Positions 1 through 64,000 of a DNA stretch of 64,000 nucleotides are shown here, one piece after another. A model generated the notes under the pieces. That model had not been told where the DNA came from. It worked only from the letters and a program-made list of their open reading frames with translations, and made no database searches. Both the position numbers and the translations under genes were made by a program. Location of the stretch: positions 62,001 to 126,000 of the forward strand of contig FLMG01002456.1 in the NCBI GenBank assembly GCA_900088475.1, written 5' to 3'. Each line of letters begins with the position of its first letter. Position 1 is the first letter of the stretch. Source of the stretch: Hyphochytrium catenoides (lineage: Eukaryota; Protista; Hyphochytriomycota).

Positions 1-2532
1 CCGTATACGGCGCAGAGACGGACCAAGCGTCGAAGGACGCAGCTAACGTGAGCGCCAAACGCGCCTGATCAGAAGAGCAGGGACATGCTGTAAGACGGAG
101 GTCACATTTTGACAAGTGTTGAGGACAGACGCTAAAATGGACTTGGTCGCAGGGAGTACCGAAGGGAATGTGGAGCATGAACAGTCAATATTCGCAATTA
201 CAACGCAGATTTACCTGTATACGTATGAGCTTCATCGATAACAACAAATCTACATGTTTGAGCGTAGGTGAGAGATGTGACAGGCTTTATCATTGCAGAA
301 GAAGGAGGGCTAGCAAACAAGAGACAACACTACTGCTTAGCTCCCTCTCCTTAACTCTTTACTTACCTCAAAGCCTGCAACACTCTTTTCCACTGCTTAT
401 GCTGAGGAAGCAGAGATATGTGAATTATGTCAGGATTGGTGAGAATCACGTTACTCTCTTTGCGCGTGACGTCTCGATTAGCGTGTGAGGTATCCCCGTC
501 CTAGCATAGAGCGCATGTAAGACACTCGTCTGAATAAGATCCCAATATCTTACCCCGACCTCCCTAACATCTAGCCATTTTATTGAAACGACAAAGGCAG
601 AATAATGAACAGGACACTAATAGAGATCGAGGTCAGAGTATGTATATCAACAGAGAAAGAGTAACGTGTCATTGATAATGGTTATCTCACATAAGTAGAT
701 ATCTTCACCATCCGCTCTTCGGTAAGCCTGCCCGCTGCGAAGTCCTGTAATGAACGGAGTTGATCTTGCGCGAGGGCCTAGGAATAGGTAAGGTTCGACA
801 AGCGTTAACAACTATTAGGAAAAGGAACCAGACGACCAGCAGCGAGGGTGTTGCCCCAGACGCCATTTCCTGGGCTCACGAGGTGCAGGCGAGCTACGCC
901 ACATCAGGTGCTCTAATCCTTTTTCTATTGCCTCTGGCCTAAGCCCATTGCCTATTTCTCTCACTTCATCGGCACTGCTTACTTCTCCCTCAAGTCAACT
1001 TTTCCATGGGGCGCGAGTACCTTCGTTGGGAAAATAAAGAGCGAAACTGAACCTGGATCATCTAGAATTGAAGAAAGGACTGGGATGGTATAGACCATAG
1101 ATTTCCCGCTAGAGGTGGAGGTGGAGATGGTGACATGGTGGCCCTGGATAGCAGCTGCAATGCCAGTAACCTGTTCTCACTCATTAGGATGCCTGGGTGA
1201 ATACAGAGGTATGCTATCGACTTACTTGGTGCCGAAATAGCTTCTTGACTCCTTTCCTTTCAAGAGAAGCCTTCAATAACGGATGAAGAGGAAGGGGGAG
1301 GTCTGCGAAGGTCGCCTCACGAGAAGGTATCACCTCCACGTGAACAATCTGGTCCGAGTAGGATGGAAGCCCTTCAAGCTTCTCTATCGCGTTCAGCATT
1401 GTGCTTTCCTCTCCCAATCCTCCAGCGTTTTGCCGTGCTTGTCTGGTGGCAGATGGACGTATTACTAAGCAGGCTTCACAATTGATGTCTTAAATGACAG
1501 GCCGGGGAATTTGGCCGCAAAGACGATCACGTGTACCGTATGAGCTTCGAGAAGGGACGAAAGGTAAGAATCGATTTTCCTTCTTTGACTCTTACGTTAC
1601 TTCGTTCTTGGGATGCAGGGGCACGTCTTGTCCAGCTGGTGTCTCCTTATTCCCCAACCCTACCTCCCCTAGCGGATGCTGGGGGCAAGGAAGTAGAGGA
1701 GGCCTAACGGTAAGTGTATCAAAAGCTGGATGCAGCTTATTCAGGTTGTCGGCGCTATACCCGGATTCAACGCCTAAAGGTCGATGCAAGTGTTAGAGGC
1801 TCAGTTCACCGTACCATAGCGACTTCTGCTCTGCTCAACCTGCCTCACCCTGGTGCTGTCCAAGAAATCGGCTGTACGCGCTCCGTAGTATGCTAACCAG
1901 CAACTTCGTAGCAGCTTCCTTCCTCTTCTTCTGCGCCCGGGTACCAAGGGGACCTGTAAGAGTGAACTATACGAAGACGGTGACCTCATAGCCGCACAAA
2001 TAAGAACGCTGCAAAATTCTTCACCTGTAGCTGAAAACTCTCTCGATCCTCACTGCCCTGAGGGACGAAGGTGTAGTTCTCGCAAGGCACATACTGAAGC
2101 TGGCCGACGCGGAGAGCTGCCAGATGCTGTAAATCCTCAGTGGTGATCTGGAGGATTCGACATAGACGTAACTATTGAGAAGAGGAACATAGAGAAAGGG
2201 CCGACTTACCTCGAGTGTATTACCGGAAAAAGATTGTGCCAGGGTCTTGATGTTCTTAACACTGGGGGCCAACTTTCCCCGTGTTAGAAAGCTGACAGCA
2301 ATCTCTACCGTTGATAAAACCTTGAGAAGGCGCAGGAAGTGGGCTGGCAGATCAACATCCTCTTGTCTCGCTGCTCGGCATGGGGAAGGGATGAGTCCGG
2401 AAGGAGGTAAAGTTTATAACGGCATCAACTTCGCCCAGGCACACCTTCCTTTGATGGGGTCCGAGACTTCTTGGCCTTGGTCTCGCTCCCACCAGCAGCA
2501 GGACTGCCTCCTTCCCGCTTCTTCTTCATCAT
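1..2532 (-). CDS. HRQ1: RecQ4-related DEAH-box DNA helicase Hrq1 (multi-exon, runs off the window start)
   Basis: Spliced minus-strand exons give QIVHVEVIPSREATF..LHPLLKASLERKGVKKLFRHQ, motif I STSTSSGKS, FIFPTK|ALAQDQ, DGDT, ILTNPDIIH and VVIDEAHTYTG|AFGAHVSCVLRRL, typical of Hrq1/YprA. The start codon is tentative. Confidence 0.9.
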
Positions 2533-3153
2533 GAGAGGCGCAACCACCTTCTTCGGTGACTAGGGGTAGTGTCAGGTAGAGCGCTTACCCTGTTGCGGTT
2601 TGGTCTGGAAGAATAGTCTCCTCCACAGCGCGTACAGCTTCCGAATTGTCTGGGGCGGGTCAGGATGTCGAGCGAATGAACAAGTGGGCTTGAGATGTGG
2701 GCGAGAAGGCCAGGAGCGAGGAGGGTAGATGAGGCAATGATCGTGATAAACTTCCCACAGCAAAAAAATAAGAACTCACATCACCAACATTGCTTATAGG
2801 TGAGAGGCTCTAACAACGCGTGTTGAGGCTGGTTACTTATTACTACCAAAGACTGGGGAGTGGCGTCGGCTACCCTACTCTGGTAGCGTCATCAAGAGCT
2901 TGGCGGGAGTTGTGAGACAACCCAAAGCCCCCGCCTCGCCTCCCACAGATCTTCTGTTCTGAGGTAAGAACCGCTCGCAGCATTTCGCTTCTCCGATTTA
3001 AGAGATTTGCTGGCTGGTTTCGGCCCAACATACACAAGTCGGAATCTGACGATCAGAAAGCCCTTGACGAGCTTCAGCTGATGCTGGGCTCTAGGGCTCT
3101 CAAAGCGGAGGTGAGCTCAGGCTGTGGCGCTCACAGTTTCATATAGAGTAGTG

Positions 3154-5006
3154 ATGACGCCCTTCCCTCTGGTCTTTCGCGTGGTCATCGGCCACACGGC
3201 CAGAAGAGAATGGATACGGGCTCGCCCTTTCAGCAATCTGAGTAGGGGAGACAGTAAGTACGCGATGTTCCCGCGTCTAGAAGGGACAGCTACGCATGAA
3301 GGTTGTCAAAATTTCCTGAAACGGCACGGCGTCCAGACAGCCTTTCAGATACCGCACACAGGGTTCGCAGTAAGCCGTGTCGGCTTTGGCAGTCCTTGGT
3401 CAGGTAGCATCCCCATAGACCAGATGCTTGCCTTACAGGATGCAATAGCGCTTGGGAAGACAAATTTCATTCAGGTTGGTTCGGCATACGTGATCTTCTC
3501 TTATCTTTGATTCACGGCACTCTTCCCAGCTTCAAAGCCCTCCTCCAGGTTGGCGGACTCTTGGAGAGGTAAGAGAGTTAGAAGCACCTCGACAGAAAGG
3601 CGCCTATAGTCTGAGTTGGACTCCAATATGCAGGATGTCATGCGACAGCCGTACCCTAAGGACCCTCATGCCTCATGGGAGGCGACGGCAATACAACGTT
3701 CCATAGCTAGGGGAAAGGTCAAGCGCGAAGAGCTTGTCCTTTGTGGGCTTCTTGCTAGCAAGGATACTGATCAGCGTACGTACACTCTACAGATGTTGGA
3801 GGTGTTGGCAATATACATATCGACTCCCCGTGGTGGCTCTAGGCGTGTCACGGTTCTTGGATCACGGTTATATTGCGGGGGAGTTAAGGAGAACTTTGGA
3901 GCACTTGCAAGCGGATGCCCTTGACGGGCTGATAGTTCAAGTGCCCACTCTGAGAGGCTCTGGCATCACCCATCGTCAACTCTCGGAACACTTAGTGCAA
4001 GCGATTACCTGTCTCGAAGACGAGGTCTGTAAAGGACGAATCAAGTTCTACGGCTTCAGTAGTGCCACGGATTTCTCCCTTGCGGACGAAGCCACAAGCG
4101 GTGACCTAAATCAAGCGGCAGAAGCCATATCCCTTCCAAGACTCTTACATCTTGTAGAGGCTCAGACAGGGGTGGACGAGCACCACATGCGACTTTTGCA
4201 ATACAGACTGAACATCAACGAGGCTCAGAACTACTTCAAGGGTCTGCAGCACTGGTGTAAGGGAAAGAATATCGGCTGTATTGCAGACCAGCCCCTACAG
4301 ACCTTGGACAGGAGACGCGCCCTTATCCGCTTTGAGCCGCAACTGCAGGAGCAGAATCCCGAGGAGGTGGTCAAAAGAGTCAACGAGGCTATGAACAAGG
4401 CTCTATTCTGGGAAAAACAGTATGAGGAGCTGTTCAAAAGTGGCAAGATCCCGGGAGATCTGCCGGAACCCAGGGACGTGATGTGGGCACATAGCCTGGG
4501 TAGTCAGCGTGGGAAGATTCGGACGTACTCCGAGTGGCTACATGCTGAAGCCACAGTGGTGAAGCCCCGTCTCCTCGAAACTGTGCAGGCACTACGAGCT
4601 CGCCAAGAAGCGCGACCGTGGGTGGACGCGTACTTGGAACTCATCGCAGATGTACTAAAAGCCTTCGATACCTGGACCATGGTAAGTCTACACCGTCTTG
4701 ACGTCAGTGAAAGTGATGATTGACAAATGGAAACACTGTATCTAGTGGGAATCCTATCCTCATCAGCAGGCGATGATAGAGCTCGCTGATAGACTTGCCC
4801 CATCATTGGAATCTAGTCCGAAGCTAAGCCACAAGGCACTCCGAGTGTTAATGTCGTCTGGTGCAGATCTACTTCTGACCGAGAGTGATCCTGAAGATAG
4901 AGCTGTCTTAAGTGAGGCCGACATGTTGATCAGCAAGGAGCAGAGCGAGAGTATTTATCGAAACTTTACTGTGGACTTTGATGGAGAGTCTGAAGCGAAT
5001 AAGTGA
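3154..5006 (+). CDS. Aldo/keto reductase-fold protein with C-terminal extension, probably catalytically inactive and mitochondrion-targeted (multi-exon)
   Basis: GTATHEG..F, VSRVGFG, KREELVLC, ELRRTLEHLQADALDGLIVQVP, LEDEVCKGRIKFYGFSS and LLQYRLNI match an AKR TIM barrel. The N-terminus is Arg-rich. Confidence 0.7.
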
Positions 5007-5490
5007 TTCCAGTATATACCTTCTACACGCAACATTAGCCACTGACCACCGTCTCCTGGGCAAAGAAAGATTGGAGAATGCGATATGCTTCTAGCAGGAA
5101 GAAGACAGGACACGAGTTTACTTTTAGGACGATGAGCAGCGTCCACAGCGACGCATTACAACGACGCATCACAATTTCTACGTTCCCTAGCCTATCAGGT
5201 CGTTTTCTCTGGTGCCGCCGTTTCTGCTGTATATACTCTAGCTCCTTGGCCTTGTTCTAATGCCCTAGACTAGCAACAATGATTGTTACCCACTTCTTGG
5301 CCTTCATCGCTGCGCCGTTGGTCGGGTCGAAGACTGGCAAACTTCGCGATAACGAACTCTGGACAGCGAGGATGTTGGGGAAGAAGATGTGAACTGCCAA
5401 AAGCAAAGCTTGAAAAGCCAAAAGCGGCATTCTTGATAGGATGTGCCCACTGTACTGGATTCGGAATAGGACTAACTTGATAGCCAGCCT

Positions 5491-5526
5491 ATTTCAAATT
5501 ACGTAAAACAATTTGAATTCCCGCCC
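5491..5526 (+). promoter_or_regulatory. E2F-like site (TTCCCGCC) with adjacent CHR hexamers (TTCAAA, TTTGAA) upstream of MCM3
   Basis: TTCAAA 5493-5498, TTTGAA 5512-5517, TTCCCGCC 5518-5525, about 500 bp before the MCM3 ATG. Confidence 0.5.
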
Positions 5527-6020
5527 AACGTAAGAGAACGACGAAGTTCACAGCCGCCAGATGACGGTGGAGACTGTGGAGTCTGTTCAGTGAAGACTCG
5601 ACAACTGCTGCGACTTGGAGACTCATCACTCCGATGACGGAGAGAACTAGCCTCTTATTACCCGGGAATCAATCGCTCCAGCACAGGTCGCCTGATCACT
5701 AAGTACTACTCTACGCGCAGTCTGTCAAAACGATCTCTACGAGACAAGTGCCTTTTTCCTCGGTTCTCTGTTCAACGTCTAAAGCCCGCTTGTTGATACT
5801 CTCCTTGACGTTGCCCAGTGGATGGGAGTGCGATGCAAGGGTTTTCTTGATGAAGCATAATCTGGTAGCAACTGTCATTATCGCAAGACTGTGACGGACA
5901 GCTCATCTCCGCGTATCGGCCGGCAAAGTGGGAGTAGCCGCATTGCTAGCATACTGACGAGGCCCACGAGGAGCAAAACTCCACGTTAGAGTTAGCACTG
6001 ACCCAAATTGTTGGGCCACT

Positions 6021-9271
<3,251 letters not shown>

Positions 9272-9555
9272 CGATAAGAGGAGTTTGTTCTCTTTCTCCT
9301 TTCCTCTTCTTGACGCACCATTGTCCAAAGCCTCAACCTGTACCATACAGAGGGCAAGGTAGGAGGAGGCTTTGTGTTGCCTCCCAGAAAGCGTCTTAAG
9401 GCTGGGGCTATTGGTCCTCTATGCCATCTCTATTATTTGGTGGTTGAACTATAAATATCATGCCCACAACTCGGGATCGAAACTTTTTTGGCCTTTGTTC
9501 CTTAGATACGATCTTCCCGTGGGTCAGTATCCCCCTATCGCTCCACTGCCCCATT

Positions 9556-12500
9556 CTAGGGCAGAATTCCATTCGAGCGCTTCTGGAAGTTGTCGTACCT
9601 GAAAAGTCAAAGAGAGAGGTTAAGGCATGGAACCAGCGACATATTTATCGTAAAGGTGGCGAGAGGACAGCAGAGCTAGAAATATATGGTCGCTATCCTG
9701 CGGGCATCGTGCGGCCCAAGTCCGAAGAACCGTCACACTAGAGAGTCTACACCCCAGTGAACGCCCAACCAAAGGATAGGATCAGAAACACTTACTGCGT
9801 CGTTCCCCAGTGGTTGTAGNNNNNNNNNNNNNNNNNNNNNNNNNNNNNNNNNNNNNNNNNNNNNNNNNNNNNNNNNNNNNNNNNNACGCAACAAGGGCCA
9901 GGATCTTCTGACAGTTTCGGCGGGCGGCAGCAAATCCCGCTAGGAACTTCTGTTGATACTCAATAAAACCCTGGGATCCCAGTCCTCCCATGATGTCGAC
10001 CATCTCTACCGTCAGCTTGAACGGAGCTGTTTCCAAACTGAAGCGGCCACCTAATCACAAGCACTGAGTGCGACAGCCAAAGAGGGTCTATCTAGAGGAG
10101 GTACAAACGAGATGTGACAAGGATTGAGCGGGCTTATCCCGGACCAGCAGAAGCTATGAGCCTAACTAGTGAAAAGGATAGGGGCAAAGGACAACTCTTC
10201 ACTGACATCATACCTGGTGCTATTCCTAGTATGAACCCGAAGTCAATATGAATGACATGACCGTCCTTATCCACCATGATGTTTCCATTGTGCCGGTCTT
10301 TGATCTGAAGAAAGTAACAGACGGCGCTGTACGCAGCCATAGAGCTGATAAAGTTTGCGCGCGCGTTTTCAAAGTCGGGTGAGCCTTCAGGCCCAAATCT
10401 CTCAAGGAAATATCCCCACAATCCTCCTTCTCCTGTCTTCTCCTGCTGCTTCTTCTTGACGCCGTCAATGGAGTTAGAGTCATGCAGAGTCTCAATTAAG
10501 CCAACACTAGGGCCCGTACAGACAATCCTGTGAGAGGGAGAGCCAGCGCTGCGGTTAGAATGGCGGCACAATGTGTAACCTCCTTCCCACCTAAACGTAA
10601 GTAAAAACTTGTTTGAAGCATTCGGGCATTTTCAAGCCTATGTGGATTTTAGATCAGGAGATCGATGAAGCGATTTAGCTTCTCTCGAATGCCCAATTCT
10701 TACCTGTACGGAAGGAGCCAGAGGTCCAGATTGTTCTCTAGGAAGATATTGTTGAACATGTCGATGAGTTGGAGCGTGAACACTTCCTGGCGCATGTCGT
10801 CGAACGACTTCGCAATGACTGACTGCATACTCCATCCTGGAAGGTGGCCATGCGGCGACACGGCGCGTCGCTTCGCAATCTACAGGGAGCAAAACCTGAC
10901 TAAGAACGGACCATCTAAGCCTTTTAGCTTAAACGAATCCCTCGCTCTTAGCAGATTATAAACGTCAAGCCGCTCACAGCTGGAATGTTTCTGAATCTAC
11001 TTGCGGTCTGGGTCCCGGCCCAAATGTCCTCACTTTTTATCCCTGTTGCACATGCGCTCTTTCTAACGGGCTTCCCTTACCTTGTCTTCCCAAGTCTCGA
11101 AGATGGCTCCGTTAGCATCGGTCTCTTCTGGTTCGGATGGCGGGGGTGCAGGCCTGCTACCGGGAACAGGGTCAGCGGCTCATGGGCGTTGCTAGCTAAT
11201 CAGGCGGTCGCGGTCGGCGTCTGGGCAAAAGTTTCTCGGGTATACCTTTCCTTGAGTAGATTCTCAAAATGCTCCATCTTGGAGGAATCCGAAGTAAGAT
11301 CGTCAAACTCGCTTTCCTCAGATCTTTCCGAGTGAGTTCTCATTCCCCCAATTGCTTGAAGAATCATCTGCATTTGTCCTATTGATATGGCATGGTAAAA
11401 AACCAGCATGGCCTTTCACTAGGAACTAGAAATTGATCACCTTCTTCTTCCGCTTCTTCAGGATTATCGCCTGAAGCAGCGATGCCCTTTCGTACGCTTC
11501 CAACCTAAGATTGAAGGCGAGCTTTATGTCCGGAACCACTATCCAAGCCATTCAAGGATAAAATTTCTAGTTCTCTTTCGAGCTCTCTCTCTCATACTCC
11601 GTCCCAGGTCAATCCGTCTCATCTCATTCCGCCTCAGCCCCATCGTTTGCCACCGCATACTCAAGGGATCATCTTACAATCTTCACCACAATTCTTTAAC
11701 ATTTGTACCCTGACTGACCTTCTGCAAAGCGTTGAGCTTGGATTTGCCCTTGGTGTCCGCGGGATTTGAGTTACCCTTATCTGAAGGCGCATAAAGAGTT
11801 TTACATACAGGTTCGGACGTGCACAGGACTTCGAATGCAACCAGCGTTGGTGCCCGCGCCTTCGTTGAGAAGACTGTGCTGTCAGACTCGACAACTTCAA
11901 TTATCTAAGAGATAGGGACAACAACTACAATGAGCCTTATTGAAACCGTCAAAGTAAGAAATGGGCATCGCTGAGACCCACGGATAGAACTTTGTTCAAG
12001 CGCATTGGGGAGAATCATACGAAGAATGAACTAAGGAACAGCAACATAAACAAGAAGATCCAAACTGCTCTCATTAGAAGATGGTCTCTACGGTTCAACA
12101 AAGGCGAGGATCAAGATACATCCTTCAGCCAGAGAAAGCAGTGAATTCCTCTTGATCACGGCCATAGACACCCCTAAGCTTTCCTCACACCTTCTTCAAG
12201 GGATCTCCGCCACTGCACGTGGGAATGTACAATGTGCCCTTAAGGTGCTCGCGGAATTCGCCAAGCTTTGATGGTAGAATCTTCTTCCTTTCTGACCTTT
12301 CCACGTGGCGAAGGTCCTCCGCTATGTCGGTCAGGTGCTTGACGAAGTTGGCCATGCCTGTAGAGTTGCGACATATTAGCCGGCCACACCCCATAGCATA
12401 CCTAGCCGCATCTGCCAAATGACGCCTACCCTCGAAACAAAGCTCTGATGCGTCACCCGCGAAGCTGGAACTGGCAGTGCTTTGGCTCATCCTCGACGCG

Positions 12501-15500
12501 TTTGAAGGGGTAAGGGAAGGCCCATCGCATGTTTGTCCTTCAACGCCAATCGTCTTCAGTTTCCCACTCAGATGACCCGAAAGTCCAGATCTAAGGTTTG
12601 ACCGTCAGAATTGGCATCTGCTTGCGCCGTTAAAGGAGAATCTTAGTTACCGAGTTCCCTGGTAGCCTCTAGGCTCGAAAGCATCCGTGTCTTCGGGATA
12701 GATGCTGAGGGCGTCAAAAAGAGTTCCTGCAGCCTCATGTTGAAGGATAGCGGCTCGGCAGGACGTTATATCCTGGTAAAAGCATTGAAGACAAGGTTGG
12801 TTCTAGGCAGAGCTATAAAACGCCCCGTCAAAAGGGGAAGTCGGTCTCTTTTCCTGAGCCCAAGGCTCATGTCGTATATAGTAACCATGCGACGAAGAAC
12901 TGAGAGATCCAGAAGCAAAAGGGTCAATCCAATAGCTCGTCGAGTACAGCAGAGTATGAAAGAAGATATAAACAAGCACAGCAGAGTAACAGCGATGGTA
13001 GAGGGCGCCCCTATTAGGGACTAGAGATGGTGTCACCTCATCTGAATCAGCGAAGAGCCAGTTCCAGAAGAGAATTGAAGGCATTTTGGCTTCAAAAGAC
13101 TGGACCGCAATCTCCATCTCCGCATAGACACCGGTCATGTGCTCCATCTGGTGCTGGGGGACATCTCGCAGCCAAAGATCAGAGAAAAGACCAAATTCCT
13201 CGGCTGAAACCACCATTAGAAGCATGAAAAAACACTGGTGAGCCAGCAAGAAATTGCTGCTTTGGACAGCGTCGTCGTAAATCGCCAGGAACTCCCACGC
13301 CGCTAAGAGCTTCAAATGCGGGCTTCGCCGAGCGATGGCGCGGATGAAGTAGGAGTAGAGAACCAGCTGTAGCGTACAAAGTGCCGTGGTGGGTTAAAAA
13401 GGCCATCTTTATAGAGAACTACACAGTGGCAAACAGAGCTTCTGCAGAAAAGGCGCAAAGGACCATTCGAGAGCCGTACAGGCCGATGAAAAGCATAAGA
13501 ACTTCAAGGACGTGCAAGGGATAGAAAAGGAAGGTTTTGCTGACTATGTACCTGGACTCGATTAAACCGTTCTCCAAACGATATCATGAGACTTCGCACA
13601 AAGCCCGTCAACTGCGTCCAATAGAACTCAATCTCTTGGTTGTGGCATTCCACGAACCTGAGGTGCCAAAAGGCGTAGATCTGATTAGACGACATGCAAT
13701 CCTCTTCCATAAGGGCCCAGACGACCAATCACCTCGTCATTTGGGCCAAAACAACGACAAATGGCTCAGGTTTGTCCCTAAGGAAGTGTAGAAGCGAGAG
13801 ACCATAGAGCAGGTCGAAATTTTTGCTCTGCATGAGTTTAGTGATCTGGTCTCTGACACTTGGCTTCAGCACAGAACCTGCTCACGGAGACGGAAAAGTA
13901 ACGCTTAGTAACTTGAAGTCATGACTCTGGCGCGTTCAGCGAGATATTGCTTGGTGGCGTATCACCACATACCCAATCCGGCGTACACAAGCAAGCCTTC
14001 AATAATTAGGGCAAAAGCGCGCTTGACGCACCTCTTACAATAGAGTCTACATGCCCGTCAAACTCATCTAATGTGCGCACGAAGTGCATAAGAACAAAGA
14101 TGAAGTTGATAAAGTCCTGACGTTGATAGCACTGATCGCAGACAGCAACGGGATCGCATTCGCCGAGCTGCGGTAACAGAATCTGGCGGCTACAATGCGG
14201 TAGACAGTAGGGCAGGCAACAACTGACACAATACTCGCGACGCTTAGAGACCTACAAGTTCCGACGACTGTTAGCCCAATGGGGTCGATATGACTATATT
14301 CCTAAGCTAGCTTCTCAAGGAAGCTCCTTTCTTGAGAGTTGACAGAACTCCCTTACCGAAAATTCGACGTTACATTTGTAGCAATGCGTGTCGATGACCT
14401 TTAAGCGAGCGTAATCCTCCTTTCGAACAGCAGCGGCTAGTGCCAACATGCTGATTAGCGAGAATTCTAGTCTCATTTGAAGCCAAGACAACAGTGGGCT
14501 GCATAGGGGTTCAATTATCTTCGACCTATCTCATACCTCGAGCCTTGCGGTCCCGTCGAGCTTTTGTCCGCCGGTTCACCCAATAACCACCAATAGCGGC
14601 TCCCACGGCAGTTCCGACTACCGGAAGCAACATGCTACCCAACAGAGCGCCACCCACCACGCCCCCAGCAGTGAAGCGCCCAACCTTGAATCGTTGATAA
14701 TTGAGGTATTAGCCCATCTAAGCTGACGTCTACGATGTGGTACCTTGGTCGTCTTCCTCTTCTCTGCATCTGCTTGTAGATCTACAGCGCCCCAACTTCC
14801 GCTCCTTGAGTCTCTTTGTGAAACGTCTGATCCTGCTGGCCATTGCAGCTTTATGGCTGAGGCCACTGCCTCCATCCAACGCTGCTTCTCCTCTGGCGTC
14901 GACGCGGCGCACTTCAGAAAGTATTGATGCTAGGAGAGAGAGAGCGCGTGGCAATCAGCAACTAACTTCTCGGTTCTTATGCTCAATAGTAACCCATCAC
15001 TACGTTGATACCTTATAGGATTGGCCGACGACAATGAAGCCATTGCGGTAATGGCCAATTCGCCCCTTTCCGTCCCATTCCTCAACTGCAACCGCCCGTA
15101 TCTCTCCTAGTAAGTTCTTGCTGAGCTGGGCATCCTCTTTATGCTTGAACCACTGTACCCGTGTGCCTAAAAGAACGCAAAAGCGTTCCTTCAGATGGTG
15201 GTGGGAATTCTTAGCGAAATGCAATCGTAGCTTCAGGGGCCCTTCCAGATATGAAAGCTCTTGAGGCATAGAGACAGAAGCCTCAATATATGAGGCACTT
15301 GTCTCGGTTAAGGGCACTGTAGCAATTGAAAAATAAGAACGTTGACCGCGCTCCCGCTCAGAGAGAAGAAACATACAAACACATAGCAAATGGCAGCAAT
15401 AGACCACTTAGTAACGTACGAAAAGCCGAAATCATGGACGAAAAGGACGGCCAAGAACCGTTCACGACATCAAGCAGAAAAAGGCGGACCTGTGCTGACG

Positions 15501-15877
15501 TCCTCCGGCTTCGTCCTCATGGCAGCCTTCAAGACCTCATCTTCGTAAGCCGCCGTGGCCTCTTTTACTGCGGTGGCAAAAACTTCCATGGTCAGTTGGC
15601 TCATTTCCTGAATCTTTCCAGACCTAAGAAGGTACTCCAGGCGCTGAAGGTGCTCTAAAACATCAATGCCGTGATCCACGCGCGTCTCGGGATTAGCCAC
15701 CTCGCTGCTCCGATCTTCACCTTCCTTCAAAGAGCCAGCATACTGCCGAATAGAGGACTCGCTCTCTTGTCCATCTTCACTAAGGGAACCAAAGCTTTGA
15801 TGTCGTGAAGTCATCAGTTGGCTCTGACCAGCACTTCTCTGAGAAACGCTCTCTAGCTGATTTGAAAGCTGATCCAT
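9556..15877 (-). CDS. Type III-beta-like phosphatidylinositol 4-kinase with N-terminal PH domain, Gly-zipper hydrophobic segment and degenerate FYVE finger (multi-exon; assembly gap 9820-9885)
   Basis: Kinase motifs KSFDDMRQE, IKDRHNGNIM, HIDFGFILG, ETAPFKLT and C-terminal YDNFQKRSNGILP*. Helical domain SKNFDLLY..EIEFYWTQL. The upstream PH and FYVE-like exons splice in frame. The 5' end is uncertain. Confidence 0.88.
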
Positions 15878-18336
15878 ACGAGCTCGGTTTCCCTTCCGGA
15901 GAAATAATGTCTATGGGCTAATCCTTTTCAGGCTTAGCTGCTCCTGGACAAATTTGACCTCTGAGCAGAGCACACTCAGTAGCAAGAAGAGCCCGGCAAG
16001 TCAGAAAAGATGGTGTGAGAGATGAGGACCCAATCTCTGACAATGGTGCGGCGCAGCTGCCAGGCCAGATCGGCATGTGGTACGGTACGACTCCTTTGAC
16101 CATTGAGAACAGGGGTTCGAATGATGCAGCAGCAATCTTTGGCCAAAACCATCCAATCCGTTCAATGAAGTTATTTAGCGAAAATCTCTGGAATCGCCAT
16201 CCATCCTTACTTGAAACGCTCACCATGTACAGGGTCCACTACATCCACGGTTTGCATGGTACTTACAAAAGTGAGTATCTTCGAGAGATAAAGGAACGCT
16301 CCACAATCTGACTCCTAATAAAAAGCTTCTATCCAGAAATGACGAAATGACGGCTTGTTTTCTAGGTCGTTGTCAGAACCCATCTCCTGATTTTGTCATA
16401 TTTAGAGTTTATAATTGGTGATGCAGTGATGCTCTGTCTTGCTTTATTATTCTCTAGAGTTGAAAGTGCCCTGCAGTTTTACAGCAACAAATAGGACACA
16501 ATAGCCCTCTATTTTGTTCTCGAGGCTATCGGCTTGTTGTTTCCTTCCTCTTCTTATGTTATTTATTCTTCAGGAAGTCTCCCATCGCCTTGCTCTGCAA
16601 TAGCTCTTTTATTGATGAGGGAACACAAAGAGTTGTTGTGCAACCTACCGCTTTTTCTGAAAAAGCTCATGGTCCTCATGTCCAGTACGTACCAGGGGTC
16701 AGCCGGGTCAGCAGCTGCTCGCCGGTCAGCGGGTCAACAGCTGTCCGAATCAGTAAGGTTAGGGTCCGTACTGCTTATTATGTCCACAGTAATTAGCACC
16801 ATAATCAAGGGTTTACTGCTTCCTCCACCTAACTACTTCTGGAAATACTTTTAGCAGTAGGACGAAGCAGAGACTAAAGGTGTGCTCCCTGGCCGGTAGA
16901 CTCCCAGAAGGGCTCAGGGAGGTTTGCTATGAGGCAGCACTAAGGACGTTGGCACTCTAACAGTTATCCTAACCGTTTTTCATAATCTGGATAATAAATG
17001 CGTCATAGTATGATGCTTTCTATAAGAGATCCCGTTACTTTGAAGGTCCATTGCCCGAAGCAATCCCAGAAGACATATCTACCCTGGGGTTGGGGTCTTC
17101 TTGATTATTAGCTTATCATTACTAGTACGGGGCTGACCAATAAATGTATAAGGTTTTTGTGCGGGCGGCAGTGTCACCTAATAGATCAGAAGGTACCTGC
17201 TGCTTCAAATAGGCAAGTCACAGCAGTGGTCTATTGACGGAGAAGAAAACAACGAACAACGAGCAACTACTAGGACCAGAAGGACGATAGTAGCAGAAGA
17301 AAATGAAGAGTGAGAAGTACTCCATTCGCTCTAAGAGTCGTCCTAATAAGGGCCATGTGGAGAGCAAGGCATGGAGTACTAAGGCGGCGTTAAACGATTA
17401 CAAAGTGGTGATGTGGAGAGCAAAGCATAGTACATAAGAAGTTCTTAAAAATTCTCTGGAGACGCCACACACGGTTTGACAACCGAGCCCTGGAAGACAA
17501 AAGTTCGATGGTGGTCCAAGAAGGGTCCGCATGCAACCAGCTGTAATAGACCAAGGAAGCACAACTCGTAGACAATCAAGAGAGCTGAAGAACAAAATTT
17601 TGAGGACAGTGATCAGAATATGGTCGTGTGGCTGCAGGAAGTTGGAAGCGACTAACTTATTATCGCCCGCTTGCTCTGGTCATTATGGCGGCTTTGTTGT
17701 TGCCTTATTACCTGATTGATGTCCTCTCAAACAGCAGTCTTAGCCCAAACATCCATCTCGCGGTAACAACTGAGAACATCCTTGTACGTCCTGGCCCATT
17801 GATCGGTTGACCCTTCCTCTTCTCTTCTAGTCATTGAGTGCGCGCATCAAGCCAAGGATTGGACCCAGTAGTCCAGAAGCCCACGCTCCATAAAACCAAA
17901 GACTACAGAAGAGTGGAGTTGTTGGAGTTGTTTGATATTTATTGCTTCTTGCCCATCCGCATCCCTTCAGCGGTCGGTGGCCGTTACCCGCTAGAAATGT
18001 AACGATGCTCTTGAAAGCTCTTGCTGTTTGCTTGCAGTGGTCATTTCAAAGGTAGTGAGTACCGTGTGTCTTTGCCACTAGCGGGCGTAGTAATCCTCAG
18101 CTTTGCTCGGCATGCCTACCGCAGATCAATAGATCGGTCCGATCAGGGACATGCCCCCCGAGCAGCGGCACGAACGGACATTAGCCTAGTCCATCAGCGA
18201 AGTAGACAGGCACCAAGCCATAAGAAGAAAGCAACTCTTGTAGCAGGCCCTTAATGTATCTGGGCATGGGAAACGCAGTGCTAGTACTAGGGTAGCTTTC
18301 TTATCGGCTTACACTCCTTGTTAGTCTGGGCCCACC

Positions 18337-19797
18337 ATGAGGAATTCACGGATGAATCTCGACCTTACAAGCATCAGCCGTCATCCTGGAGGTCCAAAGC
18401 AAAGAGTTAGTTTAAAAACGCCAGCAAGTGACAACTGGCGTTATCAGGAAGTGACTGCCCCAAAGGTGACATAGACTTCATCAGATCCCCACATATAGCT
18501 TCACCAATTTGACCTTAGACCCTATGGCCTCTGCGCAGAACACAAGCGACATTAGCGCTGACCAGGCTAACCTTAGAGAATTGAATGAGGCCCTCCTTTG
18601 GGATGTTGTGAGTAAAGACTCTACTGGAACACCAGGTATTAGCTAGTAATGGGTCCTTGCCATAGCGGATTGTAGCTCAGGGGTTTGTATCACCACCTAA
18701 GGCCAATCAAGTCTACAAAATACGTATAACACGTCTAGCAGCTCAGGCGTGCCAGCTCTTGTCCGGCCAGCCGAGAATGTTGATGGCATTGCTGCAGCAA
18801 GACGGTTAGCGCAGGAAACTCCCAGACCACCATCGAGGAACAAAATATGCGGCAACCCTGATAGTGCCCGGAGCACCATTAGCTTAGTAAGTCCAGTCAT
18901 CTTGCACTTGCTCAAGGAACAGAGACTAAAACTCATACATGTCGACTAATCAATCCAGGAAGATTTCGCCACTTGCAGTCCTCGTCTCATTCGAAGCATC
19001 GCCTTTTCACCACAACACACACCTATTGATGACGGCTTTTACTCCATCGATGAGTCCATCCCACCGCCATTTAGAATCAAGGTCACCCACTCGAAGACCA
19101 ATAGGAAGGACTATCCCAGAGCCCACATGAGGAATGACAGCTTCAGTCAACCTCTCGATACAGAGAAACTAGACGTTGATTTGGTTTCTGAGGTCACCGA
19201 CGATTTTAAGGGACTGGCTCTTGACCCCTGGTGTCCTATTAGCCGCCCCAACACCTCAATGTCATGCAGCAGGTACCTTCTTTAGTATTGATTGTCACTG
19301 AAGATCTGCGCTTATGATATCATAAGGAATCTCGAGCGTTTGTCTAGTCGTGGGAGCAGTCGAACACATATGACAGGGGAGACTGAGTGTCTTGGGTGGC
19401 TGGAAGGCTTCGAAAGTATGGCAGATCAGGGTCCTGAGGGTTTGTCACTCTCGAAGCCGGAGCCTTCCTTTACATTGCCAGAAGAAGATTTTGAGTCGGA
19501 GTATGGAAGCGACTTCGATATCGCTGGGGAAGTGGAGGTAAGGTGGAGATTGATTTCGAGAGAAGTACAGGACCTCAACTCCCTGTTAGGAGTTTCCCCA
19601 GGATGGTTTGAAGAATGAAAGCACAGAGCCTGCAATGTTCATTACCAATCTTGACCAGGTACGAGCTATTTACCAGTCGTCGCCAGTTCCGTCATTTGTT
19701 TATACTAACCTTGTATTTAGGACTTTCTAAACCTTTTTGCACAATAACCATCCCATGGGACAATATAAATAAAGTGGCAGATCAAGTCGAACTTTAG
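18337..19797 (+). CDS. Hypothetical low-complexity multi-exon protein
   Basis: A series of short ORFs bounded by plausible GT/AG sites (e.g. NLRELNEALLWDV, EEDFESEYGSDFDIAGEVE). No recognisable domain. Confidence 0.35.
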
Positions 19798-19808
19798 GAG
19801 AACAGAGC

Positions 19809-21801
19809 TCAAACCCTGCCAGATGCGGCACACTTCATAGCTGCATCCACAAGTCCTTTATCATATTGGACTAACAAGGAGCTTAGCAGTTGATCTCGGT
19901 CCACTTGTATGGAAAGGGGCTTCTTCATATTTGAACCGGATCCGGTTGCATGCACCAAACCTTTGTCGACAAGGCTATGTACCAAGCTCCAAAAGTCAGA
20001 CTCACTTGGCGGGCACCCAAGACGTTCTCTGCGCAGAAAACTAGAGAAACCCTGGTAGAGTGACTTTACAATCTGGGCTTCGCTGTGGCCGAGGATGAAG
20101 CATAGGAGAAGCTAGATATAGAAAGTCAGGAAGGTCAGACTGTGATAAGGCCTCAAAATGGGCGTAAGTCACTCGCCTTAGCTTGCGCGGGAAGCTTCTG
20201 GAGTCTGGTTGATAGACCTGCTCTTTGCGTCCTGCCTAGATACCCCGTTAGGTCTTTTAGTGTTACCAAGGTTCCGGGCCTATTCATTCGATTCGACAAA
20301 TCTTGGCCAGCAAGGAGTTCTCGAATGACTTCTCTAGGATAATAGCAACGCTCAGCTCATTTGATCTGTAATAAATTATACGAGAGCAAGATACCTGCAG
20401 ATGGTCAGGGCTCTTCTGGCATCCCCTGAAGTGGCTGACACGGTCCTAGCGCAAAGAGTCAAGGCTTCTGGCTCAATGATCGGCGAACAATAATGTTGAT
20501 CAACTGAGGACAGTCGATGTTGGAGGATTTTCTCCAGCTCCGCGGCAGTATAGGTGGGGAAAACTATTGTGGATGGACGTTCTAAGAAAGTTATGGGTCA
20601 GACAATGTCGACAACTAAATGGCGTCAGCAAGTGGTTATACCTGACGTCGTGGCGGCAATACCTCTTTCAGAGATGTCGATGGCATTGGATATCCCTGTT
20701 TCAGTTCGACCAGAGGTAAGAGGAGGTGGACCATGGCATTAATATGGCTGAAACGAGACTGTCACGAGACTGGCTTACCTATCAGAATCAGCGTTGAGTC
20801 AGGAGAGGCCGCGCCCTGAAGCAAGGCATCCATGTAAAGCCTTTCCCGATGTAGAAACTGTTCCACCTCGTCTAGAACAATGATGCTGGTTCAGGGTGAA
20901 GTAGACCTTAGTCACTATGTTAGAATAGGGGTTCATCGGTGACTTACTTCATGCAGCAACTGGCTGCCTTCGATCGCTTAAAATAGCTACAAAAGTCGGG
21001 GGCGCCTTGGTTTGAAACATGTGCTAAAGCCCTTGAACTTAAATGACGACAGCGGCGGCGCAGCTCTGACGTCAGATCTTCTGGAGACATCGAGAAGACA
21101 TTGACCACTTCATAGTGGAAAGCGTGTGGCTCGACCTGCAGTGACATAGGTTTATGAGCAAGGCCCTTTCAAAGATATAGTTTGTTCCATCTTCAGCGTA
21201 CCTCTTTAAACTGCGCTAGGACTTGTGTAACTAAAGCTGTCTTTCCAGTGCCTGGAGAGCCACAGATAAACAGAGCTCCAGACTTCTTGCATGATACTCT
21301 GTCTAATATAAACTTTTCAAGCTCTTCCCGATACAGTTCTCGAGAGGGCATAAACGATGGGGAATAAGTGCTGTCCAGAGCTGATATGGCCCTATACAGC
21401 AGCTCCCGAGGGTCCTTTGGCCGTTCCATCGCCGACGTTGGGCAACTTGCACTTCCGGCGGGCCCCATGCCCATGCTCTTATTGGTGTCCGACTGAGACG
21501 GAAAGCCTGGTAAAAAGCTTGGCGTGTCCAGGTCTCCATTCCTTTGAAGCTTCGGCGTTGAAGGGACAGAATGACGTTCGATCCCTCGGGAGTGAGGACT
21601 TGAAAGTCTAGCTCTTGGACAAGAGCTTTTCCGTGAAGAGCTTTTGTTCGAAGAGATCAGGGAATGTTTAGTCTTGAGACGCTTATTTGGTTGCGGAGTT
21701 TGCAGAGTTAACCGATCCTGCTCGTTCCTGGGCAGTAAAGCGGGAGGAGTAGCAAGATTTTCTTCAGCGCTCTGTCTTGGACGCAGTCCTCTCCTTGACA
21801 T
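19809..21801 (-). CDS. CDC6: Cell division control protein 6 (AAA+ replication initiator; multi-exon, one GC-AG intron)
   Basis: Disordered N-terminus rich in S/T-P sites, Walker A GSPGTGKT, Walker B IIVLDEVE, GISNAID, FPTYTAAELEKIL, SGDARRALTICR, and a C-terminal winged helix (LPAQAK|LLLC..SLVDKGLV). Confidence 0.9.
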
Positions 21802-22032
21802 TTTGCTACTACTGCTGCAGTTCTTCTGCCACCTTCGGGTGCCACACACCTCTACTTATGCTTGAGCTTGTTGATGAATGACCTCGCCATAGTCCAAAGG
21901 AACTTTTGGGGAAATGAAGATAGCAAGAGGACATGAATAGCTCAGTAAAGCTGCTAGTAAGTAGATGCTCGTCTCGTCTAAGCTGTGTCTTCTAAGAGGA
22001 GCTCACTCAGTCCGCCCCGCCACCCTCGTCGG

Positions 22033-22070
22033 TTCAAATGTTAGTTCTACTGTACCAGTTCGCGCCAAAA
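22033..22070 (-). promoter_or_regulatory. Canonical E2F site (TTTTGGCGCGAA) plus CHR (TTTGAA) upstream of CDC6
   Basis: Plus strand TTCGCGCCAAAA at 22059-22070 and TTCAAA at 22033-22038, about 230-270 bp before the CDC6 ATG. Confidence 0.6.
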
Positions 22071-22504
22071 TCTAGTTTTTTCATACTGGTAGTTTGCGAC
22101 ACTGGCTTGATATGATTTCGGTAACTGCAGACTGATAATTCTTAGGGCTTGAGACGTCGCTTCGTTTTGTCATGAGAACCTTTCCCTGGTTCAATAATAA
22201 CGACCCTGGACTAACATCATCTTCCAGCTTCCGGTCGCTTCGATGTTGGGCAGAGAACGTCTTGCCGCACGATTACCTTCCTCTCAGCGCCTAATGAAGA
22301 GAAGCTTCACACTCTGTCTGGCCTCCAGAGACTGAGAAGCAAACAAGGAGGGAGGTGCAGTGATCGTGGTGTCATGTAACGGGTGGGGGACAAGCTCTGG
22401 CAGGATCAGCTGGATCAATGCGGACATGGTGAGGCAGTGACATCCACTCAGCTGTTTATTGGGACACTTTATACCTGGACGCAACGTAGCGTAAAAGCTT
22501 CAGC

Positions 22505-25500
22505 ATGATGAGTAGCAGGAATGCTAGTAGTTCCAAGCACGGTATGGATTCACTGGATGGGCTTTCCAATGAACCAAGCTCCATTAATGGTAGCTCGGCG
22601 GAGGTGAACGTCAGCAAGCGCAATACTCGTGGTCCAGTGCGCAGTTCTGTCTCCAAAGCTGACTGGTCACGTCGAGGTCAGGATAGCGTTTCTTCCTTCC
22701 TTTTGATTTTCAAACTTATTGGCCCCCTCTATAGGCAAAGGAAGGCCTTCCAAAGCTGCACATAGTAAGAAGCAATCTAAAGTGAGTGACCGCAGCCAGG
22801 GAGGCTTCCGAATCTTGGACGAAGAAGGCAACGATGTAACTCCGGAGTCTCTTCTCGCAACAGACAAGCCCTCTCCTACAAAGAGCGGTAAGTGTCATTT
22901 CAGCGTGGTGTTTCTTCGATGAGCATGCCTAATACTTTGTCAAGATGGTAAAGACCTTACGAAGTCTTCGACGCTGGAACCTAGCAAGAGTAATGCTAGT
23001 ACCGGTCAATCCAGTTCCACCATCTCAATTCCGGAGCCGAAGATGACCGAAGTTCTGTCGCCTGCTATAACGGGTCATGTTGCGGCCAACGCTAAGGACA
23101 AGGTAGACCATCATACCCTGGGAGGGCCTCAGGTTTATGTGTTCGCTTACGCTCATTCAGCAGGCTTCCGTAGCCAAACCTGCTGTAACTGGCCTTGCAC
23201 ATGAAACCTTAGCACAGGACATCAAGAACGATTCCGTACCGCGAGTCGGTGCTCAAATCGCGGATATAAAGTCACCACTCATGCCCGCTGAGGGACCGGT
23301 CAGTTGATAAGTTCATTAACACCGTCTCAAATATAGTCCAATCGCTCTAACATAGCAATCAGCTGTTTTTTTCCATGTCGGAGACCGAAACCACAACTAT
23401 CCTGAGTATTGCGGCAGTTACGGTTAACAAAGACACCGAGCACTTTGTGACGGTCACTGAACGTAATAGCTCATATCATGCGGTAATTCTTTTGTCCTCT
23501 AGCTGAAGCGAGGGCCACACGAAAGCTGATGTTGATCATATGTAGCTCTGTGCCCTGAAGGCGAGGAGTGATAATTTTGCCAAGCGACACACGCAAACCA
23601 TCAATCTCCCCTACAAACACAAGGAAGTTCAGGCAGCACCCCCTGCAACGAAGGACGCAAGTTGTCAGGCCACAAACTGGGATATTTATGATAGGTGAGC
23701 ATAGCTACCACTTCCCGGATATCCTGGTAACGGTCCTCAACTTAGCTCTTACGCCAGCACCTTAAAAACTTCCGGGGTCTCTGGCGCGGACGTGGAAGAC
23801 CTTCTGGGGACAGGCGGTCAAGTTGTGAAAACAGCTCAGAAACAGGATACAGCCTTGTCTAGGCAGATCAACGAAGTAGTTGCTGTTAGCCTGGCGTCAG
23901 AAGGCTGCTTGCTGGATCCTAACGCAGTCATAAGGCCCCGCCGAAAGGACGTAAGCAAAGAGCCAATTACCTCCAAAAAAGGGCTGGCTGCATCGAGAAT
24001 AATAGATAAGTCTTCGGGTGAGTCTACGTATTCTTTCTCGTTGTCACCGCTTTCTTACCTCTTCTATCGTACAGAGAACCTGTCTTCAGTAAAGGTCTCC
24101 TCCAATGTCGCCTTCTCTAAAGCATCCTCTAAGAAGACCCCGCCGACATCAACCAACCAGGTCAATCCTGCTGAGGAAGGTACGGATCTTTCCCAGTATA
24201 CCCTAGACTAAGAGCTGAGATTTATGTCGATGGCAGACATCACAAGGAGTGAAGGAGGCTTTGCCAGCTCTCAATCGCCAGTCCGTCTCTCCTGTGTGGA
24301 TCCAAGCAACATAGTTCTGCTACAAGAGGCTGAAACAATTCTTAGAAGCCCCTCACTTATTACCAAGCTCTCAATAGCAGAAAGATACATTCAGCAGAAC
24401 GTGTTCCACAAGAGTCACCTGTGTTATAGAGACTTCCCTGAAATGGGAACAATTGTGCCAGCTGACGTCAAATCTGCTGACCGCGATGAGGAATTATTAA
24501 AAGTCCTGGCTAAGGAGGGGTCATTGCCTCCCGAAGAGGAACTTAGACTTCCAGGAACTGTCGGTAGTCAAGAACCTTTGAAGCTCCTATGGTCATTCGC
24601 CTGCGACCTTGTGTCGGGTCGTAGCATTTCCACGATGGTAAGCCACCACTTAGGTTGCACAGCAATTGCGACGCTTATTAACTTACCTATTGTAGGTATG
24701 GAATAAGGCCAATCAAGATCTGCTTGCAGTGGCATATGGTACGTCGATCTAAGTTCTCCATGCATGTGTTAAAGGGCTAAAACGATGTGAATCAGGTCCT
24801 TCAACTACATCCAGTCAAAATGATGGGCTTGTCCTTTTTTGGTCCCTCAAGAACCCAGAGTATCCTGAGCGCTTGTATCGCACAGAGAGCGGAGTGACCG
24901 CTGTCGATTTCAGCGCTGTTCATCCAAACCTACTGGCTATTGGCATGTATAATGGGGGAATAGCTATTTATGACACGAAGAAGCAGCAGGTATTTCATGC
25001 GCTTTTCAAAATAAGTACCGTGGCTAAATGATCGCACATATCCTTCCAAACAGGACTCACCTGTCCTAGAAAGTCGCCATGGAGGTGGCTCTCATATGGA
25101 TGCGGTCTGGCAGGTGAAATGGCTCGACAAAGGAGGACAAAAAGGAGAAACCTTAGGTACGTGGCAATGGCAGAGCCAAACTGAGATAACAAAGCACCCG
25201 TCTCTTAAGATCTGGTCCACATCACAGTGAGCATCGCTTCTGATGGACGCGTGACAGAATGGAGTATGAGTAAGGGCCTAACTCACACAGACCTAATGGT
25301 CCTAAGACGAGTCAGTAACCCTAGTGATAAGGCGAAGGGAGCCGGAGAAGGTGTCATATCTCGGCAGGCCAGTGGACAGTCCATAGACTTTCCCAAAAGC
25401 GACACATCCACCTACTTTGCTGGCACAGGTAAGTCATTGCAACTCCTTCCGCCCCGCATGACGCCGCGTACTAACCGTAGTCCCTAGACGACGGCACCAT

Positions 25501-26113
25501 TCATAAGTGCTCATTCTCATACAATGAGCAGTACCTCCAGACCTACTTCGGTCATACTGCCCCAGTCTATAAAATAAGGGTTTCATCTTTCTACGAGAGT
25601 GCTTTCCTCTCGTGTTCAGCCGATTGGACTGTGAAGCTATGGGATCAGAAGAAGGAGGCGGACATATTTACCTTACATTCTGTACGTCCACTCAGTGTTT
25701 TGGCATGCATCAAGGAGCTTCGCGGTTTGTCATTAGCTAACTTTGGCCTGTAGGTCGACCTGGCAGCCCAAGTGAACGACATCACTTGGTCACCTCACAA
25801 AGCGACAGTCTTCGCTTCCGTTACTGGTGATGGAAGGATTGAAATATGGGATTTGGCAGAATCGACCTTGGATCCTATCATCAAGTTTTTCCCTTCTGAG
25901 CAGGTTCACGGTCAAGAGGTCGTGCCCGGTGGTCTCCGGAGGACTCTCACCGCCATCCTTTTTGCCAAAAGCGCCCCCGTAGTCGTCGTAGGGGACACTA
26001 CAGGTCGCGTAATGTGCTACAGGTTGTACCATCCTAGCCTCCAACATGATGTCATAACATCCGAAAAAGAGCAGGCCGACAAACTCAAGAAGATAGTTCA
26101 GGGCAAAGCCTAG
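22505..26113 (+). CDS. DNAI4: Axonemal dynein intermediate chain 4 / WDR78 (IC138-like WD40; multi-exon)
   Basis: ILDEEGNDVTP, MSETETT, TQTIN..KHKEVQ..ATNWDIYD, ERYIQQNVF, LLWSF, WSLKNPEYPER, SIASDGRVTEWS, FLSCSADWTVKLW, DGRIEIWDL..LDP. Confidence 0.9.
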
Positions 26114-26274
26114 GCGGCTAATAATCGCCAGCTGTCGGCTGTGGGTGAGAGTGTGCCGAACGAACAAAGACGACGATTATCCAGTAGGACTTGCAAAGTC
26201 CTCTAGTACGTTAATCTGGTATGAGAATAAAGATACGTGAACCGGGTTATAACGTGCATTTAGGACTGTTCAGA

Positions 26275-27138
26275 TCATAGAAACAGTCCTGCTCGCGACC
26301 GCGTGCCCATTCTATCCGACATGTACTTTCCTGCAAATGTGTAGACTCCCATTAGACCGGCACCAAGCAGCGATGCCAGTAACATGGTTCCGCGGCTCCC
26401 TATGGGCACATGGCGTAAAGGCAAAGTGAGTATCGGTTTAACTCTCGCTTCATTAGAGTACACCTACCTGTAGATCGGTAGATGGCCCCCGTCGCTGCTG
26501 CGGCCAGAATAGGTGGGACTTCAGGATATGGAATGTACTTTTCTACCTCTACTGTGTCACAAAGCTCTTCAAAGCTGGTATAGAATAATGCTGGGGAAGA
26601 TGATGGCGTTAGACTGCTCTCCCCATCCACATATTAAGAGATAACGCTTACATAAGACTCCCAGCATATTGCCTGTTTTTGAGCCATATTTGCCGCAACC
26701 GTTCAGGACACTATTTACCCTAATCTTGAACCTTGGGCTTGGAGATGTCCTGAGTCCTTGAAAGAAGCCAAAAGCCCCGCCTAATCCGATACCTTGACCA
26801 ATCACCGGCTTAGTGTTGATTATTGGCGAGAGCCATTCAGTTATCCTACCTGCTAGGTATGTAACACCCGTGTTATAGCTGATTCTCTCACTGTATGACC
26901 TGCCCTTCAAGTTATATTCCAGGTAATCCGCAGCTGGATAAAGAGTGTAAGAATGAGGATGACAAGGGACCAATGTGGCCCTTTGTTAGCTTATCAGTGT
27001 GCGCTCACCATTAGAGTTCATTACGCCCAGCATTGGGGCAACCGTGTTAAGGTCAATGTTGTCTGTCCGAGGCATAAGGATGCCCGAATAGGGGGTAGTA
27101 TATGGGACCTCCTCATCGCTACTGCTGCTGTAGGACAT
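26275..27138 (-). CDS. TIM23: Mitochondrial inner membrane translocase subunit Tim23 (5 exons)
   Basis: Spliced protein DYLEYNLKGRSYSERISYNTGVTYLAGIGLGGAFGFFQGL..KIRVNSVLNGCGKYGSKTGNMLGVL..AAAATGAIYRSTG. Confidence 0.92.
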
Positions 27139-28091
27139 CTTGAGGACTCTGTACGATGAATCTGAAGGTAAAGCTAAGCGCTTCGCATCAAACACACGAG
27201 GTGCAGGACCCAAGCAGGTCGGATGAACCCTTGCCGATAACAAAAACCTCTATGTTTGTGAGGTTTATGCCGGAGAGTGGAAGGAAGCTGCCGCCGTACA
27301 AGATGGTTTATAAAAGGGTTAAGAAGAAGAAGATGCTCATTCAACGAAGAGCTCTGTCTCTGCTGAAGGAACAGTCGGGCATTGATGAGAAAGAGAGACA
27401 GAAAGCTGCCTGTGCTGAGCGTCGGTGAAGAGTGAAGCCAACCACCCAAAAGGAAGATCACAGCCACTTTCTCATCAGTCTCTTGGAACGTGAAAACTGT
27501 CTGAGCTTTGTGTTCCCTATAGAACCTGGAGATAGGGGTCAATTTCCCTCATTCTGATGGAGTGGCTCTGCCTGTCCCTTCTTCCAATTACCCCCCAGAA
27601 GCTGATACTTGAACACCCGGGGGAGGGCTGAGAACACATAGGCTACTGGGGGATATCTCCAGGAATCAATCTTAAGGAGGAGGAGTGGGAAGCGGGAATC
27701 AGATGAATTTTGAAAAGCTCTGCGTCTTTCGCCATGACGGACGATTGCAGTTCTTCAAAAGTAACCTCGTACAACTTGTATCAGCTTTGGATCCTGGTGG
27801 ACAGAGAAGAAGTGTCCTAGAGCTTGTAAAGGCTTCTTGGGGTCTTGCGGTGGACCTCGGATGAGTGAACAGTAGGAGCCATTGTGTCTGCGGCTGCCGG
27901 CAGGGCTTTCTTTTTCAGTGAAGGCGTTCCTTTGCTAATCAGCGGAATCCTTAATCACCTGATTGTTGTTGGCATATGGGTAAGAAGGCAGGAAAACAGC
28001 GACTCTGACCTATTTCCTCCATATACTATCTTGCAATATAGGTGACAACAAAGGCTATTTGTTACTCGCAGAAGGCTAAGTTAGAACAGCA

Positions 28092-29374
28092 ATGAAGTTG
28101 TCTGAAAGGGGCCTGAAGAGGGGGGTGCAACACTTGACTGAGAGAAAAATAGTGGTGGAAACGACAACAAGGGGGACGAGAAAATCTCTGAGGTTGCAGC
28201 AAGCTCTCCTATCATCTGTGTCCGATGGCAGTAGGTCAGAGAATGTAACAGAGGAGAAGAAGAATGTGTCGTTAGGAGAGGCAAACAAAAAAAAACATAA
28301 AAAGTCTTCGCCACGTGGCAAAGAAGACCAGAGCTTGGCGGCCAATAAGGCCAGGCCTCATGTAAGAGCAGAAAAGGAGGCAACCCCACAACAATTTTGT
28401 TGGAAGCACGGCACTCTGGACAGGGATTACGAGATAAGGTATAGATTTTGTGCTAGCATGCTGGTTGCTCCAAAGGTCTGGCTTTCTCGAAGTCTAGAAG
28501 AATGGGGGTAGTTATTAGTAAGTAACCTCATACTAATCAGCAGTAACTTCTGGTCACAGACTCATAAAGACAAAACAGAAAGCCGCAAGCTTGATTGTAG
28601 GGGTTGATGAGGCTGGTCGTGGACCTCTCGCGGGCCCGGTAGTTGCAGCAGCTTGCGCTATCCCGCTGGAAGTCACCATCCACGGTGTCCAGGATAGTAA
28701 AAAGGTACTAGGCAATCTACAACCACCGTTTTCAAAAATATACCCNNNNNNNNNNNNNNNNNNNNNNNNNNNNNNNNNNNNNNNNNNNNNNTGTCTTCGT
28801 TCTTACCCAACGCCCAACCCACCAATCACAGGTCATAGAAAGGGAAGAGATTGACCGGATTAACATACTACAGGTGCGTATGTCTGCTGCTTCAATTAGG
28901 TCGTTCCATCTGGTACCCCACGCTTACAACTCCATTTGGTCAACAGGCGAGTCTGAAAGCTATGAAACAGGCTGTGGAAGCCTTGGCGCAAGTCCCAGAT
29001 TACGTGTTTATCGATGGGCATATCGTGCCTCCTGACTTTCCTCACGATTGCGAGACTGTTGTCAAGGGTGATTCTAAAGTCTTTCCTATAGCTGCCGCAT
29101 CCATCATTGCTAAGGTCTGTACTCTAATTCTTACGGTCTGGTCAAACCTCACAAAATCGTGGTTACAATGGCCTACTAGGTGACCAGAGATAGGTTGATG
29201 CTAGCTCTTGACAAGAAATTCCCCGTGTATGGCTTCGCCACAAACAAGGGATATCCTACAAAAGCTCACTTTGCGGCACTCAAGAAATTCGGACCCTGTG
29301 ACGCACACAGGACAAGTTATGCACCTGTCAGGGAGTGGCTAGCAGCTAATACAGAGCCCAAGGTTGAGCGATAA
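28092..29374 (+). CDS. rnhB: Ribonuclease HII, bacterial RnhB type, with basic N-terminal extension (multi-exon; gap 28746-28791)
   Basis: [31 protein letters not shown]|[18 protein letters not shown]|[32 protein letters not shown]. Confidence 0.92.
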
Positions 29375-29532
29375 CGTTTGATTTAAAGGGAAGATGATTT
29401 AGAGACAATGAAAACCATAGTCCTAGGAGGAAGAAGTGAATTTGAACAATAGAACTCTAGACAAAGAAATAATTTGAGAGTAGAGCCACAGTTAAATAAA
29501 ACATCGAGCGGTCAGAATGTCAGGTAGCACGC

Positions 29533-30742
29533 TTATGACGTGGAGGCCGGGCACCCGGACAAAATATCTTGTACGCTGAAGCTCCGATTTACTGCTCCTC
29601 CACAATTGGACTGCCCGTTGATTTGCCGCTGAAGGTCAAAGTAGGCGCTGGAACTGGCATTGAGTTGCACGGGGTACATTGATGTCACGCCCAGCGAGGC
29701 AAGATTCGCATATTGTGCATCCAAAGAGGTGCCATCAACTTGTTGTGGCTGCGTCATACCGTCTCGAGGTTCAGGTTTTGTGCTTTGATCCCACGAAGCG
29801 TGATCTTGTGCTCCTTGTTGAAAGCCCGATATAAAGCGGTCGTCCTCGGCAAAACTGAAGACATCTGACGCCGAAGACGGATAGTTGGCACCACGAGCAG
29901 TGAGATTAGGGTACAAGGATCTCCAAGCATTGATGTCATCGACTACTCGCATGAGCAAGGCGTCTTGAGTGGCCAAAGCAATCAGTCTCTCAGTAGAGAG
30001 TTTCTCATCCTTTCCTCCTCCATTGTAGAGTTCAATTAGAGCGAGGAGGGATGGGGTTGGCGCGAGATTAACCTGCTTGGATCCCGTCGCTGACTCTTCC
30101 CTGCCATCGCTACCGTTCGTGCTACCGTCCTCTCTAAAAGGCAGCCCTCCAGGAACTGAAGGGTTGGCGCCTGATAAGATGGAGAAAGGTCCCCTTTGAA
30201 GTCTTCCATCTCCCGAGTCAAGAGCAGCAGCCGCAGCTTCAGCGGCCACATGAAGTTCATGGGTTGCAAGCCATTGGGGTGCAGGAGGTTGAAGGCGATT
30301 ATCTCCATCCAACGAAGTGCTTGCACTCCTCTGCCGCTTCTTCCTTTGCCTGTCTGCCGACCTAAAATTGTGGCAGTGCGTATGGCGTAACCCTAGTGGT
30401 AACTTCACATTACACTGCCCATTGACTTTGCAACAACACTCAAACGTGCATAGCAAGCAAACCCATCGTTCGCACTCTTCGCCCTCAACTAGTTTGCCGA
30501 ACTTCTTCCATAGCCCATTGCGACAGAAGACCGTAGAGCACTTGCTGCACTTAATTCGACCTTCGTATCTGGTGTACAATCATAACAGAGCAGCGTATTA
30601 GTAGGAGTAATTCACCCTTAAACTGACATCAATTGACTCACATCTTTCCATCTGAGCCTTGCTTTTGAACTTTACCGCAGTCTCCATCTCCATGAAGATG
30701 ACATGTTCCTTGAAAAGCATCAGCGCCGCTAGCGGCCGACAT
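29533..30742 (-). CDS. Cys-rich zinc-finger protein resembling zf-4CXXC_R1 (CDCA7/JMJD1-type), with NLS and low-complexity C-terminus (2 exons)
   Basis: TCHLH..C...IKCSKCSTVFCRNGLWKKFG...WVCLLCTFECCCK..C, followed by RQRKKRQR. The intron at about 30571-30641 is in frame. Confidence 0.65.
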
Positions 30743-30826
30743 CCTGCGGCGCGGCTGGGAAAGAGCTAAGAAGAGGCAGTTCAGGAAATGAGCAGTTGAG
30801 TTCTTGCCACTTCCCACTTCCTCGTA

Positions 30827-30836
30827 TCGCGCCAAA
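30827..30836 (-). promoter_or_regulatory. E2F site TTTGGCGCGA upstream of the zinc-finger gene
   Basis: Plus strand TCGCGCCAAA, about 85 bp before the ATG at 30742. Confidence 0.5.
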
Positions 30837-31811
30837 TCAGAAGCTGGAAAGTGGCCCTCGCCTCCGGGCCTTTTGCCGACCTGGACAGACTCTAATCGGC
30901 GATAGTCTAACCCACGAATGAGGCAGGACGAGGAGAAGATTGTTCTATCTGCTATCGGCGGATTGAGGTCTGAACTTCGAAGCCAAGAACTCCAGAGCCT
31001 TGGACCTTCCTTACTAGTGTTACAGGGAAGACCGAGTGATGAGCAATACCCTGCAACTGGTTCGAGAGACGGTTGGCTTTAGGAATTGCCGACCTTTTCC
31101 ACGGAAGCGCGAGGAAGCATTGAACGGAGTTTCGTCAAGTGAGGATACAGAAGATGTTTCGGAAACTGGCCTATCAGAAGTTGGAGAGCCTGGTCTCTGA
31201 TAGCCTTAGTCTCCCAGTACCGAAGCTTGGCAAGAGAAAAGAACGAGTAGACCGCCCACTGGCTATCCGACGCCATTACTACTGTTACTATGGAGCTGGG
31301 GTTGTGCGCCATCTTAGGCCGTGGAGGGTAGCCAGAGCGATCGAGAAGAACTAAGGTAAAAACTACTTACTATTCTTATTACTTATCCCGTTACTAGTAC
31401 TAGTTAGCACTGTGGAGGCCAGTAAGAGTAATAATGCACTCGAGCAACAAAACAGTACTTGGAAGACGGTGGTCAGCAACTCCAGACTGAGACAAAGCGC
31501 TCTGGATACGAAGAGCCAGCGCGACGAGATGTAGGTAGGACGACCTCCACCTGAGAGAATGCAGCGTATCTCTGGTCCTTTTCTTGATTGTTGTCAAGTG
31601 TACGGCGCCTTTCCCATACCTGAAAGAAGTACATTTACACCTACATAACATCGAGTTGCTCAGAGGGTTGTAAAAGGTACTGGCCACATAGAGTGGAAAC
31701 TACCTTCATGAAAAAACACGGGGGATTCTAGCTCCGATCATGGATAGTGGATAGCCCTCGCGCCCCTTCTCTCGGGCTAATTAATGAACAGGGACAGTCC
31801 ACCGGGCCCAT

Positions 31812-31826
31812 TAAACCCTAAACCCT
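31812..31826. repeat. Short interstitial telomere-like repeat / telo-box (TAAACCC x2)
   Basis: TAAACCCTAAACCCT, i.e. (TTTAGGG)n on the minus strand, immediately after GGGCCCA. Confidence 0.5.
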
Positions 31827-33919
31827 GAGTCTATCAAGAATAGAACCTGCCAGGAATGATTCTGGGATAAGAAAAGTTCCCTCCCTTTTTTTAAGGGCTG
31901 AGTGATACTGTTCGTACAGCGAGGAGAGTACCAGTTACCTACTCATGGATGCTGGAACCCCAGTCCCGACAAGTGTGACCAAGTTACTCAGCTATACATA
32001 TCTAGTCCGTAGTTATTTTGAGTGTATTTGATGGGAGGAAAGACTTTCCATTCATTGTCCTCGACGAGGACAATTGCAGTTGTCAGCATAGATGTCACCA
32101 TCTTCTGGAGGCTTCTTTCGAGTAAGTTTAATGAACTCGAGTATATCATTGTATAATTTCCCCCCCTAAGAATACCGATCATCATCAGCTTCATCAGCAA
32201 TCAGCTCTCGTCGGTAGAAGTTTGATGAATTCCGGGTCTTTGTGAAGAACAATCATCATTAATATATATATTTATTGAATGACGACCCTAGGAGGAGGAG
32301 ATAACATTAATAATGACGACGTGCTGAGAAAAGTCCAAGATCTGAGTGGTGGATAGGCTCTGGGTGCCCGTGTCGTCCCTTTGGCCTCTCATACCATGAC
32401 GACAGGAAACAACGCCACTTATTAGATAGTATCTTGTACTTCTGTATGTATCCATTGTAGAGATTCTGTACAACAAGTCGCAGCAGTACTTAATGCTATA
32501 TGCCATGATGTGACACTAGATACCCCGTCGCAGTAGAATGACACTACTGCCTCTCTTCTGCCGCCAGCCTTCCACAATTTCCTCAACTTCCTGCCTTGAG
32601 TTGCAGAAGCTTGTCATTTCTAAAAGCGTCATTGAGCGAAAGATGTTGACTCTTCTTTCGTAGGGAGTAGGGGGTAGGCACCAATCCCGGCAGGACGACG
32701 TCGTAATCCCGAAGGGCAGAAATACGAAGGATTACCTCCTCCAGGCAGAAGTCCAACGCACTTGATGACTGAAAAGCGTCCTCAGGTTCCGATCGTCTGG
32801 CTGGACATGACACGCTAGTGGTACGACTGTAGTACGGCGTAGTCTTTACTCTTTCTCATCCATTCCACTTACCCGTAATAAAGAAAGGACTTCCTCTTCC
32901 ATCTTCCTCCTCCTGCATCCTAAGAACGGCTGCTTTCGGCGCAATGGCAGCAGCTGATCTATTTGATCATATGCTTGATCTCCTCCAAGAATTTGCGGTG
33001 GATCTGGAGCTCTAGCCAACTCGATAGTAGTCATCCTGTCTGAATAATATAGCTGATGTGTTGTTTGGGACGACGAGAATGAGTACAAGATAGCCAGCCG
33101 CATATCGCACAGTCTGGGCTGCCTGAGGCTACTCGGTCCGAAATCTCCTCCTCAAGCACGACACCCCCTAAACTAATGATGAGGGTGGTAATTGTAGCTC
33201 TACATAAATAGCGACACCATTCGCTGCTTTGCATCTCTGCATTGTTGGTCAACCAACTCTGGCGAGGTAAATTAACGGGTACTCAAAAGATCATAAACCA
33301 GTAGAATCTGTAGTCATATGTGATTGTTCTAAGTGGTGGCAGGACTATCAGACGTCGAACATTACTTTATTCCCTCTGCACTTTTGTTCATGAGCGCCTG
33401 GCACCTTTAGCAAAGACAAAGCTTTCTCTACTCAAGAGCGAATGTGGCGGGCTTGCCGCTTGCCTTAACATCACTTGCTGCTTCACCAGGGGGTTTGAAA
33501 GTCTAGTGAGACCTAATCCCTGCTGAGGCTTAGCGAGTTCACCAAGTGCTTGTTGTCGCTTTCTTACAGTGGGATCCTAATGAGCTCCACTTCGTAGTAC
33601 CATTCGCTGTTATTTCAATGATCACAGTAGCCTAAACCGGAAAACGAAACCTCCTATCATGGACAACATGATTCCTTTATTAGCGGCGGGTTGGGAGCTG
33701 AAGGGAGAAGTGAAGATGTGAATAGGCGCTTTTGAAAGACCTAAGGAGCAAATCGGCCAACTATGTATGTGCCGGGTCATGATAGACGGTGCTCCGGTAA
33801 GTGTTCGGAAGAGACTTGGCCTTCGTTGTTAACGCGTTTGAAGACAGCGACAACTTCTCGTAAAAAATTTATGTTACGGTGAAACGATAGAGACAAGTTG
33901 TGGATCCGAGAAGCCATTC

Positions 33920-36900
33920 CTAGATGTAGACATTGCGTGCGTAATCTTGCCTGGACGTCCTCTTACTCTCCCTCAGATCGGCTTCAACTCCCTTGTCGGC
34001 GTAGAAAATAGCAACGTCGCCCACCATACGCAGATCCCGACTTAGGTTCTCACGTCGGCCGCTGCTCGACCACATTGGCCTAGAGTTGGGCGACCTATCT
34101 ATGCTAGTGTGTCGTAAATTATCGACTATATCCCTAGCGCCAGCCTGATGATGATAGGACTTTTTGTTGACAGTGACGAAGTCCACGAAGCTAAGAGAGC
34201 GGGAGGCTGGACGACTAACCTTTTGGGACTTTAGGATAGGACTATCCACCAGGCTCGCAACAGTTGCAGTCGGAGACAGTAGGCCAGGTGTAGAGATGTT
34301 CTTGGGGTCGTCCTCTGGAATGATGCTCTCAGAAGCCCGTTTCGCATCGCCAGCATGTGGCTTTTTAGGGGGATGTCTAGCGGCCTGATAGAAGACTTTG
34401 TAGTTGGAAGCATCCCCTTTGCGCAATTTTAGAGCTTGAATTGTAGTTGGGTTTCCGTTTGACGCACTACTTGAAGCTCGGGTCTGGGCATGTTGGCCAT
34501 GTGGCAGACTAGCATCCATCCGGCCGTCATCCTTTCCCACGGTGACTCCTAGTAGTGTATATAGGCTTCCGTGAGAGAACTGAGATTTACCTGTGTCCAT
34601 GCTGGGGTTATATGCTTCTTCGAGGGATGTAAGCATATCAGAGAAAGCGCGCTTTATCTGATGGATGCGAAAGCAGTTCCTGCCAACATTGTTGCTCTGT
34701 CTTAGAGGATCCTCGATGTAGAGGGGGTCAAACTTGTGAGGATCTTGAACCTCCTGAGTCTCAACACCCCACGAATCATGCAGACGGAAGCTGCGACGTT
34801 TCGATCCAGGACTTCCGAGATGTGGGCCGTACGGTTCAAAAGTCGAGTCACCTACACTTCTGACGCTTCCTGTGTAAGACCTCACTTCTACATCATCCAA
34901 CTCTGTACCAGATATGTCGCTTCGAGAGTCTTGTCCTGAGATCGCATGCCTATCAAGGTAGCACTTGCGCCCAACACTGATTCCTGTTGTACGCGGGTCG
35001 AACTGTCTGCCATAGAAACCAAGGAAACCAAGCAGAAGCATTCCGAGATCCGTGGTTCGAGTGCCAGTACCATCAGAGGACGTCCCATAATGGTCCTGAA
35101 GGAAGCGAGCTACTAAGAGCACCAGCCCATAGGACGATAGCCCTCCACTATAGGACGCACCCAGTCCTTTCAGTGCTAGATATGCCTTCAAAACAATTAC
35201 CAAGTAGGTTATGGGGGGGAAATCCTTGAGGAGAAGTTGGATCATCTCATTCGACGCCAGCCCATTATGTCCCGGCCCCTCAAAAGAAATGTCCAACTTT
35301 ACTGGGAACTGCTTTCTGTGCTTATCATCATCCGAGACCAGGGGTAGCGGCTTTGTAGTGAGAGTAATGATAGGGATCGGCGTTTTAGCTATGGACTTCA
35401 ATGACTTCCCCTCCACCCAGGGCTGTACTTGGAGAGTACGAGCCAGATTTTGTTGCCATGTCTCCTTTATAGCATTCCGTCCCTCCAATGGACCAGGGGC
35501 TTCCGCCAGTGCCGCCATATGTACTTTAGGCAGACAAATCACCATGTCCAGATCGCTGACGTCATGCAATGAATTTAGTGTCTAGGCTGGTCGACGATGA
35601 GATGTTAATTGAGGTCACCTGGAAGGAATGCAGAGCCCTGTCACATAGGATCCGTACATCTTGACCTGTGCTCGTGGCCACAAAGAGCGCACTGCAGATG
35701 TGCACAGCTGTCTGGCGGCCATTTGTGATGAGTATAGGTCTCTGGCTCTTGCCTGCAAAGAGACAGAGGGGATATGTCAGATTAGCGGTTTCACGTGAAC
35801 CATGTCCTGGTGACCAGCCTACCTGGATTCCATTAACAAAAGCACAAATTTCCCAGTGCAAGCTACTCCTCAGAGGACCAAGTCCAGGAGGAACTTTATC
35901 TCCTTTTGGGGCCGGGGCTTCCGGTGGGATTACTCGCAAAGAGGTACTCACTAGGGGAGGAGATACAATCCCAGGACCTTGTTTTGCTGGTATGCCATCG
36001 AGTGAATGCGGGTTGGTGTTAAAGTGGATGATCCGGTTGGCAGAGGAAAGAGCCCCAGAGAGGTGAGAGATCTGAGATTTCAGCTCTGACACTGCAGCAG
36101 TCAGCAAAGACACGTCTGCATGAAGAGAGAGGCACATCCGCTTAATATCCTACAGATGATTGACATAAAGCATCAGTGCCGGATGCATATGTGCTCGTAC
36201 GAAACCGTCAAAACCTGGTTGTCTTGAATCAGCTGCTCTAACCCCTCATGTCGCTTCAGGTCTTCTTTGTCTTAAGCCGAAGTACTGTCAGGAACCACTC
36301 ACTTCTTGCGAATGTTTATGACATACCTGCGCTCGAGAGCGGTCCATCATTGGGTGCTGGCCTGCAGTGAGGATCGTTTTCGATGACTGCTTATCAAACA
36401 GGCTGTTAGTACTCGGCTCTAGTCAGAGAGGCGTGTGTCTCTTGAGACCTTGTGAATTTTCTTCTGCTTTACAATCAGTATCTTCGCTAGCTATGGGAGA
36501 CCTAGGATCGTGGCCCTTACTGCTACGTGGAGTATCTACCATGACTTCAGTAGCTGCAGTTGAGAGCGCCTATCAGCGCTGCACGACACTGATATTGAGT
36601 TTGAGGTCATACCTCCAAAAGAAGCAACTTGATCGTTTGTGACCTTTTCTTCCGGAGTTTGGCACGTCACCTCTAGCCTGCTGTCCATCCCCTCAGGACT
36701 GTAAGCGCTCTTGTCCACGGACGTAAACTGGCCTTCTTCAGCACCCTTCAAGGTCAAGGTCAAGATATGCTTAGGTACGATAGGCGGACGACAAAATTAG
36801 AAGGTGACCTTAAGTCCTTCAGCTTGTTCATCGTCATAAGATATGAAATCCCAAGGGGGTCGCATGCGGTTATAGCAGTGGATCCCTGAGTCCAGAAAGG

Positions 36901-39128
36901 ACACATCTTCATAGTGGTCCATCGCGCCAGAAAAGAAGATGCTGTGCGGGAATAGAACCATAGTTAAGCCAAACCAATTCTTAACCGTTCCCACATTTGC
37001 ACACACCTTTTTGATCCAAATATGTCTCCTATACTGCCCTTCACCGGAACTTCTTGGCCGTACCCCATACCCAGAACCGCCTCTCCGGGGATTGGCCAAT
37101 TGGTACCTTGCAATCTTCGTCAGATTTGCCAACATTATAAAACTATAAGTCGACCAGACCTGGTGCCAGAGACGATAAACGAAAGCTACTGTCACCAAAG
37201 CCGTTATCAACCCCTGTCATATCTCTTGATGATCTATGAGGTGTGATGTGCACGCCTTCCTCTTGAACGCCAAATAGCGGGCCAGGTTGCATTGGTCCAC
37301 GTCTACGCCTCCTACGTCGCCGATGCTTTCGCTGCTTCCCTGGTTCAGATATGTCACAAGTATCACCAGGTGGGGGTAGTGCCCCAGCGTAGTGCTCCTG
37401 GTTCTGTCTGAGAGTGATCCAACCCCACACTCTCTCAAAAATCGTTGACATTATCTCTCGGACATCATCTTCCGAAGTCTTTAAAGACGAATGTAAAGTC
37501 AGATTTCAGGTTCGCAGCTACTTTAGAAGTCTATCTTACCTCCATCGAATGTCTGCTATTAGAAACGTTCTCACTTTCTGCCTTCACTGCCTTCACTCCA
37601 GTGTGCATGACTTGATCACTCCAGCCTTGCAAATGACTCAGTATATCGTACCAGGCAGATGTGCAAGACGAGTCTGTGATCTTTGACAGGCTTAGTAGTG
37701 TGCCCAGAACAGGCTTATCGTGTCCCGTAGGATCCTTTGACGTCCAAAGGCTTGCGCCCTGTCTGGAGATGAATTTTCTTTGGGTCGAACTGAAGCTCTC
37801 CCAACATCCAGCAGGAAGGTCTTCGAAAGATAGCTCCATCACTTCTGTCTAGAAGCCGTTCAGGTACATGCTTTCACTTTAAAAAGCTGAGATTCTCACC
37901 TCCATCCAGTGGTCACTCTTTAATGGCCGAATTGTGAAGCCCCCATCTCCAGCTGCGCAATTTTTACGTAAACCTGCGGCCGCAGCTGCCATTCAAGCGC
38001 TGCGTAAAGAAGAGGAATCGCCAAAGCTGGGGTGGTAACGGTCCAAACGGCTGCCCACCTTCTGTCAGTGCATGATCACCGTCCTGGATCTTTGCCCATT
38101 GTCTTCTCAAGGATAGCTCCTGCGGTAGGGTATCAGAACTGGAGACCAGACTCGTTGGTTATTTATTTATGACGCACCATATGGTATACAAGGTAGGACC
38201 CGAAAGTCATGACCTGTGTCCAGGACAGCCATTGGTGAACCATTGAAGGCAATTTGTCAAGGCTGAAAGTACTCACTTTATTTCGGTTAAGATCTCTTGA
38301 GCATCGAGTACTCAGGAAGGGACGACCTGATACTGCCCTCAGTACAGAGAGCAGACGTGCTCCATCCTCACAGAGGGCCGGGGTCAATATGATCGCCTGC
38401 TCTGTTGGTGTAAAATAGAGTCGAAGAGCACATTCAAACTCGCGATAGAGTTTGTACTCTTTATGCGTCAAAGGAACTGCAGAACGCCATATATCAGCTG
38501 AAGCAAACCATGACCAATTGCAGTTACTTACCATCGTACATGTCGCCCCATGGTGTCGGCCCCTGTCTTAAGAGAAGAACGCAGCCATCCCTGCAAGCCC
38601 ATCAACCGACTAGATAACACCCGAGGAGTCTGCTAACAAGCATTACCTTGGCATCTCCTCCTGAGTGTGAGGGTCCTTTGGTGGTCAGAAGATCAGAATC
38701 ATTGCATTGACCGCCTCGATGCTAGCTAAAGCAAGCATACCTTTCCAAGGCTGTTTTGCCCCTCAATCTCCCAAGAGGGCTCAGGTTGTGTCACGCCACA
38801 CAAAGCCACGCGCTGCAAGCTGTACAAGGGCTCTTCACTCCCACCGATCGCACGAGTAGGAGTCAGAGAGCTTATCCTTGATATTACATCTAGACTCGCT
38901 GGGTCCGATACTCTCAGAAAGAAAGCCCTTTCACAGGATGACAAGCTCAGGAACCAATCCCAAATGGAGTCGTCGTCTGGATCCGCTGCGCGAATGCCCT
39001 TCCACTGCGCTTTCTACACCAGAATTAGTACTTGGCCCTATAGAGGTAAGGGTCATCATCCTTACCGTCCGACAGAGAGCAACCACTTCTGCCAGACTCT
39101 CCAGCTGGCTAAGCACAAGCCCGTTCAT
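33920..39128 (-). CDS. Large non-canonical poly(A) polymerase / terminal nucleotidyltransferase (TRF4/PAPD5 family, MEE44-like N-terminus; multi-exon)
   Basis: WPRAQVKMYGSYVTGLCIPSS|DLDMV, KLDISF, LVIVLKAYL..GL..SYSGGLSSYGL and PAP-associated LYIEDPLRQSNNVGRNCFRIHQIKRAF. N-terminal IWDWFLSLSSCERAFFLRVSDP. Confidence 0.88.
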
Positions 39129-40218
39129 GCTTTGCAAACGGCGCTTACATAAATCAGAAGCTGCTGCAAGTTAGGCGGATAGGATTCTGATCTTCTTGAT
39201 CTTAGCTGACTCTGCTTCCTTTCTCCCGTTTGCCAGAGTTCTTCATTGTTTCTGACTATGTATAAAAAGAGTTCCGCAGCTCACCAACTCTTCGTTTATC
39301 AACCATCACAGATAAGAATGCATGAATGCATGTGAGAGATATCGAATATCGAACCAGAGATGCATCCTCATCTGATTACTAAATAAAGGATGAGCAAAGG
39401 TGGAGACAGATATCCTTCGTCCCTCCCTTTGGATGCAGACACTTTTGATAGCAGGAGAATGGTACAGGAGCTGGTACAGGTACTCGTACGAAGCAGATTG
39501 ATACTTGTACTGCTATGAAAGCCGGTCGCTGATTCCTGCCATTGTGAAGACAGAGTTGACTAGAGCATTAAGGTGAAGCAGCACGAGGGCCAGCTGTGTC
39601 GAGTGTCTGTCTCAAGAGGCATACGAGCACTTGGTAAACGCTATAATCAGCCAAGGTGTTATTTCGTAAGAGACAATTGGATAGACGACTCCGCTTCAAC
39701 AACCTCTTCAGCTGCGCTTATGTTCTATGACCGCAAGTAGGCTGAGGGCTCACCAAAGCTATTGAAGGACGAAAAGAGGAGGCAGGCCGAGGATTTAACC
39801 CTTGCAACTCTGAAACACAATGGCGGTAAGGATGAAAGACTAATCCTGATAGGGCCTGTGAAATCTCATATATGGGCAGATTCAGATGGATTTTATACCC
39901 TATGAGGCTCCAGTTGAAGGAGGACTAATCAGCGCCTTGGCAGTGATACTCTCCTTGATAGGCCTCGCCCTTACAGCAGTGTTCTTCCTGTAAGTCCTAA
40001 GGACTCGTTGGCCTTTATGTAGTTCCCCTATCTTACTGCTCTTGCAGGTATGAAGCTCGGTCAAGAAGTGGCAAGAACTTGGTGCTAGAGCTGTCTTTGG
40101 CTCTTTTGGCGTCGACAGCCCTTGGGTTCGGCACTTTGTTTGCATTCCTCTACTTTGGTATCTACGTCTAATGGGCACTTCCTGTGGTGCTAGCTCTCCT
40201 TAGTATAGAATAACATAA

Positions 40219-41301
40219 TTAACCAGACTGCCGGGCGAACTCACTAAGCTCATATTCCTCAAGGAATCGATCTATTTCCTCTTCACTGTAGAACAGGTCG
40301 CCGACAAGGTCTTGAGGAGTGATTGGCCTCTTCCTTACCATAACCCTGGAACAAAACCGTACCCTCCTAGAGTCTCTTCCAAGATCTTCACAAATAGTGC
40401 TGTCGGACGGGCTGAGGACTTCAGATTCAGAGGTGTCGATCATCCTAGTGCCAGACTCTCCACCACCTGACTTCCGATAGTAATTCAACTCCGCAAAGGC
40501 GGTTTTTCCTTCATGAACTCCATGCTGCCGATGGCCACCAGCTACGGAAAAGACAGGAGACAAGTTGACCCTATTAAATGCCTGGTGGTCTTTTGGATGC
40601 AATGTCTCTTCCAGTTGCCATGCTGCCAAGGTGCGTTGTGATTGAGAAGAGGGAAGAGCGTCCAAGCTGCCATCCGTCTCCACATCAGGCGAGAAGAGAT
40701 CAGGATAGGACCCGACGAGCCAGTGCCCAGGGTTCGTTCGTCCAGAATGAGCTGATCTTTTGTGACTTATCTTTGTGCTAAGGGGCTGTAGGAGATAGCG
40801 ATCAAAAAAAGAGGTCTCTCCTGGTGGACGACAATAAGACTCTCCGGAATCTTTCGTTTTTCGAGCGTCTGACTGCAGTGGTGTTGGTCTTTGTAGTTCT
40901 TGGTCGGACAAGGTTTTCTCCCTGAACATGTCCTCAAAAACAGAGATGACGTCTTGTTTAATGCACTCCACCATTTCCTCCTTCGCAATAGGGGGGCAAT
41001 CATTTTTTGCCCGTCGCCTTTGAAACTCAGCCTCGATTAGCCCAAGAATCGACTTCTTGGCGGTAATGGTTTGGATGAGCTTTTCCTTCTTTGAGATTTG
41101 TGATCTCAGGCCAGCATTAGGACACGTACTCATTCTGGCAAAAGGGATACTCGAATCCTGCTCCTGGGCCGAACAGTCGTCCATGTCACGGCTATGAAAC
41201 ACTAGCTAGTGGAGGACCTTCCCTGTTGATGGCACCAAGACATGCTCCTGTCCATGATAAGAGTAGATATGCTCTAGCGCCTCATCCATACTCCCAGTCA
41301 T
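40219..41301 (-). CDS. Hypothetical protein with C-terminal RVxF-containing motif
   Basis: 327-codon open frame ending RRVRFCSRVMVRKRP...LFYSEEEIDRFLEEY. The start and first exon are uncertain. Confidence 0.65.
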
Positions 41302-41524
41302 CCATGGCACAGAGGTTTCCGTAGCCCTACTATGAACATCCCACTTGTTCCTTTTCTGAGGAGGGTAATTTTGCCCTTCTACTGGCTTGGTGATAAGCTA
41401 CTCCTTGCCATCGCTCTTGTCCAGCAGCAAGGTAAGCAGAGAGATAGGGAACTAAAATGGTGGCAAGTTTCAAGGAGTATCGATCTTCTTCTTCTGTCTT
41501 CCAATCTACTAATGAACTTCACAT

Positions 41525-41565
41525 ACCAAGGGTCTGACTCGACCAAGGGTCTGACTCGTCCAAGG
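41525..41565. repeat. 17-bp tandem duplication
   Basis: ACCAAGGGTCTGACTCG twice, followed by a partial TCCAAGG. Confidence 0.85.
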
Positions 41566-42079
41566 TGGAAAGAGGTTCAGACGTAATCAAAAGAGATTCA
41601 TACCAAAGAAGAGATTCGTTCAGACGTGAGGGAAAGAGATTCACAGATGTTCAATAACAAAGGCAAGCAGCAGACAAATTTTTCGCAAAGACTCTCTTTT
41701 AGGTAGAGAAAAAAACGATCTTCTTTGACATGGCGATGGAAGAAGGGAAATAAAGTCATTTTTATCAAAAAGCTGGGTGGTGTCCTCAAGATGTACAAGT
41801 AAGTACTCGTAGAACTTTGATTACCAAGTCTTACTTGTGCAAGAAGTGGAGAGACAGCAAAAGGAAGGTCAAAATGTTGGGATTATCTTTGTTTTGTTTC
41901 AGTCCACTAGCTCTGAGACCAAGTGCAATTAGATCTATCTTCTCGCCTTTAGTTCTACTTATACTTGTACGGTGTCGTCATTTTTTTGTTTTTGCATTTG
42001 TGATCCGCACCAAAGCAAGCACAAATGGCACGCAAATAAAGGTTGTAATAATAGGAGGATAGTTCTACTTCTACGAGTA

Positions 42080-42315
42080 CAAGTAAGAAGAAAAAAGGGT
42101 AAAAGAAAAAGTAGTAAGAGATGAAGAAAGAAGAAGTAAGAGATGAAGAAAGAAGAAGTAAGAGATGAAGAAAGAAGAAAAAGGAGAAAGGAATGAGAAG
42201 AAGAGGAAGAAAAAAAAGAAACAAGGAAAGCTATAAGGAAAGCTATACTTTAATGAAGAAGAAGAAGAAGGAAAAGAAGAAGAAAAAGAGGAAGCAGAAA
42301 AGAAACAAGGAAGAC
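42080..42315. repeat. Purine-rich (GAA-type) low-complexity tract containing a 22-bp x3 minisatellite
   Basis: AGTAAGAGATGAAGAAAGAAGA x3 at 42113-42178, inside a nearly pure A/G tract. Confidence 0.9.
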
Positions 42316-43003
42316 TATCAAGCCCTGGTCTCTTCCTCCTCAACCTGATCGCCTCCACACTCATCATCAGTGAAGGAAGAATCATAACTGATCTCTTCAG
42401 TACAAGTCCTCGTAGGAGGGAGATAGTTTTTTGAAAATAAAATAGTAAGCATCTATTGCATCTGGGAGTTACACAACGATCACGGCTTGAATACTAAAAA
42501 TGGCACAGGACAGAGCAACCGAAAATCCGAAGTTTTACTTCAGAAAACGCTGTAATATCAAGAACCCGATACCTCTCTCTATTTTCGGTAATACCTCTCT
42601 GCCGAATACAGTCAGTGCCAGAAAGAGCCAGAACCTGAGCCAGTTGTGTTTGGTTGTTCTGATTGATAGCAGATAGTAGAAGCATGGTATTGCAAATCAC
42701 ATACATATGTAGAAATTGGAGAGCACTTTCCTTGTGATAGCCGCAAGATGAGATTGTCTGACACTGCTGGACGACCACTATCAGCGATCACCCTTCTTGT
42801 GGGCCATCACACAACGCTTGCAAGTATGGATCAGTGAACGCCCAACGTGGAATGCGGGTAATGAGCGTTTTTACGCAGAAGCAGGGACCAAGCGTGTGTC
42901 AAGTTCCAAGCAGTAAGCTCAAGAAGAAGCATATCGGTAATACTTGGGCTCTACTGACTCTGACGCCGCCAGCAGCCCTCTTAGCCCGTGAGCAAGAGTC
43001 AAG

Positions 43004-44275
43004 ATGGGCTCTTTTGAGTTATCCTGCTGTGATGACGATCAGGTAGGCACGTGTGCGTGAACAAAAAAGTTGTTTTGCTGAAGCTCAGTGTCGCGTACAT
43101 CTCATTGCGCAGGTTGTCACAATAACGCTGATTGGTCTATACACGATCGTCATCTTCGTTTTGTGGCGCAAGGTCGTTCTGCATCCTTTCAAAATTCTGT
43201 AAGAAGCCACTAGTCATTACCTTCTCAAAGCAGGAGGTGAACACTGACGCATGTACCCTACCCTAACAGTGTAGTCTTCCTCCACGAGCTATCACATGCC
43301 TTGGCAGCCTTGATTACTTGCGGCAAAGTCACCGGTATTGAGGTTCATGAGAACGAGGGAGGAGTAACGAACTACATCGGCGGATGTAGGCTTGTAGTGC
43401 TACCAGCGGTAGGTTTTAGTTACTTCCATTGTATCGGACGTTGTCATTGGCGGCTGACACCACTTATGCAGGGGTATCTGGGCTCTGCCCTCTGGGGGTT
43501 GGCTCTCATCGTCTGCAGGTACAGCATTGCCTGAAGATTTGTGATAAATTGCTAGCCCTTTATTTACCGTTGCTCTTCCTAGTGCGAGAAATCTATGGGC
43601 AGAAATCATCACAGGTGTTCTTATCTTTTGTATGTTGGCAGTACTCTGCTACGCCAGAAACGGTTACCTGCGGTGGCTGTGCGTTGGTAAGCCGCAAGTT
43701 TGAGATAACATTGTGTGGGTTATAGGAAACATTGATCTCGCACCATACCAGGTTTTATAATCTTCCTTGGGGTGGTCCTCGCATGCAGCATTTTATGGTA
43801 CCCGCTAGCTCCCTACGTAACTCTCTTCATAGGAGTTATGAGCAGCTTGTTTGCTGTTTATGATATTTGGGATGACCTTATTAGCCGCAGAGTACATGGA
43901 AGGTACGTCTTCTTCGGGCTCTCTTCTTACAACCCCATCTGACGAGACGTCGGTCACATAAGTGACGCCGTTGTATTTGCAGAGCTAACTCACACCAGCA
44001 GTCGATGCTGGGGAGTAATCTGGGCTATCATCTCTCTCGCTTTCCTTGTTGGTACGTTATACAGTAATTTATGAGTCTCAGAAAGACCGTATATCAATGC
44101 TGAACGTCTCTTTCTCACAGTTGCCGTTACAATCAACCTTTATGTGTATGACAATAGCACTCCCAAGACTTGGGAGGAGCTTTCCTCAGAGACAAAAATA
44201 GTGATAGGGGCCTCAGCTGGAGTTGCTGCACTGTTAGTGGCCTGGAGGATCTCACCGTTGTGGAAGAAACCATAA
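43004..44275 (+). CDS. Peptidase M50B-like integral membrane protein (multi-exon)
   Basis: MGSFELSCCDDDQ|VVTITLIGLY..LHPFKIL|VVFLHELSHALAALITCG..IEVHENEGGVT..LPA|GYLGSALWG..VYDIWDDLISRRVHG|SDA. Contains an HExxH motif. Confidence 0.88.
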
Positions 44276-45147
44276 CAGGAAGTTGGCCACATCAGTCATA
44301 GACAACCGTGGTCAAAATTCCTACCGTGATGCTCTCAATGTACGGAGTATAATTTGAGCACTGCGCTTACATAATTTCGATCTCGAAGCGGCTATGCAGT
44401 ATTGCCGGAGGCGGCGAGAATTGCTCCTGTCATACATCATATGCTGTCTGTCTCTCCTCTAGCAATTCTCCGCAGCGCACCTCGCCCATCAGCTGCAAAG
44501 CGGTTCTGAGAGCAGCATATTCCTCTTCCGTTTATGGGACTGCACAGCAGGATAATAGCTTCTATCATCGGCGAACTCCAGCGTGGAAGACAGCGGAAAA
44601 TGGCAACAATAGAACTCGGAGGGTGTAGATTATTGAGGAGTTTTGACGGGTGCTAATAAAGGCCTTTCTGAGATGTTGCATTCCTAGCAAGAGACAGGGG
44701 ATTGGTTGCTTGATTTATGTGGGATTATCATCATGAGATTACCGCTAGCCTAATGGAAAATAACTCTTCTGAATTCTGAGTTTTTCATTTTAGAATTGTG
44801 AATTCTTTCCAAAGAACCCATCAGTCGCATCTCAGTGCCTTTTTGCTCTTACAGCCATTTCAACATAGTTCTTTTGCTGGCATCTTAGAACTCAAGGTAC
44901 CTATAGTTCTCGAGGGCAACTCTACGAATAATTCCAGGTCATCGGGAAGTAGAAGATCTTCCACATATTCTGAAGCTCGTGCTCCTTGTTGTGATGGATT
45001 CTGGCTCCTTTGCTGCTAAGCCTTAGTAGAGCTAGTCGTCCAAGTGTTTTTGTTTCATTTCAAGACATTAGAGACAGCTTATCACCCATTTGCCTGCCTT
45101 GATTACAAGCTGCCCAGCGACCTCCATAAATACAGCTTATTTCAATC

Positions 45148-46461
45148 ATGGCTCTTGTGGACGCCACTTTTGACCATAGCGGGACTGCGCTGCTGATCAT
45201 TGACCCTCAGGTGAGTTGGCGGTGTTGAGAGTCTATCAATGGAGCTGTCCCTAATGGTACATTGGTGCTGTTTAAAAGAGGGATTTCCACACAAATGGAA
45301 GCTTAGCTGTCGAAGGTAAGAAACTGAGGTAGACTTTATGAGCTGCCATCTAACATTAACGTGTCTCCTGGTTAATCTTATAATATTAGGGGCTGACAAA
45401 GACTCTGCGCGGATAGCAAAAATGATCCGGGCTCACCAGGACAAAATCTCGAACGTCTATATCACCCTTGACTCACATCAACCGCTGCACATTGCTCATG
45501 CCATATTTTGGAAGGTCGCCTGATTTTGCTGCAGCTCTTTAACCCCTCTTCACCGAGACAACTTACGTGCTGCTTTATGCAATCTAGGATCAAAGCGGTA
45601 ATCACCCAAATCCCTTCACTGTGATAACGGAAGAGGATGTTCTATCTGGGAAATGGATGGCTTCGCGGGAAGATCTTGTTGAGGTTGCCCGCCAGGTATG
45701 TCACTCCTTGGAGAGAGTACAGTAAGCGGTAGTACTATCTCTATCTGGTAGCTGACATCATTGTTTGAACTCCTATGTAGTATGTGACAAAGTTGAAGCA
45801 ATCAAGCAAGTTTTCTCTCTGCATATGGCCTCCTCATTGCCTTATTGGTACCTTAGGTACGACATTCCGCTTGCGTTCTGCTTGCTGCAATCAGCTTACA
45901 TCCTGACGATAGGACACACCGTTGTCCCTGAGATCAGCAATGCTGTCATCGACTGGTCGAGGAACCACAAGCTGCCAGTTAACTATATCATGAAGGGTCA
46001 AAATCCTCTTACAGAGATGTATTCCGCTTTGAAGGCGGAAATTGAGATTCTCGAAGATCCGACTACGTGGTTGGTACATTCCTTCCTAGTCCCTGCTGCC
46101 TTGCTGCCGACTTAAAAGTCATCATCGTGACATCCCTAAACAGCTTGAACACGACCTTGATCGCCAAATTAAGTATGGCAGACCGCATTATTATCTGCGG
46201 CCAAGCACTTTCCCATTGCGTTAACTTCACGACGAGGGACCTCATTGCCAACCTCCCAGAAGATCGGCGAAGCAAAATTGTGATTCTTAGAGGTAAGCTC
46301 CATTTGTCAACCACTCCATTATATATCGAGACCGATTCTCACTTGTCTGTGCAGATGGATCTAGTCCAGTGCCTGGTTTTGAGGATGAGGGCGCGGCCTT
46401 TCTTCAGGATATGAAAAATATGGGTGTTCAGATAAGGACTACCGAAGATGTGTTCAGCTGA
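45148..46461 (+). CDS. Isochorismatase-family cysteine hydrolase (nicotinamidase-like; multi-exon)
   Basis: LLIIDPQ|RDFH..GSLAV, TLDSHQPLHIAH, IWPPHCLIG, KGQNPLTEMYSALKAE, ICGQALSHCVNFT: D-K-C triad and metal ligands present. Confidence 0.88.
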
Positions 46462-47629
46462 GGGCATATATGCTAGGGTTTAAATTGACAGGCCGGTCCA
46501 CTGGGTATCTAACCAGTCGGATGTGAGTACATCTGGAGTCAGAATCTTGGTTGTGTTGAGAAGGGTGAGCTCACGTAGCCGCTCAAGTCTGTTGGTACTG
46601 TACTGCCATCTAGATACCTTCAGCAGATCGTCCCCCTATTGCAATGCAGGAAGGAGCGGCTCAGTACTCGCGTTAGCAAACCGTGTTGCAAGTACCTTTT
46701 ATCTATTGAGTATGTAGTTCTACCCTCCCATGGGCCTTACACGAGGCTTTGTGGCTCGAACCAGTTGAACAGGTGGGACGTCGCCTGTACAGATGCGGGG
46801 CATAAGGACTATGCTACTACTTCTGATAACCGCACAAAGGAGGTGTGAGCGACTATAGGATAAAGCAGCCCTTGCATTCTTCATTAGCTCGTGCTCGTCG
46901 TCAGAGTGACTGAAATGGTGTAGGCCGCCTGACTATAAAAGAAACCATAGGAAAAAAATGGTGAAGGACAACAAAGCAAGACCGTTTTGTGCCTGTTCGG
47001 ACTAACGTTAGCGGCTATCCAGGTTGTTGCGACTTTTGGGTTTGACTGCTGGTACACTAGCACAAGAGCTACAGCGCAGCAATTGCCGCAATCTCTTCTT
47101 TACGGCACAGCTTGTCCGGCGAAACTGCTAATTAAGACAGCCAGCTGTCTCCTAGTCTCTTCTTCTTTCTGTGTCCTTGTCTCACCCAGAAGCCATTGCT
47201 CTCTTATTTTGAACCACCTGGTCGCCTAGCCAACAGGAACTCAACGGGCGTGCCTGACTGCTATCTCCGTTGCATCTCCCAACTTTTGTTCCTCGAGCTT
47301 TTAATTCCCAGGAAGCGCTGCTGGCAGCCATCGTCACTCATCTAATCTCTATCGGAAGCCTTTCCAAGATTACTCGGATCAGGGCCTTATAACGACGCAC
47401 TGCAACCCTTTGAGTCGCATAGATACTAGCATGAACCAGCCCTAACTGCTTGTGTAAGCAGAATTTGCTAGAGGCGTCGACAGGGACCTGCAAGTAAAGT
47501 TTAGCACATGTCTCATTGGATGGCGCCTTCCTAGGTGACTAATATGAGCCACTCTGGTCACCCACTGCTCTGTCCACTAGGTCTAAGGATAACAGCGTGA
47601 CGACTCTGATTCGAAAGCTTTCTGGCGAG

Positions 47630-48246
47630 ATGGTGACGAACCTAGCGCTCGAAGAAGAGGGTGCTCAGGTCACTGGCGCTACCTCCTATGACCCTCGCTT
47701 CCCCGCCGAGAACGTCTTGAATGAGTAAGTCCTTAATCTTCTGCCGGTTCAATATTTTCTCATGCGTTTTATGCCTTGCTTAATAGGGAAGAAGGCAGCT
47801 TTTGGGTTACCACTGGGACGTATCCACAGGAGTTCATTTTACAGCTTTCTCAGGCTTCCCTGATATCAAGGATCAAGACTTCAACTAGAAACGGTGTGTC
47901 TCCCTAAGCAATCTTGTGTAAGGTTCTGCCGCGTTCTATTGGTGCTGACAAGAATCTCTCTGAAGTCAAGCTCATGGTGATCGAGAAATGTGATACAGCC
48001 AACCCAGTGTCTTGGGAAAAGATCTTGGAGCTTGGTAAGGCCACCCCATGTCCCTTTCTATAATGCATATTGCCTCACGGTATTTGGGTTCCAGATATGA
48101 AAGAAAATGATGGAGGGCTACAGCTCGAAGATAACCAGCTTCAACGAGTGACCGCCACCTTCCTAAAGTTCAAGATCTTCGCCGGTTGGGATGACTTTAG
48201 TACTGTCCACAGGATCTCGGTGGAAGGACGAAGCGCTAGAGAGTGA
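47630..48246 (+). CDS. IFT25: Intraflagellar transport protein 25 (HSPB11; 4 exons, absent from the ORF track)
   Basis: Spliced: MVTNLALEEEGAQVTGATSYDPRFPAENVLNE|EEGSFWVTTGTYPQEFIL...LKFKIFAGWDDFSTVHRISVEG. Confidence 0.92.
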
Positions 48247-48367
48247 TACGACGTGTATCCACAGCTATTCCCTTCATTTATTGCACTCGAGCAGCATATT
48301 ATATATACAATGACGGTTGGAGGTGCAGCTGATGACTGAAACGACATCTCCTTGAAAACCCAAGGGC

Positions 48368-49062
48368 TCAGGTGTTCACACCATAACTCTCCTTTAAATC
48401 CTGAATTTCCTTTCTCTTCTTCTCGTTGTCCAGCTTCTTTTGCATCTTGCTTGCCTGATATCACGGTCAATATCACGGTCAGCGCCGTTAGACAGCTCCA
48501 TGCCACCCGCTAATGAGCTTACCTGGTAATATAAGACTATCAGGTATCGACCGCATACGTTGAATCCCGACAGATGATCGACTGCGTTCTTGGCGTCATA
48601 GATATCCTCATATACGACAAAGGCGGTCCCCTTTGTATCTGACGCGTTTCCTCTGCACGGACTGTGGTTAAATCCCAAAATACTACGAATCTGATCCAAG
48701 AACTGCTGGCTTACAGTCTAATCTGGCGGATTGCGCCATATTTTCCGAAGATGTCGTACATTTCCTCCGACGTGATCTTGAATGGCAGGTTTCTAAAGAA
48801 GCAACCCAGGATGAAATCTTTGGCAACGGGATGACTTTAAACATCCTTACCTCACGTAGAGTATCCGATTCACTTCAGGAGGTAGTCGAGCCTATGAGTT
48901 TAACGTATTTAAAGTAAGGCATTCGCATTGACGAGTAGTCCCATTCGCTTACTTACATTCTGTCTTCGACCTTGGTTTGGAAGCCCTGTCGACACTGCAA
49001 CACAGCAGGAGTTTAGCTCTTGTCATAGGTCATCAATAGCAAGGCAAGAACCCGCACTTACT
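48368..49062 (-). CDS. SF3B6: U2 snRNP branch-site protein p14 / SF3B6 (RRM; multi-exon, ATG split by an intron)
   Basis: [14 protein letters not shown]|[26 protein letters not shown]|[43 protein letters not shown]. Confidence 0.96.
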
Positions 49063-49276
49063 GGCGTGATTTTGAGCTACTGCTTGAACTTGGTGTACTA
49101 GTGTGTGTATGGCCAGGCACTTGTAGCCTCTTCTGTCACGGTATCCTCTAACAGCACGTTTGACTTGTGTCACGAAGTGATGAGATAAGGTGGTGCACGA
49201 GTACGAGTGATCTACAATGGCTGCCAAGATCTAAAATGCCAAAGAAGCAAGGCTTGAGTGAAGCATCACGGCCCTA

Positions 49277-50154
49277 TCATTCCGCAATGGATCCAGCTGG
49301 AAGTCCAGTTGATGAATTGTTCCTTGTTGATGAGTCTTCTTGCTTCTTCAGTCCATCGAAGCTGCTCCGCAAGTTGCTGCTGCTTGTCGCATCACTCATC
49401 ACCCGTCTTATTATAAGCCTCTTGGCCTCAATCTTCCTCATTCACCCACATAGCAATCTGCATAAAGGGTCCAGCTCCCCTGTCCCTAGGGACCGACCCA
49501 GTACTTCCCTCGGAGTGGCGGTGAGGAGAGTCCATCATCTTTTGAAGGACGATTTTCAAGATCTTGCTTGCCTGAGCCTCATCGCTCCATCGCTTCTTCG
49601 GATGAGGAGCCACTTCTGGACCTCGGGCTGGAGAGACAAGCTGCAAGGCGCAAAAGCTGAGGAAGTTCTAAACTCACACTGGCTCTTGAGCGCATAACTC
49701 TTTCTGAGAAGTCTCCTGAGAAGCCGGGCCACCACAAGCGATAGCTTAGTCCAGTTCAGCCAGGACACCCCAGAGTCTGGCAAGCCATGGCGACCAGTCT
49801 GTTTGTCTTCTATGGAGCCTGTTCGTAAGAAAAATAAATTGTTGATTGATCACGTCTTCTATATGTTGCTAAGTCCTCGAATCTTCTGGACACCAAGTTA
49901 TAAGTTAGCTGTCGAGCGTGATGAGACTCTCGAGGTCCTGAAGATACAAGTCTTTTCAATATCAGGTATTGACTGAGATTACCTCTTGGCAGTGTGTGTA
50001 CAGCCTCGATGACCTTCCTCGTGCTCTTGCCGAGTAGGAGTGCCGCCAGATCGACAGCTGCTGTGCACTTTGTCGGGCCAGTTACTGCTGGCGGATGATA
50101 AGACATTGCGATCGGTAGGTCGCCTGTGAGTTCCTGGCGTTTTGGCCTCTTCAA
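49277..50154 (-). CDS. Possible orphan multi-exon gene between SF3B6 and PNGase
   Basis: Short minus-strand ORFs with plausible splice sites. No recognisable homology. Confidence 0.2.
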
Positions 50155-50232
50155 TCAAGGTTCATTAGCGTTGTTCTATAGCTCGACGTGCAGAACTTCG
50201 ATTGCATTTTCCTTGAGGATAGCCAGCAAGAT

Positions 50233-53200
50233 ATGGAGGATGTGATGGAGGCTGCCAGTGCCAGGAGCCAACTTGCACAATGGGGAGAAGCTTGCAGTAG
50301 GGTTTTCTTTGGCGATCGCCCTATCGTACAACCACGGTTTAGACTCAAAACAGGCGAGGAAGCATATTGTATGGGTTGCGCTGCTCTGCACTTTGAAGGT
50401 AAATGTCGCCTGGCCTCACGTCAGTTCGGGCCGAAAGCATCGTGTTGGCAAAGTAGCACACTAACGTCTTGCAATGCAGAACCAATTAGCATTGCGAGGT
50501 GGAAGGAAACAATCAAACCAGAGTCGTGGGACGGATACGTAACAGATATCGAGATCTGCCAGGGAGACTTCAACGTCGAAGGTAGTCCAGGTTTCCAACG
50601 TATTCCACTGGACCTGAACAGTGGAGCAGGAGGCCTCTATGCCTATTTGTGTGTCCGTAAAGGTAGGCGCTGACCGTAGAGGTTCTGAACCCTGAGTATG
50701 CTGACTTCCGACCAGGCGGACGAAAGGCACCCATTACATCTATTCTTCTACAGTTTGGCGACCAGCCCACCAAAGCCGAACTTTTGCAAGAGGGATATGT
50801 GAGGTTGGCCCCAAACTGCAACGAAGGGAATCGTAGCTTAAGTCCTGTCTACGTCTGGTATCGAAGGCTGGCAGAATCACCTGTCGTTCCATCACCTGTG
50901 GTAGGCCAAGTCCTGCATTACGATGTCTCATGAGCCATCATCTGAGCCAGCTTCCCGTACAGTCTCGAGCAATACAAGACCTAGAAGTTATTAGGCAGGA
51001 TCTCGTATCAGCCAGTTCGGACTACTTAAGAATCCCAGGAAATCTGAACGAGGGCACCAACGGACCACCGATCCACATTTACGCCAGATGGGGTCTCTCT
51101 TTCCATTGTCGAAGTGCTCTAAACTAGCTCTTACGCTTATCTCTGCGTTTATTAGGAGAAATCGGTGCTTTCACGTGCGCCACAGAAAGAAGAGTGGGTT
51201 CTTCCAACTTCCTTTTTAAAGAACGGCTAGGGATTGAAACTTACGAAGCAACATCGCTGGAAGATTTATGGTGAGCATTTGAAGATATGGTAGGATGTAA
51301 ATGTAGTTTCTACTAATATGCATCAAGTGGGAGACTGGCGATGCAGTCGCTTTGCAAGAAGTTTGAAAGTATGGCCGAGCAGAGTGAGATGATGAGATTG
51401 CTTCAAGTCCAAGAAGCGAACAAGGTCCATCTACCTCCAAGAATCGAGAGCTATTGTAGGTGAGAAGTTATGAAAACCCTATTCGTTTTCTTTCCTACGA
51501 GACTGAGGTGCATTTGTTTGAGACAGGGCGACCACTATGTTTGAGAGCCCAGAGCGACAGGAGAAGGCATTGAAGGTGTCAACTCTAGGGCCGTACCTTT
51601 CAAGTGATGTTACTGATCCTTCGTGCGCTGCAGCATATCCCAGTTGAAGAATTAAAGGCTCAAGCGACAAGCTCCAGTCAAGATGAGGAAACTTACCAGG
51701 TGGCATCAACCAAGTTCTCTTACTTGTCTGGTATCATATTTAACCGACCTTCTCATGAAGGAGGAGCTCCTTAAAGGGCTTCTCAAGTGGTTCAAGGAAG
51801 AATTCTTCTCATGGGTCAATAATGCTCCTTGCGTTGCCTGCCGATCGCCTGAAACTCAAGGAATGTCGGGAGGAACTCCTACAGCGGAAGAGGTAATTCA
51901 TCTTTTTGTCGTCTTGGCGGATTTTGCTAATCCTAGACATTTGTAGTTGATGTACGGAGCTTCCCGAGTCGAACTATATCGGTGCACAGCGTGTGGCAGC
52001 GTCAGTCGATTTCCTCGGTATAACGATCCCGGTGCGTACATTCAAACACAGCTTTCAAGATCCGGGGTTAGGCTAGCGAGGTGACGTTCCGCTTGTCTAG
52101 CAAAGTTATTGGAGACAAGGCGCGGGCGATGTGGGGAGTGGGCCAACTGCTTCACTCTCTGTTGCCGAGCGATGGGCTTTGATGCCCGTTTTGTGATCGA
52201 TTTCACGGACCACGTTTGGACGGAAGTCTATTCCCTGAAAAGAAAGGTACTTCCCTCCAGATAGGCAGTCTCTCCTCTAGCTGCACACTTATACTCCTCT
52301 GGTCATAGCGTTGGATTCACACAGATTGCTGCGAGAATAAACTGGATACTCCCCTCATGTACGAGGTGGGATGGGGCAAAAAACTGACTTACGTCTTTGC
52401 CTTCTCCAGCAAGGAAGTCGTGGATGTAACCAGGTTATTATGATTAACTCGCAAAACCATGTCGTTAACTGCTAAACCATGTCCTTTTAGAAGGTACACT
52501 AATGATTGGACAGAAGTCTTGAAACGCCGGGATCAGGCGCCGGAAACCTGGCTGGCAGACTACATTCAACGCTTGGATCTCAAACAGAGGAACAACTGGT
52601 CGCCTAATGAGGAAGAAAAGCAGGCAGGATCAATACACTTCTCATCTATGGGATAAATAGCCAAATTAACCTTCCGTCAAGACGCTTTTGCGACGCAGAG
52701 CGGAGGAAGAGGTGGAGCTCCAGCAGCAGGTTGCACGAGGAGCTCAGATTAAGGCGGGCGAGCTGCAGGGTAGAGGTTCAGGTTCCAAGGAATGGCGAGA
52801 GTCTAGAAGAGAGCTTGGAGAGTCAAGAGCTTCCGAAAAGGTAGCTTGTCCTAATACATGCTTAAAGCTCGCCATTGACCGGAGGAAAATGCAGGAGACC
52901 GAGTTTGAGAAGCTTCAAGCTACACATATTGCCACGGAGGAAAAAGACTTGAATCCCACAAAAGTGCGACTTGAAATGGACTTCAAGAGGTGGGGACATT
53001 TAATACTAAAGCTAATGCTGCGTTGTCCCAGGATCTCAGGTTCTATGCAGGCTGTTTCGACAATTATCCATTGGGTGCGGTCTGCAGAGTTGTCAGAATC
53101 CTAACTGTGCCTCTAATACGCGTAAGTACAAACTGAAGGAAGCATCTTTGGTGGACATCAGTAACAGTGGTAATACTAGAGGTGGGCCCACACGACGCGA

Positions 53201-55225
53201 CGTCCGCGGCAGCTACATCCATCAAGCTGCTCAGCAATGGAGGACAGATTGCTATTTGCCCGGAGCCGGGTATGAAGATAATTACTGGGGCTTTCATCGA
53301 ACGATCTTGGATTGAGCTGTCTGATATTATAGGTTCCTTTTCGTGGAAATGTCGCAGTCTGACACCTACATTTTTCTGGCCCTTGTGCGACATGGAGACG
53401 AATGGTTTAGTGCTCAGCCAAGGGTTAGCCTGGGGCCATAAATTAGACATGACTAGAGTAGCTTGCAACAGACCCCTTCCTATGCACTGCGATCCTCTGG
53501 CTGTGGGCGCCCAGCTCAGTCTGGGTTCATTGATAGCATGTGGCATTGAGTCGAAGGTAAATGCTTTGCCAGTCACCTTGAGCGTACCATTGAAGGGTGA
53601 CATCACTATCCGTAAAGGATGATGGCAGGAAGTGGTCCGACTGTACCGTCCTTTTTTTAATGCGTGTCGAGGCAGCTTCGGTGGAGTACCCTTGTCCATT
53701 GGTCACTTTTCATCTGAGCCGGATTGAAGAGTGTCTGGTAAGTTTTTGTCTTATATTGCTGGGACTTTTAGCTAAGAGCATCGCTGTGCCTTAGGAGCCA
53801 GTCCAAATGGACCTCCTACTTGAACATAATAAGCTTAGCCTACGAGGTGTTGAGGTGGAGTCAGGCCGGTCTGACGTTGAAATCATATCTGGAAAAAATT
53901 ATTTGGTTACCCTGGGGGCTGAAGGCAAGAAGTGGCACTTGCGAGTGAACGGTGATGTCATCTGTTCCTGGACTTTGTCAAACAGAGTCGTAAAAGCCTT
54001 ATTCGCCTCACGGAGTGCTGGCATCTCAGTTTCGATTGCCTATTTAACGGTGTTGGAATATTGTTTAGAGGAGGCAAAACTATTGCCTCTAGTCCGTGAC
54101 GGTAAGCCAATTCTTATCTAGTATTTTTTCCGAAATTCTCAGGGCTACTCGGCCTTTGCCAGCTGCCAGTCCAGCTAAGCTGGCGCTGTCAAAACGACTT
54201 GGCACCCCACATGACAATGTCTTCTCCGATGTCGGACTCGCTGCTGCCCAGCCCTTTTCTGGGTTCAGATTGTCACACGTTCGAGGTAAGCGACAGCAAC
54301 AAGTGTGATTAGGAATGATTTGTCTCTTAACCCGGCAAACCTCTAGTTTGGCACGATGAATTTATACGTGGGATACAAGCAATGTACGAGGATGAAAATG
54401 GGAACATCGTGGAGGGTCCTACCCATAGGCAGACAACTGCCGGAGAGGCATCAGTCTTCAATCTTTCACGCGAAGAAGTCATAGTTGAGCTTCATGTCCG
54501 CAGCGGAGCGTGGATGGATGCGGTAGCATTTAGAACTAACCTGGGAAGGCAGCAACACTTTGGCGGCAACGGTTAGAGCTCCTTACTCTTCTCCAACCAC
54601 GGATCTGAATTGGTAACAGACTTTGCATTGATCTTTTTTGCAGGTGGAAGCCTAACGGTGCTTCAGGCCCCTCCGGGGCATGGTGTCAGAGCTTTTTTTG
54701 GTGCCTACGGCGATTGCATGCAGAATCTGGGTGTCGCCTCATATCCCTCTCCTGCTATAATTGAAGGTGCAGTTAGCGTAGAATAAGCGCAACGATCACA
54801 CCGCTTAACTGCCTTTGCACGAATTGCAGGTACTGTCTTTCGGACGCTTAAATGCTGCCAGAGGAGGCTCGCAGAAAAATCTCTCCAACAGGCCGTTGAA
54901 GCATGTAAGGCTATTATTTTTTATCTCAACAACCACCTGCTATACTAATCTTGGTTCTGACCTAGTAATAAAGTACATGAGCAACGTTGCTTCAAATCCC
55001 CAAGAGCCAAGATTCCGGTTAATACGCGTTAACAACAAATTCTTCCAGAGCAACGTGGGAGCGATAAGTTCAGATTCCTCGGAAAGCATAATGAAGGCAA
55101 TGGGTTGGGAAAAGCAGCAAAAGGACGGCGAGGAGTACTATTTCTTGCCAACCACCCTAAATGATAAGAGTGTTAGCTCTAGCATCGTCCAGCTCCTGGC
55201 ATTTCGAGATTCAGATGAGAGTTGA
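50233..55225 (+). CDS. PNG1: Multidomain peptide:N-glycanase: Cys-rich N-terminus, MABP, transglutaminase-like core, AZUL, uncharacterised beta region, jacalin, PUB
   Basis: Core [14 protein letters not shown], CxxC..Cxx[53 protein letters not shown]. The flanking exons splice in frame. The start codon is tentative. Confidence 0.9.
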
Positions 55226-55313
55226 GATTCAGGACGAGGGGCCTTAATAAACTTGTAAGCCAGGCTTTTTAGCGTAGATGCTAGACCACTTGTGTTGAAT
55301 GTAGAGCCCACAA

Positions 55314-58300
55314 TTAGCCATTCCTTTTTTGTGGTGCTGTCTTAGCGTTCGGGGACATTATGAAGTATTGCTTCGGTGGTTGCCGCACGTTAAACTCCCC
55401 TAGCATTGCCTCTTTCATGAGGTTTTCGAGCGTGTTTTCCAATACTTCCGATAGGAGATCTTGACATTCGGAGTTGCGAAGGCATTCCACCTGTGAAGGG
55501 CTCCATTGTTCACTTTGCACAAGCAAGCTTCGTTCAACAGCCGAGTGTTGAGAACTGAAAAGGCTGGGCTCTCTGGGAGTCCGGCTGTCTTTCTGAAATT
55601 GTCTAAAGAATGGGATTACCCGCTTCTCAGGCAACAGGCTACTCACACCGTGAAGCCGCACTGTATCGACCAGGTTGGCTACAAGACTCTGCAGAACCTC
55701 CCGGCAGAGCGTTCTGCTGCTTTGAACCATCAATGGGTTCATTCTCTCTGGTGTAGGCTTCGCCCTTCCACCAGCTGCAAGTGCAGGAAAAGGTGCCGTC
55801 TTGGGCAATTGAAAGGAAAGACTTGAGGGCCCAAGATGGTATTTGCCGTACTCGTCTTGATCAACAATCAGGGCTGAGACGGCGAGAAAGGCCGTTTCGT
55901 CCACTGGAGTAGCCTTGCTGTTTAGACCCATTTTCTGGACCGCAGCTGATTGCGACTCTCTTGTAGTTGGGCGTGTTGCGAGAGCCTTTGCCGCTTTCTT
56001 AGCCTTGTTTTCCTCCATAAATGTCTCCAGGCTGGTTGCCTGACCTGCTGCTTCCGCCCTAAGATATTCGGCGACGTCCTTCCATGCCTAAGCGCCACAC
56101 GGGAACGAAAGCTGAGGACAGTGGAGATTTTATGTTTCAACAAGCAGTAAGGGCACACCTTGTTCTCTTCCAGTCTAGCATCCCAGTTCATTGTTGACCG
56201 ACGTAGAACTGAACTTCTTGTTGGCTCTACTGGCGCAGCTTCTCCGCCGCCTTGGATGGCAAACGTTCCTGCATCAAAAATGCCAGGTTGTATTGTCATC
56301 ACGACGACGCCATGAACAACAGTCTGAAACGGTTCTAACCTTTGAGGCTACCCTTGGGAGACTCTGCGGCCGCGTCGTGAAGTGGAATCACCGTGCAAGA
56401 TAAATCTTCCATAAGAGCGATCGGTGTGTCACAATGATCGGCTGTGGCAGTAGAACATTAGACGCTATGAAGGGGATACAGAATGCAAAGTCTTTGTCTG
56501 TTACCTCTTAGGTGAACAGTGACCAAAAGTGAACTGTCTGGCTCAATTCGGCCGGATAAGAGCGAGAATTGGATTATGCCCTGCCTCACCAAGGGATGCG
56601 TTCGGTCCCATTCAAAAAAGATGGTGGGCTTCAGTCCCGGAGAGACGGCAGTGGCGGTATTTCGTAGGGTAATGATATGTGAGGTGACGGATCCCATAGG
56701 CAAAATTCCGAATTGTAGCCGGACATGCGACAAGGTAAGCATCGTGTTCTTTATCATAGGCTTCACTGGAGGCCCGTCTTCACTTGCAGATGGCTTTGAG
56801 GTATTGTGGTCGCCAGCCCTTAATGGATGGAAACCTCGCGCAGTCAAGTGCAGCACCTTGCTGTCCGTGTTAGCAAGACTAGGGTTGTGCTTCAACTGAA
56901 GGAGTAAAGATTACCTTCTCTTCGGCATATCCTGCAGAGACGCCATCCTCCAAGGTCTGATAAACCGATAGGGTGACCTTGGTTGTATAGAGCCTCGCTT
57001 CCAGCGGAGTAAAGATTACTTGAATGGCTCGCTTACTCATAGGATCTACTGTTCCTCTAGGATTCTTTATACAGAAGACATCCAGCCCAAAGTTATCCTC
57101 TTTCTCTTTTTCTGTTCCATCACGGTCTAGCTGATATTCAAAGGGGCAGTCACCCGCGTTGTAGAGATAAAACGTCTACGAGTAGGGCACCGCAACATGA
57201 AGACGACCATTAGGTAAGGTAGCGACGATCATTACTTGAGTGCCTCTGGAATGTAGTCAACCATTCACAGTCTCTACCTGGAGAGGTACTCTTTCGAGTC
57301 CGATTGGAACTGGCGTAAGATCCACCGTTTCACTCTTGATAAACATCAACGGAGTGTTCGTCGGTAGCGTGCGGCCTTGCAATTCCCAAACCAACTGTTT
57401 ACCCTTGGACAACTGGAACACTATGGGTACCTTATGAACCCCATTATACTTGATTGAGTGATATGAGTAGGTAATACGAATTTGCTGTGTCTTGTTCGGC
57501 TCAATGGCACCCCTCCTCGGGTTGACGGTAAAGAGATCAGCGTCTAGGATCCAGTTCTGCTGAACTTGTTCGGCTGTCGGCTGCCCCTCATCATCCCAAC
57601 TATAGAAACATGTGAGTGACCAGCTTTGTGAAGGTGCTATCGGAGGAGTTACCGTTCAAGCTCTACCTCCTTCTCGTTTGGATAACGCACAACAAACTCT
57701 GTAGCGATGCCTCCACGGTTGCTGAGCTCCAGGATAACCTCCTCTGGGGCGCTTCCCAGTACTTGAGGCACAAAGCCAAAAGGGTATCTGGACAAAAAGT
57801 ACGAGCGCGGACCGAAGGTGATCACTGAGTACAAGGATATAGTTGTAGGCAGAAAAGAGTGCAGTCGGCTATGACTCAAATTGAGTGTAGTCGGCTAGCC
57901 AGACCCCACTACACATTGAACTGGATTTACCTGGGTAGGCGACTGGTATCCAGTGCTCTTGTGTCTTCATTTCGGACGATCTCCTCGCGCGTCAAAGGAC
58001 TGGACAAGAACTCATTTAGACGTGCTACCTGGAACTGGTCGTACAATATTGAAGTTGGTATCCTATTGCTTCTGATGTCCACAATCCTTATTGTGGGAAA
58101 GGAAGCAATGACCTCCAGCTGTATGAAAAGGCTGAGGTCAGGTGACTCTTATTTATATAGGCTCAATAACCTCTAAAGCAACCTTGCATGCTGTCATGGC
58201 TTCCGGCTTGGAGAACTGTTCAGTGGGTTCCTGAATGCTGGAGCGACACTTAACCAGTACAAGATACGTTGCTTGATGTTGTGGCTTAAAGGTCGCCACA

Positions 58301-61300
58301 ATGCGAAGCCGAGATCTGGCTGAGATAACTCCGTCTGTAGGAGTTAATCGTAGAGCGTCCTGGGACTCAGCGCTAGAAACGTCCTCGAGCCCTGAGCGTT
58401 TTTTGGTGTCAGATTATTTAAGTGGCATTGGTCCTTCGATGTTGGCGTTACCCTGAATTGCAATGCTGCTGGAAAGGGTGAACTTCAAATCGCAGTCGCT
58501 AGAGTTGATTAGCACAAGGTCTCCGACCTTTTCTGTGTTAACTAACACCGCGCCGAGACGAAGGGTCTCTGGGTGGAAACTCAAGGCGCCAGAGATGCCC
58601 TCGCCACATACTCTGATAGAAGTCTTACAAGAGAATCTTCTTTACGATCGCATACTGAAAGTGCACTATCTGCGGTCCAATCATACCTGCGCCGTTATCT
58701 GTGACCAATCGTTGACCTCAGTCAAGTTCTGTGCCACACTCCGGTACTTCAAGGATATTCTATTCCGGTATTCCTTTAGTTCATCTGGTGTGAACTTGCA
58801 TGTGACTGTTGCTCTTTCATTGCCCTTTAGTCTACCTAACCGAGGGTCCACGGCTAACACTCCTATAGAAGCTCGTTATTTCCACTCCATGTAGAGAGCC
58901 CTGATGTCATGACTTACCTTGGACTTTAGGAGGAATATCCCAACGGTAGATCAGGGGAATGCGAGAGATGTTATGGATCTTAAAGGTGCGTGAGGAGGAA
59001 AGTGTGATCGAAGTTGGTTTGAAGTAGAGTGTCTGATCTCCTGCTGATATATCCTCAATCTCCAATGCGGGCTCAAATGCCTGGCCAATAAGCTGGATTT
59101 TGGTTCCTACTGCATTGTTCAGCAAGCATTGGAGGGTATCGGTGTAGCTCTTCGGCTTCTTCGGGGTAAACCTTACAGTTCCAGTTCACAGTGAGATTTA
59201 TAGCCTTGGTAAAGTAAGTCTCACTCTTATGGCACTTACCGAAGCATGACAAGTTGAAAGCCTTGAGTAGGGATCATCCCTCCATCCGGTTTGATAGAGA
59301 AGATGTTGGACGGGTCATGGATGAATCTGAAAAAGACCGCTTAGCTAAGATAGATCACGGGATGTTGCAGCAGAGTGCAAATCACCTAAATTGAGCAGGA
59401 GTATCACCATTGTTCTCGAGCATAATCGTCTGATAGATGCTGTCACCAAGATGGCAAGGAGGGAAGGTAACCTTGCTCTCTTTGACCATGAAAGATACCT
59501 GTTGTATCTCTTTAGTAGGTTAACTCGAAAAAAGACCTGGTTTGACACACCTTGGGAAGAAAGTGCTCCGAATGTGGCCCGTATGTGTGTCCCAGCACCC
59601 TTACGGGCAGGCACCATGGCGGTGTTAGCGTCTTCGGATTTACCAGCCGAAAGTTTCTGCAGCGGGATGGCCTCAGAAGGGAAAAGAAATGCTAAACGAA
59701 GGGTTGGAAAAGTACCTGTTAGCTTTGTGGAAACAGAAGACCTCAATTTCCTGGCAATAGAAAAAGTTCTCCTGTGAGGGCCTGAAGACTACCTTGAACT
59801 CCAACGACTTCCCCTGCCGCGACATCAGTTACAATGCACCACTTCTAACAGGATTGAAAGTAATTACCGCGGGAACATCTGCCGTGGGTGGAAGAACCTC
59901 AAAGTCAGGAACATCGTCATCATCATCTGACTCAGGAATATTCCAGTAGCATGAGATCTACCGACATCAGGCGCAGGTGGCTCAGTATGGTGGATTTAGT
60001 ATGAGGAAGAGAATTGAGAACCTTAGTATGCGTGTTATTGGTCACGATGATAGACTTGCGTTCGCCCAATTTGCCAAAGAGGTTGCCGCCAAAATCAAGC
60101 TCGGACTCGGACAAAAAGATTTGCTTCTTGCTGTCTGTTGACTCAGAGTAGAACTCTTTACACAGCTTGGTCTCAAGGATAGTAGCCTCTCCGCTACGAG
60201 TAACTAGTTTTTCCTCCACGTCACCAAGGTTCTCGTTTCCCTCTACATTATCCCCAGGAAACAAGCTATGATGACCCTGTGCCAATAGGGCTTCGAGCTC
60301 TTCTGGGGATAGATCGCCATAGCCTGGAACTCGTTGTCAGCCAGGGCATCGCTCAACTGTATTACTCCACCTCACCTTTCTCTTCTCTTACTCGCTTTGC
60401 GTACACTTGCCCGGTGTGCATAGGCGGTGGACGGGCCTTCTCATCATATCCAGTTCCTAGTAGGTCAAGACAGAAAGGCATTTGATCCTAGACATACCAT
60501 CAACTAAGTAAGTAGAGCCGAATCTAGCAAAGATGGGGCGTGGCTGCCGTCAGACACACCTTAAAGAGCAGGAAAACGCGCTTGTAGTAGTTGATTGGAT
60601 CAGTTGGTTTGAACCGTATGGTCACTGTCTGCTGCAGACGAGGAGGAATCTTGCCCTGGGGCACATCAAATTCAAAAATTCCTTTGTCCTCCACCAGGAA
60701 TGCGAAGTAAGCGGGTCCATAGCCGCGGTTGTCGATGTATATAGTACGTGACTCAATCTTGCCCACCTCCACATCGTTGAAATTAAGAGCAATCACGCGA
60801 GACCTACGCGAAGAGGAGCAAGAGAGGGCTGTGTCAGTCCATTTTCTACCGTGGCCAGTGAGGGCTTTATCCATCCAAGGCGGTGAGTCCTTTGGCACTT
60901 ACTTTGCCTCGACGGCCCCTCCTTTGCTGCCTCTGGCTGACAGCGTAATGGAAGGCCCCACTGCTTTACCGGTACAGCATAGCTGTATGGAGTTGCCTCC
61001 CGGGGTGACGACTTTGAAGTTATCGCAGGAAAAGGTTCCATTGTTCAATGGCGTGTAGCGTATGTTCATCTTAAGCTCTGACTCTGGAGCTATTCTGCCC
61101 TTCAAAAGTGAAAAATGAAAGACCGGTTCATGGTCCTGCTCCAGCGGAATTATCTGCGCCCAAGTGGAAATTACACATTTGGCCCTTTCGCTCAAAAGAA
61201 TAGGGAGCCGTCACCTCAAAGGACGCCGGGACAAGCGACTGATTTCGGATGACGAACTCTTTCTCTGCCGGGCAATCTTCGGTTCCAGTGGTTCCAATTT

Positions 61301-62326
61301 GGATCTCACCAAAGTTGAAGTGTGATTCTGAGGCTGCAATGTGAGCATACTTCCCAATGGCGCTAATTTTCATTGCAGTGCTGCCAGACTGCTGCGCTCC
61401 CCCGAGTTCCTTGAGGCAGATCGCCGTTAGTTGGGTGTGTCAGTTAATGGTTTGTTGTTATACATTGCTGCCCACCTGGTAGTGACAGATAGATGTTGAC
61501 ACTAGAACCACACCCCTTTCTACCCATAGAAAGGCAGTAATCTCACAAGTGGCTCCTGGATCCAGCTCTCCTGTCGAAGGTTCCAGTCTTATAGGAGTGC
61601 CTAGGTCTCCAGCTCCTGCACAAGGTTCAGTTCCGATAAATGGCAGGTATGAGTAAAGTAGGCATTGCCGCCGCACACCTGCCAGAGTCCAGTTGAAGCG
61701 AAGACGAAGCTGACCACTGTTGATCAGGGTAAACTTTTTTGAGACTGTCTCTTTCGTTGGACAGAATCCAAAGTCCAAACCCTTCGGGATGGTGACGTCC
61801 AGTTTGGCAAGCTTAGCAATCACCTACCCATCCAATTTTTTGATCAGCTACGTTGGCTCAGGGATAGAGGGGAGAGGTTACCTACCGGTACGTGGAAGCC
61901 TCCACCGCCCTCCTTTCTGCCGTTCAGAATAGAGTAGACAGTGAGGTAGACTGAGTCATCATACTCTTCAAGTTCGACGGGTCTGAAGACAACGTCTATC
62001 ACTGCACTCGTGCCCGGACTCAGAGTTATAAGCTCTGGAAAGGCCATTGTAAAGTACTTTGACTTCGGGAGACTGCATGGCTACGCTTAGGTCCCTGGGC
62101 TACTCCACATCAAAGTATTGACAGTTATCTCTTACCTGTATTTGATCTTCGCCATCCTGGCTGAGCAGTTCTTGATCACAAGCTTTTGGACATATTCTCC
62201 ACCTGGTTGCCAGCTTCCCCCCGGGAAGAGTATCCCATCGCCGCAGTCAATCTCAAATCTGCGTATGACCTCGCTGCGAGGCAGCACTTCATAGGGTCGG
62301 ACGAGGTTTTGTCCTTCCGACTCCAT
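55314..62326 (-). CDS. CFAP65: Cilia- and flagella-associated protein 65 (CCDC108; ASH/Ig-like repeats, many exons)
   Basis: WQPGGEYVQKLVIKN..KIKY|LPKSKYF..FPELITLSPG..VVFRPVELEEYDD, LDFGFCP, FKPTDPINYYKRV and C-terminal EVLENTLENLMKEAMLGEF. Confidence 0.9.
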
Positions 62327-63078
62327 GGTCCTCGAATTGAAGCCGATAGCTCTGATCAGCCCATTCCTTCAGCCTGCTATAGCAGTGCGCTCTGTGTGGC
62401 TGGCTTGTGTGACGGGGCAATAGGAGGCTGCCGATGGCATGACGGTCTGCGGTTCCTTTGGATGGATAGCGGTGACCTCCCTCGTGACCATTTCTCCTTC
62501 TTTCGCATCACCAGTCCTGGACGGCGCTGTCTTCCTCTTCTCATTGTGTCTCAACACTCTTGGAGCTTGGTCTCTCTCTACATGTAACGCCGCCTCTTCA
62601 GGACCTGTCCAGCCGATAGGATCAGGGATTATCTCTTATGCTATTTCGAATCAATCCTAAGCTCAAAACCTTCACACGTTCTAACCTTTGAAACCCCAAA
62701 AATTGCCGCCAAATCTTCCCCTTCCAAAGTGAAGCTTTGTGAGCTTACAGCTACCATAAACAGCACATCACCGATCACAACTTGCTGGGCTGCTGGAACG
62801 AGCTGAAGCATAACGAACAGCCCTCATTCTCAGGCAGGCTATGGAGGATGCCGCATGCTCTCTCGTCTCGCTTCGCTTTGTGCTTGTGGTCGGATTTCTA
62901 CCACCAGCTACAAAGATAATGATTCGTTGCCAACCTCTGCTATTAGCACCAATGTCGTGCGTGCAAGTGTGGGAGGGCTAAGGGTGCTGGGCTGAGATTC
63001 AAGCTCCACAATGGATGCTCATCTCTAGTAAAAACTCATATTAATCTCCCTATTGAAGAGGTTGTCGGCATCGATATT

Positions 63079-64000
63079 ATGTCGGACGATACTGGTCCGG
63101 AGCGCCAGGACGTCCAAGCTTCTAGCGGTACTGGGCCGCCAGTATTTGTCCAGCGGATTCTGGCGAGCATTGGTACGAACGTAGGGTGTGTCACAATATA
63201 CGGTGACTCACATCTGCCCTTAGATCATGATATATTTGAGGTTCGCCATCGCGCAGCCAAGAACCTCCTGTCGAAGCTGGAGAGCGGTCTTATGAGACCA
63301 GAAGACCTTGACGATGGACACTCGATGTTGGTGTTGGTAAGACTACCGCATATGGAGACCCAAAGTGCAAATCTGATGGCAATATTCTAGAAACGAGCTC
63401 TACTATCTTCCGCAGCCTTGAATGAGGACTTATGGGATCCTAAAGCTAATGACTTCCTGGCTAAGGTGCTCTCTANNNNNNNNNNNNNNNNNNNNNNNNN
63501 NNNNNNNNNNNNNNNNNNNNNNNNNNNNNNNNNNNGCCTCTTTAGGTCAAGGCCTTTAGTGAGCTTGACACCTCAGAGATAAGTACTCTACTTAGGCGGC
63601 ATCTACGGTCTGAGTTCCCGGAGGATGTGAAGCTTGCTGGCCAGGTAAGCTTCTTCTGAATTGAATACCTCCAGATCCCAAATGGTCTAACCTCAATCTA
63701 GGTTCTCGCGGCATTCCAGTCAGAAGAAGGTCGTTCTTACAGAAGCACAGATTCTTTAGGGCGTAATCATACCGTGGGCTCTCACGAGGAAGACAGTCTC
63801 CGAGGATCTGAGGAATTTCCACAGCCATCACCCCAAAGGATACCGATATCCTCTAGGTCGAGCTTGCAGAGCAGATATCAATCTAGTTCATCTAGTGGGC
63901 TCCGTGGTGAGTGTGAGGGTCAAATCTCAGCTCTCGAGAAGTCGTTCTAACGGTGCGACAAAATGTATAGGGCATGATCAAACGCTAGGATCTCGCGAAG
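63079..64000 (+). CDS. RTTN: Rotatin N-terminus (centriolar ARM-repeat protein; partial, gap 63476-63535)
   Basis: RILASI|DHDIFEVRHRAAKNLLSKLESGLM resembles the rotatin N-terminal KLGH..EIRERAL..I..K motif. Head-to-head with CFAP65. Confidence 0.65.

What the first reader, a model, noticed from the sequence alone, without database searches (positions are those of the whole stretch)
50233..55225. All-in-one ERAD deglycosylase: PNGase fused to MABP, AZUL, jacalin and PUB domains
Seen: one spliced frame runs through Cys-rich leader, MABP-like repeats (~50530-51090), PNGase core with intact C-H-D triad (RCGEW, DHVW, HTDCCE; ~51761-52620), AZUL-like finger (53040-53265), a beta-rich region, jacalin-like lectin (~54195-54745) and C-terminal PUB (~54830-55225). 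Established: animal NGLY1 is PUB-core-PAW and reaches the proteasome through Rad23; PUB binds the p97/Cdc48 tail, AZUL of E6AP binds Rpn10, MABP binds acidic membranes, and jacalins bind mannose/galactose. Inference: this single protein could dock on the membrane, recognise N-glycans, receive substrates from p97 and pass them directly to the proteasome without a shuttle factor. I do not know this combination as a characterised system, but related protists may share parts of it.
Basis: partly seen in the sequence, partly recalled or inferred. Interest (0 to 1): 0.85.

Follow-up and report, generated by a model that had tools for sequence, protein, structure and literature searches.

The report
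Oomycete-type multidomain cytosolic PNGase gene
This is one real 26-exon gene for a cytosolic enzyme that strips N-glycans from misfolded proteins, fused to membrane-, sugar-, Cdc48- and proteasome-docking modules; the same fusion is already catalogued, though untested, in all oomycetes.

Summary
One spliced reading frame carries a Cys-rich leader, a three-repeat MABP beta-prism, an intact PNGase core, an AZUL finger, a beta-rich region, a jacalin-like domain and a C-terminal PUB domain.

Two corrections:
- The gene starts at 49787, not 50233. Three upstream exons add an N-terminal, probably ubiquitin-like, domain. The model has 26 exons, 25 introns of 49-81 nt and 1298 aa.
- The beta-rich region corresponds by position, and weakly by sequence, to a concanavalin-A/L-type-lectin-like jelly roll in the orthologues. 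It is not a PAW domain.

The spliced protein aligns end to end (E about 1e-152 to 1e-164, roughly 30% identity) with single annotated proteins of Phytophthora, Pythium and Saprolegnia. Lagenidium aligns likewise, over q15-1186 of its longer protein. These proteins carry the same Pfam domain set. In a quick tree the window protein is sister to the oomycete clade.

The MABP + PNGase + PUG(PUB) fusion in P. infestans was already noted by de Souza and Aravind (2010). The AZUL, jacalin and lectin-like parts appear only as database annotation. Nothing has been tested at the bench.

This is a new member of a known but uncharacterised family.

The parts
49787..55225 (+). Whole gene: 26 exons, 25 introns (49-81 nt, mean 62; 24 GT-AG, 1 GC-AG), 1298-aa protein, TGA at 55223-55225
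   Evidence: Manual splice model checked by translation. It is colinear with oomycete orthologues at E 1e-152 to 1e-164. There is an in-frame stop 17 codons upstream of ATG 49787.
49787..50220 (+). N-terminal probable ubiquitin-like domain (aa 1-83), spread over exons 49787-49824, 49874-49965, 50035-50114 and the start of exon 50182-50398.
   Evidence: A profile of oomycete N-termini hits the spliced model at E 8e-11. The top five PDB hits of that same profile are all ubiquitin-like domains, UBLCP1 and 1v5t, but weakly (E 0.015-0.34). The sequence contains a 'VGVPPDRQLLCTLSGQLL' motif.
50269..50481 (+). Cys-rich leader (aa 100-143): W..C...FG..VQP...C..C...H, possibly a zinc knuckle
   Evidence: The motif is conserved in oomycete, ochrophyte, dictyostelid and metagenome PNGases. 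Its fold is unresolved, with AF2 pLDDT below 60 in the orthologue.
50482..51157 (+). MABP-type beta-prism (aa 144-309), three internal repeats in exons 50480-50662, 50716-50900 and 50963-51092
   Evidence: The repeat profile A1 hits 8b6v at E 7.5e-16 with three stretches. The oomycete MABP profile hits the model at E 5.8e-33. The AF2 model of the P. infestans orthologue matches 8b6v, 3tow (MVB12B MABP) and 2qp2, and nothing else is significant.
51158..51769 (+). Helical N-terminal extension of the PNGase core (aa 310-432)
   Evidence: It aligns with the equivalent region of other PNGases.
51770..52491 (+). PNGase transglutaminase-like core (aa 433-592). Triad: Cys512 (52127-52141), His539 (52208-52219), Asp556 (52318-52335). 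Zinc CxxC pairs at 51830-51841 and 51983-51994.
   Evidence: Pfam Transglut_core at 1.8e-13. The core is 64-66% identical to other PNGase cores. All catalytic and zinc residues are aligned.
52492..52843 (+). Post-core helices and the conserved [18 protein letters not shown] motif (aa 593-690). This stretch spans the GC-AG intron 52624-52681.
   Evidence: The motif is aligned in all PNGases examined, including those without PAW. It explains the weak Pfam PAW hit, E 0.024.
52967..53268 (+). AZUL zinc finger (aa 732-792), split by introns 52990-53050 and 53122-53179. Four Cys at spacings of +5, +5 and +31.
   Evidence: Pfam AZUL at 9.6e-8, above its cut-off. The oomycete AZUL profile hits the model at E 2.5e-10. 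Orthologues also score for AZUL.
53269..54167 (+). Beta-rich region (aa 793-1032), probably a divergent concanavalin-A/L-type-lectin-like jelly roll
   Evidence: It sits at the same position as the orthologues' region, whose AF2 model (pLDDT 77) matches ERGIC-53, Emp47 and VIP36 lectin domains and other ConA-like jelly rolls at Z 14-16. Pfam Laminin_G_3 is weak in the orthologues. Sequence links to the window protein are weak: profile E 6.8e-4, hhalign E 0.005 and 0.07, and BLAST 2.4e-4 to Aphanomyces.
54168..54765 (+). Jacalin-like beta-prism (aa 1033-1187)
   Evidence: Pfam Jacalin at 5.6e-7, above its cut-off. The oomycete jacalin profile hits the model at E 8.7e-26.
54766..55222 (+). C-terminal PUB (PUG) domain (aa 1188-1298)
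   Evidence: Pfam PUB at 4.4e-15. The oomycete PUB profile hits the model at E 5.7e-24.

Best explanation
The locus is a single gene at 49787-55225 on the + strand. It encodes the orthologue, in a lineage sister to the sampled oomycetes, of the oomycete-type cytosolic peptide:N-glycanase.

Domain order:
1. Probable ubiquitin-like domain.
2. Cys-rich leader.
3. MABP beta-prism, present in oomycete and window proteins after the leader and absent from ochrophyte and dictyostelid orthologues.
4. Helical extension.
5. Catalytically intact PNGase core.
6. Conserved GRxSGSxEW motif.
7. AZUL zinc finger.
8. ConA-like jelly roll, divergent in this protein.
9. Jacalin-like domain.
10. PUB domain.

Shown here: gene structure, domain identities, intact catalytic and zinc residues, and orthology.

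Inferred mechanism:
- The enzyme removes N-glycans from glycoproteins that Cdc48/p97 extracts from the ER.
- PUB holds it on the Cdc48 C-terminal tail.
- The two lectin-like modules take the glycan-reading role that PAW has in animals.
- MABP keeps it at a membrane.
- The ubiquitin-like domain and AZUL give it contacts with the proteasome or with shuttle factors. In yeast and animals the corresponding contact runs through Rad23.
For: Gene model:
- A continuous 1298-codon frame runs through 25 tightly sized introns.
- AATAAA lies 23 nt after the stop.
- An in-frame stop lies upstream of the ATG.

One protein:
- End-to-end alignments with P0085, P0020 (P. infestans), P0019 (Pythium) and P0107 (Saprolegnia) give E 1e-152 to 1e-164.
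- Intronless metagenome relatives L001 and L014 carry leader, core, a jacalin-like region and PUB in one uninterrupted ORF of 1264-1293 aa.

Domains:
- Pfam hits on the window pieces.
- Orthologue profiles against the spliced model: MABP 5.8e-33, AZUL 2.5e-10, jacalin 8.7e-26, PUB 5.7e-24.
- Fold searches on orthologue models.
- Catalytic triad and zinc sites aligned.

Orthology:
- The quick maximum-likelihood tree places the window protein as sister to a 12-row oomycete clade, SH-aLRT 99 and 100.
- The MABP and AZUL insertions sit at the same positions.

Literature: MABP-PNGase-PUG in P. infestans PITG_02329 (PMC2881412). E6AP AZUL binds the RAZUL of hRpn10 (PMC7064531).
Against: - No transcript evidence was available, so every splice junction is predicted.
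- Intron 16 of the full 26-exon model (intron 13 of the model; 52624-52681) needs a GC donor, and the first intron is only 49 nt.
- The beta-rich region matches the orthologues only weakly.
- At the position that I recall (from memory) as the canonical sugar-binding Asp of jacalin lectins, this protein has Gln, and the orthologues vary there. Glycan binding by that module is therefore uncertain.
- RAZUL is reported for 'higher eukaryotes' and is absent from fungi. Whether this lineage's Rpn10 has one is unknown.
- No function of any member of this family has been tested.
Confidence: 0.85

Rival explanations
1. The locus holds two adjacent genes. A MABP-PNGase gene ends at the stop at 52654-52656, reached by reading through the proposed GC-AG intron. 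A separate AZUL-lectin-PUB gene then starts at the first Met of the next exon.
For: Intron 52624-52681 has a non-canonical GC donor, and reading through it meets a stop after 10 codons. No RNA data are available.
Against: - The GRGSGSKEW motif follows the core in every PNGase, yet it lies downstream of that intron and upstream of the first Met of the next exon. It can only be translated as a continuation of the core.
- Orthologues are continuous across this point, with only a 3-residue length difference.
- The intron is 58 nt, which matches the local norm.
- There is no intergenic space for a promoter.
Confidence: 0.04
2. The gene is as described, but its main role is not ER-associated degradation. 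MABP would target the glycanase to endosomal or vesicular membranes for cargo sorting or glycoprotein turnover, as de Souza and Aravind proposed. Alternatively the protein has a role independent of deglycosylation.
For: - MABP domains elsewhere sit on endosomal membranes or on target membranes (PMC2881412).
- A deglycosylation-independent essential role of PNGase is the title finding of the Drosophila paper PMC2866665, seen only in the listing and not read.
- The position I recall as the canonical jacalin sugar-binding Asp is not conserved.
Against: The catalytic triad and zinc site are fully conserved. PUB, the ubiquitin-like domain and AZUL all point to Cdc48 and the proteasome rather than to ESCRT. 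No ESCRT-linked domain such as UMA is present.
Confidence: 0.1
3. The beta-rich region is a divergent PAW domain, as in animal NGLY1.
For: There is a weak Pfam PAW hit, E 0.024, at the GRGSGSKEW motif. The region also lies after the core, as PAW does in animals.
Against: - The motif occurs in PNGases without PAW.
- Exon pieces find no PAW chain in the PDB.
- The orthologue model matches ConA-like and L-type lectin jelly rolls at Z 14-16. No PAW-domain entry is apparent among the 50 rows shown in either list.
- Orthologues score weakly for Laminin_G_3, not for PAW.
Confidence: 0.03

Closest known systems
[quoted passage not shown]
   Same: Same domain order and same insertion points for MABP and AZUL. 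Jacalin and PUB are C-terminal in both. The N-terminal probable ubiquitin-like domain and the Cys-rich leader are shared. The proteins are colinear over their full length.
   Different: Identity is only about 30-36%. The window protein branches outside the sampled oomycetes. The beta-rich region is barely recognisable. The linker before AZUL is longer. The gene has 25 short introns.
Animal NGLY1 / yeast Png1
   Same: Same transglutaminase-like core, catalytic triad, zinc site and post-core GRxSGSxxW motif. The family also uses a PUB domain.
   Different: - In animals PUB is N-terminal and the glycan-binding module is PAW.
- Proteasome contact runs through Rad23/HR23B (from established knowledge; PMC2791212 was seen only in the listing).
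- In this protein PUB is C-terminal and PAW is replaced by ConA-like and jacalin-like modules.
- MABP, AZUL and the ubiquitin-like domain are extra.
Other protist PNGases with lectin or ubiquitin-like additions (Naegleria, Physarum, Cavenderia, Arcella; Tribonema and Scytosiphon; metagenome L001, L014 and L040)
   Same: The shared theme is a PNGase core followed by a lectin-type module: legume/L-type lectin, jacalin or F5/8-C. Ubiquitin-like, PUB, PUL or thioredoxin domains are often added.
   Different: These proteins lack the MABP insertion and mostly lack AZUL. Exceptions carrying AZUL are P0117, P0045 and P0136.
MVB12B MABP domain (3TOW) and the beta-prisms of the MACPF proteins Mpf2Ba1 (8B6V) and Plu-MACPF (2QP2)
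   Same: All share a three-fold repeated beta-prism with the DLNxGxxG...YLC signature.
   Different: The context differs: ESCRT-I or pore-forming proteins in those cases, against a cytosolic glycanase in this one.
E6AP/UBE3A AZUL domain
   Same: Pfam AZUL scores above its cut-off. Four Cys lie at matching spacing, and there is a helix-loop-helix around the zinc knuckle.
   Different: In E6AP the domain sits at the N-terminus of a HECT ligase. In this protein it is internal to a PNGase, and its partner is unknown.

Membership tests
Cytosolic PNGase (PNG1/NGLY1, transglutaminase-like) | Transglutaminase-like core recognised by profile | tested here: met
   Pfam Transglut_core at 1.8e-13 on a single exon. 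The core is 64-66% identical to other PNGases.
Cytosolic PNGase (PNG1/NGLY1, transglutaminase-like) | Cys-His-Asp catalytic triad and two CxxC zinc pairs | tested here: met
   C512, H539 and D556, with C453/C456 and C486/C489, align with NGLY1 and the protist PNGases.
Cytosolic PNGase (PNG1/NGLY1, transglutaminase-like) | Deglycosylating activity on N-glycopeptides | not testable with these tools
   This needs an enzyme assay.
Oomycete-type MABP-PNGase-PUB family | Full-length colinearity with family members | tested here: met
   Single HSPs cover q3-1206 or q15-1193 at E 1e-152 to 1e-164.
Oomycete-type MABP-PNGase-PUB family | Same domain set and order, including the MABP insertion after the leader and AZUL after the core | tested here: met
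   Pfam on the orthologues, segment profiles against the model and alignments.
Oomycete-type MABP-PNGase-PUB family | Groups with the family in a tree | tested here: met
   The window protein is sister to all 12 oomycete rows, SH-aLRT 99. This is the quick tree only, because the careful search did not finish.
MABP beta-prism | Three homologous repeats forming a beta-prism | tested here: met
   Three repeats align. Their profile hits 8b6v three times at E 7.5e-16. The orthologue model matches 8b6v, 3tow and 2qp2. The fold of the window protein itself was not modelled.
MABP beta-prism | Binding to acidic membranes | not testable with these tools
   This needs a liposome assay.
AZUL zinc finger | Profile match above the curated cut-off and four zinc-ligand Cys | tested here: met
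   Pfam gives 32.6 bits against a cut-off of 23.8. Cys lie at aa 748, 753, 758 and 789 of the model.
AZUL zinc finger | Binds a RAZUL-type helix pair of Rpn10 | not testable with these tools
   The Rpn10 of this organism is not in the window.
Jacalin-like lectin | Profile match above the curated cut-off | tested here: met
   Pfam gives 30.5 bits against a cut-off of 22 on one exon. The orthologue profile hits at 8.7e-26.
Jacalin-like lectin | Canonical sugar-binding GxxxD loop (motif recalled from memory) | tested here: inconclusive
   The equivalent loop reads GDCMQNLG, with Gln at the Asp position. The orthologues vary at this site.
PUB/PUG domain | Profile match above the curated cut-off | tested here: met
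   Pfam gives 55.8 bits against a cut-off of 34.3.
PUB/PUG domain | Binds the C-terminal tail of Cdc48/p97 | not testable with these tools
   This needs a binding assay.
PAW domain | PAW profile or fold in the region after the core | tested here: not met
   Only the shared GRxSGS motif scores, at E 0.024. The exon pieces find no PAW chain in the PDB. The orthologue fold is ConA-like.
Concanavalin-A-like / L-type lectin jelly roll | Jelly-roll fold in aa 793-1032 | tested here: inconclusive
   The feature is met for the P. infestans orthologue, with Z 14-16 to ERGIC-53, Emp47 and VIP36. The window protein links to that region only weakly, and a spliced protein could not be submitted for folding.
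Ubiquitin-like domain | Profile or fold match to the ubiquitin superfamily | tested here: inconclusive
   The best PDB hits of the orthologue N-terminal profile are all ubiquitin-like domains, but only at E 0.015-0.34. Pfam Rad60-SLD or ubiquitin score in only 3 of 16 members. The model matches the orthologue profile at 8e-11.

The most novel reading that the evidence does not exclude
In the oomycete lineage and its sister, PNGase would be a self-contained bridge from Cdc48 to the proteasome. PUB would hold Cdc48, and the ubiquitin-like domain and AZUL would dock directly on proteasome receptors. That would make a Rad23-type shuttle unnecessary. It would also imply that AZUL binding to an Rpn10 tail, or to a ubiquilin UBA, is far older than animal E6AP. 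AZUL recurs in unrelated protist PNGases (P0117, P0045, P0136), which hints at a real functional link.
Probability: 0.2. Interest if true: 0.6.

Novelty: new member of a known kind. Interest (0 to 1): 0.3.

Why it matters
The family places a membrane anchor, two candidate glycan readers, a Cdc48 handle and two candidate proteasome handles on one deglycosylating enzyme. In yeast and animals these functions are spread over several proteins, so the family could serve as a compact model of the last cytosolic steps of ER-associated degradation. It also shows that the glycan-reading module of PNGase has been swapped repeatedly in evolution (PAW, L-type lectin, jacalin, F5/8-C).

The practical value of this window is limited. 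It adds a deep-branching, intron-rich orthologue. It corrects the gene start. It shows that the AZUL, lectin-like and ubiquitin-like parts of the family have not been discussed in the searchable literature.

Tried and rejected
- An automatic exon-chaining script skipped real exons, so I replaced it with manual curation.
- The beta-rich exon found nothing in 1.84 billion representative proteins, nothing in metagenome contigs and nothing in the PDB. The protein itself and any transcript of it are therefore absent from these collections, and RNA support could not be obtained.
- I rejected the PAW reading of the beta-rich region.
- I rejected the alternative acceptor at 50679, which would give a 17-nt intron. 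The 50715 acceptor gives a gap-free alignment with the orthologues.
- The acceptor at 50950 remains possible as an alternative to 50962. It would add four residues.
- Spliced sequences could not be handed to Pfam, AlphaFold or the large protein searches. Multi-exon domains were therefore tested in three ways: on single exons, through profiles built from orthologues and run locally against the spliced model, and on orthologue structures.
- Literature searches for PNGase with AZUL, and for an oomycete PNGase, found no experimental work.


Full report
**Observation**

The region is an intron-rich eukaryotic gene on the + strand.
- Transglut_core, 1.8e-13, 52085-52261.
- AZUL, 9.6e-8, above its cut-off, 53016-53312.
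- Jacalin, 5.6e-7, above its cut-off, 54331-54573.
- PUB, 4.4e-15, 54809-55222.

The only PAW signal is a weak hit (E 0.024) on the motif [18 protein letters not shown].

**Gene model**

I curated the splice sites by hand from the sequence and checked them by translation. These introns are 53-81 nt long, most of them 57-63 nt. All are GT-AG except 52624-52681, which is GC-AG. Such a narrow intron size class along the whole locus leaves no intergenic space between the domains.

Comparison with orthologues then showed about 85 residues missing at the N-terminus. The sequence upstream contains three further exons: 49787-49824, 49874-49965 and 50035-50114. The ATG at 49787 follows an in-frame stop 17 codons upstream.

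The full model has 26 exons, 25 introns of 49-81 nt (mean 62) and 1298 aa. AATAAA lies 23 nt after the TGA.

**Evidence that it is one protein**

No transcript or predicted protein of this organism is present in the collections. The beta-rich exon found nothing among 1.84 billion representative proteins and nothing in metagenome contigs.

A scan of metagenome contigs with the core exon returned 80 PNGase loci. Two of them, L001 and L014, carry leader, core, a jacalin-like region and PUB in single uninterrupted ORFs of 1264 and 1293 aa.

I used the L001 ORF and then Pythium P0019 as full-length queries. This uncovered a family present in every sampled oomycete: Phytophthora, Peronospora, Plasmopara, Bremia, Hyaloperonospora, Pythium, Lagenidium, Albugo, Saprolegnia, Aphanomyces, Achlya and Thraustotheca.

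Precomputed and recomputed Pfam annotation of these proteins lists Transglut_core/Rad4, AZUL, Jacalin and PUB. It also lists Laminin_G_3 in some members and the MVB12/MABP model in Lagenidium.

The spliced window protein aligns with P0085, P0020, P0019 and P0107 in single HSPs covering almost its whole length. E-values are 1e-152 to 1e-164 at about 30% identity.

Profiles built from orthologue segments hit the spliced model as follows:

| Segment | E-value |
|---|---|
| MABP | 5.8e-33 |
| AZUL | 2.5e-10 |
| Jacalin | 8.7e-26 |
| PUB | 5.7e-24 |
| N-terminal domain | 8e-11 |

A quick maximum-likelihood tree places the window protein as sister to the 12 oomycete rows, with SH-aLRT 99 and 100. 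The careful search did not finish, so this is the quick tree only.

**The individual domains**

*MABP.* The three internal repeats align with each other. Their profile hits the C-terminal beta-prism of the MACPF protein Mpf2Ba1 three times, E 7.5e-16. An AlphaFold model of the P. infestans segment has pLDDT 81-97 over the prism. Its only significant matches are 8b6v, the MVB12B MABP domain 3tow and Plu-MACPF 2qp2. These are the founding members of the MABP family (PMC2881412).

*Core.* The catalytic Cys512, His539 and Asp556 and both CxxC zinc pairs are aligned with NGLY1 and the other PNGases.

*GRxSGSxEW motif.* It is conserved in all PNGases examined, with or without PAW. It is therefore not evidence for PAW. 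It does tie the exon after the GC-AG intron to the core.

*AZUL.* It is split over three exons and keeps four Cys at spacings of +5, +5 and +31.

*Beta-rich region.* It is the least conserved part. In P. infestans it models with pLDDT 77 as a jelly roll. The best matches are the L-type lectin domains of ERGIC-53, Emp47 and VIP36 and other concanavalin-like modules, at Z 14-16. Foldseek ranks the lectin-like subdomains of clostridial neurotoxin binding domains first, and these share that fold. The window protein links to this region by position and by weak scores:
- profile E 6.8e-4;
- hhalign E 0.005 and 0.07 on two exons;
- one BLAST hit of 2.4e-4 to Aphanomyces.

I call it a probable, divergent ConA-like module.

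*Jacalin-like domain.* It is recognisable. The loop I recall as carrying the canonical sugar-binding Asp reads GDCMQNLG here, and it varies among the orthologues. Sugar binding is therefore open.

*N-terminal domain.* Its profile matches only ubiquitin-like domains in the PDB, but weakly, at E 0.015-0.34.

*Leader.* It is a widely conserved Cys motif of unknown fold.

**Mechanism**

Shown: an intact PNGase with the listed modules on one chain.

Inferred from the known roles of the domains:
- PUB binds the Cdc48/p97 tail.
- MABP binds membranes (PMC2881412).
- E6AP AZUL binds the RAZUL tail of Rpn10 (PMC7064531).
- Ubiquitin-like domains dock on proteasome receptors.
- L-type and jacalin lectins read mannose-rich glycans.

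Together these suggest an enzyme held at a membrane and on Cdc48. It would select N-glycosylated clients and contact the proteasome directly.

Caveats:
- RAZUL is reported in higher eukaryotes and is absent from fungi. Its presence in this lineage is untested.
- The lectin sites are not demonstrably canonical.
- An endosomal role, as suggested in 2010, is not excluded.

**Comparison and novelty**

[quoted passage not shown] The 90% cluster of P0020 contains the P. infestans T30-4 protein annotated as a putative PNGase.

The AZUL, jacalin and Laminin_G_3 parts appear in public domain annotation of the orthologues. I found no paper that discusses them or tests any member.

Related protists show the same theme with other modules:
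- legume or L-type lectin with PUL or ubiquitin in amoebozoans and Naegleria;
- thioredoxin, jacalin and PUB in brown and yellow-green algae;
- F5/8-C in plants and dinoflagellates.

The finding is therefore a correct reading of a real gene and a new member of a catalogued but uncharacterised family. It is not a new kind of system.

Noticed in passing
window 52624-52681: This is the only non-GT donor in the gene, a GC-AG intron of 58 nt (cagGCAGGA...tcaAG). Reading through it meets a stop at 52654-52656.
   Followed up: partly
window 53064-53699 (- strand): A 211-aa ORF lies antisense to the largest exon of the gene. It is most likely a by-product of the coding strand's composition and not a gene.
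   Followed up: no
window 55248-55253 and 55314-56018 (- strand): AATAAA lies 23 nt after the stop codon. A 234-aa ORF on the opposite strand ends only about 90 nt downstream, so the two genes converge very closely.
   Followed up: no
P0012 (Lagenidium giganteum), aa 88-313 and 413-640: The leader plus MABP module appears twice in tandem in this 1585-aa orthologue. Both copies align with aa 15-240 of the window model at 31% identity.
   Followed up: no
L001 8891-12685 and L014 8783-12664: These intronless metagenome relatives (1264 and 1293 aa) carry a ubiquitin-like N-terminus, leader, core, jacalin-like region and PUB, but no MABP and no zinc-binding AZUL. Residues of about 560-960 match nothing. 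A short 'RRLFDLLVSEGMEPNVAAAKALHDI' stretch before the jacalin-like region looks like an AZUL helix pair without the Cys.
   Followed up: no
window 50269-50398; orthologues: The leader motif W..C...FG..VQP...C..C...C is conserved from dictyostelids to oomycetes. In the window protein the last Cys is His. Its fold and function are unknown, and the AF2 confidence is low.
   Followed up: partly
P0102 (Albugo laibachii, 2086 aa): This protein is annotated 'Elongator complex protein 2' but also carries PNGase core, jacalin and PUB domains. The gene model probably merges two neighbouring genes.
   Followed up: no
P0117, P0045, P0136: AZUL is also fused to PNGase cores in proteins outside the oomycete family. 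One carries ubiquitin and NHL/SGL repeats, and one has AZUL at the extreme C-terminus. This suggests a recurrent link between AZUL and PNGase.
   Followed up: no

Follow-up and report, generated by a model that had tools for sequence, protein, structure and literature searches.

Profile searches and alignments confirm that a multi-exon PNGase gene on the plus strand of the 64-kb stretch of Hyphochytrium catenoides DNA analysed here (the window) encodes a genuine AZUL domain on two short adjoining exons, and not a chance likeness of one. With a probability of roughly 0.6, we take this domain to be a zinc-binding helix-loop-helix whose exons are part of the mRNA and which would work in a manner similar to the AZUL of UBE3A.

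An AZUL domain encoded within a PNGase gene

The gene resembles cytosolic PNGase (Png1/NGLY1) in its catalytic-core exon at 52103–52246 (Pfam Transglut_core, 48.2 bits, E 1.5e-12), which holds the catalytic motifs GRCGEW (Cys) and DHVW (His), with HTD in the next exon, as well as in its PUB domain and in a weak match to the start of the PAW family at 52742–52840 that covers only the first 30 profile positions (17.3 bits versus a cut-off of 31.4, E 0.0045). An exon with an open frame 2, encoding a charged linker that ends in ...DLNPTK (52895–52963), precedes the AZUL exons, and the exon that follows them (53333–53556, no Pfam match) begins a region without family match. The frame of this exon and of the second AZUL exon reaches a jacalin-like lectin exon at 54349–54570 (Pfam Jacalin, 28.2 bits) through introns of 61, 57, 61, and 61 nt, and the C-terminal PUB domain, a p97-binding module, lies at 54977–55222 (Pfam PUB, 50.5 bits). 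Pfam searches gave no match to PAW or other families in the exons 3' of AZUL short of jacalin and PUB, and none to MABP or any other family on the N-terminal exon pieces. No HECT domain was found by Pfam in the gene, which carries Transglut_core, Jacalin, and PUB instead and is thus not a UBE3A homologue.

An earlier note on this DNA had proposed an AZUL zinc finger split over two exons inside the PNGase, and this proposal is borne out, as exon A scores above the Pfam cut-off, exon B matches the profile of AZUL second halves, and the two follow each other in the right order and phase. Exon A (53040–53121; 27 residues plus 1 nt) encodes the end of helix 1 and a Cys-x4-Cys-x4-Cys zinc knuckle. 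In the Pfam search that the earlier note had suggested, exon A alone reaches 30.5 bits against AZUL (PF16558; cut-off 23.8, E 4.3e-7, profile positions 7–29 of 59) and the unspliced frame-0 reading 32.6 bits, and its matches in the PDB are UBE3A AZUL chains only. Against a profile of AZUL first halves exon A scores 37.3 bits, versus a maximum of 12.1 among controls. No control peptide reaches the score of either exon; for exon B the controls comprised 19,040 stop-free 29-residue peptides from the six frames of the window. A degenerate DNA motif for AZUL has a single occurrence in the window, against an expectation of 0. The other frames and the antisense ORF gave no AZUL match, and an ESM Atlas look-up with exon A gave no usable match.

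Exon B (53180–53269) completes a split Q codon and continues with 29 residues plus 1 nt, encoding the loop, helix 2, and the fourth zinc Cys followed by Pro. It has no match of its own in Pfam or the PDB. Its score against a profile built from 50 AZUL second halves is 12.0 bits, which exceeds the best control (8.1 bits) and lies at the low end of the range for held-out true AZULs (−1.5 to 26.9 bits). Within this match the second-helix motif N-x-AAA-x-A-L-x-L-F/Y is found, and codon usage mildly favours the AZUL frame of the exon. All four zinc-binding cysteines that had been claimed can be read: those at 53076–53078, 53091–53093, and 53106–53108 align to the UBE3A knuckle, and that at 53257–53259 falls in the conserved Cys column of a MAFFT alignment, in which the two exon rows fall on the matching halves of the family. 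The resulting spacing is C-x4-C-x4-C-x30-C, where x30 depends on splicing of the intron at 53122–53179; in the 50 aligned second halves the spacing to the fourth Cys ranges from about x26 to over x36, and that of human AZUL is reportedly x28. The two-exon extent first suggested is correct in that exons A and B carry both halves of the domain, but helix 1 begins in the preceding exon, so that the domain spans three exons. Likewise, the idea that AZUL was recruited into a glycosidase stands with regard to its presence in a PNGase, although PNGase is an amidase and not strictly a glycosidase.

AZUL domains of UBE3A and of metagenomic proteins

The two AZUL helices of UBE3A line a hydrophobic groove, in which a helical partner from the ubiquitin-proteasome system is captured. 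The PNGase copy shares with UBE3A AZUL (PF16558; PDB 2KR1, 6U19, 8ENP) the QL[ST]xGCGxxxCxNxxCAS zinc knuckle, the second helix AAA..[LI].L[LFY], and the fourth Cys followed by Pro. Unlike UBE3A AZUL, which is N-terminal to HECT, the PNGase copy is internal, has a two-residue insertion before the fourth Cys, and has its coding sequence spread over two to three short exons. Neither model of its 5' edge has a recognisable KRAAAK, the start of helix 1 that contains the K25/R26 clamp: the upstream exon would end in ...DLNPTK with donor 52964 and in ...KVRLEMDFK with donor 52990, and neither ending is KRAAAK-like. Other non-HECT AZULs likewise diverge at the start of helix 1. The residues of AZUL that contact RAZUL include I33, Y37, A69, residue 70, L73, and Y76 (PMC7064531), and the PNGase copy has L, F, A, A, I, and L, respectively, at the equivalent places, with the hydrophobic groove positions mostly kept. 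No clear counterpart is seen of the basic pair that clamps the acidic end of human RAZUL in Rpn10. RAZUL has been described for "higher eukaryotes" and is absent from fungal Rpn10, which counts against a UBE3A-like role here, and AZUL has been called unique to UBE3A as an E3 (PMC7064531); a preprint reports that AZUL also binds the UBA domain of UBQLN (bioRxiv 10.1101/2022.09.29.510132).

A scan of metagenomes with the degenerate AZUL motif yielded 103 loci; locus L033 was taken for human and dropped. AZUL is combined with HECT in most of the loci, and HECT was present in all 11 tested ORFs with an N-terminal AZUL, in agreement with the earlier view of AZUL as a module known mainly from HECT ligases. 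Two non-HECT families, whose proteins are without a name in any source, were also found. The first combines a ubiquitin-like domain, a Cys-rich region, a PNGase core, and a C-terminal AZUL (P0003–P0007, P0024, P0025; L089). Its catalytic Cys-His-Asp triad is intact in P0007, P0024, and P0025, and four members have lost the catalytic Cys and His and kept AZUL. The AZUL model of P0007 (residues 520–594, pLDDT 83) superposes on 2KR1 with an rmsd of 1.5 Å and TM-scores of 0.67/0.77. As in the H. catenoides gene, AZUL in this family comes after the PNGase core and a weak PAW-start motif, the latter as seen in P0025, and the three members with an intact triad rank 1, 3, and 5 of 85 among the best pairwise partners of exon B (P0007, P0024, and P0025, respectively). 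In contrast to the H. catenoides gene, however, AZUL ends the protein, jacalin and PUB are absent, the genes are intronless in a compact genome, and four members are pseudo-enzymes. A special kinship between the PNGase core in the window and those of the AZUL-bearing PNGases was considered and rejected, as the core in the window is no more similar to them than it is to ordinary PNGases. The second family combines a UFD1-like N domain, XAF1/TRAFD1 zinc fingers, AZUL, and UBA (L013, L051, L062, L065; P0026, P0027). It resembles the H. catenoides gene in being a non-HECT p97-pathway protein that has its AZUL at a distance from the N terminus, and differs from it in its catalytic and adaptor context and in that AZUL directly precedes UBA. 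The occurrence of both combinations in public metagenomic data indicates that the fusion is not a one-off, with PNGase-AZUL present in a few environmental eukaryotes as well. The H. catenoides genome and its close relatives are seemingly absent from the collection of 1.84 billion representatives, in which a phmmer search with exon B, the in-frame intron, and exon C returned two spurious repeat proteins only.

Does the AZUL of this PNGase dock onto the proteasome? An AZUL that is real and translated could instead act as a structural hairpin stabilised by zinc, or its partner could be, for example, a p97 cofactor, a localisation factor, or a different region of the PNGase itself. Consistent with such a role, the basic pair in contact with the acidic end of RAZUL is not clearly conserved, the domain is internal and lies beside the weak PAW-start motif, and the retention of AZUL in the four pseudo-enzymes suggests a function independent of deglycosylation. 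Nonetheless, every AZUL context observed here (HECT E3, PNGase, UFD1-like with UBA) belongs to the ubiquitin-proteasome/p97 pathway, and the hydrophobic groove residues are retained. We regard a role without proteasome or shuttle docking as the strongest of the competing explanations, though an unlikely one, and docking on the proteasome as plausible.

Predicted splicing of the AZUL exons

What determines whether the AZUL exons are included in the mRNA? The acceptor at 53039 favoured by the earlier note does yield the AZUL frame, but it requires the donor at 52964 (aaa|GTGCGA; intron 1 at 52964–53039, 76 nt), which is weak, although GTGCGT serves as a donor at 52031. A second AZUL-compatible pair exists: the exon that starts at 52895 may extend to 52989, ending in ...KVRLEMDFK, followed by an intron at 52990–53050 (61 nt, donor gag|GTGGGG). 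The 5' edge of the AZUL part is thus ambiguous between 53040 and 53051. Intron 1 contains a branch-like TACTAAA/CTAAT at about 53004–53016 and tandem AGs at 53031, 53039, and 53050, the one at 53031 being the first AG after the branch-like motif and out of the AZUL frame. Intron 2 (53122–53179, 58 nt, GTAAGT...TAG) has canonical splice sites, its GTAAGT donor being perfect; splicing to another possible acceptor, at 53167, would lengthen the protein by four residues. Intron 3 (53270–53332, 63 nt, GTATGA...TAG) keeps the frame and contains no stop, which would also permit its retention. In length, the introns of the AZUL region (58–76 nt) resemble those of the remaining gene (54–81 nt). The AZUL-containing chain is not the sole open one, as 13,724 unrestricted GT..AG chains stay open in an exhaustive enumeration. 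From the splice signals and reading frames we infer that the AZUL exons are part of the mature mRNA.

Alternatively, the main mRNA could skip these exons, as a relic or a cassette, leaving a mature PNGase devoid of AZUL. A 368-nt intron from 52990 to 53357 would also keep the frame, the first AG at 53031 is unfavourable to the AZUL frame, and codon-usage scoring fails to separate the frames of exon A. Such an intron would, however, be about 4.5 times as long as the longest other intron in the gene, and the exons retain the four Cys, the two helices, and canonical splice sites, among them the perfect GTAAGT at 53122. In a decayed relic one would not expect two halves that are each significant on their own and still in phase. 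Skipping is an improbable explanation, ranking behind an AZUL without proteasome or shuttle docking. That a Cys-rich peptide matches AZUL by chance, for which one might invoke the shortness of the pieces (27 and 29 residues), is effectively refuted by the score of exon A against all of Pfam, the motif count, and the control peptides, and by the arrangement of two halves in the right order and phase inside a gene of the ubiquitin-proteasome pathway.

A putative bridge between p97 and the proteasome

Png1/NGLY1 consists of PUB, a transglutaminase core, and PAW in animals, and of a Rad23-bound core in yeast. The H. catenoides PNGase presumably shares its role in ERAD between p97 and the proteasome. 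Unlike Png1/NGLY1, it has PUB at the C terminus instead of the N terminus, contains a jacalin-like lectin, and has AZUL inserted after the core. The accessory domains listed for NGLY1 are PUB, PAW, thioredoxin, BAR, and ubiquitin-like, with AZUL not among them (PMC9102325). Neither this review nor a full-text literature search mentions a PNGase-AZUL architecture, and a literature search for AZUL domain architectures returned nothing relevant.

Returning to the favoured reading of a genuine and functional AZUL, the domain would follow the catalytic core and its PAW-start motif and precede the jacalin and PUB region at the C terminus, and its groove would capture a partner, likeliest a RAZUL-like Rpn10 tail or the UBA of a shuttle factor. 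Because PUB would bind p97, the PNGase would be positioned between this unfoldase and the proteasome during the removal of N-glycans from ERAD substrates. More tentatively, AZUL could be, instead of a private domain of UBE3A, an old portable dock with which several p97/ERAD factors, PNGase and UFD1-like proteins among them, attach to the proteasome or to its shuttle factors, in which case this PNGase alone would bridge p97, through PUB, and an Rpn10 or UBA receptor, through AZUL, as the Png1-Rad23 complex does in yeast; we see this broader scenario as possible but doubtful.

Work on AZUL has dealt almost exclusively with its role in bringing UBE3A, the Angelman syndrome ligase, to the proteasome. 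Its presence in PNGases and UFD1-like proteins offers natural experiments on what AZUL recognises. The PNGase-AZUL combination represents a testable lead, and not a new kind of system, and suggests that a direct connection between deglycosylation and the proteasome can exist.

An AZUL domain divided over two exons

The forward-strand gene, a PNGase (peptide:N-glycanase), carries its AZUL domain in two pieces. Exon A (53040–53121) reads 27 residues of the first half plus one base, and exon B (53180–53269) finishes the Gln codon and reads 29 residues of the second half plus one base; the 58-nt intron between them (53122–53179) has a perfect GTAAGT donor and a TAG acceptor. The four zinc-binding cysteines claimed in an earlier note are found by direct reading of the sequence (codons 53076–78, 53091–93, 53106–08 and 53257–59), with the spacing C-x4-C-x4-C-x30-C once the intron is spliced out. 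Exon A alone matches Pfam AZUL (PF16558) with 30.5 bits (cut-off 23.8, E 4.3e-7, profile positions 7–29 of 59), the check that the note had proposed, and in a sequence comparison with the PDB it matched only chains of UBE3A AZUL. The window contains the degenerate AZUL motif a single time, where 0 occurrences are expected, and neither the other reading frames nor the antisense ORF 53067–53699 gave an AZUL match.

Exon B alone found no match in Pfam and PDB searches. We therefore built a profile from the second halves of 50 AZULs (third to fourth Cys) in metagenomic loci; as these had been picked by a DNA pattern spanning the first half only, the test is independent of exon B. This profile gives exon B 12.0 bits, with 20 residues aligned to AAakALeLfkskak..LCep, compared with a control maximum of 8.1 bits among 19,040 stop-free 29-residue peptides cut from the window in all six frames. 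For held-out second halves of true AZULs the scores run from −1.5 to 26.9 bits, so exon B is divergent yet within range. When the exons were entered as separate rows, MAFFT placed each on its AZUL half and the exon B Cys, the fourth, in the conserved Cys column.

Splicing around the AZUL exons

How is the 5′ edge of the domain spliced? Acceptor 53039, favored in the note, needs donor 52964 (aaa/GTGCGA, phase 0; product ...DLNPTK/VLCRLF), and a near variant, GTGCGT, is used as donor at 52031 in the catalytic core. Donor 52990 (GTGGGG) with acceptor 53050, whose product was read over 16 residues, keeps the AZUL frame as well. In either case helix 1 begins in the upstream exon, with a 5′ edge that differs between the two splice models. 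Three tandem AG acceptors (53031, 53039 and 53050) lie within 20 nt, 3′ of a branch-like TACTAAA/CTAAT. The first AG past it, 53031, clashes with the AZUL frame, and the simple combinations that we checked with it run into an early stop codon. Productive splicing is limited to 53039 and 53050, which pair with different donors.

If 52990–53357 were spliced out as one 368-nt intron, exons A and B would be dropped yet the frame kept, and with 13,724 unrestricted open chains in the region the chain of the note is not the sole one. Among them, it is the chain that has the consensus donor 53122 and introns of the gene's usual size (54–81 nt), and we infer that exons A and B are included in the mRNA. 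Exon B ends in phase 1 and exon C (53333–53556) carries the frame on, reaching the jacalin exon across four introns (61, 57, 61 and 61 nt) that have good donors; the AZUL frame is thereby linked to the exons for jacalin and PUB. Intron 3 (53270–53332) keeps the frame and has no stop codon, and the transcript may therefore retain it. The candidate introns 50398–50478 (81 nt), 52841–52894 (54 nt) and 53270–53332 (63 nt) are all stop-free multiples of three, and isoforms that retain one or more of them would stay in frame. The exon ending ...NEEEKQ lacks an in-phase GT donor toward the next exon; a GC-AG intron of 58 nt (52624–52681, cag/GCAGGA ... caAG) would suit.

PNGase–AZUL proteins and other non-HECT homes of AZUL

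Pfam identifies in the gene a Transglut_core exon, which carries the Cys and His motifs, a jacalin-like exon and, at the C terminus, PUB. Directly before the AZUL region, a weak match to PAW positions 1–30 covers a 17-residue motif. The four N-terminal exon pieces (50233–51096) had no Pfam match at E up to 1, MABP included. After AZUL follow about 215 residues (exons 53333–53556, 53618–53737 and 53795–54101) that matched nothing in Pfam and had no relative among 1.84 billion representative proteins; they may be a very divergent rest of PAW. Exons B and C likewise had no orthologue in this set.

The motif QL[ST]xGCGxxxCxNxxCA, back-translated and scanned against metagenome contigs, yielded 103 loci, nearly all true AZULs. 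One (L033, contig Ga0065711_1027689) has an AZUL stretch identical to human UBE3A over the part compared; we took it as human contamination and left it out of all later steps. Where context was visible, all tested N-terminal AZUL ORFs (11/11) carry HECT, in line with the view that AZUL is known mainly from HECT ligases, and five ORFs are non-HECT. Four of these (L013, L051, L062 and L065, all whole ORFs, e.g. L065:31-2313:-) combine UFD1_N1/N2, XAF1/TRAFD1 zinc fingers and AZUL, an architecture shared by the metagenomic proteins P0026 and P0027 that forms a second non-HECT home of AZUL. In two of the four, AZUL directly precedes a C-terminal UBA, a kind of domain reportedly bound by AZUL.

The fifth, L089, joins a ubiquitin-like domain, a PNGase-type core and a C-terminal AZUL (44.8 bits), so that AZUL recruited to a PNGase, as the note proposed, recurs beyond this gene. 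Protein searches enlarge the group to P0003–P0007, P0024 and P0025; these stem from assemblies of JGI, ENA or Logan, and no source names them. The triad motifs GRCGEW, DHVW and HCD are kept in P0007, P0024 and P0025. In P0003 (encoded by L089:10383-12014:+) to P0006 the catalytic Cys and His are gone (GKREEW or the like) and AZUL remains; they are likely pseudo-enzymes kept as adaptors. The P0007 contig is eukaryotic, compact and intron-poor. Folded with the AZUL alignment A2, its AZUL reaches pLDDT 83, and the significant PDB matches of the model are UBE3A AZUL only (2KR1, rmsd 1.5 Å, TM 0.67/0.77). In pairwise comparison exon B ranks P0007, P0024 and P0025 first, third and fifth among 85, whereas exon A and the catalytic core have no such preference; the fusion may have a common or an independent origin.

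AZUL is not among the accessory domains of NGLY1 listed in a review (PMC9102325) and has been called unique to E6AP among E3 ligases (PMC7064531). A full-text literature search pairing AZUL and PNGase gave no relevant result. Both domains are known; it is their combination, here and elsewhere, for which we found no published report, although it is already present, without a name, in Pfam-labelled public sets of metagenomic proteins.

Contact residues and a putative docking role

We numbered contact residues by the human sequence and by the vertebrate row (L091) of A2. Human I33, Y37, A67, A69, residue 70, L73 and Y76 correspond here to L, F, S, A, A, I and L, and A29, K25 and R26 fall in the upstream exon, not recognisably conserved in either splice model. 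In UBE3A, the two AZUL helices pack on a pair of helices induced in the RAZUL of Rpn10, with contacts by A29, I33, Y37, A67, A69, residue 70, L73 and Y76, and K25 and R26 clamp the acidic end of RAZUL (PMC7064531). The window domain thus retains the residues of the hydrophobic groove of UBE3A AZUL but appears to lack its electrostatic clamp. A preprint describes weak binding of the ubiquilin UBA by AZUL (bioRxiv 10.1101/2022.09.29.510132). Given the groove, this binding and the adjoining UBA in UFD1-like proteins, the most likely role of this AZUL would be that of a dock for a helical partner of the proteasome pathway, acting jointly with the p97-binding PUB domain.
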